Position numbers and translations under genes: made by a program | Shown here: positions 1-64,000 of the stretch, in pieces | How the letters are laid out: every line of letters starts with the position of its first letter | How positions within the stretch are numbered: the stretch's first letter is position 1 | The notes under the pieces: generated by a model | The model's database searches: none | The model's input: only the letters and a program-made list of their open reading frames with translations | Told to the model about the DNA's origin: nothing | NCBI RefSeq assembly: GCF_947286155.1 | Contig: NZ_CAMYPD010000004.1 | Location: forward strand, 5,478 to 69,477 | Length of the DNA: 64,000 nucleotides | Source: an uncultured Tessaracoccus sp. | Lineage (GTDB): Bacteria; Actinomycetota; Actinomycetes; Propionibacteriales; Propionibacteriaceae | Reading direction: 5' to 3'

Positions 1-1729
1 GGTTGGTGATGATGGGCGTAATGAGGTGCGGAATGCCCTCGTACTGGTTGAGCTCCACACGCTTCGGATCGACGAGGATGAGGCGCACCTCGTCGGGAGT
101 GGCGCGCATCATGATCGACGTGATGAGCGAGTTGATGAAGCTCGATTTACCGGATCCGGTGGCACCGGCCACGAGCAGGTGCGGCATCTTCGCCATGTTT
201 GCGACGACGAATCCGCCGTCGACGTTCTTGCCCAGGCCGACGGTGAGCGGATGGTGGTCGCCTTGCGCCTTGGGCGAGCGGAGCACGTCGCCGAGCGAGA
301 CCACTTCTTTGTCGACGTTGGGGATCTCGATTCCGATGGCGGATTTGCCGGGGATGGGCGTGAGGATGCGCAGCTCGTTGGAGCCGACAGCGTAGGCAAT
401 GTTGTCTTGCAGGCCGGTGATTTTGGAGACCTTCACCGCGGCACCCAGTTCGATCTCGTAGCGGGTGACGGTCGGGCCGCGGGTGTAGCCGGTGACGGTG
501 GCGTCGACTTCGAATTCGTTGAGCACGTCGGTGAGTTGGCGCACGATCCTGTCGCTGGCTTCGGTGCGGGCCTTGGGCTTCGAGCCGGGCGCGAGCAGCG
601 ACTGCTCGGGCAGGTGGTAGACCACGTCACCCGAGAGCATGAGCTGCTCGCCGCGCGGGGGTTCGACGGCGTTCGGCGCCGGCGCGGATTCGACCTGCCC
701 CACTTGCACGCCTGCCATGGGGTCGGGCTGGCGCTTGCCCGCCGTCACGGGCTTCGACGGCGCTTCGTCGGTGTAGGCGGGCTGGATGCGTGTGGCGGGA
801 GGCTCGTCGTCGACGCGCGGGGTGATCTGCGTCTCAGCCTCGAAGTCGTAGACGTCGTCGAATACCTCCGGATCGTCCACTTCGTCTTCCAGCAACGGCG
901 TGTCGTAGGGCTTGTCGACGCCGTATTCCAGCTTGTCGTTCGCTTCTCGCTGGCGGCGCTGTTCATCGCGTTTTGCCTTGCGCTCTTGACGGTGGGCGAT
1001 CTCCTCGTCGGAGCCTTCGACGAGAGTCGCGAACACGGCGCGCACGCCGTCGATGATCTCGACGAGGGGGCGCCCGATGATGATGAGCGCGGCGAACAGA
1101 GTGACGAGTATGAGGATTGGCACCGCCACCCAGGCGGTCATGAGGTCGACGAGCAGCGACGATGAGAGGAAGCCGAGGATGCCGCCGGCATCGCGCAACG
1201 CGTCCATGTTGTCGGGGCGCGGCAGCCCCTTGGAGATGTTGAGCAGGCCCAGCACACCAAAAATGAGCAGTATCCACCCCAAACCAAGCCGGGGTGCGCG
1301 CTCCACGTCGCGCGGGTTGCGCAGTACACTCCAGGAGGCGTAGAGCAGCACCGCAGGCACGGCAATCGCCAGGGAGCCGAATACCGTCGTGAGTCCGATG
1401 GATAGCCAGTGCGAAACTCCTGGCAGCGAGAACCACACGCCCCCCATCGCGACGATGGCAAGGGCAAGCAGGAACAGGCCGAGGCCGTCGCGACGGAGTT
1501 TCGGGTCGATGTCTTTCGCAGAGCCGCCGATGGAGCGGGCGAGCCAACCGAGGCCGCTCGCGAGCGCCCCGAAGGTTTTGCCGATGCCTTTGAGTATCGC
1601 AGTGCCCACACCGGGGCCTTGGCTTGCCTTGGGTGTGGGTGCCTTGGTGCGCGCCGAGGAACGAGTCGAACCCTTCGAGGATCTCGACTTGGAGCCGCTC
1701 CGCGACGAGGAAGAAACGCGGGACGCCAT
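1..1729 (-). CDS. ftsK: DNA translocase FtsK/SpoIIIE, N-terminal ~576 aa; the C-terminal motor half runs off the left edge
   Basis: Minus-strand translation from the ATG at ~1729 gives an N-terminal membrane domain, a linker, and then ...MPHLLVAGATGSGKS (Walker A) near nt ~185. The gene is not in the ORF track because there is no stop inside the window. Confidence 0.88.
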   Translation of the reverse strand, partial: MASRVSSSSRSGSKSRSSKGSTRSSARTKAPTPKASQGPGVGTAILKGIGKTFGALASGLGWLARSIGGSAKDIDPKLRRDGLGLFLLALAIVAMGGVWFSLPGVSHWLSIGLTTVFGSLAIAVPAVLLYASWSVLRNPRDVERAPRLGLGWILLIFGVLGLLNISKGLPRPDNMDALRDAGGILGFLSSSLLVDLMTAWVAVPILILVTLFAALIIIGRPLVEIIDGVRAVFATLVEGSDEEIAHRQERKAKRDEQRRQREANDKLEYGVDKPYDTPLLEDEVDDPEVFDDVYDFEAETQITPRVDDEPPATRIQPAYTDEAPSKPVTAGKRQPDPMAGVQVGQVESAPAPNAVEPPRGEQLMLSGDVVYHLPEQSLLAPGSKPKARTEASDRIVRQLTDVLNEFEVDATVTGYTRGPTVTRYEIELGAAVKVSKITGLQDNIAYAVGSNELRILTPIPGKSAIGIEIPNVDKEVVSLGDVLRSPKAQGDHHPLTVGLGKNVDGGFVVANMAKMPHLLVAGATGSGKSSFINSLITSIMMRATPDEVRLILVDPKRVELNQYEGIPHLITPIITN

Positions 1730-1828
1730 GGGCCCAACTCTAGAGGCAGGTTCGCAGGTGGCTAGGTTCCCACGCCCGGGGCATCCCCTTTTCCCGTCAT
1801 TTGCGCGCCGCCTGCGAGGGCGCCGGCA

Positions 1829-2749
1829 TCAGGCGAAGTGGTTCCAGCCGCTGAATTCCGAGGGCGCTCCGTCGACGGTGATCCCCTCGCCAGGTGTCAC
1901 GCGGCCGATGATCCGCCACTCGTCGGGGACATGGCTGGCGTCGGGGAAGGTTGCCACGAGCGCGTAGTCCTCTCCCCCGCCCAGTACAAAGGTGAGCGGG
2001 TCTTTCCCCGTCGCTGCGCCCACGCGGGTCATGGGGTCGGTAACCTCCAGCGCGTCACTGTCGACGTCGATGGCCACGCCGGAGCTGGTGGCGATGTGGC
2101 CGAGGTCTTGGATGAGCCCGTCGGAGACATCCATCATGGCGGTGGCACCCGCAGCAGAGGCGATGATGCCCTGCCCGTAGGCCACTTCGGGTTGCAGCGC
2201 GAGGCGCACCACGTCCTTGGGCGAGCGGAAGCCGCGCGACAAGGCCGCGTGGCCAGCCGCAGCCCAGCCGAGCTTGCCGAATGTGGCGACGACATCCCCT
2301 GGTTTCGCGCCCGAACGCGTCACGGCTTCGCGCGACCCGAGGTCGCCGATGGCTGTGACGGAGCAGACGATGAGGTCGGAGCGAGAGAGGTCGCCGCCGA
2401 CGAGCGACACGCCAGCGAGCTCGCACTCGGCGCGCACGCCGTCGGCAAAGCCCCCGAGCCAGGCCTCGTCCAGGTCTTGAGGAAACGCCAGCGCGACGAC
2501 GACCGCCACCGGCAGCGCCCCCATGGCCTCGATATCCGAAACGTTGACCGCGACGACTTTCCTGCCCACCTGCTCGGGAGTGCTCCAGGCACGCTTGAAA
2601 TGCACGTTCTCGACAAGGATATCCGTGCTGACGACGGCGTTTCCATCAAAGCGCAGGGCTGCCGCGTCGTCGCCGGGCCCGAGCACGACATGCTCGTTGG
2701 CGGGGAGGTCACGGGTGAGGTTCGCGATGAGCTCAAACTCGTCGTTCAT
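1829..2749 (-). CDS. thiL: thiamine-monophosphate kinase
   Basis: Track ORF 1829..2830. The sequence MNDEFELIANL...VVVALAFPQDL...GGGEDYALVATF is typical of ThiL (AIR synthase-related fold). The internal ATG at ~2749 gives a 4-nt overlap with the ddl stop. Confidence 0.85.
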   Translation of the reverse strand: MNDEFELIANLTRDLPANEHVVLGPGDDAAALRFDGNAVVSTDILVENVHFKRAWSTPEQVGRKVVAVNVSDIEAMGALPVAVVVALAFPQDLDEAWLGGFADGVRAECELAGVSLVGGDLSRSDLIVCSVTAIGDLGSREAVTRSGAKPGDVVATFGKLGWAAAGHAALSRGFRSPKDVVRLALQPEVAYGQGIIASAAGATAMMDVSDGLIQDLGHIATSSGVAIDVDSDALEVTDPMTRVGAATGKDPLTFVLGGGEDYALVATFPDASHVPDEWRIIGRVTPGEGITVDGAPSEFSGWNHFA

Positions 2750-3858
2750 CGAAGGCCCACCTTGCGCTCGGCTGCCACGTCGACGATCCGCCCGACGAGT
2801 TCCGCGTAGCTCATGCCAGTGGACTGCCACAGCGATGGGAACATGGAGATTTGCGTGAATCCTGGCATGGTGTTCGCCTCGTTGATGAGCACCTCGCCGT
2901 CATCGGTGAGGAAGAAGTCGATGCGCGCCAACCCTTCGCAGTCCAGTGCGTTGAAGGCCTGCTTCGCGAGCTCCTGAATCCGGCTCACGAGCGGCTCGTC
3001 GACCTTGGCGGGAATGTCGAGCGCGGCGCCCTTCTCGTCGAAGTATTTCGTTTCGTAGTCGTAGAACCCGCTTTCGTCGAGCACGCGCACCTCGCCCAGC
3101 GGGGATGCCTCGCAGCCGTCGGGAAGGTCGGGGTTGGCGAGGACCGCGCACTCGATCTCGCGCCCGCGCACCCCCTCCTCAACGATGACCTTGGGGTCGA
3201 ACTCGCGGGCGTGTTCGATGGCCTCCACCAGCCCAGTGGGGTCGTCGACCTTGGTGATACCCAACGACGAGCCACCGCGGCACGGCTTCACAAACAGCGG
3301 GTAGCTGAGGGCATTGCATTCGGCGAGCACGGCGTCGCGATGGTGGCGCCAGCGGCGGTCAGTGGCGACGACGTACGGCCCGACGGCGAGCCCCGCAGCC
3401 TCAAATGTCTGCCGCATGAAGTGCTTGTCCATGCCGACCGCGCTCGATGTGACTCCGCAGCCAACGTAGCGGATCCCCATCATTTCGAAGAGTCCCTGAA
3501 TGGTGCCGTCTTCACCGAACGGGCCGTGCAGCAGCGCGAAGGCGACGTCGACGTCGTTCACGTTGATCAGATGTTCACCGCTACGGGTGGCGATCTGGCA
3601 GCCGTCTACGGTGCTCATCCAAACCGCGTCTTCGTCGGGTTCGGCCACCTCGGGGGCAACGCCGTCGATGATGGCGTAGGCGGCCAGCACGTCGAGCGGC
3701 ACCTGCGTCCAGCGTCCCGATTTCGCGATGCCAATGCCGACGACGTCGTACCGCGATCGGTCAATGGCACCGAGCACGCTCGCGGCGGTTAGGCATGAGA
3801 TGGAGTGTTCGGGCGAGACGCCGCCGAACACCAGGGCCACCTTGGTGCGTTCCGACAT
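2746..3858 (-). CDS. ddl: D-alanine--D-alanine ligase
   Basis: Track ORF shows the ATP-grasp Ddl signature (KVALVFGGVSPEHSIS...LHGPFGEDGTIQG...ANTMPGFT). GGAGG lies upstream of the ATG. Confidence 0.9.
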   Translation of the reverse strand: MSERTKVALVFGGVSPEHSISCLTAASVLGAIDRSRYDVVGIGIAKSGRWTQVPLDVLAAYAIIDGVAPEVAEPDEDAVWMSTVDGCQIATRSGEHLINVNDVDVAFALLHGPFGEDGTIQGLFEMMGIRYVGCGVTSSAVGMDKHFMRQTFEAAGLAVGPYVVATDRRWRHHRDAVLAECNALSYPLFVKPCRGGSSLGITKVDDPTGLVEAIEHAREFDPKVIVEEGVRGREIECAVLANPDLPDGCEASPLGEVRVLDESGFYDYETKYFDEKGAALDIPAKVDEPLVSRIQELAKQAFNALDCEGLARIDFFLTDDGEVLINEANTMPGFTQISMFPSLWQSTGMSYAELVGRIVDVAAERKVGLR

Positions 3859-3896
3859 GGTGATGCCTCCTCAACAACTGCGCCCGCCATCCTACA

Positions 3897-4559
3897 GTGG
3901 GCTGCATGGAACCCATCGCGACGATCCGCACCGATTTTCCCGAAAAGTTCGGCGTGCCTCGGCAAGCCGGCTTGGTGCCTGAGCTCGAGGGACGCGTGAT
4001 CTTCCAGCCTGCGTTCCGTTCATCCGACGCGGTGCGCGGGCTGGAGGGGTTCTCGCACATCTGGCTGGTGTGGCTGCTCTCGAAGTCGCCTGCCGAATGG
4101 TCGCCGACGGTGCGTCCACCCAGGCTCGGCGGCAACGAGCGCATGGGCGTGTTCGCAACCCGCGCGCCCGTTCGCCCGAACCCCATCGGGCTGTCCTGCG
4201 TGCGCCTGGTGCGCGTCGATCCTGGCCCGGAGCTCGTCGTCGCGGGCGCTGACCTCGTCGACGCAACCCCCATCCTCGATATCAAGCCGTACGTGCCTGC
4301 TGATGCGCAACCCGACGCCCGCTACGGGTTTCTCTCCAGAAATGCCAGCTACCGGCTCCAAGTACAGATTCCCGACGAGCTCCTCGCCCTGGTGCCCGAA
4401 GCGAAGCGCAAGGCGCTCGTCGGGTTACTGAGCGAAGACCCGCGGCCCGCATACCAGCGCGACGGGCGTGCTTACGGTGTTGCATTCGCGGGCCACAACG
4501 TGCGGTTTCACGTGGAGGACGAGACGCTCGTCGTCGATGCGATCACTCAGCTCGGCTGA
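3897..4559 (+). CDS. trmO: tRNA (adenine37-N6)-methyltransferase TrmO/TsaA (YaeB family)
   Basis: The motifs IATIRTDFPEKFGVPRQ, GFSHIWLVW and PILDIKPYVP are characteristic of TsaA/YaeB. The gene is convergent with plsC and overlaps it by ~17 nt. Confidence 0.75.
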   Translation: MGCMEPIATIRTDFPEKFGVPRQAGLVPELEGRVIFQPAFRSSDAVRGLEGFSHIWLVWLLSKSPAEWSPTVRPPRLGGNERMGVFATRAPVRPNPIGLSCVRLVRVDPGPELVVAGADLVDATPILDIKPYVPADAQPDARYGFLSRNASYRLQVQIPDELLALVPEAKRKALVGLLSEDPRPAYQRDGRAYGVAFAGHNVRFHVEDETLVVDAITQLG

Positions 4560-5282
4560 CGTATTCCTCTTTCCAGCTGTTCCAGATCAACTCAGGCGCG
4601 GGCTCTCCGCGCACGGATGCGTACACGTCCGTGAGCGCCTCGGTGATGCGACGGTTGGCCTCGCGGACGTCGTCGTCGCTCGGTGTGTCGGACAGCAGAT
4701 CAGTGAGCTCGACGGGCTCCCCCACTGCTAGCCGAATAGGCCGCCTGCGCAGTGAGAACAGCTTGCGCAGCCGTAGATACCGCCCACCGAGCACCTCCTG
4801 GCACCCTTCTTGAGCGATGGGAAGCACCGGCACCCCCGTAGTGAGGGCCAGGCGCGCGGCACCATTGCGCGCCACCATGGGCCAGCCTCGCGGGTCGCGC
4901 GTAATGGTGCCTTCGGGAAAGATGGCGACACAGTCGCCCTGCTCCAGTGCCTCGGCGGCGTGCCGCAGGGAGTCCTTGGCCCGCGCCGTGTGTCGTTCGA
5001 CGGGAATCTGCCGGCATTGCACAGCCAGCCATCCGAGCACCGGCACCTTCCAGATGTCTGACTTGCCCAAGAATCTCGGCCAGCGTCCCGCAGCGACGAG
5101 CGCGTCGCCCAACGTGACGGTGTCGAAGTTCGAGGTGTGATTGCTGATGACGAGCACCCCGCCCTGCTTGGGAACACGATGCAGACCTCGCCATTTCCGC
5201 GTCACCAGCAGCGGCAGGAAGCACCGCACAAACCCCACCAGGCTTCTGTACACGATGGGCGCAGATTCGGGCTTCGGCATGG
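4543..5282 (-). CDS. plsC: 1-acyl-sn-glycerol-3-phosphate acyltransferase (lysophospholipid acyltransferase)
   Basis: HxxxxD motif (NHTSNFD) and FPEGT motif. Start refined to MPKPESAPIVY inside the longer track ORF 4543..5460. Confidence 0.72.
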
Positions 5283-5432
5283 GGCCACTGTACTGCCCTG
5301 GCCTCGCTCTACTCGACCGTGCGCGACCCAGGCGGTCCCGCGTCTGGGTCGCACATTTACTGGAGATTTTTTGCACAACCCCTTTGTTTTCAAACGTTTG
5401 TTCGGTATGATTGGTGGTGTTGAAGGAGAACA

Positions 5433-6788
5433 ATGATGTCCGACGCAGCACCTCTCGCATTCGCCGCCATGGTTCACGCGCGCAACGCCGCGCGCGCCGC
5501 TGAAGTTGCAGAAATCGTCGCGCTCCTCGAAGCGTCCGACACCTACGTGCTCGAAGAAGACATGACGCTACCCAAGGCCCTCCGCATCAAACGCCTCTCC
5601 TCCGGGCGCGACGGAGTGCGCGGTCCGTCGGAAGCGTTCGTCCTTGAAGCGAGCGCTGCTACCGGCATGAGCTTTTCCGGCATGCGCGAGCGCGTCTCCC
5701 AGGCACTCAGCATTCGCGCTCGGCATCCGCGCATCTGGCAGTTATTCATCTCCGGCAGTATTCAGTGGTGGATGGCCCTCAAGGTTGAGGAAGCCACCCA
5801 GAAGTTGCCTTGTTCGGCGGCCATGGATGTCGATCGCCGCGCCTCGCACTGGCTGGGGATCAACTCGGTGTGGACGCTGTTCGAGCAGCTGCCCGTGTGG
5901 GTTACCGAAGCCGATGCTGAGGGCGCCCGGCGTCGAGCCCGAATTGCAGCCCAAGAGCGCTTCGTGCACGTTGGGCGCTTCGAAGACGAGCACGTCGGCA
6001 TCTTCGGCAAGGTGGCTGCAGCCGACGGCGTGTTGTTCGATCAGGCTCTCGATCAGATCGCCGCCACGCTCCCCGAGCCCGAAGTTCCCGACGAACTCGA
6101 AGCGCACGAGCGTGCTTCCTTCATCCGTGGCCAGCGCCGTGCCGCCGCCTTCGGCGTCTTCGCGCAGCAGGCCGTCGGTCAAGAGTCGTTGATGAGCGTA
6201 GAGATGGTGGTGCACGTCCCGGCGGAGCACTCCGCCGGGACGTCTGTTCCGGCAGCCGACGGCCAGGCGCCACTCGGGTCGGCGGCCTACGTCGAAGGTT
6301 GGGGTCACTTGCTCACGTCGACGCTGCCGGAGTTCCTCTCCGGCTCCAGTGTCACGGTACGGCCCGTACTGGACCCGAACCTGATTCCAGATGCACCCGG
6401 CAGCACACCGAGCAGCCGTCAGCTCTGCGCCTTGCAGGTTCGCAATCCGCGTTCGGTGTTTCCATTCTCCGCCACGAAGGCGAAGCACTGCGACGTCGAC
6501 CACACCGTCGCCTACTCCCCCAGCCACGACGCGGGTGCCACGAGCATGTCCAACCTCGGCCCCCTCGACAGGCGTGCACACCGCATGAAAACCGCTGGCC
6601 ACTGGCACCTGCAGCAGCCCGAACCCGGTGTCTATCACTGGACGTCGCCACTGGGTTACCAATATCTGGTGACGGGCCGGGGCAGCGTCTGCACCCAGGT
6701 GCCCGACGTGCCCATCGCGCCCATCCCGGAGCTGCCGCCGCAGCCACCCGTCGACGAACCCCCACCCGACTGGGCACGAGCCGCGTAA
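5433..6788 (+). CDS. DUF222 (REP13E12-like) protein with C-terminal HNH endonuclease motif
   Basis: C-terminus reads HCDVDHTVAYSPS...NLGPLDRRAHRMKTAGHW (HNH). The N-terminal region has the typical Ala-rich DUF222 architecture. Upstream are an AT-rich stretch and a strong AAGGAG SD. Confidence 0.68.
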   Translation: MMSDAAPLAFAAMVHARNAARAAEVAEIVALLEASDTYVLEEDMTLPKALRIKRLSSGRDGVRGPSEAFVLEASAATGMSFSGMRERVSQALSIRARHPRIWQLFISGSIQWWMALKVEEATQKLPCSAAMDVDRRASHWLGINSVWTLFEQLPVWVTEADAEGARRRARIAAQERFVHVGRFEDEHVGIFGKVAAADGVLFDQALDQIAATLPEPEVPDELEAHERASFIRGQRRAAAFGVFAQQAVGQESLMSVEMVVHVPAEHSAGTSVPAADGQAPLGSAAYVEGWGHLLTSTLPEFLSGSSVTVRPVLDPNLIPDAPGSTPSSRQLCALQVRNPRSVFPFSATKAKHCDVDHTVAYSPSHDAGATSMSNLGPLDRRAHRMKTAGHWHLQQPEPGVYHWTSPLGYQYLVTGRGSVCTQVPDVPIAPIPELPPQPPVDEPPPDWARAA

Positions 6789-6811
6789 CGCCCACTCACC
6801 ACACCGGTACC

Positions 6812-6870
6812 CCGCACTCCTGCCGGAGTCGCGGGGTACCGGTGCTGCGTTCTTTTTATGGCCCATGCAA
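6812..6870 (+). terminator. rho-independent terminator after the HNH gene
   Basis: ccggtaccccgc...gcggggtaccgg is a perfect GC-rich stem, followed by tgctgcgttcttttta (T-tract). Confidence 0.55.
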
Positions 6871-6948
6871 CAAGCACTCACCCCAGTTGCAGGCGCACCG
6901 ACCGGGAACGTTGTTCAACCACAGGCGGGCGGCTGAATCGTTGGCGGC

Positions 6949-7506
6949 TCAGGCGGCAGCAGAAACGTGCAATACCTCGTAGGCGGTGACATCGGTGGAG
7001 CCCTCGTCCGCTTCATGAGTACTGAGCTCGACGAGGATGGCATCCCAGGTGGTGACATCGACGGCGGCGATTCGGGCCACGGTTAAATCAGTGTTCGTGG
7101 CGAGGAAGTCGGCGGTGGTGCCCTTGATGCAGTCGGACGGCGCGGCACTGGCCGGCAGCGGCACGGTCTTGACGGTGAGGCTGCGGGCGTTGGAATAGTC
7201 GGCCGGGCCAGTGACGAGCTGGTGGACTGTCCAGTCGTGGATCGAGTGGCGACCAAAGTCGCGCACGATGGCCGAGTAGCCGGGTTCTCCCCAGCAGAAC
7301 TGGCGCATCCCGTCGATGTCGCGCCAGATGTAGAAGGGAGCGTAGGAGTTCTGAGGCGCGCCCTTGGCCTTCTCCTGGATGAGGTAGGCCTTAAACTCCA
7401 GTCCGAGGTAGCCGTCCATGAGATGACCCGTCCGAGTGACACGATCGCGGATGATCTGCATGTCATAGTCGGTGGGCAAAGTGACCTGGTATTGCATGGC
7501 GTACAT
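6949..7506 (-). CDS. DUF4865-family protein
   Basis: N-terminus MYAMQYQVTLPTDYDMQIIRDRV resembles DUF4865 proteins, which commonly sit next to TetR regulators. Assignment is from memory of the family, not from a search. Confidence 0.5.
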   Translation of the reverse strand: MYAMQYQVTLPTDYDMQIIRDRVTRTGHLMDGYLGLEFKAYLIQEKAKGAPQNSYAPFYIWRDIDGMRQFCWGEPGYSAIVRDFGRHSIHDWTVHQLVTGPADYSNARSLTVKTVPLPASAAPSDCIKGTTADFLATNTDLTVARIAAVDVTTWDAILVELSTHEADEGSTDVTAYEVLHVSAAA

Positions 7507-7817
7507 CAGTGATTCTCCTTGATTGTTGATTGCGTGGCATTCGGTCGTGGGAGTAACGGGTTCCTTCCGGTCAACAGTCGACAGACCATCGACTGTTCGG
7601 CTATAGAGCCAGACCAGTGCCGCTGGCCGGCATCACTCCAGACGGACTCGCCCTCGGTCAGGTGCCGGAGTGGTTGTCCTTCGACGTGGGCCGGGGCAAC
7701 GCCGTCCGTGACGCAGAGCCGCCGTACCTCGGAGGGTTTGCCGGCGGGTGCGCGCTCAGCGACGAACGTGACAGCGTAGACACTCAGAGTCGACGGTGCC
7801 CTTCGGTACTCCAGGGG

Positions 7818-8384
7818 TCATCCTCGACTCCAAGTGCGCAGGAGAGTCTTTGCACCGTGGACGGCTGCGTCAAACTCAGCGGGATCTTGCTGCGCGCGAG
7901 CCAGGACATAACCGCCTTGCACTGTAGCCACAACCAACGAGGCCAACTGGTGGGCGTCAGTCTCGGGCGGGAACTCACCTGCCTCAACCCCTTCGCTGAC
8001 AACTGCCCCGATCATCTCCACCAACCACGCCAAGGTCTCGGACACCGGCTGAAGCAGCTCAGGTGTAGCGAGCACGTCGGCGTCATACGTCATACGACCC
8101 ATGCGGCAGCCTCGGAGCGAATCACGTTGACGTTCAAGGTAGGCGACGAGACGTTCTGTGGCCGTCCCTTCGCCACGAAGCAGGGCATCCGCGTCCTCCC
8201 GCATGGCTTCCGCACTGGCTTCGAGTGCAGCCACAGCGAGAGCCTGTTTCCCCGAGAAGTGGTGGTACATGCTGCCTTGTCCGGCGTCGGCTCGGCTCAA
8301 GATCTCCTTCGGGCTGGTTGCTGCGTAACCCCGCTCCCACAGCAGCTCCTGGGCTGCATCCACAAGACGTGTCCTCGTGTCCAT
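7818..8384 (-). CDS. TetR/AcrR family transcriptional regulator
   Basis: HTH segment RTRLVDAAQELLWERGYAATSPKEILSRADAGQGSMYHHF. Start refined to MDTRTRL within track ORF 7818..8450 (approximate). Confidence 0.8.
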   Translation of the reverse strand: MDTRTRLVDAAQELLWERGYAATSPKEILSRADAGQGSMYHHFSGKQALAVAALEASAEAMREDADALLRGEGTATERLVAYLERQRDSLRGCRMGRMTYDADVLATPELLQPVSETLAWLVEMIGAVVSEGVEAGEFPPETDAHQLASLVVATVQGGYVLARAQQDPAEFDAAVHGAKTLLRTWSRG

Positions 8385-8468
8385 ACTCCGACTGTACACA
8401 CCAGTAGTTACAAAATGCAACGGAAAATACTCCATCACCCACCCAATCAACGTCTCCGGTCAGTCCAG

Positions 8469-9398
8469 CTAGACCTTGTCAGCTTGGATGATCCCGCAGA
8501 TCTCGTCGGTGGTGATCTGCGCGTACGAGCGCCCATCGGGGCCGTGTTCTCGTCGTCCTAGATATCCTTTCGCGCCGGCGTGTTCCATGGGGCCGATCGT
8601 GCGGTGCTCGAACCGGTCGGAGCGCCGAATGCGCCCGTATGGCGAGAGCGGCGCCGTGACCCAGCGCCCTGGGAATGCGACGTTGCCGATGTAATGGAGC
8701 CGGTCGCCGGTGCCGGTGAGGTGCCACACGTGCTGCATCTTGTCGAGGCCGGGGTCGTCGCCGAAGATGCCTCCTATGGAGATGAGGTTGACGGGGATGT
8801 CGAAGCGGTCGAGGAACCAGCCGGCACCGAGCGCCATCTGCGCCCCGCCGGAGAACCCGATGAGTGTGACGGGCACGCCGCTGCCCCGGACGTAACCTTT
8901 ACGTTGGAGTGAACGCCAGATCTCCTGCGCCAGGCCGATATTGAACGTTGGGCCGTAGCGCGGGTCGGCGGAGACGAGCACCTGCGCCACGTTGCGCAGG
9001 TTGATCAGCATCGGCAACATCAGGGGGAATCGCCCGCGGCGCAGCTTGTCGAGCGTCCCCCACAGCCAGGCCGTAGTGCGTTGCAGCAGGCCCTGGTTGT
9101 TCACGGCGTAGGGGAACACGTCGTCGACGATACGCACGCCGGGCATCCGCCGCGCCAATTCGTCCAGCCACGCTTGCTCTCGACGAGACAGCTCGCCGCC
9201 CAGCGTGCCCACGCCAGATAAGTAGACGAGGTAGTGCTCGGAGGACGTTTCCGACGACGGCTCCAACGCGAGTTGCTCCATCGTGTGCGCTATTTCGCGT
9301 TCGCCGCGATCGGCCCACCAGTTCAGTGACTCCAGTGGGGACAACAGTACGAACAGCACCACGATCAGCACTGCGCCCCAGATCAGTGAGCTCATCAT
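8469..9398 (-). CDS. membrane-anchored alpha/beta-hydrolase-like protein (GFSGG nucleophile elbow), family unknown
   Basis: N-terminal TM helix (LIWGAVLIVVLFVLL), then YLVYLSGVGTLGG and LIGFSGGAQMALGAG (GxSxG). Overlaps the upstream membrane-protein gene by 4 nt. Confidence 0.5.
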   Translation of the reverse strand: MMSSLIWGAVLIVVLFVLLSPLESLNWWADRGEREIAHTMEQLALEPSSETSSEHYLVYLSGVGTLGGELSRREQAWLDELARRMPGVRIVDDVFPYAVNNQGLLQRTTAWLWGTLDKLRRGRFPLMLPMLINLRNVAQVLVSADPRYGPTFNIGLAQEIWRSLQRKGYVRGSGVPVTLIGFSGGAQMALGAGWFLDRFDIPVNLISIGGIFGDDPGLDKMQHVWHLTGTGDRLHYIGNVAFPGRWVTAPLSPYGRIRRSDRFEHRTIGPMEHAGAKGYLGRREHGPDGRSYAQITTDEICGIIQADKV

Positions 9399-10036
9399 CG
9401 CGTGGGCTCCTTATGCTGTCCGACGGGAACCATGGGAGTGCCAGCGAGGATGTCGCGGGACTGCACGAACGTCGGTCTGCCCGACGCGAGCGTCCATAGC
9501 CGGCCCACCACCCAGTTGATCGGTTCGGCGAGCAACCTGGATAGAAGCTGCATGACGAGCCAACCAGCGATGGTGATGGCCAGCGCCGACCAGCGCCCTA
9601 ATCCGAACACGTGCTGGGTGCCGACCCAGATGATGAGGTAGCTCCACACCTCGAGCAGACGCCCAATCCCGAGCCCGATGTGCGGCATGGCAGTGATGAA
9701 TGCGAACACGTGTGGCCCAAGCGCTAGGAGCGCCACTTCGATGAGCGGGACCAACGGCATGGCGCGCATTAGCACCAGCGATCCGATACACCAGATCATC
9801 GCCGCTTGAATCACATAGAGCGAGACGAGCAGCAGAGCATTCACGAGCACACTCGTGAGGAGTCTGAGACCCGCGATGTGGTTGATCTTGAGCACGGCGA
9901 CGTGCCCGAGCATCGACGACAAACCTGCAAGAAGCGCCACCCAGGCGGCGATCTGCCATGTAAGACTGTCAGGTTGCTGGAAGATCGCCGGGTCGAGTCT
10001 CAACGCAGCAGCCAACGTCGCGAGCACTTCCAGCAC
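9395..10036 (-). CDS. polytopic integral membrane protein (Yip1-like topology)
   Basis: About 5 predicted hydrophobic helices across 213 aa. Translationally coupled to the hydrolase downstream. Confidence 0.45.
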   Translation of the reverse strand: MLEVLATLAAALRLDPAIFQQPDSLTWQIAAWVALLAGLSSMLGHVAVLKINHIAGLRLLTSVLVNALLLVSLYVIQAAMIWCIGSLVLMRAMPLVPLIEVALLALGPHVFAFITAMPHIGLGIGRLLEVWSYLIIWVGTQHVFGLGRWSALAITIAGWLVMQLLSRLLAEPINWVVGRLWTLASGRPTFVQSRDILAGTPMVPVGQHKEPTR

Positions 10037-10080
10037 GCACTCGAGTCTAGCCCCCGCATCCAGACACAGCTGGCGGGGTA

Positions 10081-11238
10081 TCAGGGGCGCGAGTATCGAG
10101 GCGGCAAGTCCAGTTGCTGCAGGGTTTCGGCGACGGCGTGTTCCAGGTTGTGGGCGCCTTCGGCGAGCGCTGTGTCGAGGTCTGTCGCAGGGTTGACGAT
10201 GGGCACGGCGGCGAGCACACCGTCGGGTAGTGGCGTGTTGGCGTCCTGCACGCGCCCAGCGAACATCACGGTAGGCACCCCATGCGCTGCCGCTCGGGTC
10301 GCGACAGCTGCCGGCACCTTCCCAGCAGCCGACTGCGTATCCCAGGTGCCCTCGCCGGTAAGCACGAGCGACGCTCGACTGACCAGCGCGTCAAGTCCGA
10401 CCGCATCCATGATGAACTCAGCACCCGAGCGGATGGTGGCGTTCGTAAACGCAAGCAGACCAGCACCCAGGCCACCCGCAGCACCCGACCCAGGCACGTC
10501 AGGAACACCCTTGCCAACGGCGGGTTCGACGATGTCCGCCCACCGCCCCAGCGCAGCATCCAGCTCCGCGACGGCCTGCGAATCCGCACCTTTCTGCGGC
10601 CCGAAGATGTGGCTGGCGCCATTGGCGCCGAGCAGGGGGTTCGTCACATCACTCGCGATGGTGATGCGCACGTCTCGAAGCCGAGGATCGATACGTTCGG
10701 TATCGACGGCGGCCAGCCTCGCGAGCGCCGCACCGCCGGGCGGCAACGGCGCGCCATGCTCGTCGAGGAACCGCACACCCAGCGCGGCGAACATGCCCGC
10801 GCCGGCATCATTCGTAGCACTGCCACCCAACCCGACGAGGATCTCGTCGACACCCAAATCCAGCGCCGCAAGAAACAGCTCGCCCACCCCAAAGGAGGTG
10901 GCGCGCCGCGCGTCGCGCTCGTCGCGTTTGAGCAGCTCCAAACCGGCCGCAGCCGCCATCTCCACGACGGCCAACCGCCGCTCAGGCACGTGCACGATGT
11001 TGGCGACGATAGGCCGACCCAGCGCATCGTGGCACCGCACCTCAACGAACTCCCCGCCCAGCGCCAAGCGCAAGGCCTCCCCCGTGCCCTCACCACCGTC
11101 GGCCAGCGGTACCAGCACCGGATCACACGAACCCAACGCGCGCCGAACACCCCGCTCCATCGCCCCAGCCGCTTCCGCAGCCGTCATCGACTCCTTAAAC
11201 GAATCAGGTGCACAAACGATCAACGATGGTCGCTCCAT
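10081..11238 (-). CDS. glxK: glycerate kinase
   Basis: GlxK/GarK family throughout (CAPDSFKESMTAAEAAGAMERG...GGSATNDAGAGM...GAAGGLGAG). Confidence 0.85.
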   Translation of the reverse strand: MERPSLIVCAPDSFKESMTAAEAAGAMERGVRRALGSCDPVLVPLADGGEGTGEALRLALGGEFVEVRCHDALGRPIVANIVHVPERRLAVVEMAAAAGLELLKRDERDARRATSFGVGELFLAALDLGVDEILVGLGGSATNDAGAGMFAALGVRFLDEHGAPLPPGGAALARLAAVDTERIDPRLRDVRITIASDVTNPLLGANGASHIFGPQKGADSQAVAELDAALGRWADIVEPAVGKGVPDVPGSGAAGGLGAGLLAFTNATIRSGAEFIMDAVGLDALVSRASLVLTGEGTWDTQSAAGKVPAAVATRAAAHGVPTVMFAGRVQDANTPLPDGVLAAVPIVNPATDLDTALAEGAHNLEHAVAETLQQLDLPPRYSRP

Positions 11239-11264
11239 ACGAAGGAGTGTACGCGGCAGCCTCC

Positions 11265-12305
11265 TCAGGGCTTATCGGGGTGCTCCACCGTCGGAGCCTG
11301 CACGTCGATCGATTCGCCGTCGAACGTCACCTTCGACAACCACAGTTGGCGCCCGCTTACTTCGTCGCCGACCTCACCCGGAACCCAAGCGTGGTAGGCG
11401 ATCCACCACTGACCATTGGCTTCGACAAACTGGCAGTGGCCAGGGCCGGCCGCGACGTCGTTGGCCATCATCACCGGCTCCGGATCCTTGCGCCACGTCC
11501 CATCCGGAGCATCCGCGACGGCGTGCCCCATCGCGTAGTCCTCCGAGCCGTAGTCATTCGCGGAGTACAGCATGTGGAACACACCGTCGACCTCGACCAC
11601 CGCAGGCCCCTCGACCAGGTTGCCTTCCCAGTCTTCCGTCTGCTTGAAGAGGTTCTTCGTTTCGCCCTCTATCCTTTGGCCGTCGTCGGACAGCTTGGCT
11701 ACCTTGATCCAGGTATCGACGCCGATGGCGTTGCCGTCGTTCTTCCAGAACAGCCATTTGGACCCATCAGAGGCGATGAACGGCGAAGCATCGATAGAAC
11801 CGCCCTCCTCGACTTCACAGATGATGGGTTCCTCGGAAGTGTCTTCGTACGGCCCTGCGGCTTGCTCCGACGTGGCAACTCCGATGCACTGCCACTGCGG
11901 GTCTGGCGCCTTGGTGGTGTAGTACATGCGGTAGGTGCCGTCGTCCCACTCGATGGCCTCGGGGGCCCAGACTTTGCCCGCGCTCGTCCACGAGGCCAAT
12001 GTGGGCATGGCGTCGACCGACTGCGACCAGTCGACCATGTCCGGGCTGGTGAGCACCTGGACGTTCATACCGTTGCCGTTGGTGGCGATGGCGATATACC
12101 CGTCGTCGGTATTCAAGATCTGCGGATCCGGAAAATTGTGCGCGTAGACCGGGTTCGTGAATCCCATCTGCTCTTCCTTAGCTGTCTGTGCTAACGACTC
12201 GCTCGCTTGCGGTGTGACCGGGGAGCCTTCAGCACTGCCGTCCGCCCCACAGCCTGCAAGGACGAGTGCGGCGACGGCAGCGACCGTCAGGAGTTTGCGC
12301 ATCAT
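11265..12305 (-). CDS. glycoside hydrolase family 43 lipoprotein (arabinanase/arabinofuranosidase-like)
   Basis: Lipobox MMRKLLTVAAVAALVLAGCG, then a GH43 five-bladed propeller (FTNPVYAHNFPDPQI...VWAPE...EGPAVV). Start refined inside track ORF 11265..12428. Confidence 0.8.
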   Translation of the reverse strand: MMRKLLTVAAVAALVLAGCGADGSAEGSPVTPQASESLAQTAKEEQMGFTNPVYAHNFPDPQILNTDDGYIAIATNGNGMNVQVLTSPDMVDWSQSVDAMPTLASWTSAGKVWAPEAIEWDDGTYRMYYTTKAPDPQWQCIGVATSEQAAGPYEDTSEEPIICEVEEGGSIDASPFIASDGSKWLFWKNDGNAIGVDTWIKVAKLSDDGQRIEGETKNLFKQTEDWEGNLVEGPAVVEVDGVFHMLYSANDYGSEDYAMGHAVADAPDGTWRKDPEPVMMANDVAAGPGHCQFVEANGQWWIAYHAWVPGEVGDEVSGRQLWLSKVTFDGESIDVQAPTVEHPDKP

Positions 12306-14539
12306 TCGTCCTCCGGCCAGGTGGCCTCGGACATCGAGACCCAGTGGAACTCCGCGGCGGCCTCGGGCTGGGCGCCGCCACCGGCGTGGAGGCCCACGAG
12401 CGGCGAGGTGCCCTCGTCGAGCACCCAAGTGGCGCCCCAGATCCAGGTCTCGCCGCCGTCGCGGCTGATCGCGGAGCGGTACAGGTGCTCACCTGCATCG
12501 TTCATGTGGTGCGCGAGCCGCATGCGCATCGTGGGGGCAGTGGGACCGACGATCGCTCCGCCGAAGATGGTGCGGTCGTCGTCCTCGGCCACCCGGTGCT
12601 CCCGGCCGAACTCGACCGTACGGGTGCCCCAGATCGCCACGGCGGACAGTCGGGCGAAGTCATCGTCGTCGTTGTAAGCGATGAGGCCGGCCTGCTGGTG
12701 GTTGCGGACGTCGTCCTCGCCGAGATCGAGCGTGAACTCGGTCTCGATGATCCAGTCGCCCTCGCCAGCCTCGGTAAGCAGCAGCGGGGCGGAGTTGTTG
12801 GCCTCGGCGAGATCCACGGCGCGCAGCGGCCAGTGCAGGCTGCCGTCGCGCACCTCGACTGCCTCGTCCTCGCGGACCCACTGCCAGCGATCCGAGACGC
12901 CGCACGTGAAGTCCTCCCGCCACAGCTCGGCGGTGGGCTCGGGCTGCGGGGCGAGCTCCGTGGGCTCGACGGCGGGCTTGGCCACCTTCACGTTGTCGAC
13001 GAGCCCGGCACCCTTGATGGACAGCGGACGCGCCTCGCGCTTGAGGTTCTTGGCCGTGAGGCTCACGTGCGAGCTGGCATTGGACTGCCCGCCCTCGCTG
13101 ACCTCAGCCACCACTTCGTCGCCGCGCACGGTGACCGTGACGCGTCGCCAGCCGTCGGTGGCGCGCAGGGCGGTCTCGCCGTGGTCGCCTCGGGCCTTCA
13201 CGCGGAAGTTCTCCGACGTCGGGTCCAGCGTCGCGGTGAGGCCATGGCCGAGATCCAGGGTCACGGCATCGTCGCCCAGCAGGACGTCGACACTCACTCG
13301 CACATCACCCGCAGGAAGATCCGTGGTGGAGCGGGCGTTGCCCTTGACCACACCGACGTCGCCACCTGCGGGATCGCTGCCCGCGGCCATGTTGCGGAAG
13401 CCGTCCGCGGGAGCCCACGGCGTCGCGTCCAGGAGCGACGCGGTCACGGGTGCGGTCTGCGGGCCCTCGCTCGGGCCGCGGCCGGCGCGCACCTCGGGCC
13501 AGCCGTCGATCCAGTCGACGGGATCGATGAGCATCGGCCGGCGGTTGATGCCGTACGGCTCGGTCAGCCACGGCTCGTCTCGGTCGATCGCGTGGTAGAC
13601 GATCCAGTCCTTGCCGGACGCGTCCGTCATCATCGCGTGGTGTCCGGCGCCGATCCAACGGTTGCCGTTTTGCGTGAGCAACACGGAACCGCCGGTGACG
13701 GAGGCGGTCATGTCGAGTCCTTCCTTGTCCAGGAACGGTCCCCGAGGGGAACGCGAGCGCCCGACGAACACCGAGTACCCCGTCGAGGGTCCGGCGCAGC
13801 AGTTGGCGCTCGATCCGGTGAGGTAGTACCAGCCGTCACGATGCGTCACGTAGGCGGCCTCGTACCGGTCCCAGGCACCGACGAGGTTCGACTCCCCCAC
13901 CGTCTGCAGGCCGGTGTGATCCAGCTCGATGACATGCATGCCACCGAAGTAGTTGCCCCAATAGAGGTAGTTCCTGCCTTCGGTGTCGGTGAAGCCCGCG
14001 GGGTCGATCGTGTTGAGGAATCGTCCGTCGTCACCCTGGCTGGGGGCGATGAGTGGCTCCTCCGTGGGCGTCCACGGTCCCGCCGGCGAGTCAGCCGTGG
14101 CCACGCCGATGGCGGGGTCCCAGTCGTCGGTGTTCAGGGTGGTGTCCGTGACGGTGAAGTACATGACGTACTGACCGTCGATGTAACGCACGTCGGGCGC
14201 CCACAGACCAGCGCTCGACGTCGCCCAGCTCGGTCGGTTGCTCTCGGTGAAGATGGGCCCGAGGTACTCCCACTCGATCCAGTCACGGGTGCGCGCGATG
14301 TGACCGATCCCCGGCGGGTCTCCCGCACGCAGCGGGTCGGCCGTCGCGTAGGCGTAGGTCCAGCCGTCCTGGGCATCAATGACCGCAGGGTCCGCGTAAG
14401 TGTCCGCGAACGGCTGGGACACGGCGTTGGTGTACGTCCCCGGTTCGGCACCGGGGGTGTCGGCGTGTGCGATGGAACCGGCGATGCCGAGCATCAGCGC
14501 TGCGGCGGAGGCTCCGATTCGGTGGTTGATGCGTCGCAT
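12302..14539 (-). CDS. secreted GH43 glycoside hydrolase with C-terminal beta-sandwich/concanavalin-like domains
   Basis: Signal peptide (MRRINHRIGASAAALMLGIAGSIAHA) and a GH43 core (FADTYADPAVI...LWAPDV...). The C-terminal ~350 aa form non-catalytic beta-sandwich modules. Overlaps the downstream GH43 gene by 4 nt. Confidence 0.8.
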   Translation of the reverse strand: MRRINHRIGASAAALMLGIAGSIAHADTPGAEPGTYTNAVSQPFADTYADPAVIDAQDGWTYAYATADPLRAGDPPGIGHIARTRDWIEWEYLGPIFTESNRPSWATSSAGLWAPDVRYIDGQYVMYFTVTDTTLNTDDWDPAIGVATADSPAGPWTPTEEPLIAPSQGDDGRFLNTIDPAGFTDTEGRNYLYWGNYFGGMHVIELDHTGLQTVGESNLVGAWDRYEAAYVTHRDGWYYLTGSSANCCAGPSTGYSVFVGRSRSPRGPFLDKEGLDMTASVTGGSVLLTQNGNRWIGAGHHAMMTDASGKDWIVYHAIDRDEPWLTEPYGINRRPMLIDPVDWIDGWPEVRAGRGPSEGPQTAPVTASLLDATPWAPADGFRNMAAGSDPAGGDVGVVKGNARSTTDLPAGDVRVSVDVLLGDDAVTLDLGHGLTATLDPTSENFRVKARGDHGETALRATDGWRRVTVTVRGDEVVAEVSEGGQSNASSHVSLTAKNLKREARPLSIKGAGLVDNVKVAKPAVEPTELAPQPEPTAELWREDFTCGVSDRWQWVREDEAVEVRDGSLHWPLRAVDLAEANNSAPLLLTEAGEGDWIIETEFTLDLGEDDVRNHQQAGLIAYNDDDDFARLSAVAIWGTRTVEFGREHRVAEDDDRTIFGGAIVGPTAPTMRMRLAHHMNDAGEHLYRSAISRDGGETWIWGATWVLDEGTSPLVGLHAGGGAQPEAAAEFHWVSMSEATWPEDE

Positions 14540-14561
14540 GGGGGTCTCCTTTCGGCGACGG

Positions 14562-15392
14562 TCAGCCCTTCAGGCCGGACGTGGCGACGCCTTCGATGAT
14601 GTAGCGCTGCAGAATGGTGTAAATAATGAGGACGGGCACGGCCGCCAAGCACGCGCCAGCCATGATGACCGGGTAGTCGATGGTGTAGGCGCCCTGCAGC
14701 CGCGACAAGCCGATAGGCAGCGTCAGCATCTCGTCGCTGAACATGACGTAGAGCGGCCAGACGAAGTCGTTCCAGTTCGCCAAGAAGCTCAGAATGAACA
14801 GCGTCAGGGCTGCTCCCCGAACGTTTGGCAACATCACACTAAAGAACGTTCGGAACGGACCGGCACCATCAATACGGGCAGACTCTTCGAGTTCCTTGGG
14901 TACCGCCAGGAAGAACTGGCGCATAAAGAACACACCAAACGCTCCGGCAGCTCCAGGCACGATGAGAGCCTGCAAGCTGTCGAGCCATGCGAGTTTGCTC
15001 ATCAGCTCGAAGTTCGGCATCAAGAATACGAACCCCGGCACAAACATGGTGAGCAGGATGAACCCGAACAGTACGTTCTTGCCCGGCAAGTACAGGCGCG
15101 CCAAGGCGTAGCCAGCCATGGACGCGACGGCAACCACCAGCGTGGCGTGTAGCGTCGCGGCGATCAGCGAGTTCGCGAACCAGCGAAACACGGGCGACGA
15201 GGCATCTTCGAAAAAGAGCCGGTAGTACGCCCGGAGCGTCCACTGTTCGGGGACGATCGTCGGCGGCATCGCGCGACCCTCGAGCGCCGTCTTGAAGCTG
15301 GTGAGGATCATCATCACGATGGGCGCGAAAAAGATGAACGCCAACAGCACGATCATGATCCAGAACAGGATCTTGGAAATGGTGCGACTCAT
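14562..15392 (-). CDS. carbohydrate ABC transporter permease (MalG-like)
   Basis: Six-TM permease with the EAA-loop region (ARIDGAGPFRTFFSVMLP). Confidence 0.85.
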   Translation of the reverse strand: MSRTISKILFWIMIVLLAFIFFAPIVMMILTSFKTALEGRAMPPTIVPEQWTLRAYYRLFFEDASSPVFRWFANSLIAATLHATLVVAVASMAGYALARLYLPGKNVLFGFILLTMFVPGFVFLMPNFELMSKLAWLDSLQALIVPGAAGAFGVFFMRQFFLAVPKELEESARIDGAGPFRTFFSVMLPNVRGAALTLFILSFLANWNDFVWPLYVMFSDEMLTLPIGLSRLQGAYTIDYPVIMAGACLAAVPVLIIYTILQRYIIEGVATSGLKG

Positions 15393-16366
15393 GCGACGCT
15401 CCCCCGCTTCTGCTTGGCCAAGAATGCCTTCTCAGCTGCCTTGGCCTGCTTCCTCTCCCGCGCAGCGTCCTTGTCTCGCACGAGCCAGAAGTTGATGACA
15501 GAGATAATCGCCAAGAAGATGGCCAGAATGTAGCTTTGCGCGGCTGCAGCACCGGCGCGCCCCTGGTTGAAGCCGAGGTCGGTCATGACCATGATGGCTG
15601 TCCTCGTCGATTCAGCCGGGCCACCATTGGTGATCATGTAAGCCTGGCCGAACATGTTGGCACTGGCCAGCGTCGTGGTGATGAGCACGAAGATGAGCAC
15701 TGGCCGCAACCCAGGGATGGTGATGTGGACGAAACGCTTCCAGGCGGTAGCACCGTCGAGTTCTGCAGCCTCGTACTGGGCCTTGGGGATCTCGGCAAGG
15801 CCGGCCATGTAGATGACGGCGTTAAACCCCACCGTCCACCACACTGTGACGCCGACGAGAGAAATCCATGCCCACGGCTGGTCGGTCGTCCACTGGATCT
15901 CGACTCCGAGTAGGGCGTTGACCAGACCGAAGTTGCCGTCGAGCAGGTAACTCCACAGCACACCGATCACAGAGACGCCCAGGACGTACGGGGCGAAGAA
16001 CGCCGCCCGGAAGAACGTGCGTCCGGGGAACTTTCGGTGGAGCAGCAGCGCCAGCCCCAGCGGAACGGTAAGGAGGAACGGAACGCTGATCACCGTGAAG
16101 ATCAGCGTATTCTTCATGCCGTTCCAAAACGGCTGCGCCGTGAGCGACTCTCCGTCGAAGAGATCAGCGTAGTTTTGCAGACCAACGAAGGGGCGGCCAG
16201 GCAAGCTGAAGTCCCACTCGTGCAACGAGATCCACAGGCCGTAAATAGCCGGCACGATGATGAACATCGTGAACAGCACCAGATACGGCGCGAGGAAAGC
16301 AATTGCCACCCAGGGCGAACCGTGTACCCGGCTCGCCCTGGGATGCTTCGATCGGGATCGAGACAT
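15389..16366 (-). CDS. carbohydrate ABC transporter permease (MalF-like)
   Basis: Permease with an EAAELDGATAWKRF loop. Overlaps its neighbour by 4 nt. Confidence 0.85.
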   Translation of the reverse strand: MSRSRSKHPRASRVHGSPWVAIAFLAPYLVLFTMFIIVPAIYGLWISLHEWDFSLPGRPFVGLQNYADLFDGESLTAQPFWNGMKNTLIFTVISVPFLLTVPLGLALLLHRKFPGRTFFRAAFFAPYVLGVSVIGVLWSYLLDGNFGLVNALLGVEIQWTTDQPWAWISLVGVTVWWTVGFNAVIYMAGLAEIPKAQYEAAELDGATAWKRFVHITIPGLRPVLIFVLITTTLASANMFGQAYMITNGGPAESTRTAIMVMTDLGFNQGRAGAAAAQSYILAIFLAIISVINFWLVRDKDAARERKQAKAAEKAFLAKQKRGSVA

Positions 16367-17703
16367 TAGCCTTCGTACTTCTTCCGGTTCGCCTCAAGGA
16401 GCTTGTTCGCACGGCTCACCGACGCATCCAGCTCCGACTTCAAATCCTTGCCACCAAGCATCACGTTGTTGAGCGCCTTGTCGAACTCGGCGCCAACGTC
16501 GCCAATGCCTGGGATGGTGGGCGGGAAGTGCAGCACATCGATCTGCTCGGCGAACTTCGGCTGGTGTTCGAGCTTCTTGAACTCTTCGGACTCACGCACC
16601 TCGTTACGGGCAGGCACCTGGCCGCCCTTCGCCCATTCGACGGACTGTTCGGAGACGTAGTTCAAGAACACACGCGAAGCCTGCTGCTTATTCTCATCTG
16701 GCTTGTTCTGCACGGGCAGCGCCATCTGGTGGGAGCTCGACCACGCGGCATCCTGACCGCCGATGTTCGGGAGTCGGACCACGTCCCACTCCAGGTCTTT
16801 CTTCTCGCCGAGAGTGTTGATCGCCCAGATGCCGTTCCAGTTGAAGGCGCACTCGCCGTTTTGCAGAGCAATGAAGTCGGCGTCTTGGGCTACCTTCGAC
16901 GGGCTGTGCCCATCCTTCACAAGGCCTAGCCACCACTCGAACGCCTTCACTGCCTCGGGCGAGTTCCACGTCGCCTCCGTGGCGTCGTCGTTGTACATGG
17001 AGCCGCCGAACTGGTAGATGAGCGATTGCATCGACTGGCCACCCGTGAACAAGTGCGGACTTGCCCAGTGACCCTTGATGCCCTTGCCCTTCAGTTTGTC
17101 GAGCGCGTCCATGTAGGCGTCGAAGGTCATTGGCGGCTGCTCGGGGTCGAGTCCGACCTTCTCCATGACGGCCTTGTTGTAGAAGAACCCGAGCGGGTGC
17201 ACATCGAGCGGCAGTGCGTAGCGCTTGTCTTTGTAGATACCTGCTTGCCAAGGAACCTCAGCGAAGTCGTCGCCCTTGAGATCGAGTGCCTTCGCGACGT
17301 CGTCGAGCGGCTGGATCACGTTTCTAGCAGCGTTCGTAGCGACGGAGTCGACGTGCATCACACAGATGTCGGGGCCCTTACCAGAAGACACCGCGGTGGG
17401 AAGCTTCGTGTAGAAGTCAGACCACTGCATGGTGTTGAACTCAACCTTGATGTTGTCGTGCTCTTTGTGGAATGCGTCGACAATCTTCTTCATGTAGGCG
17501 CCGTCACCGCCGGTGAACCCGTTCCAGAACGCGAGCGTGACAGCGGGGCCGTCGTATCCGCCCTTGCCGCCGTCGCCGCTGGCTTCGTTATTGCCGCCGC
17601 CTTGGTCCGTCGCAGATTTACCGCCGCCACAAGCGGAGAGCCCACCGAGAGCGAGCGCGCCGGCAGAGACGCCAAGCAGGTTTCGTCGAGACATGGTTCG
17701 CAT
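16366..17703 (-). CDS. extracellular solute-binding lipoprotein of sugar ABC transporter
   Basis: MRTMSRRNLLGVSAGALALGGLSACGG lipobox and an SBP family 1 fold. Start refined inside track ORF 16366..17790. Confidence 0.85.
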   Translation of the reverse strand: MRTMSRRNLLGVSAGALALGGLSACGGGKSATDQGGGNNEASGDGGKGGYDGPAVTLAFWNGFTGGDGAYMKKIVDAFHKEHDNIKVEFNTMQWSDFYTKLPTAVSSGKGPDICVMHVDSVATNAARNVIQPLDDVAKALDLKGDDFAEVPWQAGIYKDKRYALPLDVHPLGFFYNKAVMEKVGLDPEQPPMTFDAYMDALDKLKGKGIKGHWASPHLFTGGQSMQSLIYQFGGSMYNDDATEATWNSPEAVKAFEWWLGLVKDGHSPSKVAQDADFIALQNGECAFNWNGIWAINTLGEKKDLEWDVVRLPNIGGQDAAWSSSHQMALPVQNKPDENKQQASRVFLNYVSEQSVEWAKGGQVPARNEVRESEEFKKLEHQPKFAEQIDVLHFPPTIPGIGDVGAEFDKALNNVMLGGKDLKSELDASVSRANKLLEANRKKYEG

Positions 17704-17723
17704 GATGTGTTTCCTTTCGGTTC

Positions 17724-19229
17724 TCAGCGTTGAGAGGTTTGTAGTCGGATGCAGTGCCAGGACACCGCCGGAAGATCCGCCGTGAGGCATCCGCCTTCGA
17801 CGCGCGCCTCACCCATGCGGGGCTGCACCGCGTCGGGATGCTCCTGGTCGTTGACGATGCTGTGGTCATCTTCGTGAAGGAGCAGATGCTCCACGAGTGT
17901 GACGTCACCTAGTGCGGAGAAGTCGAGATTCAGCTCGCAGGCATCGTCGAGGCTCCGGTTCACGACGAAGAGTGCAAGCTCGCCATCGTCGTCGAGCGTG
18001 GCGGTTGCCCAGAGCTGCGGAACCTCGCCGTATGCCGGGGTGTCGATGATGGGCGACTCCATCGCGATGTCGAGCACCGTGCCCTTGGCGTACTTACTCG
18101 TGAGCGCGAACGGGTAGAAGATGGTCTGCCGCCACGCGGGACCGCCCGGCTCGGAGCGAATGGGTGCGATGATGTTGGCGAGCTGCGCCTGACAAGCCAT
18201 ACCTACGTCACGGCTGCGGTTCACGAGCGTGATGAGGAACGACCCGACGACCACCGCGTCGAGCACGGAGTATGTGTCTTCGATGAGGCGCGGGGCGTGC
18301 TGGATCTCGATGGAGTTCTCGCCGCCGAAGCGCGACTGGTACCAGACGTTCCATTCGTCGAAGCTCACCGTGATGCGCTTGGTGGACTGCTTCACCGCAG
18401 CAACGTGGTCAGCAGTAGCACGAACGGATGCGATGAAACGATCCATGTCTTCCGCGGCACACAGGAAGCTCACCACGTCGCCTTCAATGGGCTCGTAGTA
18501 GGCGTGTGCGCTGATGTTTGAGACGTAGTCGAAGGTGTGTTCGAGCACTTCTCGTTCCCAGGTGCCGAAGGTTGGCATCTGACGATTGGACGATCCACAG
18601 GCGACGAGTTCGAGAGTGTCGTCGAAGCGGTGGAAGACGTTGGCCACTTCCTGGCTGAGCCTCGCGTATTCGTGGGCTGTCTTGTGACCTACCTGCCACG
18701 GGCCATCCATTTCGTTGCCCAGGCACCATATGCCAACGTTCCACGGCCGCTCGTATCCGTGGGCGACACGACGGTCGGCAAGCTCAGTACCTTGCTCTCC
18801 ATTGACGTACTCGAGATATTCCATGGCTTCGGCCATGCCGCGTGAACCGAGGTTCACCGCCAGCATGGGCTCGATGCCCATGCGCTCGCACCACGCAAGG
18901 AACTCGTTGGTGCCCACCTCATTGGGCTCGATGGAGCGCCAACCGTAGTCAAGGCGGGTGGGGCGCTCTTCCTTCGGCCCTACGCCGTCTTCCCAACGGT
19001 AGCCCGAGACGAAGTTTCCGCCCGGATAACGAACGAGAGTGACTCCCATTTCTCGCACCAACTCGGCGACGTCCTTACGGAACCCGTGTTCGTCGGCCGA
19101 TGGGTGGTCTGGCTCAAAAATTCCTGTGTAAACGCACCGCCCCATGTGCTCGACAAACGACCCGAATACGCGTGGGTTCACTGGCCCGTGATGCCAAGCC
19201 GGATGAATCACGGCGTTCGCCTTGCCCAT
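17724..19229 (-). CDS. abfA: alpha-L-arabinofuranosidase, GH51
   Basis: GH51 signature (RYPGGNFVSGYRWEDGVGP...GNEMDGPWQ...DEWNVWY). Start refined to MGKANAVIHPAW. Confidence 0.85.
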   Translation of the reverse strand: MGKANAVIHPAWHHGPVNPRVFGSFVEHMGRCVYTGIFEPDHPSADEHGFRKDVAELVREMGVTLVRYPGGNFVSGYRWEDGVGPKEERPTRLDYGWRSIEPNEVGTNEFLAWCERMGIEPMLAVNLGSRGMAEAMEYLEYVNGEQGTELADRRVAHGYERPWNVGIWCLGNEMDGPWQVGHKTAHEYARLSQEVANVFHRFDDTLELVACGSSNRQMPTFGTWEREVLEHTFDYVSNISAHAYYEPIEGDVVSFLCAAEDMDRFIASVRATADHVAAVKQSTKRITVSFDEWNVWYQSRFGGENSIEIQHAPRLIEDTYSVLDAVVVGSFLITLVNRSRDVGMACQAQLANIIAPIRSEPGGPAWRQTIFYPFALTSKYAKGTVLDIAMESPIIDTPAYGEVPQLWATATLDDDGELALFVVNRSLDDACELNLDFSALGDVTLVEHLLLHEDDHSIVNDQEHPDAVQPRMGEARVEGGCLTADLPAVSWHCIRLQTSQR

Positions 19230-19403
19230 ATAAAGCCACTCCTTCGTGCTTCGCAACTCTGCGGTTACAACGGGAGCAAATCCCGGATGCACGCAATATT
19301 ACAACGGAGGTAAACTCGGCACAAGAGGGCATCATGAATGTTCACAAAGCAGTGGACTAGGCCCTTGTCAGGCACAAGAATGAGTCAGAATAGGATTGGT
19401 CGC

Positions 19404-20399
19404 ATGGCGGTCAGGCTGCAAGATGTCGCCCGGGAAGCCGGGGTCTCGATTAAGACGGTGTCGAACGTCGTGAACAACCGTCCCGTGGTGCGCCCAGCCA
19501 CCCGGGAACGCGTCGAGGCGGCTATCGAAGCGCTCGGGTATCGCCCCAACGCTACTGCCCGACAACTGCGATACGGACGCTCGGGGTTCCTGGCGCTCGT
19601 CGTGCCCCAGATCGATTCACCCTATTTCTCCACGCTTGCCAGCGCATTTACTCAGAAGGCACTCCAGCGGGGGTGGGTCACGCTGTTGGAATCGACGCAG
19701 GGTTCCCGTGAAGCTGAACTCGCGGTACTCGCCGGTCAGCAAAGCCACCTCGTGGACGGCATCGCTTTCTCCCCACTGTCGCTCTCACCCGCCGATGTCC
19801 GCCACCGCACAGATGCCACACCGATGGTGTTGCTCGGCGAGCGAGGCATCCCCGACGGGTTCCCCCACGTGGCCGTCGACTCGGTCGCGGCGGCGAACGC
19901 CGTCGTCGCACACCTCATTCAAGCAGGGCGAGAAAGGATCGCCGCGATCGGTGTGGAATCGGTGCAAGGGACGGCGTCAGTTCGTCTCGCTGGCTACCGT
20001 TCCGCCCTCGCTACGGCCGGACTCCCCGAACGTCCGGAGTACATCGTAGGGGTCAGCGAATACACCCGCAGCGCCGGGCGCGACGCCATGGCCGAACTCT
20101 TGCGCCTCCCAGAACCGCCCGATGCAGTGTTTTGTTTCAACGACGTCATGGCGATCGGCGCGCTCAGGGCCTGCGCAGAGGCGGGCGTCGATGTGCCGTC
20201 GCAGGTGGCAATAGCGGGCTTCGACGACATTCCTGAAGGAGAATTTAGCACGCCATCGCTCACCACGGTGCGCCCCGACTTGGACACGTTGGTGGACGGA
20301 ATCCTCGACAACCTCCTCGGACAAATTCAAGGACACGAAGAGCAACTCGCCACGCTCATTGGCTGGGAGCTCGTCGTGAGAGAGAGCGCTCCTGCTTGA
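19404..20399 (+). CDS. LacI family transcriptional regulator (arabinan locus)
   Basis: HTH MAVRLQDVAREAGVSIKTVSNVVN plus a periplasmic-binding-protein-like effector domain. Divergent from abfA. Confidence 0.85.
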   Translation: MAVRLQDVAREAGVSIKTVSNVVNNRPVVRPATRERVEAAIEALGYRPNATARQLRYGRSGFLALVVPQIDSPYFSTLASAFTQKALQRGWVTLLESTQGSREAELAVLAGQQSHLVDGIAFSPLSLSPADVRHRTDATPMVLLGERGIPDGFPHVAVDSVAAANAVVAHLIQAGRERIAAIGVESVQGTASVRLAGYRSALATAGLPERPEYIVGVSEYTRSAGRDAMAELLRLPEPPDAVFCFNDVMAIGALRACAEAGVDVPSQVAIAGFDDIPEGEFSTPSLTTVRPDLDTLVDGILDNLLGQIQGHEEQLATLIGWELVVRESAPA

Positions 20400-20448
20400 G
20401 CTAGCCGAAGGACACGGGTCCGCGATTCGCACGCGATGACCTACAGAT

Positions 20449-20772
20449 GTGGTGAAGAACGATGAGGTCCTCGAACAGCTTCGCGCATTCAACGCTGCTC
20501 GAGACGGGAACCAGTTTCATAGCCCTGAGAACTTGGCAAAATCCATTGCGATCGAGGCGGGAGAACTGCTCGAGTGTTTCCAGTGGAGAGCCCCAAGCGA
20601 TTACTCCGCAATCCGATTGGAACTCGCTGACGTGCTTTCCTACGCCTATCAACTAGCCGATGCTCTCTCTGAGGATCCGGGCGAGCTTGTGCTGGAAAAG
20701 CTCGCCATCACAGACCAGAAATACCCCGTGGATAAGGCGTACGGAAGATCGGACAAGTATGACCAGCTTTAG
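20449..20772 (+). CDS. MazG-like nucleotide pyrophosphohydrolase (small all-alpha NTP-PPase)
   Basis: 107 aa with an EAGELLE motif (EExxE). Visibly low GC, judged by eye. Overlaps the next gene by ~14 nt. Confidence 0.62.
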   Translation: MVKNDEVLEQLRAFNAARDGNQFHSPENLAKSIAIEAGELLECFQWRAPSDYSAIRLELADVLSYAYQLADALSEDPGELVLEKLAITDQKYPVDKAYGRSDKYDQL

Positions 20773-21585
20773 CATTCGCCGCTTCAGCTTCGACGACACG
20801 TGGCGCGCAGATCCAGTTCGAGAACAGAAACTCAGCAATTGGCCTGCGGTGTATGTACTACATGATGGGGCGCATCGCTGCAATGGGCAGGTGTACATCG
20901 GCGAAACGCTGAATCTGAGCAGCCGCATGCGTCAGCATCTCGATTCGTCCGAGAAAGAATCACTGACTGGCGTAGAAGTTATCCTTGATGAGACCTTCAA
21001 CAAATCCGTCTGCCTCGACTTGGAATCTCATCTCATCAAACTTGCAGCCGGCGATGGGTCGCGAGCCGTGCTCAACCGCAACGACAGAGTGGTCGACGCT
21101 GATTACTATGAGCGCCCCCGTTACCGACAGGTTTTCAACTCGATCTTCGAAGAGCTGAGACAACTAGGGCTGTTCGAACGCACCATTCCGGAGATCATCA
21201 ACTCTGCACTCTTTAAGCTTTCCCCATTCAAGTCGCTCACCCACGACCAAGCTGCAGCCGTAGAAGACATTTTGGAGGGACTCAGCGCTGACCTCCAGAG
21301 TCACACCCACCCTCGCAGCGTGGCAGTGATCCAGGGAGAACCTGGCACTGGGAAAACGGTCGTGGGAATCTATCTGATGAAACTCATGGTGGATCTCGCA
21401 CACGCACGCGATGCAGACAGCGTCGACCGCGACACCATGTTTTCAGAGTTCTTTCTACCCGGTCACAGGTAAGCCTTCGAAGGTTTGCGCGTAGGCCTCG
21501 TCGTGCCCCAACAGTCACTGCGGAAATCCATCAAGGCTGTATTCGCGAACATCCCCGGACTCACCCCGTCAATGGGGCTCTTCAC
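20759..21585 (+). pseudogene. DUF2075-like GIY-YIG + P-loop NTPase gene, N-terminal part only, inactivated
   Basis: GIY-YIG-like WPAVYVL...VYIGETLNLSSRMRQH and Walker A VIQGEPGTGKTVVGIYLM. An in-frame TAA sits at ~21470-21472 and the frame reads on (GLVVPQQSLRKSIKAVFANIPGL) until it enters the ISL3 left inverted repeat at ~21586. Low GC. Confidence 0.6.
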
Positions 21586-22787
21586 AGATGAGGGTGGGTG
21601 GTCAGCCGGTGATGGTGTCGGCGATAGCTGGGATGTTGGGCGTGGCGCGGTGATGTGAGGGGGCCCTGGGTTGCTTGGATGAAGGTGTCTAGTCACCACC
21701 CAAGAACCCAGGGACCCTGATGCGAAACGCTACCCCACCATGTCTGGATTCGTACTGCCGACTCGACCGACTCGGACTCACCGTCATGGATCAGATCGTG
21801 CATCCGGACCACTCTGTGCTGGTCTGCGCCCCAACAACGCCAGCAGGTCCGTGCCCGACGTGCGCCGGTCCCGGGGCCCGGCATGACACGGTGGTGCGGA
21901 AGTTGGCGCACGTGCCCTTCGGTTGGAAACCCACGATCCTGCAAATCCTGGTCCCCCGGGTACCGATGCAGGCCATGTGGTCGCATGTGGCGCCACGACC
22001 TCCGCGCGGCGGCGCCGACCAGAGGGAAGCTGTCTCGGGACGCGGTCACGTTGGCGGTGAAGCACATCGTGATCGACCGACTCTCGATCGCCAGGATCGC
22101 CGCGATCCTCGGGGTCGCGTGGAGCACCTGCAGCGACGCGAACCTCGCCGCCGCCGAGGAGTTGTTTTTCAACGATCCCACCCGACTCGACGAGGTCACC
22201 ACGATCGGTGTCGACGAGCACGTGTGGCGCCGCACCCGCTTCGGCGCAACGTTCGTGACCGTGGTCATCGGCTTGACCCCGACAAGGACCAACACCGGCA
22301 CTTCCCGGCTCTTGGCGGTCGTGGACACCCGCTCTACGGGATCCGCCGCATCGCACGGATCCGCGTCGCGCTGCTGACGAAGAAGCAGTGGTTCCGGCTG
22401 CTGAACGTCTTCGACCAGGAATGCCACACCCCGCTCGCGGTTAGCTGGGAGGCCAACCAACGCATCATCGACGCCTATCGGGCTCCCACCACCGTCGAGG
22501 GCAAACAGATCATGACCGCCCTCATCGACACACTCAAGTCCGGGATGCCAGCAGCGCTCGAGAAGATCCCCACACTGGGCCGAACCCTCTACCGACGACG
22601 CAACGACATCCCCTCCTTCTTCGACCACCCCGGCACCAGCAACGGCCCCACCGAAGCACCCAACGCCCTGATAGAACACCTCCCCGGCACCGCCAGAGGC
22701 TTCCGGAACCTCACCAACTACACCGCGCGCTGCCTACTCGACGCCGGCGGATTCAGACCCCTCATCCACTCTCTTCTATGAAGAGCC
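21586..22787 (+). mobile_element. ISL3-family insertion sequence remnant with frameshifted transposase
   Basis: The transposase is split across track ORFs 21720..22781 and 21883..22377. Recognisable blocks are CPTCAGPG...YRCRPCGRMW, IGVDEHVWR and the C-terminus TEAPNALIEHLPGTARGFRNLTNYTARCLL. Terminal inverted repeats: ggctcttcacagatgagggtgg at ~21586 and its imperfect complement ending gaagagcc at ~22787. No 8-bp target site duplication was found. Confidence 0.7.
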
Positions 22788-22879
22788 ACTAAAGAGCTGA
22801 TCAGCCCCCGCTACCGGGGGCCGTGACCCCAGGCGCCCCGGACTTCGAAGAACCGGGGCGCTCGTTCATGTCTGGAGTG

Positions 22880-23962
22880 TCAGCGTGAACGTTGACTGCG
22901 GGAGAAGTCCGCGACGGACCGCTTCGGTGCCGACGATGCCGTCTGTGGTGCGCTTGAGCGTCCACCACGTCGTCCACGAGTACGTGACCCACGCCCGGCG
23001 GAGGCTGGCTGCTCCTGTTGCGGACGACCCTGGTCGCGACCATTGCGCTGTCGGCCCCCACCCGACGGGCGCGAGGGCTGCTGCTGCGGGCGATGCATGC
23101 CCGAACGCTCGGCCGCTTCGTCCGCCGCCAAGAAGACGCGCTCGCCCGGGGCGAGCTCGGCGAGGATCGAGCTGGAGGATGTGGCTTCGTTGAACGTCGC
23201 GGAGATCTTGGCCTGACGCAGCAAGGTACGGACCTCGCCGCGCTGCGCCGGGGTCTCGAGCGTCACGACGGTGCCCGAGGCACCCGCGCGGTCGGTACGG
23301 CCCGATCGGTGCAGGTACGTCTTGTGCTCGGCCGGCGGGTCGGCGTGGATCACGAGTGCGACATCGTCGACGTGGATGCCACGGGCTGCGATGTCGGTCG
23401 CCACCAGCGTCGAGACGCGACCGCCGTGGAAGGCCTCCATGTTGCGTGTCCGCGCGTTCTGGCTGAGGTTGCCGTGCAGGTCGACGGCGGCGATGCCCAT
23501 GCCTATGAGCTGCTTGGCGAGCTTCTTCGCGCCGTGCTTGGTGCGGGTGAGGATGATGGTGTTGCCGGGTGCGGCCGAGAGCTGTGCCAGCACGTTGGTG
23601 CGCTGGTCGGGTGCGATCCGCAGCACATGGTGCTTCATCGTCCCGACGGGCGACAGCTCGGAGTCTGCCTCGTGCTTGACCGGATCGTGCAGGAACTCGC
23701 TCGCGAGGGTGGCCACGCCGGCGTCCAGCGTCGCAGAGAACAGCATGCGCTGGCCGCGCTCGGGCGTCGCCTTGACGATGCGACGCACGCCGGGCAGGAA
23801 GCCCATGTCCGCTATGTGGTCGGCCTCGTCGACGACGGTGATGTCGATCGCGGACAGATCCACGATTCCCTGGCCCATCAGGTCTAGCAGGCGACCCGAG
23901 GCAAGACTGGGCGGGCCATTGTCTTCGACAGTAGCAGCGTCGACGCCGGAACCTCGAATCAT
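22880..23962 (-). pseudogene. DEAD-box RNA helicase, C-terminal two-thirds only (N-terminal Q motif and Walker A absent)
   Basis: Begins at GRLLDL...VVDEADHIADMGF (motif II), then SAT, HGNLSQNARTRNMEAF, HRSGRTDRAG and an Arg/Gly-rich tail. Upstream, the D-aminoacylase stop lies 15 nt away, so there is no room for the N-terminal domain. Confidence 0.62.
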
Positions 23963-23976
23963 GGCCCACCCCTGTC

Positions 23977-25557
23977 TCAGAGGATGCGTCCGAACCGATC
24001 GGGCGTCACCTCGCCGTCGACGAGCGCCAACCCCCCGCCGAGGATGACGTGCGAAACCCCCGTCGCGAGCTGCTTCGGGTCCTCGAAGGTGGCATGCTCG
24101 CGGACGTTGGCGGCGTCGAGGACGACCACGTCAGCGATGTTGCCGACGTCCAGCACGCCCCTGTCGTCGAGGCCCAATCGTGACGCCGGCAGAGACGTCA
24201 TCTTGCGGATTGCTTCCTGCAACGTCAGGAGTCCCTCGTCTCGGACGTAGCGTTCCAAGACGCGCACGAACGTGCCGAAGGAGCGGGGGTGTGGCCGACC
24301 GGCACCTTCCGTGGTGAGCACCCAGCCGTCACTGGCGACGGAGACCAGTGGGTGGGCGAGCACCGTGCGCACGTCGTCCTCACTCATGGCGTGGTTGACG
24401 ATGGCGACGGTGGCGCTGTGCGCCCCCAGCACGCGCATGGCGGCTTCCTCAGGGGTGCAGTCGTCGTGCTCGGCGATGTCGACCAGCGACATTCCGACGG
24501 TCCAGCCCATCGAAGTGTCACTCGTCGGACGGCCAAGTTCGGCGATGACGACACCGGCCGGGTCGACGTCGCGACCGAACCGCGCAGCGAGTGTCGTGGC
24601 GATCTCGCGGCGCACGCTCGCGTCCCGCAGCCGTTCGAGCAGGGCTGGCTTGCCGCCGGACAGCGCCCAGCCGGGCAACCGCGACGTCAACGTCGTGCTG
24701 GATGCGGTGTAGGGATATACGTCGGCCATGACGTCCACGCCCCGCTCGCGGGCCGCCTCGATCATCTCGAGCGCTTGTCGGGGCTTGCCGTGGTTCTCCG
24801 GCCCCATGGCCTTCAGGTGGGAGATCTCGAGTCGCGCACCGGTCGCCTCGGCCACGCCGAGCGCCTCATCAACCGCCTCGAGCACGGCGCCGGTCTCGTT
24901 GCGCATGTGCGTGGAGTACAGCAGCCCTGCCTCGGCTGCCGCGCCGACGAGCGCCCGCATTTCCTGCTCGGAGGAGTAGGAGCCGGGAGCGTAGATGAGC
25001 CCCGATGAGAAGCCTCGAGCTCCCTGCTCCGCCGCTCGCCGGATCTCGTCGCGCATGGCGTCGAGCTCCTGCGGGCTCGCCGGTCGTTCCTCGAACCCGA
25101 CGACGAAGCTGCGGATGGACGTCAGCCCCACCTGGAGTGCAAGGTTGATGCCCGGGCCGATGCCGCTCGTCACGTCGCGATAGCCGGCGAGATCCTGCCA
25201 CTCCCCCGCGAACCGGGGATCGAGGTGCGAGTGGTTCGTCGCGACGACATCCACGGACTTGGCAGGAAACGGTGTCGATCCGCAGTTGCCGGCCAACGCC
25301 GTCGTGACTCCTTGATGAAGCTGCGTCTCCGCCGCTGGGGCACCGTGGATGGTGAAGTCCGCGTGCGAATGGAGGTCGATGAAGCCCGGGGTGACCGCAC
25401 GCCCACCCGCGTCGATGACGGTCGCAGCCTCGGTGGGTGCATCCTCACCGTCGCGCCAAACAGCGGCGATGCGCTCGCCGTCGACGGCCAGGCCACCGAA
25501 GTACGGCTCGCTGCCAGTGCCGTCGACGATCGTCGCGTTCTTGATCAGCAGGTCCAT
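23977..25557 (-). CDS. N-acyl-D-amino-acid deacylase (D-aminoacylase), amidohydrolase superfamily
   Basis: FIDLHSHADF metal-binding motif. About 526 aa of D-aminoacylase-like sequence. Confidence 0.78.
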   Translation of the reverse strand: MDLLIKNATIVDGTGSEPYFGGLAVDGERIAAVWRDGEDAPTEAATVIDAGGRAVTPGFIDLHSHADFTIHGAPAAETQLHQGVTTALAGNCGSTPFPAKSVDVVATNHSHLDPRFAGEWQDLAGYRDVTSGIGPGINLALQVGLTSIRSFVVGFEERPASPQELDAMRDEIRRAAEQGARGFSSGLIYAPGSYSSEQEMRALVGAAAEAGLLYSTHMRNETGAVLEAVDEALGVAEATGARLEISHLKAMGPENHGKPRQALEMIEAARERGVDVMADVYPYTASSTTLTSRLPGWALSGGKPALLERLRDASVRREIATTLAARFGRDVDPAGVVIAELGRPTSDTSMGWTVGMSLVDIAEHDDCTPEEAAMRVLGAHSATVAIVNHAMSEDDVRTVLAHPLVSVASDGWVLTTEGAGRPHPRSFGTFVRVLERYVRDEGLLTLQEAIRKMTSLPASRLGLDDRGVLDVGNIADVVVLDAANVREHATFEDPKQLATGVSHVILGGGLALVDGEVTPDRFGRIL

Positions 25558-25558
25558 G

Positions 25559-27049
25559 TCACATCGCCTCCACGAACAGGATTGCCGCGTACAGGATCGT
25601 CGCGGGGATCAACAGCAGCCAGCCGCCGATGAGCATGTTGCGAAGATTCTTGGAGCGAGCCATGCCCATGACGCCGATCATGTTGCCATTGGGGAAGGGG
25701 CCGTAGGTGTCCGCCTTCGACGCGAACAGGAGCACAACCACCCAAGCGCCGGCCGAGACACCCATTGTCGTGGCGAGCGGCCCGAACACCTCGTTGAGGA
25801 GGACGACCTGGGCGGCGGTGGCGCCCGGGATGCCGACCCAGCCGAGCAGTGCGATCAGGATCGTGAACAGGAACCGGCTGCCGGAGGCGAGGCCCTCGCC
25901 GTACGTCTCGAGGATCACGTCGAACGGTGCGAGGGTGTCGATCATGATGAACAGCGCGGCGAGCATCCAGAACAGGATGAAGATGCTGACCAGCGACGCG
26001 CAGCCCTTGTAGAAGTGCTTGAGGATGTCGGTCAGGCCCAGTCCGCCGGCCAGGCCGGTGACGAGGCCGAGGAATGGCAGCGCCAGCAGCGGGAACGTCG
26101 TGCCGGCCTCCATCCACGTCGCGTAGACGACGGAGGCAACGAGCGCGAGGAGGAACACCGCAGTCGAGCGGCCGGCGTTCTTCGGGATCTCGACGTCGTC
26201 TGCCAGCCCGATCTCCGCGTCAGTGTAGTAGTCGTCGTGCTTGGCGGACAGTCGCTGGATGAACAGCACGACCGGGTACCCCAGCAGCATGGAGAGGATT
26301 GCGATGGGCCCGGCGCCGTACTGCAGATACTGCAGATAGGAGACGTTGGCGGCCTCCATGATTGCGACATTGGAGCCCGCGAAGGGGGCGACGGCGAGGC
26401 CCGAGGCGCCGCCGATGAACATCATCATAGCGGTGGCGGACTTCGTGAACTTCATCCGTGCCGCAATGGGCAGGAGGATGGGCGAGGCGATCGCGATGGC
26501 ACCGGCGAGGGTGCCGAGGCTCGCAACCAGCACGACGCAGGAGGTCATGATGCCGTAGGCGATGGCCCAGCGTCGCTTGTCGCCGAAGACGCGCATCACG
26601 CCACGGACGATCGTCTTTGCCACTCCCGTGACCTTGAGGATCTCGCCCACGCCGGCGCCCAGCATGATGATGAGGCCGATGACGGTGATCAGATCTGCCA
26701 TCGAATCGCCGAGTACCTTGCCGATCTCGGCTGGCCCCAGCCCTGCGATGGTCACGCCGGAGGCGATCGCGATCACGGTGGCGACGACGATGTCCATGCC
26801 GAGCAGCGACAGCACTGCGTAGAGGATGATCGGCAACAGGCCCCACAGGGTTGGCCCTTCGCCGGTGGTGAAGCCTGCGTAGAGGGACAGCCCGATGCCG
26901 ATGGCGGCGAGCACCCACAGCAGGGTCTGGCGGCCCTTGCTGAGCTCGACACCGTAGGCGTTGCTGTCCTCGGAGTCACCAGCTTGCGTGTCCTTGTCGT
27001 CTGTGGGGAGCGTTCGCTCGTCGACCTTCGCGGTCTCGTGCATGCTCAT
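25559..27049 (-). CDS. ion-coupled permease (GntP/NhaC-like, 12+ TM)
   Basis: Highly hydrophobic 496 aa protein with Gly-rich repeat loops. Family assigned by resemblance only. Confidence 0.55.
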   Translation of the reverse strand: MSMHETAKVDERTLPTDDKDTQAGDSEDSNAYGVELSKGRQTLLWVLAAIGIGLSLYAGFTTGEGPTLWGLLPIILYAVLSLLGMDIVVATVIAIASGVTIAGLGPAEIGKVLGDSMADLITVIGLIIMLGAGVGEILKVTGVAKTIVRGVMRVFGDKRRWAIAYGIMTSCVVLVASLGTLAGAIAIASPILLPIAARMKFTKSATAMMMFIGGASGLAVAPFAGSNVAIMEAANVSYLQYLQYGAGPIAILSMLLGYPVVLFIQRLSAKHDDYYTDAEIGLADDVEIPKNAGRSTAVFLLALVASVVYATWMEAGTTFPLLALPFLGLVTGLAGGLGLTDILKHFYKGCASLVSIFILFWMLAALFIMIDTLAPFDVILETYGEGLASGSRFLFTILIALLGWVGIPGATAAQVVLLNEVFGPLATTMGVSAGAWVVVLLFASKADTYGPFPNGNMIGVMGMARSKNLRNMLIGGWLLLIPATILYAAILFVEAM

Positions 27050-28284
27050 GATTGGTTCCTTCCTGGCAGGAGGCGTCGCTGGAACCGGTCAGGCCCCAGC
27101 CAGCGCCCCGTCGGGTTTGCGTCGCCGGTGATCACGGCGTCGCGGATGATGTCGGCGGTCACGGGTGCGAGGATCATTCCCCACATGCCGTGCCCTGCTG
27201 CGACGTGGAGATTGGGCAATGCCGACGACGTGCCGATGATGGGCAGTCCGTCGCTCGAGCACGGACGGTCGCCTGCCCAGCGCTCGATGACCTTGGCGGA
27301 CCCGAGGACCGGCATGTGGCGCGCGGCGACCTCCAGGAGGTCGTCGGCACGGCTGAGGTCCTTCGGCCTTGACTCGTCGCCGAACTCCAGCGCCCCGGCG
27401 ACGCGAACACGGTCCAGGATCGGCGTCACGACGACGCGGTGGTGTTGGAATCGGACGGGCATGCGCGGTGCGCCGTCGGGCACTTCCAGGTCGACGATGT
27501 AGCCACGACCGCCGCGGATGGGCAGCCGGATCCCCACCTGCGCGGCCAGCGCGATCCCGCCAAGACCAGTCGCGAGGATGACGTGGTCAGCCCGGATGAT
27601 GTGCTGCTCGGTGTGAGCCTCGACCACGCGGCCGCCGTCGCTCGCGAGCTTCGTCACGCGCGTCGACTGTCGCAGATCAGCGCCGTGGCGTGCGGCGTCG
27701 TCGAGCATGGCCTTGATGTAGCCGCGCGGTCCGAGCGTCCACTCCTCCTGCTCGACCGTGCCAGCGCACGCGCCGACCACTGCAGGCTCGAGCTCGCTGA
27801 CTGCGTCGCCGTCGATCAGTCCGGGCCGCGGGCTCTGGTGCGTGGTGTAGATGTTGAGCGCGCCCGTCTTCGTGAGGTGCGGCGAGAGCCCCGCGTCCGC
27901 GAGCTCCTGGTGCATGCGAACGCTGGTCCATGCCAATTGGCGCAACCGTTCGGAACCGCGCTTAGCGCGCGCCGGGGCTGCCGACAACATCAGACTGGTG
28001 AGGAAGGGAACCAGCGAGGGGTCCAGCCCGACGGTGACCGCAGGCGGGCGACGCAGCATCTGCTGGGGTGCTTCCAGCAGGAGCGCAGGAGTGGCGAGCG
28101 GTCCGACGTGGTCGGGCGCGAGGATGCCGGCATTGGCGTAGGAACAGCCGCCGCCGATGTCGTCGGCCGCGTCCACGACAACGACGTCGCGGCCGGCGCG
28201 GGCGAGCTGTTGGGCGATGCTGGCGCCCACGACGCCGGCGCCGACGACGAGGCAGTCGGCTTCCAAGGCATTGTGTCGAAGCAT
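27046..28284 (-). CDS. FAD-dependent oxidoreductase (D-amino-acid dehydrogenase DadA-like)
   Basis: N-terminal Rossmann motif VVGAGVVGASIAQQLARAGRDVVVVD and DAO-family length. Overlaps the permease gene by 4 nt. Confidence 0.72.
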   Translation of the reverse strand: MLRHNALEADCLVVGAGVVGASIAQQLARAGRDVVVVDAADDIGGGCSYANAGILAPDHVGPLATPALLLEAPQQMLRRPPAVTVGLDPSLVPFLTSLMLSAAPARAKRGSERLRQLAWTSVRMHQELADAGLSPHLTKTGALNIYTTHQSPRPGLIDGDAVSELEPAVVGACAGTVEQEEWTLGPRGYIKAMLDDAARHGADLRQSTRVTKLASDGGRVVEAHTEQHIIRADHVILATGLGGIALAAQVGIRLPIRGGRGYIVDLEVPDGAPRMPVRFQHHRVVVTPILDRVRVAGALEFGDESRPKDLSRADDLLEVAARHMPVLGSAKVIERWAGDRPCSSDGLPIIGTSSALPNLHVAAGHGMWGMILAPVTADIIRDAVITGDANPTGRWLGPDRFQRRLLPGRNQS

Positions 28285-28397
28285 TCGAGGAGACTATGCG
28301 CGAAATGGTGCCCGTGACCTCATCCCTTGGGGAGGAACTTGTCCAAAGGTTGTGCGCTGGTCGGACAATCGTCCCCATTGCCACTTGATGGGGGACA

Positions 28398-29015
28398 ATG
28401 CTGGTTATGCTCCGACCCGTTCCGGCTCCCATCCGAGTCCTCATCGCCGAGGACCACCCTGTCGTCCTCGAAGGATTGCAGGCGATGCTCGGGAAGGAGG
28501 CGGACATGGAGCTGGTGGCCGCCGTCGAGCGGGGGCAGGACGTCGTGCCGACCGCTATGACCGTGGAACCCACCGTCGCGGTCCTCCCCCTTCGGATCTC
28601 GGGTGCCCGACGGGGCATCTCGCTGTGCCGTGAGTTGAAGCAGCGTGGCGGCTGCGCCGTCGTGATCTTCACGTCGTTCGCACGTGAGATCGACGTGATC
28701 CTCGCGCTGCTGGCCGGCGCCGACGCGATCATCTACAAGTCGGCCCCGGCTGACGTCATGACGGCGGCGATTCGCGGGGCAGGCCATAGCGAGCCGATCA
28801 TCTACCTGGAGTCCGGTGCCACGAAACCCGAACTGGTCGCGACGCGTGAGACCTTCACGGAACGGGAACGAGAGATCCTCGCACTCATGGCCGACGGGCT
28901 GACCAACGCGCAGATGGCGGAGGCGCTGTCTATCGAGATGACGACGGTGAAGACCCACGCGCGCAATGTCCTGCGCAAGCTGGGCGTGACGTCGCGGCGC
29001 GAGCTGCTCTCCTGA
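28398..29015 (+). CDS. LuxR/NarL-family response regulator with degenerate receiver (phospho-acceptor Asp replaced by Pro)
   Basis: Receiver segment IRVLIAEDHPVVLEGL...VAVLPLRISGARRG sits where canonical DLxLxDxxMPGMxG would be. C-terminal LuxR HTH reads REILALMADGLTNAQMAEALSIEMTTVKTHARNVLRKLGV. Confidence 0.75.
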   Translation: MLVMLRPVPAPIRVLIAEDHPVVLEGLQAMLGKEADMELVAAVERGQDVVPTAMTVEPTVAVLPLRISGARRGISLCRELKQRGGCAVVIFTSFAREIDVILALLAGADAIIYKSAPADVMTAAIRGAGHSEPIIYLESGATKPELVATRETFTEREREILALMADGLTNAQMAEALSIEMTTVKTHARNVLRKLGVTSRRELLS

Positions 29016-29199
29016 TCGAAGCGTCACCACCGCTCCGAGTCGCGGTGTACGAAATTTGTCAGAGGTGACTTCTACCTTGGAATCACGTTGGACGACGTGC
29101 TGGGATTCCAGCCACCGCCCGTCGTGGCCATCCCGAATCCCGGGACGGCCGGGTCGAAACCAGGGGATAACCGTGACACAACACCCGTCCGCGCGTTGA

Positions 29200-29568
29200 T
29201 CCGGCGCGCCCAGCGTCGGTCCTGCCCAACAGCCTCCGACGTGCGGCCCAACGCCCTACGCGCCCTCGGCGCCCACGCCGAGGAAGCCGTGGTTCAAGCG
29301 CAAGCGCTTCATCATCCTGATCGCCGCAGTACTGGCGATGCTCGTCTTCGTCCCTCGTGACGGAGAGTCCGACACGGCCGCAGCGCTCGCCGGCCACCAC
29401 CAGTACATCCTGCGGCACTGGCACCACATGCTGGCCTCGGCCAACGAGGGCACCGTCTCCGCAGCTTCCCGCATGGTCGCGACCGGTGAGGACTACAACG
29501 CCACCGAGGAGAGCGCCGCCGCGTCGCGGTTCTGGGGCGAGTACAACGACGGATCGAGGCCCCGATGA
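29200..29568 (+). pseudogene. small membrane-anchored protein ORF lacking a start codon (Pro-rich tail + TM anchor)
   Basis: The open frame from 29200 encodes ...PAQQPPTCGPTPYAPSAPTPRKPWFKRKRFIILIAAVLAMLVFV, but the first ATG is at 29338, inside the TM helix. An in-frame TGA lies at ~29197, directly after a GTG...MTQHPSAR. The ORF ends in an ATGA overlap with the next gene. Confidence 0.35.
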
Positions 29569-30059
29569 CGCGCGTCGGCACTGCTTTCAGTAATTACCTC
29601 GACTTGCCCGCCGCCATCACGCTGCGGGAACTGCACGACGTAACCAAGGCCGACGACACGTTCAGTGGCCGCAAAGACTGGCACGGGCGCGTCACGCATC
29701 TGATGCGGAGGGATCGCCACGACGAGGTCATCCGCACGATCGACCAAGCGATGCGGGGGGCGTTCCTCTCCCCCGACGCGCACCGGCTCATGGCCCATGC
29801 GCTGCATCAGATCGGCCGGGCCGATCGGTCCCGGTTCCACATGTACCTCGCGACGACGGCCGTGGAGATCATCGTCGACTCGGGCAAGAGGACGGCGGAT
29901 TCGCCTCGCAGGGTCCTACATGCAGCGGACGAGTACCCCGTGCTGCGTGAGCTGGGCCTGCGCTCGCGGTCATGCTGCATGCACGTCGACGGGAGCCGGT
30001 TCTTGGACGTGCACCAGCTCGACGACGGCTCGGAGATGTGGTTCGAGGTGATCGCATGA
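29565..30059 (+). CDS. hypothetical protein (164 aa), host-like GC and strong GC3 bias
   Basis: Good codon periodicity and no recognisable motifs. ATGA overlaps on both sides. Confidence 0.5.
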   Translation: MTRVGTAFSNYLDLPAAITLRELHDVTKADDTFSGRKDWHGRVTHLMRRDRHDEVIRTIDQAMRGAFLSPDAHRLMAHALHQIGRADRSRFHMYLATTAVEIIVDSGKRTADSPRRVLHAADEYPVLRELGLRSRSCCMHVDGSRFLDVHQLDDGSEMWFEVIA

Positions 30060-30730
30060 GTTTCACCACCACGTACTCCATGACCAATCCCGCGATCCGC
30101 GTGGGCATGGCCGGCTCCCGGACCCAGTCGCTCTCATTCACCGATTACATCGACTACGTCCGGCAGGTTCTTTCACACACTCCCCCGCCGCAACGCCTAG
30201 ATTTCGGAGACTACGAAGTGGGTCTCGTTGATGATCCGGCTCAGCTCCAACAACTCATCACCCAGAAAGAGAGGGAAGCCGGCCTAGCGAGAGTAGTTGC
30301 AGGTTATGCCTGGCCATGGATCAGCAAGAAAGACAACACCAAGTTCGATATCGATCTCGGCCCCGGCGCAACATGGCAGTGGAACACAACCCCGGTTGAT
30401 TGGGTGAATTCCCCAACGTCTGTGAATGAAGCCGGCTCTATTCACACCATTCAGGGCTATGACCTCAACTACGCGGGCGTCATCATCGGACGTGATTTGC
30501 GCTACGACGCGGACACGAAGCAACTCTTCATCGATAGAAACAGCTACTTCGACGTCGCAGGCAAACGCAACAACACCATGGCCGGTGTCGAAACAACTGA
30601 CGACATGCTGTTTCGGTACATCACCAACATCTACACGGTGTTACTGACCCGTGGCATCAAAGGCACATTCATCCACGCGGTTGATCTGGGCTTACAGCAA
30701 TACATCGGCAAGTTCCTGCCCACACTCTGA
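30056..30730 (+). CDS. UvrD_C-like / DUF2075 C-terminal domain protein; possible displaced 3' half of the 20759 gene
   Basis: GYAWPW...IHTIQGYDLNYAGVIIGRDL...TDDMLFRYITNIYTVLLTRGIKGTFIH matches the C-terminal helicase-like block of DUF2075/SF1 accessory domains. GC is visibly lower than the flanks. Confidence 0.5.
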   Translation: MSFTTTYSMTNPAIRVGMAGSRTQSLSFTDYIDYVRQVLSHTPPPQRLDFGDYEVGLVDDPAQLQQLITQKEREAGLARVVAGYAWPWISKKDNTKFDIDLGPGATWQWNTTPVDWVNSPTSVNEAGSIHTIQGYDLNYAGVIIGRDLRYDADTKQLFIDRNSYFDVAGKRNNTMAGVETTDDMLFRYITNIYTVLLTRGIKGTFIHAVDLGLQQYIGKFLPTL

Positions 30731-30744
30731 GCCATAAGCCCGCG

Positions 30745-31350
30745 TCAGTCGACCACCTTGGCAGGAAGCGTCGCGGGCTTGAACGCCGGCCGACGTTCCT
30801 CATATGCCGCGATGTCTGCGTCGTGTTGGAGGGTCATCGAGATGTCATCGAGCCCCTCCATGAGGCGGTAGCGCGTGAAGTCGTCGATCTCGAACTCGAT
30901 CACCTCATCGCCGACGGTGAGTGTGCGGTCGACGAGGCTCACCTCGATCGTGGCGCCCGGGTTGGCTTCAATCCAGCTCCACAGATCCTGCACAGTCTCC
31001 TCAGGGACGACGCCGACGACGAGCCCGGCTTTGCCCGCGTTGTTTCGGAAGATGTCGCCGAAGCGGGAGCCGATGATCACCTTGAAGCCGTAGTTCTGCA
31101 ACGCCCATACGGCGTGCTCACGCGACGAGCCGGTGCCGAAGTCTGGTCCTGGGATCAGGATGGTGCCGTTTTTGAACGCCTCCTGGTTCAGGACGAAGTC
31201 GGGGTCGTCGCGCCACGCGGCGAACAGCCCGTCCTCGAAGCCGGTACGGGTGATGCGCTTCAGGTAGACGGCCGGGATGATTTGGTCGGTATCGACGTTG
31301 CTGCGGCGCAGCGGAACGGGGACGCCGATGTGGGTAGAGAACTTGTCCAT
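30745..31350 (-). CDS. leuD: 3-isopropylmalate dehydratase small subunit
   Basis: LeuD signature throughout ([18 protein letters not shown]...GSSREHA). Confidence 0.9.
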
Positions 31351-31363
31351 GGGTGTTTCCTTC

Positions 31364-32761
31364 TCAGAGATCGGCTGGCGAGGACAGGTGGCCCGTCACT
31401 GCGGTGGCCGCGGCGACAGCTGGCGACACGAGGTGCGTGCGTCCGCCCTTGCCCTGGCGGCCCTCGAAGTTTCGGTTCGACGTGGATGCGGAGCGCTCCC
31501 CCGGGGCGAGCTGGTCGGGATTCATGCCCAGGCACATCGAGCAGCCTGCGGCACGCCACTCCGCGCCGAACTCAAGGAAGATCTTGTCGAGCCCTTCCTC
31601 TTCGGCCTGCAGACGCACGCGCGCAGAGCCGGGAACGACGAGCATGCGCACGTCGTCGCTGATCTTCCGCCCCTTCAGCACTTCGGCAGCCAGACGAAGA
31701 TCCTCGATGCGCCCGTTGGTGCAGGAACCGAGAAAGACGGTGTCGACCTTGATGTCGCGCATCTTCATACCGGGCGTGAGGTCCATGTAATCGAGGGCGC
31801 GGCGCACCGTCGTCTTGTCGATCTCGGACTTGAAGTCCTCCGGCGACGGCACCGCTCCCCCGAGCTCCACGCCTTGCCCGGGGTTGGTTCCCCAGGTGAC
31901 AAACGGCGTGAGCTTGGTGGCGTCGATGTGAATCTCGCGGTCAAATTCGGCGTCGTCGTCAGTGCGCAGGCTCTTCCAATACTCGACGGCCGCATCCCAC
32001 TCCGCGCCCTCAGGGGCGTGGGGGCGGCCCGCGATGTACTCGAACGTCGTCTCATCGGGCGCGATCATGCCCGCCTTCGCGCCCCACTCGATCGACATGT
32101 TGCAGATCGTCATCCGCCCTTCCATGGACAGCGACTCGATCGTCGAACCTCGATACTCGACGATGTACCCCTGACCACCGCCGGTGCCCACCTTCGCGAT
32201 GAGCGCGAGCACAATGTCTTTCGCGGTGACCCCATCGGGGAGCTCTCCGTCGATGTTCACGGCCATCGTCTTGAGTGCCTTCTGCGGCAGCGTCTGGGTG
32301 GCGAGCACGTGCTCCACTTCCGACGTGCCGATCCCGAATGCGAGCGCCCCGAACGCGCCATGCGTCGACGTGTGCGAGTCGCCGCACACGATCGTCATGC
32401 CCGGCTGCGTGAGCCCAAGCTGAGGCCCGACGACGTGGACGATGCCCTGATCTTTGTCCCCCAACGAATGGAGCCGGACGCCGAAGTCCTCCGCATTGCG
32501 CCGCAACGTCTCAACCTGGGTGCGGCTCGTCGGATCCGCGATGGGTTTGAGGATGTCCACCGTGGGCGTGTTGTGATCTTCAGTGGCGAGCGTGAGGTCG
32601 GGACGTCGCACCTTGCGCCCAGCAAGGCGAAGCCCCTCGAATGCCTGGGGGCTGGTCACTTCGTGCACCAGGTGAAGGTCGATGTAGAGCAGATCTGGCT
32701 CGTCATCGACGGAACGCGCGACATGCGCGTCCCACACCTTCTGGCTGAGAGTCTTGCCCAT
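31364..32761 (-). CDS. leuC: 3-isopropylmalate dehydratase large subunit
   Basis: Aconitase-family LeuC ([13 protein letters not shown]...[11 protein letters not shown]). Confidence 0.9.
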
Positions 32762-32857
32762 GAAATCACCTTCCGATAACGCGTACACCACTACTGTTAC
32801 TTAACGGTAGGCGGCGCAAACTTGCAGTCCGTATCCTGATATAGCTAGTCTCAGCAT

Positions 32858-33586
32858 ATGGACGAAACTAGCAGTGGAGTGGGCGTACTCGACAAGGCAG
32901 CTGCCGTGTTGAGCGCCCTCGAACGCCAGCCCCTCACGTTGGCGGGCCTCGTAACGGCGACGGGTCTCGCGCGCCCCACCGCGCACCGGCTCGCCGTGGC
33001 GCTCGAATTCCACCGATTCGTGGGCCGCGACCTTCAGGGCCGCTTCGTACTCGGCCCTCGACTCATGGAACTCGCCGACTCCGCCGGGGAAGATCCTCTC
33101 CTCTCTACCGCCGGGCCCATCCTCACCCGTCTGCGCGACATCACCGGCGAATCGGCGCAGTTGTTCCGACGCCAGGGCGACGTGCGCGTGTGCGTGGCCG
33201 CCGTCGAACGCCCACAAGGCCTGCGCGACACCGTGCCGCTCGGCGCCCAGCTCTCCATGAAGGCTGGGTCTGCCGCTCAGGTGCTGCTGGCGTGGGAAAA
33301 CCCAGAGAGCATTCAGGCCCTTCTCGAGGGTGCGAGCTTCACCCAGTCAATGCTGCACACCGTCCGACGTCGCGGCTGGGCCCAGTCGGTGGCTGAGCGA
33401 GAGCCAGGGGTGGCGAGCGTCTCCGCCCCGGTGCTGGCTCCGTCGGGAAAAATCATTGCCGCAGTCTCGTGTTCCGGGCCAATCGAGCGCCTGTCCCGCT
33501 ACCCTGGCCGGCTCCACGGCGCAGCTGTCATGGCCGCCGCCGAGCGCCTGAGCGAGGTGCTGAAACGCTCTGGCACCGGCGATTGA
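32858..33586 (+). CDS. ltbR: IclR-family transcriptional regulator, divergent from leuCD (LtbR-like)
   Basis: IclR HTH and effector domain. This is the divergent arrangement typical of the leuCD regulator in actinobacteria. Confidence 0.75.
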   Translation: MDETSSGVGVLDKAAAVLSALERQPLTLAGLVTATGLARPTAHRLAVALEFHRFVGRDLQGRFVLGPRLMELADSAGEDPLLSTAGPILTRLRDITGESAQLFRRQGDVRVCVAAVERPQGLRDTVPLGAQLSMKAGSAAQVLLAWENPESIQALLEGASFTQSMLHTVRRRGWAQSVAEREPGVASVSAPVLAPSGKIIAAVSCSGPIERLSRYPGRLHGAAVMAAAERLSEVLKRSGTGD

Positions 33587-33595
33587 ACCTGAGTA

Positions 33596-33635
33596 AGCAA
33601 AATGCCTAGCCAAACTTGATTGGCTAGGCATTTTG
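33596..33635. terminator. bidirectional hairpin terminator
   Basis: gcaaaatgcctagccaa-acttga-ttggctaggcattttgc is a perfect 17-bp stem with T/A runs on both sides. It lies between the iclR stop and the tRNA-Glu 3' end. Confidence 0.6.
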
Positions 33636-33637
33636 CT

Positions 33638-33712
33638 TGGTAGCCCCGACGGGATTTGAACCCGCGCTACCGCCTTGAGAGGGCGGCGTGCTGGACCGCT
33701 ACACAACGGGGC
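33638..33712 (-). tRNA. tRNA-Glu (anticodon CTC), CCA encoded
   Basis: Reverse complement is GCCCCGTTGTGTAGCGGTCCAGCACGCCGCCCTCTCAAGGCGGTAGCGCGGGTTCAAATCCCGTCGGGGCTACCA. Cloverleaf is consistent and the anticodon loop is CTCTCAA. Confidence 0.75.
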
Positions 33713-33739
33713 CGAAGCAGGTGGAGAATCGCTTCTCCG

Positions 33740-33811
33740 CAGGGGTACCAGGACTCGAACCTGGACTAACTGAACCAGAATCAGTCGGGCTGCCAATTAC
33801 CCCATACCCCT
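33740..33811 (-). tRNA. tRNA-Gln (anticodon CTG)
   Basis: Reverse complement is AGGGGTATGGGGTAATTGGCAGCCCGACTGATTCTGGTTCAGTTAGTCCAGGTTCGAGTCCTGGTACCCCTG. Anticodon loop is TTCTGGT. No encoded CCA. Confidence 0.7.
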
Positions 33812-33872
33812 AGGTTACTGGTGCGTTGGCACGTCGACAGACTCTACACGACGAAATCGCGGCGATGCAACA

Positions 33873-34802
33873 TCACGGAGTCCGCGTCGCGAGGTGCATA
33901 CGACGAGCTATCCACCCGGCGACGAGCGCGAATAGTACGAAGGTCAACATGTCCCACCCAGCCTTGGCCCAGGTGATCTCCTGCACCGCACGAATCTCGG
34001 CCACACTCGTAGTGAAAATGGCGTATCCGAACGCCCCCAAATTGTTCACGACGTGCGCCGCGATGCCCGCTTCCAAGCCGCCCGTCCACAGCACGAGCAC
34101 CCCAGACACCAATCCGAAGGCCAGCCGGTGCGCAAACAGCGCCGGATTCTGGAGCCCATGCATGAAGGCGAAGATCAGCGACGAGGCCACCACGCCAACC
34201 CACACCCTCCCCGCCATCGAGCCGAACGCCTGCAACAGGTAGCCGCGGAAGAACACCTCCTCCGCGAGTGCTTGCAGTGGAGACGACAACAGCACCACGA
34301 GCACGAACCAACCCGCGTTCGACTGCCCTGAGTTGAACTGCGGCATGCCTTGCCAGAGAAACGACGCCCACAGCATGGCGTTCAGCAGCACCACCGCGAC
34401 GAGGAACGTCGCGAGCAAATACCGCCACCGCATGCCCGGTTGCACGGAGAAAGTCCACTCCCCCGCTCGACCATGCACGAACCGCGCCACCACCAGCGCC
34501 ACGAGCGTGAGCGAGGCCAGGGCGAGATGTCCGGCGAGCAGCCCTTCCGGGATTTCATAGGCGCGCGCCCACTTGGCATACGTCGCAAAATCGTGCACGC
34601 CACGAGCCCGAGCGCCGACGAAGAGCACCACCTGCTGCACGACCGGGAGCAGCACCACGTAGCCGCAAAACGCCAACAGGATGCCCATCATCGCCCGGAA
34701 CGGCTCGACAGGCTGCAGCGCGAGCGCGTAAGGCACGTCGGACGGCGGATCTTCCGGTGCCCCGCGGTGCAGCAGCGTCGGGGCCTGGCTGGGGTGACTC
34801 AC
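33873..34802 (-). CDS. CPBP family intramembrane glutamic endopeptidase (CAAX protease-like)
   Basis: EEVFFRGYL and FAFMHG motifs in a polytopic membrane protein. Confidence 0.75.
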   Translation of the reverse strand: MSHPSQAPTLLHRGAPEDPPSDVPYALALQPVEPFRAMMGILLAFCGYVVLLPVVQQVVLFVGARARGVHDFATYAKWARAYEIPEGLLAGHLALASLTLVALVVARFVHGRAGEWTFSVQPGMRWRYLLATFLVAVVLLNAMLWASFLWQGMPQFNSGQSNAGWFVLVVLLSSPLQALAEEVFFRGYLLQAFGSMAGRVWVGVVASSLIFAFMHGLQNPALFAHRLAFGLVSGVLVLWTGGLEAGIAAHVVNNLGAFGYAIFTTSVAEIRAVQEITWAKAGWDMLTFVLFALVAGWIARRMHLATRTP

Positions 34803-35602
34803 TCGTCGGCGACCGGATTACTCAACGTGCCGAGCCCGTCGATGGTGATGCTGACCTCGTCGCCGGCGTGCATATCGCCGACGCCTGCCGGGGTGCCGGT
34901 GAGGATGAGGTCACCCGGCAGCAGGGTGATCGACTTCGTGAGCTCGACGACGATGTCGGTGATGCCGCGCATCATGTCGCGTGTGTTGCCGTCTTGGCGA
35001 AGCTCGTCGCCGACGACGGTCTGGACGCTGAGCTGCGAGGCCTCCTCAATGCTGAGGTGCGTGTTGATCCACGGGCCGAGTGGCAGGAACGTGTCGGCTC
35101 CCTTCGCGCGCCACCACTGATTGTCGCTGCGTTGCCAGTCGCGGGCGGTCACATCGTTGGCGATGGTGTACCCGAAGATGACATCCTTCACGCGCTCCGC
35201 GGGCACTTCCTTGCAGAACCGACCAATGACGATCGCGAGCTCACCCTCGTAGCTCATTTCGGCGCAGCCGGCGGGCTTAATGATGCTCTCGCCTGGGCCG
35301 ATCACCGTCGTGTTCGGCTTGAAGAATGCCAACAACTCCGACGGTGCCTCGCCGCCCATTTCCTGCACGTGATCGGCGTAGTTCTTGCCGATGCCGATGA
35401 TCTTGCTACGCGGAATCACCGGCGAGAGCAGGCGTACGTCGTCGAGGTGGAACCGCTCCCCCGTGTAGTTCACGGGCACCCCGGCTAGCGGGTCTGCGGT
35501 GAGCGAGGCGATCGTGTCGGGATGGTCGCCGTCGTCGACCGCCAACTCGATGATGCCGTAAGTGGGCTCCATACCGTCGCGGGTGAATCGTGCAATGCGC
35601 AT
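34799..35602 (-). CDS. fumarylacetoacetate hydrolase (FAH) family protein
   Basis: FAH fold motifs (GIGKNYADH...YEGELAIVIG...GTPAGVG). Overlaps its neighbour by 4 nt. Confidence 0.8.
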   Translation of the reverse strand: MRIARFTRDGMEPTYGIIELAVDDGDHPDTIASLTADPLAGVPVNYTGERFHLDDVRLLSPVIPRSKIIGIGKNYADHVQEMGGEAPSELLAFFKPNTTVIGPGESIIKPAGCAEMSYEGELAIVIGRFCKEVPAERVKDVIFGYTIANDVTARDWQRSDNQWWRAKGADTFLPLGPWINTHLSIEEASQLSVQTVVGDELRQDGNTRDMMRGITDIVVELTKSITLLPGDLILTGTPAGVGDMHAGDEVSITIDGLGTLSNPVADE

Positions 35603-35606
35603 GGGC

Positions 35607-36339
35607 TCAGCCTATCGTCCCGGCGCGTGCAGCCACAGCCACGAGAAATTGCTCGGCCAAGCGCCGCCCGGCGAGCGCCACCTGCGCATCCACGGCCTCC
35701 ATTTCGCGCCGGATCGCCGCGCCGTCGCCGCCATGCCCGTTCGTCCACAGTTCCATACGCTCGGGCGACACCTCGGGATGAAACTGCACACCGACAGCCG
35801 AGCCGATGCGCATCGCCTGCACTGCACAGCGCGCCGACGACGCAAGCAGCGAGGCGCCGTCGGGGATGCGTGTGACGGCGTCGTTGTGGGATTCCGCGAC
35901 GATACTCGCGCCGGCACGTGCGAGCTCGCCCACCAGCGGGTCCGACACTGCCTGCTCGCTCCAGACAACTTCCGCCGCGCCTTCTTCGTCGCGCCCGGCA
36001 GCAGGCGCCTGCACCTCGCCACCGAACTCGCGGGCGAGGATCTGGTGCCCGAGGCAGATACCGAGTGTGGGAACGTCCGCGTCGACCGCACGCCGCAGCA
36101 TGCGCATCACCATCGGCAGCCAGGGCGAGGCAGCATCGTCGAGGGCGTTCGCTCGGCCTCCGAGGACGATGAGGCCGTCCGCGAGCTCGGTCTGGAACGC
36201 GTCGAGCTGCTCCCACACGCGCCGCACGTCGAGCTTCGCGCCTATGCGGAGCCAGGGTTCAAACCGGTCGAGCGGGCAGAGCTCGTCGAGTTCCAGCACG
36301 GTGATGTGCGGCGATGCGCTGCGGGAAGAGTTGGGCATG
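35607..36339 (-). CDS. class I glutamine amidotransferase-like protein
   Basis: [12 protein letters not shown] (nucleophile elbow Cys) and VQFHPE. Start refined to MPNSSRS inside track ORF 35607..36536. Confidence 0.68.
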
Positions 36340-36426
36340 CCTCGAACGGTAGACCATCGCTGGCCAGATCGCCCAGGTGATGAAACGGCGTGGGCAGGCG
36401 GCGCGCCGGTGGCTAGTGTGGCAGGC

Positions 36427-37476
36427 ATGACGCGCAAGAACATCGCAGTGATTGGCGGGGACGGCATCGGCCCCGAGGTGACCACCGAAGCACTCAAGGT
36501 GCTGCACGCCGCAGCGCCTGACGCATTCAACTGCACGCACTACGACCTTGGCGCGGAGCGCTGGCAGCGCACCGGCGAGGTGCTTCCCGACTCCGTGCTC
36601 GACGAGCTGCGCGGCGCAGACGCGATCGTGCTGGGCGCGGTGGGCGCGGCTCCCGGATCGAAGGCGATCCCGTCGGGGCTCCTGGAACGCGGGTTGTTGC
36701 TGCGCCTGCGCTTCGCGTTCGACCACGCCGTGAACCTGCGCCCCTCCACCCTCTATCCGGGGGTGCCGACGCCGCTCGCACCCGAGGTGGTGGAAGGCAA
36801 ACAGGTCGATTTCGTGGTGGTGCGCGAGGGCACCGAGGGCCTGTACTGCGGCAACGGCGGCGCGGTGCGCGTCGGCACGCCGCATGAAATCGCCACCGAA
36901 GTGAGCGTGAATACCGCCTACGGTGTGGAGCGCGTGGTGCGCGACGCGTACGAGCGGGCCAGCCGTCGTCGGGGGAAGCTGACGCTGCTCCACAAGCACA
37001 ACGTGCTCGTCAACGCGGGCAAGCTCTGGAACCGTGTCGTCGCTGAGATCGGCGAGGAGTTCCCCAACGTCGAGACGAACTATCTGCACATCGACGCGGC
37101 CATGATCGCGCTGGTGAAGGATCCGGCGCAGTTCGACGTGATCGTCACCGACAACCTGTTCGGCGACATCGTCACCGACCTCGCCGCCGCCGTCACCGGT
37201 GGCATCGGGCTCGCCGCCAGCGCAAATATCAACCCGTCGCGCGAATTCCCGAGCATGTTTGAGCCCGTCCACGGTTCGGCACCCGACATTGCAGGCCAGG
37301 GCATCGCCGACCCGACCGCAGCCATCTCCTCGATGGCACTGCTGCTCGATCACCTGGGCAAACACGAACAAGCGGCGCGCGTGCAAGCCGCCGTCGCAGA
37401 AGATATCAGCGAACGCGGAGCAGGCCCGGTGCGCACCACCGAGGTCGGCGACCGCATCGCAGGAAGGATCGCATGA
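36427..37476 (+). CDS. leuB: 3-isopropylmalate dehydrogenase
   Basis: [18 protein letters not shown]...[25 protein letters not shown], embedded in the longer track ORF 35806..37476. Confidence 0.9.
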
Positions 37477-38156
37477 AACCCGTCGCAGTCATCACCGGAG
37501 CCTCGCGCGGCATCGGCGCAGCCATCGCCCGCGAACTCGTACGCACGCACCACATTTTCGTCGGCGGCACCAACCCCGAGAGCGTGCTGAAGGTCGTCGA
37601 CGAGTTGGACGACGCCTCGCCGTTCGTCGCCGACCTCAACGACGACGCCGCACTCGCCGCGGCTGCGGAGCAGGTGGAGCGCTGCGACGTGCTCATCCAC
37701 AGCGCCGGCATCGAAGCGTCCAAGCCCATCGCGGAGACCACGCGCGACGACTTCCGGCAGATCTTCGAGATCAATCTGTTCGCCGTCGCCCAGCTCACCA
37801 CGCTGCTGCTGCCCAAGCTGCGGGAAGCCCGCGGCCATGTGTTCACCATCAACTCCGGCATGGGCATACGCTCCCGAGCGAACGGCGCACTCTACAGCGG
37901 CTCGAAGTTCGCGCTGCGCGCCTTCACCGACGCGCTGCGCGAGGAGGAACGCGGCACCATTCGCGTAACCTCGATCCACCCCGGACGCGTCGACACCGAC
38001 ATGCAGCGCGCCATGCAGGAGCGCGACGGCAACCCGTACCGGCAGGACAAGTACATTCGCCCGGGCGCCATCGCCGATCTCGTCCGACTCGCCGTCGACG
38101 CGACGCCCGAGGCAATGATCGAATATCTCGAAGTGCGCCCGGTCGCCACGTCGTAG
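37473..38156 (+). CDS. SDR family oxidoreductase
   Basis: [12 protein letters not shown] (TGxxxGIG) and YSGSKFAL (YxxxK). ATGA overlap with leuB. Confidence 0.85.
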
Positions 38157-38173
38157 CAGGCGAGCCGCGGCTG

Positions 38174-38194
38174 ACTACTCGGTTTCGCCTGCCA
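38174..38194. repeat. 21-bp direct repeat, copy 1 (ctactcggtttcgcctgccac); duplicates the 3' terminus of the flotillin gene
   Basis: Identical to 39297..39317, which encodes ...VVAGETE* of flotillin on the minus strand. This copy is intergenic, just after the SDR stop. Confidence 0.6.
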
Positions 38195-38316
38195 CTTTGA
38201 TGCGCGTTGCGTTACCACTCAGGTCGGTTTGGAGTATGGGCCCTGGGAAGCCAAACGTAGACTAGTCAGCAACTGTTCGCGCTGGGTGTAACCCCAGCTA
38301 GAAAGGATGCGCTCCC

Positions 38317-38553
38317 GTGGATACACGACGCAAGATCGGCTTGGGCCTCTGGGCTGCCCTCATTGCACTCGGATGCATACTTTCAGTGTTGTTGAACCAA
38401 GCCATGGACAGAGCAGATCGATTGCAAATCAGCGGTGCGCCGTCGACGATAGAATGGTGTTTGATCGCCGTATGGCTGCTGCTAGCGCTCGTAACAATCA
38501 GCTACACGCTCTGGTTTGCGATCAGCAAGCTTCGACAGCATCGCCAGGGCTAG
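38317..38553 (+). CDS. small hypothetical membrane protein (78 aa, 2 TM)
   Basis: Track ORF with two hydrophobic helices in a lower-GC insert. Weak. Confidence 0.35.
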   Translation: MDTRRKIGLGLWAALIALGCILSVLLNQAMDRADRLQISGAPSTIEWCLIAVWLLLALVTISYTLWFAISKLRQHRQG

Positions 38554-38589
38554 CCAAGAGCGCTACGTTGCCGACCAGCTGTTCATAGG

Positions 38590-39160
38590 GCCGCCACCCG
38601 GCTCAGGTTCATAGGATCATCGCAACCGGTGGGTTGACAGTACTTCGTGTTGGGTGACGTATTCGAGGCTTTTGCGGGGTCGGCGGTCCAATTGGTCGGC
38701 GACGTAGTCAAGGTCTTATTGGCTGTAGCGGCTGAGGTCGGTGCCCTTGTGGAAGAACTGACGCAGCAGGCTGTTGGTGTTTTCGTTGCTGTCTCGTTAC
38801 CAGCGCAAGTGCCGGGCCGCGAAGTAGACCTCAATGCCAGTAGGGACGCTCACGTTGCGATGAGTGGTCATCTCCTTCCCCTCGATTCCAAGTCAGCCTC
38901 GCGCGCAGTGATGCCGGAAGCGCGCCCCGAGCCTCTCGATGAGAGTCTTCTGAGTGGCTTCGACCGGATTCAAACTCCGGTCGAACCATCCAAGGATGAG
39001 GAAGGCCGAGTCACGGTCTGCAACTCACGCTTCAACCCGCCTCTGGCTTAGAGATAGATGGTCTTGTGCATGGTCTCGATGCGACCACCCCGCGAACGGC
39101 AACAGCCCACCGGGCAGCTGCTGTCGCAGGCTCAGGAACAAACTCTCCAACTCGATGCGA
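38590..39160 (-). mobile_element. IS30-family transposase remnant (multiple frameshifts and stops, about half length)
   Basis: Minus-strand fragments read ...ETMHKTIYL, ...TQKTLIERLGARF, ...PTGIEVYFAARH.LRW(stop)RDSNENTNSLLRQFFHKGTDLSRYSQ(stop)DLDYVADQLDRRPRKSLEYVTQHEVL. These match conserved IS30 transposase blocks SHETIY, LVERKSR, VYFxxPHSPWQRGxNENTNGLLRQYFPKGTDLS and LNxRPRKxLG. Confidence 0.55.
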
Positions 39161-39296
39161 ATGCTCCCTCGCCTCAGTAACCAACGGTCCTTCCGTGGCC
39201 GCTTGCGCCTGCCACATCAACCTTCTCCGCCGACACTGTTACGCCCCTAGAAGCGCCATCTCGAGGTGCACCCGCGCATCGAAGCGCTGCGCCTGG

Positions 39297-39317
39297 CTAC
39301 TCGGTTTCGCCTGCCAC
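39297..39317. repeat. 21-bp direct repeat, copy 2 (native flotillin 3' end)
   Basis: See copy 1. Confidence 0.6.
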
Positions 39318-40799
39318 GACGTCGGCCTTCCCAACGCGCTGCTTCAACACGTCCAGCAGATCGATGCCGGTGGTGTTTTTCACCAGTTCGACAGTCTGCA
39401 ACATGTTGTCGTTGACCGTCTTGGGCAGCGCGGAGGCACCGTCGGTGGATACGACGGTGAGCTTGTCGATGGAGCTGAGCGGCGCGGCCACCTTCTCCGC
39501 CACCTGCGGCAGCACCTCGATGAGCATCTGCAGCACGGCTGCCTCGTTGTAGTGCGCGAAGGCTTCGGCGCGCTTGTCCATGGCTTCCGCTTCCGCGGTA
39601 CCGACGGCGGCAACCGCAGCTGCCTTCGCCTCGCCCTCGGCGCGCACAGCTTCGGCCTCCGCGATACGCCGAGCCTTCTCAGCCTCACCGCGCTTCGCAC
39701 CCTCGAATGCCTCGGCGGTCGCGAGCGCCTGGCGACGAGACTGCTCGCCCTCACCGGAGAGGCGTTGACGCTCGGCATCGGCCTCAGCATCAGCGATCGA
39801 CGCGGCCTTGCGCGCCTCCGCTTCGTAGATGGACGCCTGGCGCCTCGCCTGCGCCTCCGTCTCAATCTCGTAACGCTTGGCGTCCGCAGGCTTGCGCACC
39901 TCGGTGTCGAGCTGGCGCTCCTTCAGCGCAGCCTGCCGCACGGCCACCTTCTCCTGCTCGGTAAGAATGGCCTGGTCACGGTCGGCTTGGGCCAGCGGGC
40001 CGGATGCCGCGGCCTGCGCCTTCGCGGCGTCCGTCTCGGCCTGAATCTCGGCTTCCTTCAGCACCAGAGCGCGCTCGGAGATGGCGATCTCCTGCGACGC
40101 GGCAATGCGCGCCTGCTCCGCCTCACGGCGAGCGTCGGCTTCGGCGATGGCAGCCAACTGGCCAACCCTCGCGGACTCGGGGCGACCGAGGTCGGAGAGG
40201 TAGGTGCCGTCGTCGGTGATGTCCTGAATCTGGAAGGTGTCGAGCACCAGGCCCTGACCTGTGAGCGACGCCTCAGATTCGTCGGCAACCCGCTGCGCGA
40301 AGGCGGCGCGGTCACGGATGATCTGCTCGACGGTGAGCGAACCCACGATAGAGCGCAGCGAACCTGCGAGGGTTTCCTGCGTGAACGTCTCGATCTCTTC
40401 CTGCTGCATGAGGAAGCGCTGCGCTGCGGCACGGATGGAGTCTTCATTGCCGCCAACCTTGACGATCGCGACGCCGTCGACGTTGAGCTTGATGCCCTGC
40501 CCGGACACGGCGTTACGGATCGTCACCATGATGCGGCGCGACGACAAGTCCAGCACGTGTAGACGCTGCACGAACGGGATGACGAACACGCCGCCACCCA
40601 TGATGACTTTCTGGCCGGACAGGTCGGTGGAGACCAAGCCCGTCTCGGGGTTCGTGACTGCTTTACCCTTCTGACCAGTAATGATGTAGGCCTCGTTGGG
40701 ACGAGATACCTTGTAGCGGCTCGCAATGAGCCAGAGGATGAGCACGACGAGCAGCACTGCGCCGCCAATACCCAAGACGATCGGTGGAAGTTCGGGCAT
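39297..40799 (-). CDS. flotillin-family SPFH/band-7 protein (YqiK-like)
   Basis: N-terminal TM helix, an SPFH domain, and a long Ala/Glu-rich coiled coil (AEADARREAEQARIAA...). Confidence 0.85.
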   Translation of the reverse strand: MPELPPIVLGIGGAVLLVVLILWLIASRYKVSRPNEAYIITGQKGKAVTNPETGLVSTDLSGQKVIMGGGVFVIPFVQRLHVLDLSSRRIMVTIRNAVSGQGIKLNVDGVAIVKVGGNEDSIRAAAQRFLMQQEEIETFTQETLAGSLRSIVGSLTVEQIIRDRAAFAQRVADESEASLTGQGLVLDTFQIQDITDDGTYLSDLGRPESARVGQLAAIAEADARREAEQARIAASQEIAISERALVLKEAEIQAETDAAKAQAAASGPLAQADRDQAILTEQEKVAVRQAALKERQLDTEVRKPADAKRYEIETEAQARRQASIYEAEARKAASIADAEADAERQRLSGEGEQSRRQALATAEAFEGAKRGEAEKARRIAEAEAVRAEGEAKAAAVAAVGTAEAEAMDKRAEAFAHYNEAAVLQMLIEVLPQVAEKVAAPLSSIDKLTVVSTDGASALPKTVNDNMLQTVELVKNTTGIDLLDVLKQRVGKADVVAGETE

Positions 40800-40808
40800 A
40801 GTGTTTCC

Positions 40809-41351
40809 TTAACCAGGGTGAGGGCCGGAGCCGATGGATGGTGGCGGTGGTAGTTCTTCGACCGAGGTGACTTCGACAGCCGTGGGCGACAGGACACTCG
40901 AAATCCAGACCTCGGTACCCGCGGGGATCGCCGTATCGGCCCGAGCAGAACGCTTACGCGAACCTCCGGTGCCGAAGATGCGCACCTCGCCGTAGCCTGA
41001 CTCCGGGATGTCCGTGATGACGCGCCCAGTGGCACCGACGAGAGAATCCGAGCGGAACGTGGCGGCGTTCTCCCCTCGCTTCAACACACGGGTAAGCGCC
41101 GTCGCACCCCACGCCGCCAGCACTCCAGCGATGATGCCAACGACGACGGCAATTCCCGTGATGTCCACGATGCTGAGAGAGATCACTCCCCCAAACCCGA
41201 AGGCACCCAGGAACGCCGCAAGGCTGGGGACGGAGAAGAGATCGCCGCCCAGGAAATCGAGGTCAAACACCCCTTCGATGATCTCGCCGAACAGCAGCGA
41301 CGCCGCGACGATCACCAAACCGACGATGCCAACCGTCAGGAAAATCGCCAT
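40809..41351 (-). CDS. NfeD-family membrane protein (flotillin partner)
   Basis: TM helices followed by a C-terminal OB-fold-like segment (GATGRVITDIPESGYGEVRIFGTG). Start refined to MAIFLTV. Confidence 0.7.
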   Translation of the reverse strand: MAIFLTVGIVGLVIVAASLLFGEIIEGVFDLDFLGGDLFSVPSLAAFLGAFGFGGVISLSIVDITGIAVVVGIIAGVLAAWGATALTRVLKRGENAATFRSDSLVGATGRVITDIPESGYGEVRIFGTGGSRKRSARADTAIPAGTEVWISSVLSPTAVEVTSVEELPPPPSIGSGPHPG

Positions 41352-41424
41352 GGCCGTCTCCTTCTCTCTCAGCAAGGATATCGGCCACGCGGCCAACGCG
41401 TCGACGCGACGGTGCAGGCAGAAC

Positions 41425-41850
41425 TCAGAGCACGCCCTTCACCAGTACGAAGTCGCCGAATGGGCGCTGCTCACCGGTGACCACGACGGCGAATGCCTTC
41501 GCAGCGCGATCGTAGAACGAGAAACGCTCGATGGTGCCCACCGACTGCCCCGGGGCCAGGTAGCTTTGCACTGCAGCGATCACGTCCGCGTGCACCGGCG
41601 GGATGTCGTCGGGGCCCTCCGTCGTCGCCATCCGTAGCGCCGGCTGATCGACGGCGACGTCGAGCGGCAGCAGAGAACACACGGCGGCAACCATCTGCGG
41701 CGCGTCGTAGCCGCGTGCATCCACGACGCGCTGACCAATGCGGTAGGAGGGGAAGTTCCTGTCGGCGATCACGAGCTCGTCGCCGTGACCCATCTGCGCG
41801 AGGATGTGCAACAAGTCCGGGCTGATGGCCGGGTCTATCCCCCGCAGCAT
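41425..41850 (-). CDS. rbsD: RbsD/FucU family sugar pyranase/mutarotase
   Basis: MLRGIDPAISPDLLHILAQMGHGDELVIADRNFP matches the RbsD N-terminus. Start refined inside track ORF 41425..41943. Confidence 0.7.
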   Translation of the reverse strand: MLRGIDPAISPDLLHILAQMGHGDELVIADRNFPSYRIGQRVVDARGYDAPQMVAAVCSLLPLDVAVDQPALRMATTEGPDDIPPVHADVIAAVQSYLAPGQSVGTIERFSFYDRAAKAFAVVVTGEQRPFGDFVLVKGVL

Positions 41851-42785
41851 TACTGTGCGTCCGCTGTCAGGGACGCGACCCACGCGTCCAGCTCGTCGTG
41901 CCGGGGCGCGGAATCCGCACTGCCCACACGCGTCACTGAACACGCCGCGGCCACGTTTGCGCGCGCAGCGGCCTCGCGAAGCGGCATTCCCTGCGCGAGC
42001 AGCGCCGCGAGGTTGCCAGTAAAGGTGTCGCCGGCGCCGACGGTGTTCACGGCCTTCACCTTGAGCGACGGGACCGTCTGGGTGCCCTCGTCGTCGACGA
42101 CGAGCGCCCCCTCCTCACCGAGCGTGACGATGAGGTCCAGGTTCATCTTCGCGTGCACAGCCTGCGCCACCTCGTCGATGCTGCACTTCGTGCTGATGCC
42201 GATCGACTCGGCCAGCTGAGCGAGTTCGCTCTCATTCGGCAGCAGGAGGTCGACGTGCTCAAGCATCTCGACGGGGATCTCGCGGAAGGGCGCGGGGTTG
42301 AGGATCACCGTCTTGCCCGCATCGTGCGCAATCTGCGCGGCGGCCTGGTTCGCGTCGTCTGGAACCTCCAGCTGCATCACGACCACGCGCGCCGCGCGAA
42401 TCTGCTCCGCTTGCTCCTGCACCTGCTCAGCGTGGAGCTCGAGGTTCGAACGCGGGATGATGACGATGCAGTTTTGCCCCTCGTCGTCGACCATCGGCAA
42501 ACCGACACCGGTGCCCACCTCGCCGTCGATGCTCACCCCGGACGCGTCTACTCCTTCGCGCTCCAGCCAGGTGCGGAACTCCTCGCCGTAAGCGTCGTCG
42601 CCGACTCGTCCGACCATCGCCACCGAGACACCCGCACGCGCCGCCGCGATGGCCTGGTTGAAGCCCTTGCCACCGGGCGTCATCGTGAACGAAGAACCGG
42701 TGATGGTCTCCCCCGGCTTGGGGAATCGCGGGGTGCGGGCGATGAGGTCCATCATGAAGGACCCCACGATGCAAACGTCGCTCAT
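41850..42785 (-). CDS. rbsK: ribokinase (PfkB family)
   Basis: VCIVGSFMMDL...GGKGFNQA...NTVGAGDTF (anion-hole and DTxGAGD motifs). Confidence 0.85.
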   Translation of the reverse strand: MSDVCIVGSFMMDLIARTPRFPKPGETITGSSFTMTPGGKGFNQAIAAARAGVSVAMVGRVGDDAYGEEFRTWLEREGVDASGVSIDGEVGTGVGLPMVDDEGQNCIVIIPRSNLELHAEQVQEQAEQIRAARVVVMQLEVPDDANQAAAQIAHDAGKTVILNPAPFREIPVEMLEHVDLLLPNESELAQLAESIGISTKCSIDEVAQAVHAKMNLDLIVTLGEEGALVVDDEGTQTVPSLKVKAVNTVGAGDTFTGNLAALLAQGMPLREAAARANVAAACSVTRVGSADSAPRHDELDAWVASLTADAQ

Positions 42786-43435
42786 GCCTTGCTCCCGGGG
42801 ACGAGATCGTCGGCATCCAGCGCCTGGCCGAGCGAGCCGCCGACGTGGTGCAGGGCGAAGTCGTCCTTGGTGAAGCCGCTGTGGGTCATGAGTGCGGCAG
42901 CGAGCGCGTCGCCGATCGCGAGGGTTGCCGTCGTGGATGCGGTGGGGGCCAGATCCAGCGGGTCGGCTTCTGTGTCCATGGCCAGCTTGATGGTGATCTG
43001 CGCACCCTTGGCCAGCGGCGAGGATTCGTCGCGAGTGATGGCCACGACGGGAATGTTGCGGTGGTTCAGCACCTGCACGAAGCGGACGACTTCCGCGGTC
43101 TTGCCGGAGTTGGAAATGGCGATGACCACGTCATCCTCCGTCACCATGCCTGCGTCACCGTGCAGGGCTTCCGTGCTGTGCACGAAGAACGACGGGGTGC
43201 CGGTGCTCGCGAAGGTGGCGGCCATCTTCGAGGCGATGTGCCCCGACTTGCCGATGCCCGTCATGATGAGCCTGCCGCGCATGCCGACGATGAGTTCGAG
43301 CAGCTGCGGCAGCACCGCCTTGAGCGGATCGATCTGCCGCTGCAGCGTGGCGATCTCAATCTCGATGGCGCGTTGGGCGGCGGCGACGGCGTCGTCGAAC
43401 GAACCCGTGGCTGCTTTCGTGGCTGGTGCAGACAT
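42782..43435 (-). CDS. SIS-domain sugar-phosphate isomerase (KpsF/GutQ-like SIS domain only)
   Basis: IMTGIGKSGHIASKMAATFASTGTPSFFVH...VIAISNSGKTAEV. Start refined to MSAPATK. Confidence 0.7.
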   Translation of the reverse strand: MSAPATKAATGSFDDAVAAAQRAIEIEIATLQRQIDPLKAVLPQLLELIVGMRGRLIMTGIGKSGHIASKMAATFASTGTPSFFVHSTEALHGDAGMVTEDDVVIAISNSGKTAEVVRFVQVLNHRNIPVVAITRDESSPLAKGAQITIKLAMDTEADPLDLAPTASTTATLAIGDALAAALMTHSGFTKDDFALHHVGGSLGQALDADDLVPGSKA

Positions 43436-43549
43436 GTGATACCTCTTCCGTTCGCGTCGAGTTCTCGACGGCAGCGATACAGCAAGCCGAGAACTCACTC
43501 ACTGCAATCATGACAGAAATCGATTACAGCTACAAGGTTGGGTGCCGAA

Positions 43550-44518
43550 TCATCCCCACATTTGGGGTGCCGGCGTGTCGATAATCACGGTGTTTGCAGT
43601 GTCGCCACCCGACGTCATCCGGCTTTGCAGCAGCAACCACGCTTCGCGCGCCAACTCACCGACGGGTAGCGGCGTGATTTGCACTTGACCCGACATCGAC
43701 GTCGCAAACGGCAACTCCCCAATGACGCCAACAATGGTGTCGGAGTCCCCTCTCGCAGCGAGCTCCCTCAACACCCCAACCCCGGCCAGGTTATTCGTCG
43801 CGAGAATGGCGTCTGGTGGGTTTGGAAGGTCGAGCAGCTGCGCCGCGGCGTGGCGTCCGCCTTCGACGCGGAAGTCGGCATGGATGAGCAAGTCACCGTC
43901 GACGAGGTAGCCACGCTCTTTCAGAGTTTCACGCCACCCTTCGGCACGCTTCTCCGCCGTGGAGAGCCTCGACGGGCCAGTCACGCAGGCGATGCGTGTG
44001 CAACCCGCCTCGGCGAGGTGGTTCGTCGCCACTGTTCCAAGTTCTCGGTTGTTGAACCGCACCGACGGGTACTCCCCCGGCAGCTCGCGGTCGACGGCGA
44101 CGACGGCCATGCCGCGCTCCACAAGCGGCCGCAGGTCGGTGGAGTCGGACGCGGGAAAGACGATCACTCCCGCCATCTGCGAATCGATGGCCACTTGGAG
44201 GTACCGCGCTTCCTTGGCAGGATCCTCGTCGGAGTTGCACAGCACGATGGAGAGCCCCTGCTCGTGGGCTTTGTCTTCCACGGTTCTGGCGAAGGTGGTG
44301 AAGAACGGGTTTTCGATATCCGCGACGATGAGGCCCACCACGTCCGATGTGCGTCGTCGCAGCGTCCGCGCGGCACGGTTCGGGGCGTATCCAAGCTTCT
44401 CGACGGCGCTTCGCACTGCTGCCTGGGCTTCCGGCCGCACGTTCGCGCCGTTCAGCACGCGCGAGACGGTCGCCACTGACACGCCCGCTTCCTGCGCGAC
44501 GTCGATCATCCGCACCAT
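43550..44518 (-). CDS. LacI family transcriptional regulator (pentose/ribose-like operon)
   Basis: HTH MVRMIDVAQEAGVSVATVSRVLNG and an effector domain. Heads the SIS-rbsK-rbsD operon. Confidence 0.85.
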   Translation of the reverse strand: MVRMIDVAQEAGVSVATVSRVLNGANVRPEAQAAVRSAVEKLGYAPNRAARTLRRRTSDVVGLIVADIENPFFTTFARTVEDKAHEQGLSIVLCNSDEDPAKEARYLQVAIDSQMAGVIVFPASDSTDLRPLVERGMAVVAVDRELPGEYPSVRFNNRELGTVATNHLAEAGCTRIACVTGPSRLSTAEKRAEGWRETLKERGYLVDGDLLIHADFRVEGGRHAAAQLLDLPNPPDAILATNNLAGVGVLRELAARGDSDTIVGVIGELPFATSMSGQVQITPLPVGELAREAWLLLQSRMTSGGDTANTVIIDTPAPQMWG

Positions 44519-44606
44519 GGGATCACACCCTCGTTCACCTCGTCGTTCACGAGCTCAGTGTGTCACGAACGGTGAACACACCGCCGGGGTACACGAGGCT
44601 GTGTAA

Positions 44607-44677
44607 CCCAATATCCACACGCGTTTGCGAAATCGGCCCAAAATGAGCTGTTTCGACAAACGCGTGTGGATATCGGG
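44607..44677. promoter_or_regulatory. long imperfect palindrome (about 25-bp arms, ~18-nt spacer) between ilvC 3' end and lacI 5' end
   Basis: cccaatatccacacgcgtttgcgaaa ... tttcgacaaacgcgtgtggatatcggg. Likely an I-shaped terminator with no U-tract for ilvBNC, and/or an operator. Confidence 0.4.
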
Positions 44678-44711
44678 TTAATTGGGAGCCGGTCACGGCT
44701 CTCGACGACAC

Positions 44712-45737
44712 TTAGCGGCCGGCTTCGCCTTCGCTGTAATCGTCGGAGACCTTCGACCAGGAGTAGAGCTTGCGCAGCTCGCGGCCTACGGACTCAATCT
44801 GCTGGCCCTGGCCCTCCTCGCGAAGCTTCTTGAACTCAGGGGCGCCGGCGTCCTGGTCGTCGATGAAGCGCTTCGCAAACGCGCCCGACTGGATGTCCGC
44901 CAGCACGGCCTTCATGTTCTCACGCACGTGATCGTCGATGACGCGCGGGCCGGAGACGTAGTCGCCGTACTCCGCTGTGTCAGAGATCGACCAGCGCTGC
45001 TTGGTGATGCCACCCTCGATCATGAGGTCGACGATCATCTTGAGCTCGTGGAGGCACTCGAAGTAGGCGATCTCGGGCTGGTATCCAGCCTCGACGAGCG
45101 TCTCGAACCCGGCCTGCACCAGCGCCGACGCGCCGCCGCACAGCACAGCCTGCTCGCCGAAGAGGTCCGTCTCGGTCTCCTCAGTAAAGGTGGTCTTGAT
45201 GCCGCCAGCGCGGAGAGCACCGATGGCCTTCGCGTACGCAAGCGCGAGCGGCCAAGCGTTCCCCGACTCATCCTTCTCAACAGCGATGATGGCCGGAACA
45301 CCGCGCCCATCTACGTACTCACGACGCACGATGTGGCCCGGGCCCTTCGGCGCCACCATGCACACGTCCACACCGGCCGGGGGCTGAATGTAGTCGTAGC
45401 GGATGTTGAAGCCGTGCGCGAAGAACAGCGCGTCGCCCTCCGCGAGGTGCGGGGCGATCTCTTCCGCGTAGAGGGTGCGCTGCACCTGGTCGGGAGCGAG
45501 CACCATGATGAGATCCGCTTCCTCAACGGCCTCCGAGACGGGGAGCACCCGGAGTCCCTCGGCTTCTGCCTTCGCCGCAGACTTGGAGCCCTCACGCAGA
45601 CCGACACGCACGTCCACGCCCGAGTCGCGCAAGCTGAGCGCGTGAGCGTGACCCTGCGAACCGTAGCCGATGACGGCCACGTGGCGGCCCTGGATCACCG
45701 AAAGGTCAGCGTCGTCGTCGTAAAACATCTCTGCCAT
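44712..45737 (-). CDS. ilvC: ketol-acid reductoisomerase
   Basis: [24 protein letters not shown]...class I KARI. Confidence 0.92.
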
Positions 45738-45751
45738 GTGTGTTTCCTAAC

Positions 45752-46258
45752 TTATTTGTGGGACTTGATGGACATGGCCTTCGCGCCGCGCCCCAGCGCG
45801 ACATGGCCGGATTGGGCAAGCTCTTGAATGCCGTGCGGTGCCAGCATATTGAGCAGCGCCTCAAGTTTGTCTGTGCTGCCCGTGGCCTCGATCGTGATGG
45901 AGTCGTTGGACACGTCCACAGCCTTGCCGCGGAAGAGGCCCACGACGTCGATAATCTGGCTGCGGCTCGTCACGTCGGCCTTCACCTTCACCAAGATCAT
46001 CTGCCTGCGCACGGCGTTGGATTCGAGTTCGAGCACTTTACGCACCTCAATCAGCTTGTTGAGCTGCTTCACGATCTGCTCGAGCGCGGCCTCGTCGTCG
46101 ACATTCGCGACGACCGTCATGCGCGAAATCCCTTCGCGCTCGGTCTCGCCGACGGCGAGAGACTCGATATTGAACCCCCGACGGGAAAACAGCGCGGCGA
46201 TGCGCGTCAGGACGCCCGGGCGGTCTGACACCAGGATGCTGAGCGTGTGCGTGTTCAC
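45752..46258 (-). CDS. ilvN: acetolactate synthase small (regulatory) subunit
   Basis: ACT domain [32 protein letters not shown] start at GTG VNTHTL gives a 4-nt overlap with ilvB. Confidence 0.85.
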
Positions 46259-47997
46259 AGGATCTCTTCTTCCCATTCGGGCGCCATGTCACGCGCCACT
46301 TTGATTTCATCATTGCTGACGCCGGCAGGCACCATTGGCCACACCATGGCGTCCTTCTCGACGACGAATTCGACGACGACGGGGCGATCGTTGATCTCCA
46401 TCGCCTTGCTGATCGCGTCCTCCATCTCTTCCTCGTTGGTGGCACGAAACGCGGCGCAGCCCATCGCTTCGGCCAGCATCGGGAAGTTGGGCCAGTTCTC
46501 GGTGAGGAGGTCGGTGTTCGAGTAGCGGCCCTCGTAGAACAAGCTCTGCCACTGCCGCACCATGCCCAGCACGTTGTTATTGATGACGGCGATCTTCACC
46601 GGAATCTGGTTCACCGCGCAGGTGACGAGCTCCTGGTTGGTCATCTGGAAGCACCCGTCACCGTCGATGCCCCAGACTGTGCGGTCGGGGTTGGCCACCT
46701 TCGCACCCATCGCGGCGGGAACGCAGAAGCCCATCGTGCCCGCGCCGCCGGAGTTCAGGAAGGAGTGAGGCCTCTCGTGCGGCAGGAAGTGCGCGGACCA
46801 CATCTGGTGCTGCCCCACGCCCGTGACAAAAATCGTGTCGTCCGGTGCGCGCTGCCCAAGCCGCTGAATCACTTCCTGCGGGGAGAGTTTGCCGTCGGCG
46901 GGCTCATCCCAGCGAGGCTGGTAGCGCTCCTTCATCCCGCGCAGAAGCGCCACCCACGCGGAGGTGTCCGGGGCCTTCTGGGTGCGCAGCTGCTCGATCA
47001 GGCTTTGCAGGGTGAGTTTCACGTCGCCGACGATGGGCACGTCGACGGGAACGTTCTTGCCAATCTCCGCCGGATCGATATCCGCGTGGATGACCTTCGC
47101 CCCCGGTGCGAAACTGGACACGAGCCCGGTGACGCGGTCGTCGAACCGGGTGCCGAGCGCGACGAGGAGGTCGGCCTTCTGGAGCGCCCCCACCGCTGCG
47201 ACGGTGCCGTGCATGCCCGGCATACCCATGTGGAGATCGTGGCTGTCCGGGAACACGCCGCGAGCCATCAGCGTCGTGACCACCGGAATGTTAGTCATCT
47301 CAGCGAGCTGAGCCAGCTCGTCGTAGGCTTTGGCGGCCATAACTCCGCCTCCGACGTAGAGCACCGGGCGCTTGGACGCGGAGATCAGCCTTGCTGCTGC
47401 TCGGATCTGACGACCGTGCGGGGTGACCGTCGGTTTGTAGCCCGGCAGGTCCATTTCTTCTGGCCAGCGGAATTCCGCGGTGTTCGCGAGCGCGTCCTTG
47501 GCAATGTCGACGAGCACCGGCCCCTTGCGTCCCGTGCTCGCGATGTGGAACGCCTCCTGAATGGCCAGCGGGATGTCTTCCGTGCGCTTCACGAGGAAGC
47601 TGTGCTTGGTGATCGGCATCGTGATGCCGTGGATGTCGGCCTCCTGGAAGGCGTCGGTGCCAATTGCGGCCGAGTTCACCTGCCCCGTGATCGCGACGAG
47701 CGGCGTCGAATCCATGTAGGCGTTGGCGATGGGAGTGACGAGGTTCGTCGCGCCCGGCCCCGACGTCGCGATACACACGCCCACCTCACCTGAGGTCATG
47801 GCGTAGCCCTCCGCAGCGTGCCCAGCACCCTGTTCGTGCCGGGTGAGGATGTGGCGGATTGAGGAATCCATGAGCGGGTCATAGGCGGGAAGAATGGCTC
47901 CCCCAGGAATGCCGAACGCTACCTGTACGCCCACGCGCTCCAGCGACTCGACAAGTGCCTGCGCACCCGTGAGCAGTTCACCGTCCTGCTTAGCCAT
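46255..47997 (-). CDS. ilvB: acetolactate synthase large subunit
   Basis: ThDP-dependent enzyme throughout. Start refined to [13 protein letters not shown]. Confidence 0.9.
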
Positions 47998-48021
47998 GGG
48001 ATTCCCTTCTGCTTGTGTCAC

Positions 48022-48162
48022 CTAATAAAAAACCCCCGAGGCCAGGTGGCACACGAGGGAGCGCTTCGATCGTTTCGGGCGAAGCGCTGCTAGATAATTA
48101 CGAGGTGACGAGTGGTCATGCGGCAACTCTCGCGCATGACCATCATCATCGTCAACCATGTC
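48022..48162 (-). promoter_or_regulatory. ilvL: ilvB leader peptide (MTTRHLVII, ~48090..48119) and transcription attenuator/terminator
   Basis: Minus-strand ATG ACC ACT CGT CAC CTC GTA ATT ATC TAG, followed by the hairpin agcgcttcg...cgaagcgct and then ...ggcctcgggggttttttatt immediately upstream of ilvB. Confidence 0.5.
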
Positions 48163-48597
48163 TCAGGATGTGGACCATTTGCCGACGAGTTCGCCGCTGT
48201 CAGCGCCATCAACGATGCGGCGGTGGGTGTCGTCGACGGATTCTGTCACCTCGCCGCGCATGGCGGGGACTCCGGGGTTATCCGCGTAGCGCGGAATGAC
48301 GTGGATGTGGGTGTGGAAGACCTCCTGGCCGGCGTCGGCGCCCGCGTTGGCCAGCACATTGACCGCCGTCGCGCCGAGGCGCTGCTTCAACAGCGCGCCG
48401 ACACGAGCCACCGTCGGGGCGATCTCGGCGAGCACGGCGTCGTCTTCAAGCACGTCGGTGCTGTGGCGACGGGGCACCACCAGCGTGTGCCCCACCTGCC
48501 AAGGCGCGATGTCAAGGAAGGCGACGGCGTGCTCGTCGGCGTGGACGAGCTTCGACGGAATCTCGCCGGCGATGATTTTGCAAAACAGGCAATCCAT
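48163..48597 (-). CDS. HIT family hydrolase
   Basis: Histidine triad HTHIHVIP. Confidence 0.82.
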   Translation of the reverse strand: MDCLFCKIIAGEIPSKLVHADEHAVAFLDIAPWQVGHTLVVPRRHSTDVLEDDAVLAEIAPTVARVGALLKQRLGATAVNVLANAGADAGQEVFHTHIHVIPRYADNPGVPAMRGEVTESVDDTHRRIVDGADSGELVGKWSTS

Positions 48598-48628
48598 GCT
48601 GCCATCCTATCGCCGGGCGGAGAGGCGA

Positions 48629-49390
48629 TCAGCGAACTTCGAAGCCTGCCGAACGCAAGCCTTCCTTGACGTCAGTGATGCGCAAGGTGCCAAAGTGGAA
48701 CACGCTTGCGGCGAGCACGGCGTCGGCTCCGGCACGGGCTGCGTCGACGAAATGCTCGACGGTGCCAGCGCCGCCGGAGGCGATGATGGGGCAGGTGACG
48801 ACGTCGCGCACCGCCTTGATCATCTCGATGTCGAAGCCGTCTTTCGTGCCATCGGCGTCCATCGAGTTGAGCAGGATCTCTCCAACGCCGCGACGGGCCG
48901 CGTCGCGCGCCCAGGTGAGCAGGTCGATGCCGGCAGATTTGGTGCCACCGTGGGTGGTGACGCCGAATCCCGACGGCATGGGGGGATCTCGTCGGGCGTC
49001 GAGCGAGAGGATGAGCACCTGCCGGCCGAACCGCTCTCGGATCTCGTCGATGACGGTGGGGCGGGCGAGCGCGCCGGTATTGATACTCACCTTGTCGGCT
49101 CCGCAGCGCAAGAGCTGGTCGACGTCGTCCACGGACCTAACGCCACCGCCGACACCCAGCGGGATGAAGACGTTCTCCGCGCAGCGCTGCACGACATCGC
49201 GGGTGGTGCTGCGCCCCTCGGAGGAGGCTGAGACGTCGAGGAAAATGAGTTCGTCGGCGCCCTCGTCGTTGTACTTGGCAGCGAGTTCGACGGGGTCACC
49301 CGCGTCCCGCAGGTTCATGAAGTTCACACCTTTGACTACACGCCCGCCATCAACGTCGAGGCAAGGAATCACGCGCACGGAAACACCCAT
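48629..49390 (-). CDS. hisF: imidazole glycerol phosphate synthase cyclase subunit
   Basis: TIM-barrel HisF signature ([16 protein letters not shown]...GADKVSINT...). Confidence 0.9.
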
Positions 49391-49449
49391 GGGGAATAAC
49401 GTAGCGCCCCCGCCGATAAGGTGGTGTGGCTGTCGTCATTGCGAGACGG

Positions 49450-49489
49450 GATTTCGATACGCCCGCTACGCGGGCTACTCAATCACCGG
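49450..49489. repeat. 40-bp perfect direct repeat copy 1 (gatttcgatacgcccgctacgcgggctactcaatcaccgg)
   Basis: Identical to 49645..49684. Contains the small hairpin cccgc-tac-gcggg. Confidence 0.55.
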
Positions 49490-49644
49490 GGGGCGGCCAA
49501 CACCCGACCGTCGAGTAGGCCCGAAGGGCCGTATCGGGGCGTGCCGCGCGAAAAAACTTCATAATCCGTACGCAGATGCGATGAAGGGCCTGATTTAGGG
49601 GTGTTAGATCAATCTGCGTACGGATTTTGAAGTTCAAGGTGGGT

Positions 49645-49684
49645 GATTTCGATACGCCCGCTACGCGGGCTACTCAATCACCGG
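49645..49684. repeat. 40-bp perfect direct repeat copy 2
   Basis: See copy 1. The intervening 155 bp carries a 21-bp inverted repeat (49557..49577 / 49612..49632). Confidence 0.55.
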
Positions 49685-49696
49685 TTGAAACGGCAG

Positions 49697-52426
49697 TCAG
49701 TCGTCGCCCATCTCGGCGGCGATGACGCCGCGGCGCATCTGGTCGATCGCAAGGCGGGCGGTGCGGCGGAGGTCGCCGGGGCCGGCGGCCTGAGCCACCT
49801 GGCCGCAGAGGTCAATCACCTGGCGCACCCAGCGCACGAAGTCGCCCGGCGCGAGCGACGAGTTGCGCAGCACCTTCGCCAGTTCCTGGCCGCTCGCCCA
49901 GCGCCACACCGCAGACGCGAAACCAATGTCGAGGTCGCGAGCACGATCGCGACGGTGGCGCCGCTCGATGATGCCCACCTCACGCCACAGATTCCGAAGC
50001 TCGCTCTGGGTGCGCTCGCTGGCCGCGTCGGGCATGCGGGGGTGCTCCGCGTCGCGGCCAGGGCGCGATTCGTACACCAGCGAACTCAGCACGGCAGCGA
50101 GCTGCGCCGGGTCAAGCTCATTCAGAATCCCGCGACGAATCGCCTCCGCCGCGACGAGGTCGAGCTCGTTGTAGATGCGTCGCAACATCTGCCCAGCCTC
50201 GGTGAGCTCCTCACCGTCGAGGTATCCCAACTCCGTGAGCACATCGCAGACGTGATCAAACTGCACACCGAGCGAATTCGCGCGCCCCAACACCGACGCC
50301 TCCACCCGTTGCGACTCCCGCTCCAAGCGCAGAATCTTCGCCGCAGCAACAGCGTGAATCTCGCGGTCTTCACACGCATGGCACGGATGCACCCGGATCG
50401 CCTTGCGCAACCGCTGAATCTCCGCAGCGTGCGACTCATCGGTGGGCACGTCCTCCACATCGGGTGGCTCGAGCTCGTCGGTCTTCGCCGCAAGCGCCGC
50501 GATCAGCGCCCGCCTATCCGAGCGCTCCTTCAAGCGGAAACGCTTCGGCACCCGGATGCGCCCATGCGCGCTCACTGGCCCCGCGAAATTATGCGGTTCG
50601 AGCTTCAACACTGTGTGGTCTGCGGAGATCGTCTGCACCCACGGTTGCGCGCCCTTGGCCGGCTTCCTCCCAGTGCGAAGCGCCACGCTCCAGCCCTGCT
50701 TGGGCACCCAAATCACATCGCCCGGCAGCAGGCTCGCAATCGAATCGGCCGTCTGCGCCTGCCGCTCCGCCCGACGATGCTTCGCCGAACTGGCCTCAAG
50801 CCGCGACACGTCGTCGCGCAACTGCGCGTACTCCATGAAGTCACCCAGATGGCACTCCACGGTCTCCTGCAGCTCGGTGAGGTCGAGTTTCCGACGCCGG
50901 TCCTGACGCGCCGCCTGCACCACAGTCTTGTCGGTGAGGAACTGCGAGAACGACTGGTCCAACATCTCCCGCGCCCGCTCGCGCCCCATCGTCGCAATGA
51001 GGTTCACCGCCATGTTGTAGCTGGGCGCGAAGCTCGACTTCAACGGATACGTACGCTTCGACGCGAGCCCCGCCACCGCGCGCGGGTCCATGCCCGGCTG
51101 CCAGCACACGACGGCGTGCCCCTCCGTGTCAATGCCGCGCCTGCCCGCGCGCCCCGTCAGCTGGGTGTACTCCCCCGCCGTGATATCGACGTGCGCCTCG
51201 CCGTTGTACTTCGACAGCTTCTCCAGCACGACGGTGCGCGCCGGCATGTTGATGCCCAGCGCGAGGGTCTCCGTCGCAAACACGATCTTGAGCGCACCGC
51301 TCTGAAAGCCCTCTTCGACGATTGCCTTGAACGCTGGAATCTGGCCAGCATGATGGGCGGCCACCCCGTTGGTGAGCGCCAGGCGGAAATCCTCGTAGCC
51401 GAGCGCGTCGAGATCCGTCATCGACAGCGCGGCAGCATGCTTGTCGGCGATAGCCCCGAGCATGGCCGCTTCGTGCGGCTCGGTCAGCACCACGCCGGAG
51501 CGCAGCACCTGCTGGACAGCGCCGTCGCAACCGGCCCTCGAGAAGATGAAGTGGATCGCGGGCAGCAGTTTCGCGGACTGGAGCGCACGAGCCACATCCA
51601 CCCGGTTCGTGCGCGGCGTAGAGAACCGACGATGCGCCTCGCCGCCGAACTGCCCCCGACGTGGCTTACCGCGCCCGCTGCGCCCACGCGGATTGCGCGC
51701 GTCGTCGCGCACCCGCATCGACTCGTTCTTGCTCACCTTGAGCAACTCGCGGTTCACCTTCGCCGCCCGCTGCGACGGCGCCTCCTGCGCGGTGGGCGCG
51801 ACACCGTCGAACAAATCGACCAGCTTTCGCCCCACCAGCATGTGTTGGTACAGCGGCACGGGCCGACGTTCGCTCACGACGGTGGCGAACCCGCCGCGCA
51901 CCTCGTCGAGCCACGCGCCGAAATCTTCGACGTTGCTCACCGTCGCGGAGAGCGCCACGAGCTGCACAGAGTCCGCCAGGCCGAGAATCACTTCTTCCCA
52001 CACGGCGCCACGGAAGCGGTCGGCGAGGTAGTGCACCTCGTCCATCACGACGTAGCCGAGGTCGCGCAGCGTCGGCGACGCGGCGTAGATCATGTTGCGC
52101 AGCACCTCGGTGGTCATCACCACGATCTGTGCCTCGGAATTCACCGACTGGTCGCCCGTCAGCAGGCCGACGCGCTCGGGGCCGTACCGCGCCACGAGAT
52201 CGTGGTACTTCTGATTCGACAGCGCTTTGATCGGCGTGGTGTAGAAACATTTCCGGGATTCCTCGACCGCCATGAAGACGGCGAACTCCCCCACCACCGT
52301 CTTGCCCGCGCCGGTGGGCGCGGCCACGAGCACGCCCTTGGCGTCGGCGAGCGCCTTGCAGCCCTCGATCTGGTAGTCGTCGAGCGGAAACGAGTAGCCT
52401 TGCGCGAATTCGTTGATGAGGTTCAT
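49697..52426 (-). CDS. helY: Ski2-like DEAD/DEAH helicase HelY
   Basis: Motifs AAPTGAGKT and DEVH, plus a C-terminal DSHCT-like domain. Start refined to MNLINEFAQGY. Confidence 0.85.
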   Translation of the reverse strand: MNLINEFAQGYSFPLDDYQIEGCKALADAKGVLVAAPTGAGKTVVGEFAVFMAVEESRKCFYTTPIKALSNQKYHDLVARYGPERVGLLTGDQSVNSEAQIVVMTTEVLRNMIYAASPTLRDLGYVVMDEVHYLADRFRGAVWEEVILGLADSVQLVALSATVSNVEDFGAWLDEVRGGFATVVSERRPVPLYQHMLVGRKLVDLFDGVAPTAQEAPSQRAAKVNRELLKVSKNESMRVRDDARNPRGRSGRGKPRRGQFGGEAHRRFSTPRTNRVDVARALQSAKLLPAIHFIFSRAGCDGAVQQVLRSGVVLTEPHEAAMLGAIADKHAAALSMTDLDALGYEDFRLALTNGVAAHHAGQIPAFKAIVEEGFQSGALKIVFATETLALGINMPARTVVLEKLSKYNGEAHVDITAGEYTQLTGRAGRRGIDTEGHAVVCWQPGMDPRAVAGLASKRTYPLKSSFAPSYNMAVNLIATMGRERAREMLDQSFSQFLTDKTVVQAARQDRRRKLDLTELQETVECHLGDFMEYAQLRDDVSRLEASSAKHRRAERQAQTADSIASLLPGDVIWVPKQGWSVALRTGRKPAKGAQPWVQTISADHTVLKLEPHNFAGPVSAHGRIRVPKRFRLKERSDRRALIAALAAKTDELEPPDVEDVPTDESHAAEIQRLRKAIRVHPCHACEDREIHAVAAAKILRLERESQRVEASVLGRANSLGVQFDHVCDVLTELGYLDGEELTEAGQMLRRIYNELDLVAAEAIRRGILNELDPAQLAAVLSSLVYESRPGRDAEHPRMPDAASERTQSELRNLWREVGIIERRHRRDRARDLDIGFASAVWRWASGQELAKVLRNSSLAPGDFVRWVRQVIDLCGQVAQAAGPGDLRRTARLAIDQMRRGVIAAEMGDD

Positions 52427-53334
52427 GCGACGACCACCTGCAGCGCCCCAGAGTCGCACTCAAGCACAGCTGGGACGTCGCCGAGCTCCTCCCCGTCACC
52501 CATCAAAAAGACGCCGTCACCGTCGATATCCACCCGCTTCGCCCGCACCAATTCCACTGCGGGATGATCCACGAATTTCCCGGAGTACATGCTGGGCAGC
52601 ATCCGCAGCAGCGTGCCGCGCCCCACCTGGCCGACGAGCGTGAGGTCCAGGTACCCGTCGGTGGGGTCGGCGACGGGGCTCATGCGCATGCCGCCGCCGA
52701 TGATGCCGGTGTTGCACACCGCGACGAACATGCCTTCGAAGTGGCGCGGCTGGCCGTCGATCACCAGCCGATACTCCAGCGGCGTGAACCCCATGAGCTC
52801 ACGCATCGCGATCACACCGTAGCTGAGCGACCCGAAACGCAACCGGGTGTCGTTCGTCGCGCGGTTGACGCGCGCGTCGTAACCGGAGCTGACCGCAGCC
52901 CCAACGTAGCGCTCCCCCACGCTCTCGCTGCGCACCTTGGTGAGGTCGATGTGCTTAGTGCGACCTGCCGCGATGGCCGCGAGCGCAACCTCGATGTTCG
53001 TTATGCCGAGGGCTCGCGCGAAGTCGTTGCCCGTGCCTGCCGGAATGATCGCGAGCGTCGCGTCAGTGTGAGCGCAGCCGTTCAGGCCGAGGTGGGCCAT
53101 ACCGTCGCCGCCCACCACCGCGACGGTGTCGCCCTCTCGCGCGCTCGCTGCGGCGGCGCTGATGCGGGCTTCGGCGTCGACCCAACTCGTCGACGTGATG
53201 ACGAGCACTTCCGCCGACGGCAGCGTGGCGCGAAGTCGCTCGATGATCTTCGGCAGTTTCCGCCCGGCGCGGCCACCACCGGAGCGGGGGTTGACGACGA
53301 GCGTGACGAGCTGTGGCTTGGCGAGTTCGTTCAC
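52423..53334 (-). CDS. diacylglycerol kinase family lipid kinase
   Basis: DAGK_cat motif (VVGGDGMAHLGLNG...GTGNDFAR). Overlaps helY by 4 nt. Confidence 0.8.
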   Translation of the reverse strand: MNELAKPQLVTLVVNPRSGGGRAGRKLPKIIERLRATLPSAEVLVITSTSWVDAEARISAAAASAREGDTVAVVGGDGMAHLGLNGCAHTDATLAIIPAGTGNDFARALGITNIEVALAAIAAGRTKHIDLTKVRSESVGERYVGAAVSSGYDARVNRATNDTRLRFGSLSYGVIAMRELMGFTPLEYRLVIDGQPRHFEGMFVAVCNTGIIGGGMRMSPVADPTDGYLDLTLVGQVGRGTLLRMLPSMYSGKFVDHPAVELVRAKRVDIDGDGVFLMGDGEELGDVPAVLECDSGALQVVVA

Positions 53335-54128
53335 TGCGTTTCGGGGGCGTCGACGTCGGGGTTGAACTCTGCGTACGACTCCTCGGTGATGCCTCTGCGT
53401 TTATCGATGATGCGGCAGATGAGCTCTGCGACGAAGAACAGCAGTGTCATAGGAATGACGAGCGAGAGCATAGAGAAGGGATCGACGGTGGGAGTCACCA
53501 CCGCCGCGAAAATGGTGGAGCCCAGCACCACCATCTTGCGGTACTTGCCGAGCTGGAAGCCGTGCACCACGCCGCCGAGGTTCAGCATCACCAGGAGCAC
53601 CGGCAGCATGAACGAGACCCCGAACACGAGCATGATCATGACCTGCTTCTGCAGGAAATCCACCATGTCGAGCAGGTTCTTAATGTCGAAGCCCTGCGGG
53701 GTGAACCCCACCATGATTGCGACGCCGCGCGGCCAGACGATGTACCCCAGCCAACAGCCCAAGAGGAAGAGCGGGGTCGCCGCCGCGACGAACGTGAGGA
53801 CGTATTTCTTCTCTTTCTTCAGCAGCGCCGGGGCGAAGAAGGCCCAGATTTGGTAGAGCCAGATGGGGCTCGTGAACACCAACCCAGCGAGCAGACATGC
53901 CACCACGGCGAGCGTGAACGGCGACACCACGTTTTGCGCGGTGAGCACAATCTCCGCCGTGCCGTTCGTGTTCTCCTCCACCCATTGTTTGGCCTGGTTG
54001 AAGGGATTCGTCACGAACGGCACGAGGCGCTCATAGACGAAGCCACACGCAATCGCCCCGATCGCAATGGCGATGACGGAGACGGTCAGGCGATAGCGCA
54101 GCTCCCGGAGGTGATCCATGAGCGACAT
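53331..54128 (-). CDS. tatC: twin-arginine translocase subunit TatC
   Basis: MSLMDHLRELRYRL and six TM helices of the TatC family. Confidence 0.85.
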   Translation of the reverse strand: MSLMDHLRELRYRLTVSVIAIAIGAIACGFVYERLVPFVTNPFNQAKQWVEENTNGTAEIVLTAQNVVSPFTLAVVACLLAGLVFTSPIWLYQIWAFFAPALLKKEKKYVLTFVAAATPLFLLGCWLGYIVWPRGVAIMVGFTPQGFDIKNLLDMVDFLQKQVMIMLVFGVSFMLPVLLVMLNLGGVVHGFQLGKYRKMVVLGSTIFAAVVTPTVDPFSMLSLVIPMTLLFFVAELICRIIDKRRGITEESYAEFNPDVDAPETQ

Positions 54129-54212
54129 GGTTCCTCCGGGGCCACCCTTGGGAGGCCGTAGCCACGCGAAGCGGCTCGGCTTCGACGCTGTGTCAGATGA
54201 CAAGGCCAGTCT

Positions 54213-54452
54213 TTACTGCTCGGGGCGCTCGACAGGCTCGTCCACGGTCTGCGCGTCGGTGTGCGTCGGCGTGTACTTCGGCGCATCCACCGACTTCTGG
54301 TCGTCGTCCGTGGTGACCTCTTCCTTGAACTCGCGGATCGAGCGTCCGACACCCTTACCGACACCCGCGAGGCGCGAGCCTCCGAAGAGCACGAGCACCA
54401 CGATCAAGATGATGATGGCTTCGGGCCAGCCGATAAACAGTGGAATGGGCAT
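54213..54452 (-). CDS. tatA: twin-arginine translocase subunit TatA
   Basis: N-terminal TM helix, an amphipathic helix (GVGRSIREFKEE) and an acidic tail. Confidence 0.8.
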   Translation of the reverse strand: MPIPLFIGWPEAIIILIVVLVLFGGSRLAGVGKGVGRSIREFKEEVTTDDDQKSVDAPKYTPTHTDAQTVDEPVERPEQ

Positions 54453-54669
54453 GGTTACCGCCTTTCGTTACTTGGGACAGTGTAATCCCGTTTGGGCAAG
54501 GCCGCCTCTTCGAGGATGTCTTGCAGCCTGGTTACTCGCTCGGCCAGCAACCGGGCTTCGCTGCCGAAGCAACTCAGCTTCAGCTTCAACCGTGACGCGT
54601 AGGTGACAAGCACAATCAGCCCGGCGACACCTATCATCGCGAGGACCAGCGCAGACCAGATCATGGCAG

Positions 54670-55587
54670 TCAACGGTAGTACCCCAGCGCCTCGCGTGCC
54701 ATCTCCCGCGCCAAACGAGTGACGCGTTCGTCGGACACTTCCACGACAGCGCTTCCCAGCCGCAGCAGCAGTCGGGCAGCCCAGTCGAGTGAAACGAGCG
54801 GGAATGTGATGCGCCACAGCTCACCCACCTGCTCGCACGCGGTTGTCGGGTGGTAGTCGGCACACCACCTACCCGCCTGCGTAACCGTGATGGTCAGCTC
54901 GGTATGCGCGTCGCTGAACCAGGTGGCGAGCTCATCGGGCACCTCGCGCGGGGTGATGTGCTCATCGAGCAGCTCCACCTCGACGATGCGGTCCAGGCGG
55001 TAGGAACGCCACGCCTCACGCGTGCGGCTCCACGCGTCGAGGTAGGCGTAGCCGCGGTCGGTGCGCAGCCGCGTCGGCTCCACGATGGCCTCGCGCACCT
55101 CGCCCCGGCCTTCCCTGCGGTAGCTGAGCCAGCAGGCCACCCCCGTCGAGACGGCCTCGTGCAGCGTTGTCCGGACGTGTTCGTCGCCGGCGTCGACGTC
55201 GATCTCGACGCTCGCGGGCGCATCTTTCGACAGGGCTTCGAGCTTCGTGAGCGCCGACCTGGCGCCCGCGTCGTCGCCTCCCAGTTCCAACACCATGCGC
55301 AGCGCGACGATGAGGCTCGCGGCCTGCGCTCCGGTGAGGCGCATGGGGCGACCGAGTGCGTCGAGGTTGGTGGCGAAAATGTGTCCATCTTCCCGCGCAC
55401 CGCCCAGATCTACCTCGAACAGGTCGCCATAGAAGCCGCCGGGTAGCCCGACGAACTGCAGAATCGAGAGATCGGCGAGCACCCGCTGCTGGGTGATGCC
55501 GAACTCGTCGGCCACCTCTGCGACGGTCACCCCCGGGTGGGCGTTGAGGTACGGCACCAGGTGCACGAGGCGTTGCAGCTCAGTCAT
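54670..55587 (-). CDS. pafC: WYL-domain transcriptional regulator PafC
   Basis: HTH (LQRLVHLVPYLNAHPGVTVAEVADEFGIT) plus a WYL domain. Sits in the conserved pafBC-tatAC context. Confidence 0.75.
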   Translation of the reverse strand: MTELQRLVHLVPYLNAHPGVTVAEVADEFGITQQRVLADLSILQFVGLPGGFYGDLFEVDLGGAREDGHIFATNLDALGRPMRLTGAQAASLIVALRMVLELGGDDAGARSALTKLEALSKDAPASVEIDVDAGDEHVRTTLHEAVSTGVACWLSYRREGRGEVREAIVEPTRLRTDRGYAYLDAWSRTREAWRSYRLDRIVEVELLDEHITPREVPDELATWFSDAHTELTITVTQAGRWCADYHPTTACEQVGELWRITFPLVSLDWAARLLLRLGSAVVEVSDERVTRLAREMAREALGYYR

Positions 55588-56509
55588 GCGTGCCTCCGGC
55601 AAGGGCCGTGAGCCGTTCGACGACGGCCTCACGCAGGTGGTCAGGCGCGAGCACGAACGCGTCGGGGCCGGCCGCGCAGATTTCCGTGATAATCATGTCG
55701 TCATTGAAGCCCCGCACCTCGCGGGCGATGAAACCTTGAGGCAACGGATCTGGCCAGGTGGCTGGCGAGGAATCCGCGAGCAGCTCCGGAGCGTCTCGCA
55801 CCGCGATCACGGCGCTGGCCTGCGCGGATGTTGGCGCAAGGTATTCGGTGAGGTCGTCTGGCATGCGGAAGGCGCCGTCTGGCCCCACCGCGCGGGCCAC
55901 ACCGTCGATCCGGGAGAGCTTGAACCGTCTTGGCGCCTGCCGGTCGATGTCGAAGCCCAGCACCAGCCACAGGCCGCGTCGCTGCGAGAGCTGCCATGGT
56001 TGCACCCGACGCGTCCACCCGCCGTACTCAAATTCGACGCAGCGCCTCGCCAGCTGCGCTTCGTAGATGACATCGAACGAAGGTTCTGTCGCGGGAATGT
56101 GCGCGCGTACGTTCGGCAGTCGGTCGAGATCGGGCGCGGCCCCTGCTGCGCGCAGCCGCTGGATCGCCGTCGATGTGGCTTCTGCCCCGACGGAGGTCTG
56201 CCAGGCGTGCGCAGCAAGTCCGATGGCCACCAGCTCGTCGCGGGTGAACTCCACGTCGGGAAGTTCGAACTCGAGGCGGTCGATGCGGTACCCATCTTCG
56301 TCCGTTGAGTCGGGGTCGTTGCTGCCGGTGCGCAGCGGAATGCCGAGTGCGCGCAGCTCCGCCTTGTCGCGCTCGAAGGTGCGCTCGAAACTCGCGGTGC
56401 GGGCGTAGCCTTCGACCATCTCGCGGATCTCCGCTTTCGAGAGGAAGCGTTTCGTCGTCAGCAGCGCGATGAGCAAATTCAAAATGCGCTCCGACTTCGC
56501 GGCCGACAT
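55580..56509 (-). CDS. pafB: WYL-domain transcriptional regulator PafB
   Basis: ERILNLLIALLTTKRFLSKAEIRE HTH plus a WYL domain. Confidence 0.75.
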   Translation of the reverse strand: MSAAKSERILNLLIALLTTKRFLSKAEIREMVEGYARTASFERTFERDKAELRALGIPLRTGSNDPDSTDEDGYRIDRLEFELPDVEFTRDELVAIGLAAHAWQTSVGAEATSTAIQRLRAAGAAPDLDRLPNVRAHIPATEPSFDVIYEAQLARRCVEFEYGGWTRRVQPWQLSQRRGLWLVLGFDIDRQAPRRFKLSRIDGVARAVGPDGAFRMPDDLTEYLAPTSAQASAVIAVRDAPELLADSSPATWPDPLPQGFIAREVRGFNDDMIITEICAAGPDAFVLAPDHLREAVVERLTALAGGTHD

Positions 56510-56608
56510 CGCGCCCCTCCTTCCGTTGCTTGGGCGACGGTGATTCCTTGCAGAAGCCTACCTGCACCCATCGCCGTCGCGGCCCAACCGGGCGGCTACG
56601 GTGATGCA

Positions 56609-57487
56609 ATGCATGTGGATCGCTACGCCCCTTCCCCCACCTCCGACCTGCACCTCGGCAACCTCCGCACGGCGCTCGCCGGATGGCTGCTCGCTCGCGC
56701 GGCGGGTGGCCGGTGGTTGATGCGCGTGGAGGACCTCGACGAGGCCCGCGTGCGCGCCGCCGGAGACGCGGAGCGCCGCAACTTGGACGACCTGCGTCGG
56801 CTCGGACTCGACTGGGACGGCGAGGTGATCCGGCAATCCGAGCGCCACGACCTCTATCGCGACGCCGTCGCCTCACTCGGTGATCGCGTGTTCGAGTGCT
56901 TCTGCACGCGTCGCGAGCTCGCCGCGGCCGCCTCAGCGCCACACGGCGACGACGGGTTCCGTCCCTACCCGGGCACGTGCCTGCACCTCACCGACCGCGA
57001 GCGCGAGAAGCGACGAGCTGAGCGCCGCCCAGCGCTCAGAGTCAGGGCCGACGGCGCCACCTACCGGGTGCACGACCGCTTCGCAGGCGACGTGGAGGCC
57101 ACCGTCGACGACTTCGTGCTGGTCCGCGGCGATGGGCAGTTCGCGTACAACTTGGCGGTTGTCGTCGACGACATCGCCACCGGAGTGACGCACATCACTC
57201 GCGGCGACGACCTGCTGTCATCGGCTCCACGCCAAGCGTGGCTCACCGCTCAACTGGGCGGTGAGCCCGCGAGCTACACGCACGTCAGCCTCGTGATGGG
57301 CACCGACGGAGGGCGCCTCGCCAAGCGCAATGGAGGTGTCACGCTCGACGAGGCGGGCGGGCCGGGGGTGGTGTTCCCGTGGCTCGCGCAGTCGCTCGGG
57401 CTCGGCCCCTGCGGCGATGCCGCAGAAGCCCTCACCCGAATGCCTGCTGACTACGAGTTCTGGACGTCGAGAATATCGATCACGTAG
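56609..57487 (+). CDS. gluQ: glutamyl-Q tRNA(Asp) synthetase
   Basis: Class I aaRS HIGH-like motif (SPTSDLHLGNLRTAL) and truncated GluRS catalytic domain length. Confidence 0.8.
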   Translation: MHVDRYAPSPTSDLHLGNLRTALAGWLLARAAGGRWLMRVEDLDEARVRAAGDAERRNLDDLRRLGLDWDGEVIRQSERHDLYRDAVASLGDRVFECFCTRRELAAAASAPHGDDGFRPYPGTCLHLTDREREKRRAERRPALRVRADGATYRVHDRFAGDVEATVDDFVLVRGDGQFAYNLAVVVDDIATGVTHITRGDDLLSSAPRQAWLTAQLGGEPASYTHVSLVMGTDGGRLAKRNGGVTLDEAGGPGVVFPWLAQSLGLGPCGDAAEALTRMPADYEFWTSRISIT

Positions 57488-58500
57488 ACGAGAGTCTGGC
57501 CCGGTTCGAGGGCGGGCGCCGTCGTGCGGCCCTCGGGGTAGGCCAGCGCGGGCGGTACTACCAGCAGCACCCGAGAGCCCGCGGTGGCGCCGACGAGGCC
57601 CTTCTTCCAGCCCTCGATGAGCCCTGAGAGGTGGCCCGTCTGGGGAGCCCACGCGTCCTCAAATTCCTTGCCGTCGGCCCACTTCCAGGAGCGGTACTTC
57701 ACCTGCACGATGCTCTTCGCGGTGACCTCGGTGCCGGAGCCCTTGATGAGCGTGGCCTTCTTGAGCTCGCCCGGTGCTTGTGCATTGGTGTCGACCTTCG
57801 CGGTGGGCACACCTTTCGCATCAACGCTCACCGGAGGCATCCCCTCGACGGGAGGCTGCTCCTCGCCGATGGCCTCCTCGAAGTTGGCCGAGACGATGTC
57901 GACGACGAATAGTAGCGAGTCGCCCGGCTTGATCGAGCCATCCGCGTTGCCCTCGGGGTACCCGTCGGAGCTGGGCATGCCGATGAGCACACGCGAGCCG
58001 ACGGTCTGCCCGTCGAGCCCCTTCCTAAAGCCCGGCATCACCTGGCCGAGCGCGAAGGTGAGCGGAGAGCCGGACTCGTACGACGAGTCGAAGACCTTGC
58101 CCGTCGACCCGTTCACACCGACGTAGTTGACGGTGACCACCGAATCCTGCGTGAGCTTCTGCTTGCCATCCGAGGGCTTGAGCACCTTCGTCGTGGTTTC
58201 CTTAATGGCCCACGGCGCCGTGAACTTGATCTCAGGCGTGTCACCGTCGGTCACAGTGATGCCCTCCAGATCAGTGGATGGCTGCACACTGACGCTCGGC
58301 TCCGCTGAGGCAGACTCGGATGTCGACGGCGACGCCGACGGGGAACTCGACTCCTGGGCCGTAGCCGACGCAGACGCCGACGCGCTCGGCAGAGTCGTCT
58401 CCGTGTCGGTGCCCTCCGACGGAGAGCACGAGGTGAGCAGGGCAATGGACGTCACCGCAGCCAGTGCGATGGAGAAAACCTTCGATATTGACACGCGCAC
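57451..58500 (-). CDS. FKBP-type peptidyl-prolyl isomerase lipoprotein (two FKBP domains)
   Basis: Lipobox LLTSCS, a Ser/Ala-rich linker, and two FKBP domains (VNYVGVNGSTGKVFDSSY...; VQVKYRSWKWADGKEFEDAW...). Confidence 0.8.
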   Translation of the reverse strand: MRVSISKVFSIALAAVTSIALLTSCSPSEGTDTETTLPSASASASATAQESSSPSASPSTSESASAEPSVSVQPSTDLEGITVTDGDTPEIKFTAPWAIKETTTKVLKPSDGKQKLTQDSVVTVNYVGVNGSTGKVFDSSYESGSPLTFALGQVMPGFRKGLDGQTVGSRVLIGMPSSDGYPEGNADGSIKPGDSLLFVVDIVSANFEEAIGEEQPPVEGMPPVSVDAKGVPTAKVDTNAQAPGELKKATLIKGSGTEVTAKSIVQVKYRSWKWADGKEFEDAWAPQTGHLSGLIEGWKKGLVGATAGSRVLLVVPPALAYPEGRTTAPALEPGQTLVYVIDILDVQNS

Positions 58501-58516
58501 GATGGTACCCCGATCC

Positions 58517-59251
58517 TCACAAACCCACGATGTCGAGCAGCTTGCCCAGCTCGTCGCGGGTCAACTCGCGGGTCTCCCCCACGGGCAGCCGGCCGAGCCT
58601 GATAGGGCCAATGCCAATGCGGGAGAGCCTATCGACGGGGTGCCCGACGGCCTCCATCATGCGTCGCACGATGTGGTTGCGGCCCTCGTGCAGGGTGATG
58701 CGCACCAGCGACTTCGACTCGGTGTTCGACAGCAGCTTCACCTGGTCGGGCTTCACCGGCCCGTCGTCGAGACGAATACCCTTCTCCAGGCGGCGAATCA
58801 CCTTGTTATCGACGATTCCAGCAACCTCGGCCACGTAGGTTTTCTTCACCTCGTAGCTCGGGTGAGCCAGACGGTGCGCGAACTCACCGTCGTTGGTGAG
58901 CACGATCAGGCCCTCGGTCTGCGTGTCCAGGCGCCCGACGTGGAATAAGCGGCTGGTGCGTGGCGGGATGTAATCTGCCAGCGTGGTGCGACCTTCCGGG
59001 TCTTCCATCGTCGACACCACGCCGCGGGGCTTGTTGAGCACCAGGTAGACGTGGTTGCGCGGCGACGGGATGCGCGAGCCGTCGACGCGGATGGTGTCGC
59101 GTTCCGGGTCGACGCGGGTGCCGAGCTCGGTGATGATGGCGCCGTTCACCTCCACACGCCCCTCGACGATCATCTCCTCGCTTGCACGCCTCGATGCGAG
59201 GCCGGCGGCAGCGAGCACCTTCTGCAGACGCACGCCTTCGGTTTCACTCAT
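58517..59251 (-). CDS. rluB: RsuA/RluB-family pseudouridine synthase
   Basis: S4 domain and HVGRLDTQTEGLIVLTNDGEF catalytic motif. Confidence 0.82.
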   Translation of the reverse strand: MSETEGVRLQKVLAAAGLASRRASEEMIVEGRVEVNGAIITELGTRVDPERDTIRVDGSRIPSPRNHVYLVLNKPRGVVSTMEDPEGRTTLADYIPPRTSRLFHVGRLDTQTEGLIVLTNDGEFAHRLAHPSYEVKKTYVAEVAGIVDNKVIRRLEKGIRLDDGPVKPDQVKLLSNTESKSLVRITLHEGRNHIVRRMMEAVGHPVDRLSRIGIGPIRLGRLPVGETRELTRDELGKLLDIVGL

Positions 59252-59810
59252 CGATCTTCCCTTCCTGGGCAACCGCACCCAGTTCAGCCTCCAAGGCTAC
59301 GGCGTCGGGGAGCCACGGCGCCAAGTCTGGCAGCTCGTCAAGGCTATTGAGACCCAATTTTTCGAGGAACAGCGGTGTGGTGGCGAACGTCACGGCCCCC
59401 GTGTCCGGATCTTCTCCCGCCTCGCAGATCAGCCCGCGCAGCACGAGCGTCTTCACCACACCATCGACGTTCACCCCGCGCACTCCGGCGATGCGTCCCC
59501 TAGAGACAGGTTGCAGGTACGCCACCACCGCGAGCGTCTCCAGTGCCGCTTGGCTGAGCTTCGCACGCTGGTTGGACACAAGCCAGGCCTCGATGATGTC
59601 CGCCACGTCCTCGACCGTCGCGAACCGGTAGCCACCCGCCACTTGCACCAGCCGGATGCCGCGGTCATGCTCCTCGTAGAACCGGGCGATGTCGTCGAGT
59701 TGAGTCTCGACGTCGCTCGTCGGAGCGTCCACTGCGGAGGCCAACGCGTCGGCCGACATCGACTCCGTAGCCATGAGCAGCAGCGCCTCGAGCGCACGAG
59801 AAAGGCTCAC
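59244..59810 (-). CDS. scpB: segregation and condensation protein B
   Basis: ScpB winged-helix repeats. Confidence 0.85.
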   Translation of the reverse strand: MSLSRALEALLLMATESMSADALASAVDAPTSDVETQLDDIARFYEEHDRGIRLVQVAGGYRFATVEDVADIIEAWLVSNQRAKLSQAALETLAVVAYLQPVSRGRIAGVRGVNVDGVVKTLVLRGLICEAGEDPDTGAVTFATTPLFLEKLGLNSLDELPDLAPWLPDAVALEAELGAVAQEGKIDE

Positions 59811-60640
59811 TAGTCCTCCAGTTCAGGTTGTGCTTCGTATTCGTCTGCCACGTCGACGGCTGCCTCATCGCCCGCCGTCCACCGGATGCTGAGCTCGCCG
59901 AGAGGGTTGAGCTGCTCGAACGCGACCTGCTGGTGGCGAAACAGCTCCAGGATGGCCAAGAACCTGACGACGGTAACGAGCCGGTCTTCGCCTTCCACCA
60001 GGGAACGGAACGTGGCTGTGCCCTCGCGACGCAATCGCGCCCCGACGAGCTGCACCTGCTCGGTGAGGCTCACCGTCGCTTGGTGCAGATGGGTGAGGGT
60101 AACCGTCGGTACTTCCTTGGGCACCATCGACATTGCGGCGAGCTGCGCGATCTCCTCGGGTGTGACGTGGAGCTCCACCTCCGGCAGGACGGCGACGAAG
60201 CGCTCCTCCAAGCCGCCAGGGCGGTAGTGGCGGCGGCTGGCGCCGTCGATCGTCTCGTCGATCCAGGCGGCAAGCTGCTTGAACGCGCGGTATTGCAGGA
60301 GTCTGGAGAACAGCAGGTCGCGGGCTTCGAGCGCGGCGATGTCCTCCGGATCTTCAGCTTCTGCCCCCGGCAATAGGCGGGCGCATTTGAGGTCGAGCAG
60401 CGTGGCTGCCACGACAAGAAACGAGCTGGTGAGTTCCAAGTCCCAGTCACCTTCTCGCACGTGGGCGATGAACTCGTCGGTGACCTTACTCAACGCCACC
60501 TCGGTGACGTCCATCTCGCGCCTGGCGATGAGCTGCAGCAGCAGGTCGAAGGGGCCCTCGAAGTTCGTCAGGTGAACGCTGAACCCGGCCACCTGCTCAT
60601 GGTGTTCGGGTGGCTTCGCATGCGAGCGACGCTTAGCCAC
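59810..60640 (-). CDS. scpA: segregation and condensation protein A
   Basis: ScpA family (FEGPFDLLLQLIARREMDVTEVAL). Confidence 0.85.
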   Translation of the reverse strand: MAKRRSHAKPPEHHEQVAGFSVHLTNFEGPFDLLLQLIARREMDVTEVALSKVTDEFIAHVREGDWDLELTSSFLVVAATLLDLKCARLLPGAEAEDPEDIAALEARDLLFSRLLQYRAFKQLAAWIDETIDGASRRHYRPGGLEERFVAVLPEVELHVTPEEIAQLAAMSMVPKEVPTVTLTHLHQATVSLTEQVQLVGARLRREGTATFRSLVEGEDRLVTVVRFLAILELFRHQQVAFEQLNPLGELSIRWTAGDEAAVDVADEYEAQPELED

Positions 60641-60974
60641 GGAGCTCTTGAACGAGCGCGGAGTCGGCTCCGTCCTCGTACATGTCGCGGAGCGCCAGCG
60701 CCACCGCGGCTCGCACGAGGCGCCCGCGGTCCACGCGGATGCTGTGCTGGCGGCGTAGCTCGAGGTTGGCGTCCTCGAGGGCGAGCAACTCCTGCTCGGA
60801 GAAGTACACCGTGATTTTGTGGTCGTGCTTCACTCTCCCCGACGGCGTGGGCCACCCCGGGCGTTCGTCGCGCCGTTCGGGGGCTGCAGGTTCCGGGGCG
60901 CTCGGCGCCTCAGGAGCAGCGTCGGTCGGTCGAAACAGCTCCGAGGCACCCGGCAGCGATGCACGCTTAGCCAT
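60633..60974 (-). CDS. small hypothetical protein between parA and scpA (possible RHH/DNA-binding)
   Basis: 113 aa. Overlaps both neighbours by a few nt. C-terminal segment KITVYFSEQELLALEDANLELRRQHSIRVDRGRLVRAAV. Confidence 0.5.
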   Translation of the reverse strand: MAKRASLPGASELFRPTDAAPEAPSAPEPAAPERRDERPGWPTPSGRVKHDHKITVYFSEQELLALEDANLELRRQHSIRVDRGRLVRAAVALALRDMYEDGADSALVQELRG

Positions 60975-61860
60975 GCTGCACTCTCAGCAGCACCTCGCGG
61001 GCAAGCTGACGGTACGCCTGGGCACCCGGCGACGACGACGCGTATGAGGTGATGGGTTCGCCGGCGACGGTGGTTTCGGGGAAGCGCACGGTGCGCTTAA
61101 TGACGGTGTGGAATACCTTGTCACCAAAGGCTTCGACGATGCGCTCCAGCACCTCGCGCGCGTGGAGCGTGCGTGAGTCGTACATGGTGCCGAGCAGGCC
61201 GAGTACCTTGAGGTCCGGGTTGAGGCGGTCCTGCACCTTCTCAATGGTGTCGGTGAGCAACGCGATGCCGCGCAGCGCGAAAAACTCGAGCTCCAGTGGC
61301 ATGATGACCCAATCGCTCGCGGTGAGCGCGTTGATGGTCAGCAGCCCGAGGCTCGGTGCGCAGTCGATGAGGATGTAGTCGTACTGGGTACGCAGCTTGT
61401 TCAGCACTCGCTGGAGCGTCTGCTCGCGGGCGACTTCGCTCACCAACTGCACTTCGGCCGCCGAGAGATCAATGTTGGCGGGGAGAATGTCGAGCCCCGG
61501 CGTGGAGGTTTCGGTGATGACTTCCTCAGGCGAGAACTCGCGACTCAGCAGCAGGTTGTACACGGAGCGCTCGAGCGTGTGCGGGTTGATGCCGAGCCCG
61601 ACGGACAGCGAGCCCTGCGGGTCGAAGTCAACCAAGAGCACCTTGCGCCCCATCTCGACGAGACACGCGCCCAGGTTGATCGTCGTGGTGGTCTTCCCTA
61701 CGCCGCCCTTCTGGTTGGTGAGGGCGATGATGGTTGCACGCTTCGGACCGTCGCCCACCGGCTCAGGCTCGGGAAAATCGGGCAGGGGTCGACCCGTCGG
61801 GCCGATCTCCCCGTCGAACAACGAATCCTCAGCCAAGGCGTTCTCCTTCCGGGCGTGCAT
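60967..61860 (-). CDS. parA: ParA/Soj-family ATPase
   Basis: Deviant Walker A KGGVGKTTT. Confidence 0.85.
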   Translation of the reverse strand: MHARKENALAEDSLFDGEIGPTGRPLPDFPEPEPVGDGPKRATIIALTNQKGGVGKTTTTINLGACLVEMGRKVLLVDFDPQGSLSVGLGINPHTLERSVYNLLLSREFSPEEVITETSTPGLDILPANIDLSAAEVQLVSEVAREQTLQRVLNKLRTQYDYILIDCAPSLGLLTINALTASDWVIMPLELEFFALRGIALLTDTIEKVQDRLNPDLKVLGLLGTMYDSRTLHAREVLERIVEAFGDKVFHTVIKRTVRFPETTVAGEPITSYASSSPGAQAYRQLAREVLLRVQHG

Positions 61861-61901
61861 TTGTCGACATCTTACTCGTTTACGAACCGAGCGTACTCGC
61901 T

Positions 61902-62813
61902 CTACGCGCGTGGGTGCGCAGCGGTGTGTACCTCGCGGAGTTGGTCAACCGTGACGAGCGTGTACATCTGCGTCGTGGCCACCGACGAGTGCCCCAGCAG
62001 CTCCTGCACCACGCGCAGGTCGGCTCCACCAACGAGGAGATGCGTGGCGAACGAATGGCGCAGCGAGTGCGGGGATACCTCCGCGGTCAATCCCGCCTTC
62101 TGCGCAGCATTCTGCATCACCGCCCAAGCGCTCTGCCGGCTCAGCCGTCGGCCACGCTGGTTCAGGAACAAGGCATGGTCTGCGTTCGTTGCCTTCTGCG
62201 CGAGACCCGGGCGCGAGCGTACGAGGTATGCGTCGAGCGCCTTCCGTGCGAAACTGCCGAGCGGCACGATGCGTTCTTTGTTGCCCTTCCCGACCAGGCG
62301 CAGCCCCAGATCGGGATCGCGCAGCACGGGCGCCACGTCGTCGATGTCGAGGTGACAGACCTCGCTCACGCGGGCGCCCGTCGAATAGAGCAACTCCAAC
62401 AAGGCGGCGTCTCTCACGCCGATGGGTTCCGTGGTGTCGGGAGCAGAGAGTAGCCGCGTGACCTCGTCGACGGTGAGCGCCTTCGGCAGGCGCGACTCGA
62501 GCTTCGGCGGCGAGATCTCCTTCGCGGGGTTGTCGCGCGTCGTGCCCTCGGCTTGCGCGAAAGCGTGGAAGTTCCGCACGCTCACCAACCCGCGCGCGAC
62601 GGAGGACTTCGCCACCGCCTGGGAACGCTCCCGCACGAACTCGGAGACATCGGTGGGAGTCACTTCCCCCACGTCGTCGATACCTCGGCGGCGGAGGAAG
62701 TCGACGTAGTTGGTGAGGTCGCGACGGTAGGCGGCGACGGTGTTCGTCGACAATCCGCGCTCCACACGGATGTGCCCGAGGAAATCCTCGACGGCAGCCT
62801 GCAGGGACGTCAT
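61902..62813 (-). CDS. xerD: site-specific tyrosine recombinase XerD
   Basis: R..HxxR..Y catalytic residues are present (HSLRHSFATHLL...TQMYT). The parA-scpAB context is chromosomal. Confidence 0.85.
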   Translation of the reverse strand: MTSLQAAVEDFLGHIRVERGLSTNTVAAYRRDLTNYVDFLRRRGIDDVGEVTPTDVSEFVRERSQAVAKSSVARGLVSVRNFHAFAQAEGTTRDNPAKEISPPKLESRLPKALTVDEVTRLLSAPDTTEPIGVRDAALLELLYSTGARVSEVCHLDIDDVAPVLRDPDLGLRLVGKGNKERIVPLGSFARKALDAYLVRSRPGLAQKATNADHALFLNQRGRRLSRQSAWAVMQNAAQKAGLTAEVSPHSLRHSFATHLLVGGADLRVVQELLGHSSVATTQMYTLVTVDQLREVHTAAHPRA

Positions 62814-63430
62814 TCGCGAATCGCCCAGGGTGCGTCGATGCCGCGCAGCTCGTCGATGCGCCCGGACAGTCGGGCTGTCTCCAACGCCAAGATGCCTGCC
62901 ACCAGCGTCGGCGATTGGCATCGGCCCGCGAAGGCCGCCTCGACGAGCTCAGCTCTGGGCGCGCGCCCCACCGACATCTCTAGCTCCTCTCCCTCGAGGA
63001 CGAACCCTGCGGGGCGTGCGGCAGGAGATAGTTGGCGAGCCAGGAAGATGCGCAACGATTCCTGGCAGCCACCCGGCGTCGTGACGATGTCGATGAGCAC
63101 ATCCCATCTCGCCGCCTGTAGCTGGGCTTCCTCTGCCAGCTCACGTGCGGCGGCTTCGTGCCATGGTTCACCAGGTACGTCGAGCAGGCCGGCGGGAATC
63201 TCGACGAGCTCCATGCCGACGGGATGGCGATACTGTCTGAGCACCGCAATCTCGTCGCGTTCCTCATCCCACGCGACGATGGCAACCGCGCCCGGATGGG
63301 TGGTGAATTGGCGCACCATCGTGCCCCCTGATGGGGTATCGATGACCTCTTCGACGAAGCTCATCACCCGCCCCTCGGCGAGCACCTCGCGCGACTGCAC
63401 CGGCCACTGTTGACGTCGATCTTCGATCAC
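62810..63430 (-). CDS. NUDIX hydrolase (ADP-ribose pyrophosphatase-like)
   Basis: Nudix box GLLDVPGEPWHEAAARELAEEAQL. Confidence 0.8.
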   Translation of the reverse strand: MIEDRRQQWPVQSREVLAEGRVMSFVEEVIDTPSGGTMVRQFTTHPGAVAIVAWDEERDEIAVLRQYRHPVGMELVEIPAGLLDVPGEPWHEAAARELAEEAQLQAARWDVLIDIVTTPGGCQESLRIFLARQLSPAARPAGFVLEGEELEMSVGRAPRAELVEAAFAGRCQSPTLVAGILALETARLSGRIDELRGIDAPWAIRE

Positions 63431-63635
63431 GTTGCTCCCATCATTCGCCTCGAGAATCCATCGTAGCTAGCCGAAACGAACCCTGAGAAAGCTAGATTCA
63501 ACGCATCAAGGAATCCGACATCGAACTCAGCACCCTCGAGCAGGCGATCACCGCGCCTCCAGTGACGCTGGGCTGCTCGTGCACGAGGCATGCGCTGGGC
63601 ACCGCACGCGGGCGCCGCACACTCCGTCGGAATTC

Positions 63636-63889
63636 GTGCACATCGCGGCCAGCATGGGTGCCGAAATCCGCTCAGCACAGCACCTCGACGTGCCACTGAT
63701 TGCGTGGGAGGGCGTCGGGCTCGCCCTCATCCTCCCCGACCAGGTCATCGTGACATGCTCCACGTGCGCGAGTACGTGGCAGCGACGTTCCAGGCCGGAC
63801 GCAAACTCCAGGAGCTCTCACGTGACACCGTGATCGAGATCTTCTCCGAAGGCAATACCGACGCGGTCACCGCCCGCATGATGCGCTGA
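63636..63889 (+). other. possible small gene broken by a frameshift (two consecutive coding-like frames)
   Basis: Frame A (63636..~63750) reads VHIAASMGAEIRSAQHLDVPLIAWEGVGLALILPDQVIV and frame B (63755..63889) reads MLHVREYVAATFQAGRKLQELSRDTVIEIFSEGNTDAVTARMMR. Both have strong GC3 bias and the switch occurs within ~10 nt. Confidence 0.25.
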
Positions 63890-63946
63890 CGTTCGCAGTG
63901 CGAGCCGTGCTCCCACACCTATCGATGCGCTGTGGCAAGGTTACTC

Positions 63947-64000
63947 CATGTCGAACATTCCCGAATGGGCCGAGGAACTCGTGAGCCCGTTGGATGCCAA
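63947..64000 (+). CDS. 5' end of an unidentified gene (MSNIPEWAEELVSPLDA...)
   Basis: ATG preceded by aagg about 7 nt upstream. Only 18 codons are visible. Confidence 0.3.

What the first reader, a model, noticed from the sequence alone, without database searches (positions are those of the whole stretch)
38174..39317. 1.1 kb low-GC insert with an IS30 transposase remnant, bracketed by a 21-bp direct repeat that duplicates the flotillin gene terminus
The sequence ctactcggtttcgcctgccac occurs after the SDR stop and again as the last seven codons plus stop of the flotillin gene on the minus strand. Between the copies lie a 78-aa two-TM ORF and a heavily decayed IS30-family transposase. A 21-bp duplication is far longer than the 2-3 bp target site duplication of IS30. 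It resembles an att-core duplication from site-specific integration at a gene's 3' end, with later decay of the cargo.
Basis: seen in the sequence. Interest (0 to 1): 0.55.

Follow-up and report, generated by a model that had tools for sequence, protein, structure and literature searches.

The report
Decayed islet flanked by duplication remnant
The 21-bp repeat is real and brackets a true insertion, but it is the last scrap of a roughly 200-bp duplication made when a small foreign gene islet was recombined in between two convergent genes and then whittled down by deletions, which is an ordinary case of genome decay.

Summary
CTACTCGGTTTCGCCTGCCAC occurs exactly twice (38175-38195, 39297-39317), around 1101 bp of lower-GC DNA. 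Three close relatives (L001-L003) have the empty site with one copy.

The att-core reading is only partly right. Better-preserved relatives (L102-L107) show the real duplication was about 200 bp or more. It spans the last 32 nt of the SDR gene, the 18-nt spacer and the last ~148 nt of flotillin, flanking a ~2.1-kb islet: full-length secreted DUF2599 gene, 78-aa two-TM gene, truncated IS30.

In the window, a deletion between two TGCCAC hexamers removed the left arm beyond the 21-mer and about 90% of DUF2599. The right arm's SDR copy (39258-39296) decayed. Neither insert edge is an IS end, and no integrase is present.

Best reading: relic of a Campbell-type insertion-duplication, recombinase unknown, trimmed by microhomology deletions. 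The islet predates the split of Tessaracoccus timonensis-group lineages and is polymorphic among them. ORF78 remains under purifying selection.

This is ordinary biology and of low interest.

The parts
37473..38156 (+). SDR-family oxidoreductase gene, intact. Its last 32 nt and the spacer after it belong to the duplicated segment (left, functional copy).
   Evidence: ORF; Pfam adh_short E=4e-41; NCBIfam PRK08219 E=2e-88.
38157..38174 (.). 18-nt spacer between the SDR stop and the flotillin stop as found in the empty site. It is the native left flank of the repeat.
   Evidence: Alignment with the empty sites of L001-L003.
38175..38195 (+). Repeat copy 1: the surviving 21 nt of the left arm, a displaced non-coding copy of the flotillin 3' end.
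   Evidence: In the L081 group this non-coding copy carries 2 substitutions. In state-A contigs the left arm reaches window-equivalent 39444.
38190..38195 (+). TGCCAC microhomology at the deletion junction. It is shared by the end of the 21-mer and by codons Cys-His of the DUF2599 gene.
   Evidence: Homology of L094 and L102 to the window begins exactly here (L102 1040-2672 = window 38190-39810).
38190..38300 (+). Frameshifted 3' remnant, about the last 37 codons, of a DUF2599-family gene that is full length (321 aa, with a hydrophobic, signal-peptide-like N-terminus) in L102-L104.
   Evidence: tblastn 38184-38298; Pfam PF10783 on the L094 protein, E=5e-20; full gene.
38317..38553 (+). ORF78: an intact small protein gene with two hydrophobic segments, lying 16 nt after the DUF2599 stop. 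It is conserved in all islet-bearing lineages.
   Evidence: dN/dS is 0.03-0.26 among state B/C lineages and there are no frameshifts in 7 lineages. Hydrophobic segments.
38623..38956 (-). IS30-family transposase pseudogene, C-terminal ~115 residues only, with in-frame stops and a frameshift. The 5' two-thirds and the left inverted repeat are missing.
   Evidence: NCBIfam NF033563 E=7e-22; tblastn with two plasmid IS30 transposases; blastn against plasmids matches only window 38652-38897.
38957..39257 (.). Unassigned decayed DNA shared by all islet-bearing lineages. No recognisable coding remnant.
   Evidence: No tblastn signal for IS30, SDR or flotillin. Six frames give no NCBIfam hit at E<=5.
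39258..39296 (+). Right-arm remnant: a decayed second copy of the SDR 3' end plus spacer. Relative to the functional copy it has an 11-bp deletion, and possibly a further 5-8-bp gap to the left.
   Evidence: Alignments. Anchored extension score 7-10 against a control mean of ~1, reached by 0-3 of 300 controls. The same arm in L102 is 84-86% identical over 50 ungapped nt, reached by 0 of 200 controls.
39297..39317 (-). Repeat copy 2: the last six codons plus the stop (VAGETE*) of the functional flotillin gene.
39297..40799 (-). Flotillin / SPFH-family gene, intact. Its last ~148 nt (39297-39444) belong to the duplicated segment (right, functional copy).
   Evidence: Pfam Band_7 E=7e-26 and Flot E=3e-8. 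The left-arm copy in L104 ends at about 39444.

Best explanation
The region is the eroded relic of a small foreign gene islet that entered the junction between two convergent genes (SDR and flotillin) by an event that duplicated a contiguous target segment of about 200 bp. Both genes therefore stayed intact.

Shown: relatives with a single-copy empty site; a better-preserved form (state A) with a 2.1-kb islet (about 160 bp, then DUF2599 of 321 aa, ORF78, a truncated IS30 and unassigned DNA) flanked on the left by a copy of the flotillin 3' end reaching about 148 nt from its stop, and on the right by a copy of the last 32 nt of SDR plus the 18-nt spacer.

Strongly inferred: in the ancestor of the window-type lineages (states B and C), an approximately 1.14-kb deletion between two TGCCAC hexamers removed the left arm beyond the 21-mer, the 160 bp and about 90% of DUF2599. 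This created the apparent 21-bp repeat. The right arm's SDR copy decayed separately. A further 75-bp deletion defines state C, which includes the T. timonensis type genome.

Inferred, less certain: the founding event was a Campbell-type single crossover between the chromosome and a circular DNA that carried a copy of this junction. The enzyme could have been RecA-type homologous recombination or a now-lost site-specific recombinase. The reverse reaction between the long arms explains the empty sites nested among islet-bearing lineages.

The IS30 copy is a decayed passenger, not the agent. The only part likely still functional is ORF78.
For: The repeat is exact and unique. Empty sites: L001-L003. 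The left edge of the insert is the middle of a DUF2599 coding sequence, not an element end: L094 and L102 homology starts at TGCCAC, with the Pfam assignment. Right arm: L102 2109-2179 matches window 38125-38195 at 87%; the anchored score is 30-36 against a control maximum of 10; the window's own right arm is weaker but ends at the same boundary. Left arm: L104 1-88 matches flotillin 39357-39444, at 59/60 and then 21/27, with no homology beyond. The locus shows other microhomology or small deletions: 75 bp in state C, 66 bp in L096, and IS30-to-flotillin-interior in L094 across a 12/15 match. The islet is foreign: DUF2599 region GC 0.47-0.55, and it is absent from 80 related species loci and from the rest of the window. 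Age and polymorphism: islet divergence is about 10% between lineages whose flanks differ by 3-6%, and empty L001 and L002 interleave with islet-bearing lineages, with L003 as outgroup. IS30 is limited to 38623-38956.
Against: No state-A contig reaches far enough left to show SDR, spacer, 21-mer and flotillin fragment as one continuous stretch. L104 starts at window-equivalent 39357, so continuity of the left arm is inferred from the window's own copy 1. All state-A evidence comes from short metagenome contigs (up to 2.7 kb) that break inside the repeated arms. No circular form, integrase or donor replicon was found, so the founding mechanism is not demonstrated. The two arms differ from the functional copies by about 8% and 14%, which cannot tell an in-situ duplication from a donor-borne copy. 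The direction of change for the empty sites (ancestral or secondary loss) is not resolved for L003.
Confidence: 0.75

Rival explanations
1. One reading: an integrative element used a tyrosine or serine integrase to recombine at a 21-bp att core at the flotillin 3' end, and the cargo, including the integrase, later decayed.
For: Direct repeats flank an insertion whose empty site has one copy. The repeat overlaps a gene's 3' end and the gene stays intact. The cargo is clearly decayed.
Against: The duplicated segment was about 200 bp or more, extending on both sides of the 21-mer. The 21-mer's right boundary is a secondary deletion junction inside DUF2599. No integrase remnant is detectable in either form of the islet. 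The duplication also covers 50 nt beyond the flotillin stop, into the neighbouring gene, which an att site has no need for.
Confidence: 0.05
2. An e14 / phage-21-at-icd type of event: a site-specific element integrated inside flotillin about 148 nt from its stop and carried its own replacement 3' end (plus hitch-hiking downstream DNA from an earlier host). The original 3' end was displaced to the other side of the element.
For: The architecture matches: a displaced 3' fragment on the far side and an intact gene on the near side. At the left-arm boundary there is a 27-nt patch of partial identity that includes an exact 13-mer GCAGCGCGGAGGC, which could be a core.
Against: No integrase was found. 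No substitutions in flotillin's last 148 nt are linked to islet presence, so nothing marks that end as donor-derived. The extra SDR fragment is unexplained except as hitch-hiking.
Confidence: 0.15
3. An IS30-family element of the IS1630 type, which makes long target duplications of 16-26 bp at inverted repeats, inserted into the inverted repeat between the two stop codons and produced the 21-bp repeat as its target-site duplication.
For: An IS30 remnant is present. IS1630 copies are flanked by 16-26-bp duplications (PMC3317919). The empty site contains a 16-nt inverted repeat at 94% complementarity spanning both stops (I3).
Against: Neither insert edge is an IS end. The left edge lies within the DUF2599 coding sequence. 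The IS30 3' end faces ORF78, about 430 bp from copy 1, and the recognisable 5' limit is 340 bp from copy 2. The duplication was about 200 bp. The short inverted repeat near the edges (I15) falls in DUF2599 coding sequence and so is chance.
Confidence: 0.02
4. An in-situ origin without a circular donor. Either a tandem duplication of the ~200-bp junction segment captured foreign DNA at its novel joint (end-joining or replication template-switching), or a two-step history in which the islet first destroyed an older SDR copy and a relative's leuB-SDR-flotillin' fragment was later re-acquired by homology-facilitated illegitimate recombination.
For: The final structure is identical to the one observed. 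The locus shows repeated microhomology-mediated joins. The leuB|flotillin junction is a recurrent site of gene gain across the family.
Against: It needs either a rare capture event or two successive events. There is no direct evidence for either, and the arm divergences (about 8% and 14%) do not discriminate.
Confidence: 0.2
5. The repeat is a chance match or a dispersed genomic repeat, and the intervening DNA is native intergenic sequence.
For: None beyond the GC-rich composition.
Against: 0 matches are expected by chance. The 21-mer occurs only at this junction in 112 loci. The empty site is found in relatives, and the arms are longer in other lineages.
Confidence: 0.01

Closest known systems
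Campbell-type insertion-duplication (single-crossover integration of a circular DNA that carries a chromosomal segment)
   Same: A contiguous target segment of about 200 bp is directly duplicated on both sides of the foreign DNA. Both interrupted genes remain intact. Recombination between the arms would regenerate the single-copy empty site that is seen in relatives.
   Different: No circular form, plasmid backbone or donor was found. The arms have since been trimmed to 21-25 nt on one side and decayed on the other, so the structure is now frozen.
e14 element / phage 21 integration in E. coli icd (from my own knowledge of the system; only the integration into icd is confirmed in PMC12803456)
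   Same: Integration is within the 3' part of a protein-coding gene. The gene stays functional, and a displaced 3' fragment of the gene is left at the far end of the element.
   Different: Here no integrase is present. The duplicated segment also includes the spacer and 32 nt of the neighbouring convergent gene. No donor-type substitutions mark the functional 3' end.
IS1630 and similar IS30-family elements with long target duplications (PMC3317919, citing Calcutt et al. 1999)
   Same: An IS30-family transposase remnant lies inside a segment flanked by a 21-bp direct repeat at an inverted-repeat-containing target.
   Different: The repeat does not abut IS ends. The IS is an internal, 5'-truncated passenger, and the original duplication was about ten times longer.
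Degenerate genomic islets at variable junctions between conserved gene blocks
   Same: Low-GC foreign cargo, an IS fragment, stepwise deletions, presence/absence polymorphism within a species group, and a junction that holds different cargo in different genera.
   Different: Nothing essential. This case is unusual only in that successive decay states (A, B, C and empty) are all sampled.

Membership tests
Site-specific integrative element (att-core duplication) | An integrase or recombinase gene within the element | tested here: not met
   Pfam and NCBIfam scans of the insert's reading frames, and the gene calls on the 2.1-kb state-A islet, show only DUF2599, ORF78 and an IS30 fragment. Loss by deletion cannot be excluded.
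Site-specific integrative element (att-core duplication) | Direct repeats at both element boundaries, with a single copy in the unoccupied site | tested here: met
Site-specific integrative element (att-core duplication) | The duplicated identity is confined to a short core at the crossover point | tested here: not met
   The arms extend 50 nt to the left and about 127 nt to the right of the 21-mer in state A.
IS30-family insertion with target-site duplication | A DDE transposase of the IS30 family | tested here: met
   NF033563 E=7e-22, but only the C-terminal ~115 residues, as a pseudogene.
IS30-family insertion with target-site duplication | Terminal inverted repeats directly abutting the direct repeats | tested here: not met
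   The left edge lies inside the DUF2599 coding sequence. The IS remnant is internal, at 38623-38956.
IS30-family insertion with target-site duplication | Duplication length of 2-3 bp (16-26 bp for IS1630-like members) | tested here: not met
   The original duplication was about 198 nt or more. IS1630 range from PMC3317919.
Campbell-type insertion-duplication | A contiguous chromosomal segment directly repeated on both sides of the foreign DNA, with the flanking genes intact | tested here: met
   Continuity of the left arm between the 21-mer and window-equivalent 39357 is inferred.
Campbell-type insertion-duplication | A circular donor molecule carrying the homologous segment | not testable with these tools
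   No plasmid, phage or viral contig carries the islet. Read-level data are needed.
e14 / phage-21-icd type gene-end replacement | The functional 3' end of the target gene is element-derived and differs from that of unoccupied strains | tested here: inconclusive
   No islet-linked substitutions in flotillin 39297-39444. A closely related donor would leave none.

The most novel reading that the evidence does not exclude
DUF2599 plus the small membrane protein that follows it is a mobile two-gene module, for example a secreted effector with a membrane-embedded protective or partner protein. ORF78 would then persist in the window as an orphan partner gene, kept by selection after the DUF2599 gene was deleted. 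The evidence does not exclude this. DUF2599 has a hydrophobic, signal-peptide-like N-terminus. A small ORF with 2-3 hydrophobic segments follows it in L102, L099, a Corynebacterium plasmid and B. cereus pHT2. ORF78 has dN/dS 0.03-0.26 in lineages that lack DUF2599.
Probability: 0.15. Interest if true: 0.45.

Novelty: new member of a known kind. Interest (0 to 1): 0.22.

Why it matters
It matters mainly as a caution. A short, exact direct repeat that overlaps a gene terminus looks like an att core, but here comparative data show it is the stump of a much longer insertion-duplication cut back by a microhomology deletion. The locus also gives a sampled series of decay states (long arms with intact cargo, then a truncated form, then a further deletion, then the empty site) within one species group. 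That series illustrates how islets become fixed once their flanking homology is lost. The retained ORF78 and its recurrent pairing with DUF2599 give a small lead on an uncharacterised family.

Tried and rejected
1. An unanchored local alignment of the SDR gene against 38851-39296 was not significant (score 25, genomic controls mean 24.8). Only the extension anchored at the 21-mer was.

2. Protein-level search for a longer SDR, flotillin or leuB remnant in 38560-39296 found nothing convincing.

3. The short inverted repeat near the insert edges (38196 TTTGATGCGCG / 39273 CGCGCATCGAA, I15), with a 32-nt duplication as IS ends plus target duplication, was rejected. The left arm of that repeat is DUF2599 coding sequence.

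4. The terminator idea for the 16-nt inverted repeat at the empty site failed. It folds no better than shuffles (z about -0.9), and the scans found no terminator or promoter.

5. No closely related intact IS30 is available. Only fragments at 60% identity or less were found, and plasmid IS30s are 67-77% identical at the nucleotide level.

6. P0038, an SDR/IS30 fusion ORF, is an unrelated 600-bp contig.

7. No close DUF2599 homologs came from the indexed search. The metagenome scan gave only distant relatives (L097-L099).

8. ORF78 is absent from viral contigs, and the islet is absent from plasmids apart from the IS30 part.

9. The six frames of the unassigned 38940-39262 gave no NCBIfam hit.

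11. A test for islet-linked substitutions in the flotillin 3' end was negative.

Full report
OBSERVATION. The 21-mer CTACTCGGTTTCGCCTGCCAC is exact at 38175-38195 and 39297-39317. Even with three mismatches there are no other hits in the 64-kb window, and none are expected by chance. Copy 1 lies 18 nt after the stop of an SDR-family gene (37473-38156, +). Copy 2 is the last six codons plus the stop (VAGETE*) of a flotillin/SPFH gene (39297-40799, -). The 1101 bp between the copies have GC 0.586, against 0.647 for the window. They contain an intact 78-aa ORF with two hydrophobic segments (38317-38553) and an IS30-family transposase pseudogene (NCBIfam NF033563, E=7e-22). That pseudogene is recognisable only over 38623-38956, which is residues ~279-391 of ~390.

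EMPTY SITE. A scan of species-representative genomes with the flotillin protein placed the window in the Tessaracoccus / Propionibacteriaceae group. Three close relatives (L001, L002, L003) are 88-98% identical in leuB, SDR and flotillin. In each, the flotillin stop runs directly into the SDR side, with a single copy of the 21-mer and none of the insert. Across the 112 loci fetched, the 21-mer occurs only at this junction. This is a real insertion polymorphism.

WHAT THE INSERT IS MADE OF. The exact ORF78 sequence is not on record, but three close homolog clusters exist. Their contigs show the same arrangement (leuB, SDR, ORF78, about 750 bp, flotillin) in several lineages, including the Tessaracoccus timonensis type genome LT996886.1. 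Aligning them gave the key lead. In contig L094, the sequence homologous to window 38190-38300 is the 3' end of an intact gene. That gene belongs to Pfam DUF2599 (E=5e-20). So the left ~110 bp of the window's insert is a frameshifted remnant of a gene, not a mobile-element terminus.

THE BETTER-PRESERVED FORM. Contigs L102-L107, found through a cluster member of the L094-type ORF78, carry a full-length DUF2599 gene (321 aa, hydrophobic signal-peptide-like N-terminus, GC 0.47-0.55) followed 15 nt later by ORF78. From TGCCAC onward they are colinear with window 38190-39810 at about 90% identity. They reveal two things.
- The right arm. The 50 nt to the left of copy 2 are an 84-86% identical, ungapped copy of the last 32 nt of SDR (stop included) plus the 18-nt spacer. 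The anchored-extension score is 30-36 against a control maximum of 10, and 0 of 200 controls reach it. The window's own 39258-39296 is the same arm, further decayed by an 11-bp deletion. It was only marginally detectable alone (0-3 of 300 controls) and it ends at the same boundary.
- The left arm. Upstream of DUF2599, the left end of L104 is a copy of flotillin 39357-39444 (59/60 identical, then 21/27), and homology stops at about 39444.
The duplicated unit was therefore a contiguous segment of about 198 nt or more, spanning the SDR end, the spacer and the flotillin 3' end. It flanked an islet of about 2.1 kb.

HOW THE 21-MER AROSE. Homology between the window and L094/L102 begins exactly at TGCCAC. 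That hexamer is both the last six bases of copy 1 (38190-38195) and the Cys-His codons of DUF2599 (L102 1040-1045). The simplest reading is a deletion of about 1.14 kb between the two hexamers. It would have removed the rest of the left arm, the 160-bp leader and about 90% of DUF2599, and so set the right-hand limit of the repeat. The left-hand limit is set by decay of the right arm. The ancestral exact repeat was 25 nt (CTGG plus the 21-mer), and the window has a private G>A change at 38174. Similar small deletions are common at this locus: 75 bp shared by the L081/L089/T. timonensis forms, 66 bp in L096, and a deletion in L094 from inside the IS30 remnant into the flotillin interior across a 12/15 match.

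AGE AND POLARITY. Islet sequences differ by about 4-11% between lineages whose flanking genes differ by 3-6%. In flank identity matrices, L003 (empty) is an outgroup at about 91-92%. Empty L001 and L002 interleave with islet-bearing lineages at 94-98%. The islet therefore predates the split of these lineages. L001 and L002 most likely lost it precisely, or were converted by recombination with an empty allele. Recombination between 200-bp arms is the reverse of the proposed integration and would give exactly the observed empty site. Once the arms were cut to 21-25 nt, as in the window, the remnant became much harder to lose.

MECHANISM AND RIVALS. Any short-core att model and any transposase target-duplication model fail on the length and position of the duplication.
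- IS30-family elements such as IS1630 do make 16-26-bp duplications (PMC3317919). Here, however, neither insert edge is an IS end and the IS is an internal, 5'-truncated passenger.
- The structure is what a Campbell-type single crossover produces when the incoming circle carries a copy of the target segment. I rank this first. The recombinase is undetermined.
- An e14 / phage-21-at-icd-like site-specific event, with a crossover near 39420-39444 and an element-borne replacement 3' end, fits the geometry. It has no integrase and no islet-linked substitutions in the flotillin end.
- An in-situ tandem duplication that captured DNA, or a two-step loss and re-acquisition of SDR, gives the same end product and cannot be excluded.
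- The inverted repeat spanning the two stop codons (I3) is not exceptional thermodynamically, so I make no claim that it targeted the event.

WHAT STILL WORKS. ORF78 is intact in all seven lineages compared, while its surroundings accumulate indels. Its dN/dS is 0.03-0.26 among lineages that lack DUF2599. It is probably an expressed small membrane protein. DUF2599 genes are followed by a small ORF with 2-3 hydrophobic segments in L099, in a Corynebacterium plasmid (unannotated 84-aa ORF) and in B. cereus pHT2. DUF2599 itself is uncharacterised.

CONTEXT. In most Propionibacteriaceae, flotillin and leuB are convergent neighbours 80-150 bp apart. Several lineages carry 0.7-3.4 kb of unrelated cargo at this junction, and the SDR gene of the window's own clade is one such gain. 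The junction is a generally permissive spot.

VERDICT. This is a decayed genomic islet whose 21-bp repeat is the stump of an insertion-duplication of about 200 bp. It is a new member of a known kind and of low interest, with a modest lead on the DUF2599 and small-membrane-protein pair.

Noticed in passing
window 39225-39287: These 63 nt just downstream of the flotillin stop are invariant in all state B/C lineages compared, although the rest of the insert differs by 4-11%. The same stretch varies in state A. This may reflect a recent sweep, gene conversion, or a function such as flotillin 3' UTR or termination. The fold is not exceptional.
   Followed up: partly
L094 951-1046 (window-equivalent 38789 joined to 40436): In one state-A strain the IS30 remnant is fused to the interior of flotillin across a 12/15-nt match. 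This deletes about 1.65 kb, including the C-terminal ~380 codons of flotillin. It is probably a real microhomology deletion rather than an assembly chimera, because there is no exact k-mer overlap.
   Followed up: partly
L099 178-2793; L111 2354-2975; L112 1377-2676: DUF2599 genes are repeatedly followed by a small ORF with 2-3 hydrophobic segments. In L099 a 5'-truncated DUF2599 plus an 82-aa two-TM ORF sits beside what looks like a Tn3-family transposase (judged by eye, not scanned). On a Corynebacterium tuberculostearicum plasmid the downstream 84-aa ORF is unannotated, and a recombinase-family gene lies upstream.
   Followed up: partly
window 39200-39215: A third, partial copy of the repeat (CGCTTGCGCCTGCCAC, 14/16 to the 21-mer's last 16 nt) is specific to the window. 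Other lineages read CGCCTGCACCCTCCAC there (D1). Either chance substitutions or a small conversion patch.
   Followed up: no
L081 around 8290-8330 (window-equivalent ~38607): The L081 group has an 18-bp tandem duplication (TTCAAAGGATCACTGCAA, two copies) between ORF78 and the IS30 3' end.
   Followed up: no
flotillin|leuB junction in L004, L008, L018, L020, L025, L027, L028, L048, L070: The convergent flotillin/leuB junction is 80-150 bp in most relatives but holds 0.7-3.4 kb of different cargo in several genera. By eye from the ORF translations (no family scan), these include a transporter-like ORF, a dehydrogenase-like ORF, sugar-kinase/epimerase-like ORFs and a protease-like ORF. The SDR gene is itself restricted to the window's clade plus L004 and L009.
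   Followed up: partly
L108 432-2490 (T. timonensis LT996886.1): Between the LacI-family gene and leuD, the T. timonensis genome has two extra genes (a MazG-like gene and a ResIII / Schlafen-group-3-like helicase) that are absent at the same place in L081. This may be a small defence-type insertion. I did not check whether the window has it.
   Followed up: no
window 37473-37476: The leuB stop and the SDR start overlap in ATGA, so the clade-specific SDR gene is translationally coupled to leuB.
   Followed up: no
L095 (P0038): An unrelated 600-bp metagenome contig encodes an ORF fusing an SDR N-terminus to an IS30 transposase C-terminus. It is a coincidental echo of the gene types here, not related DNA.
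   Followed up: yes
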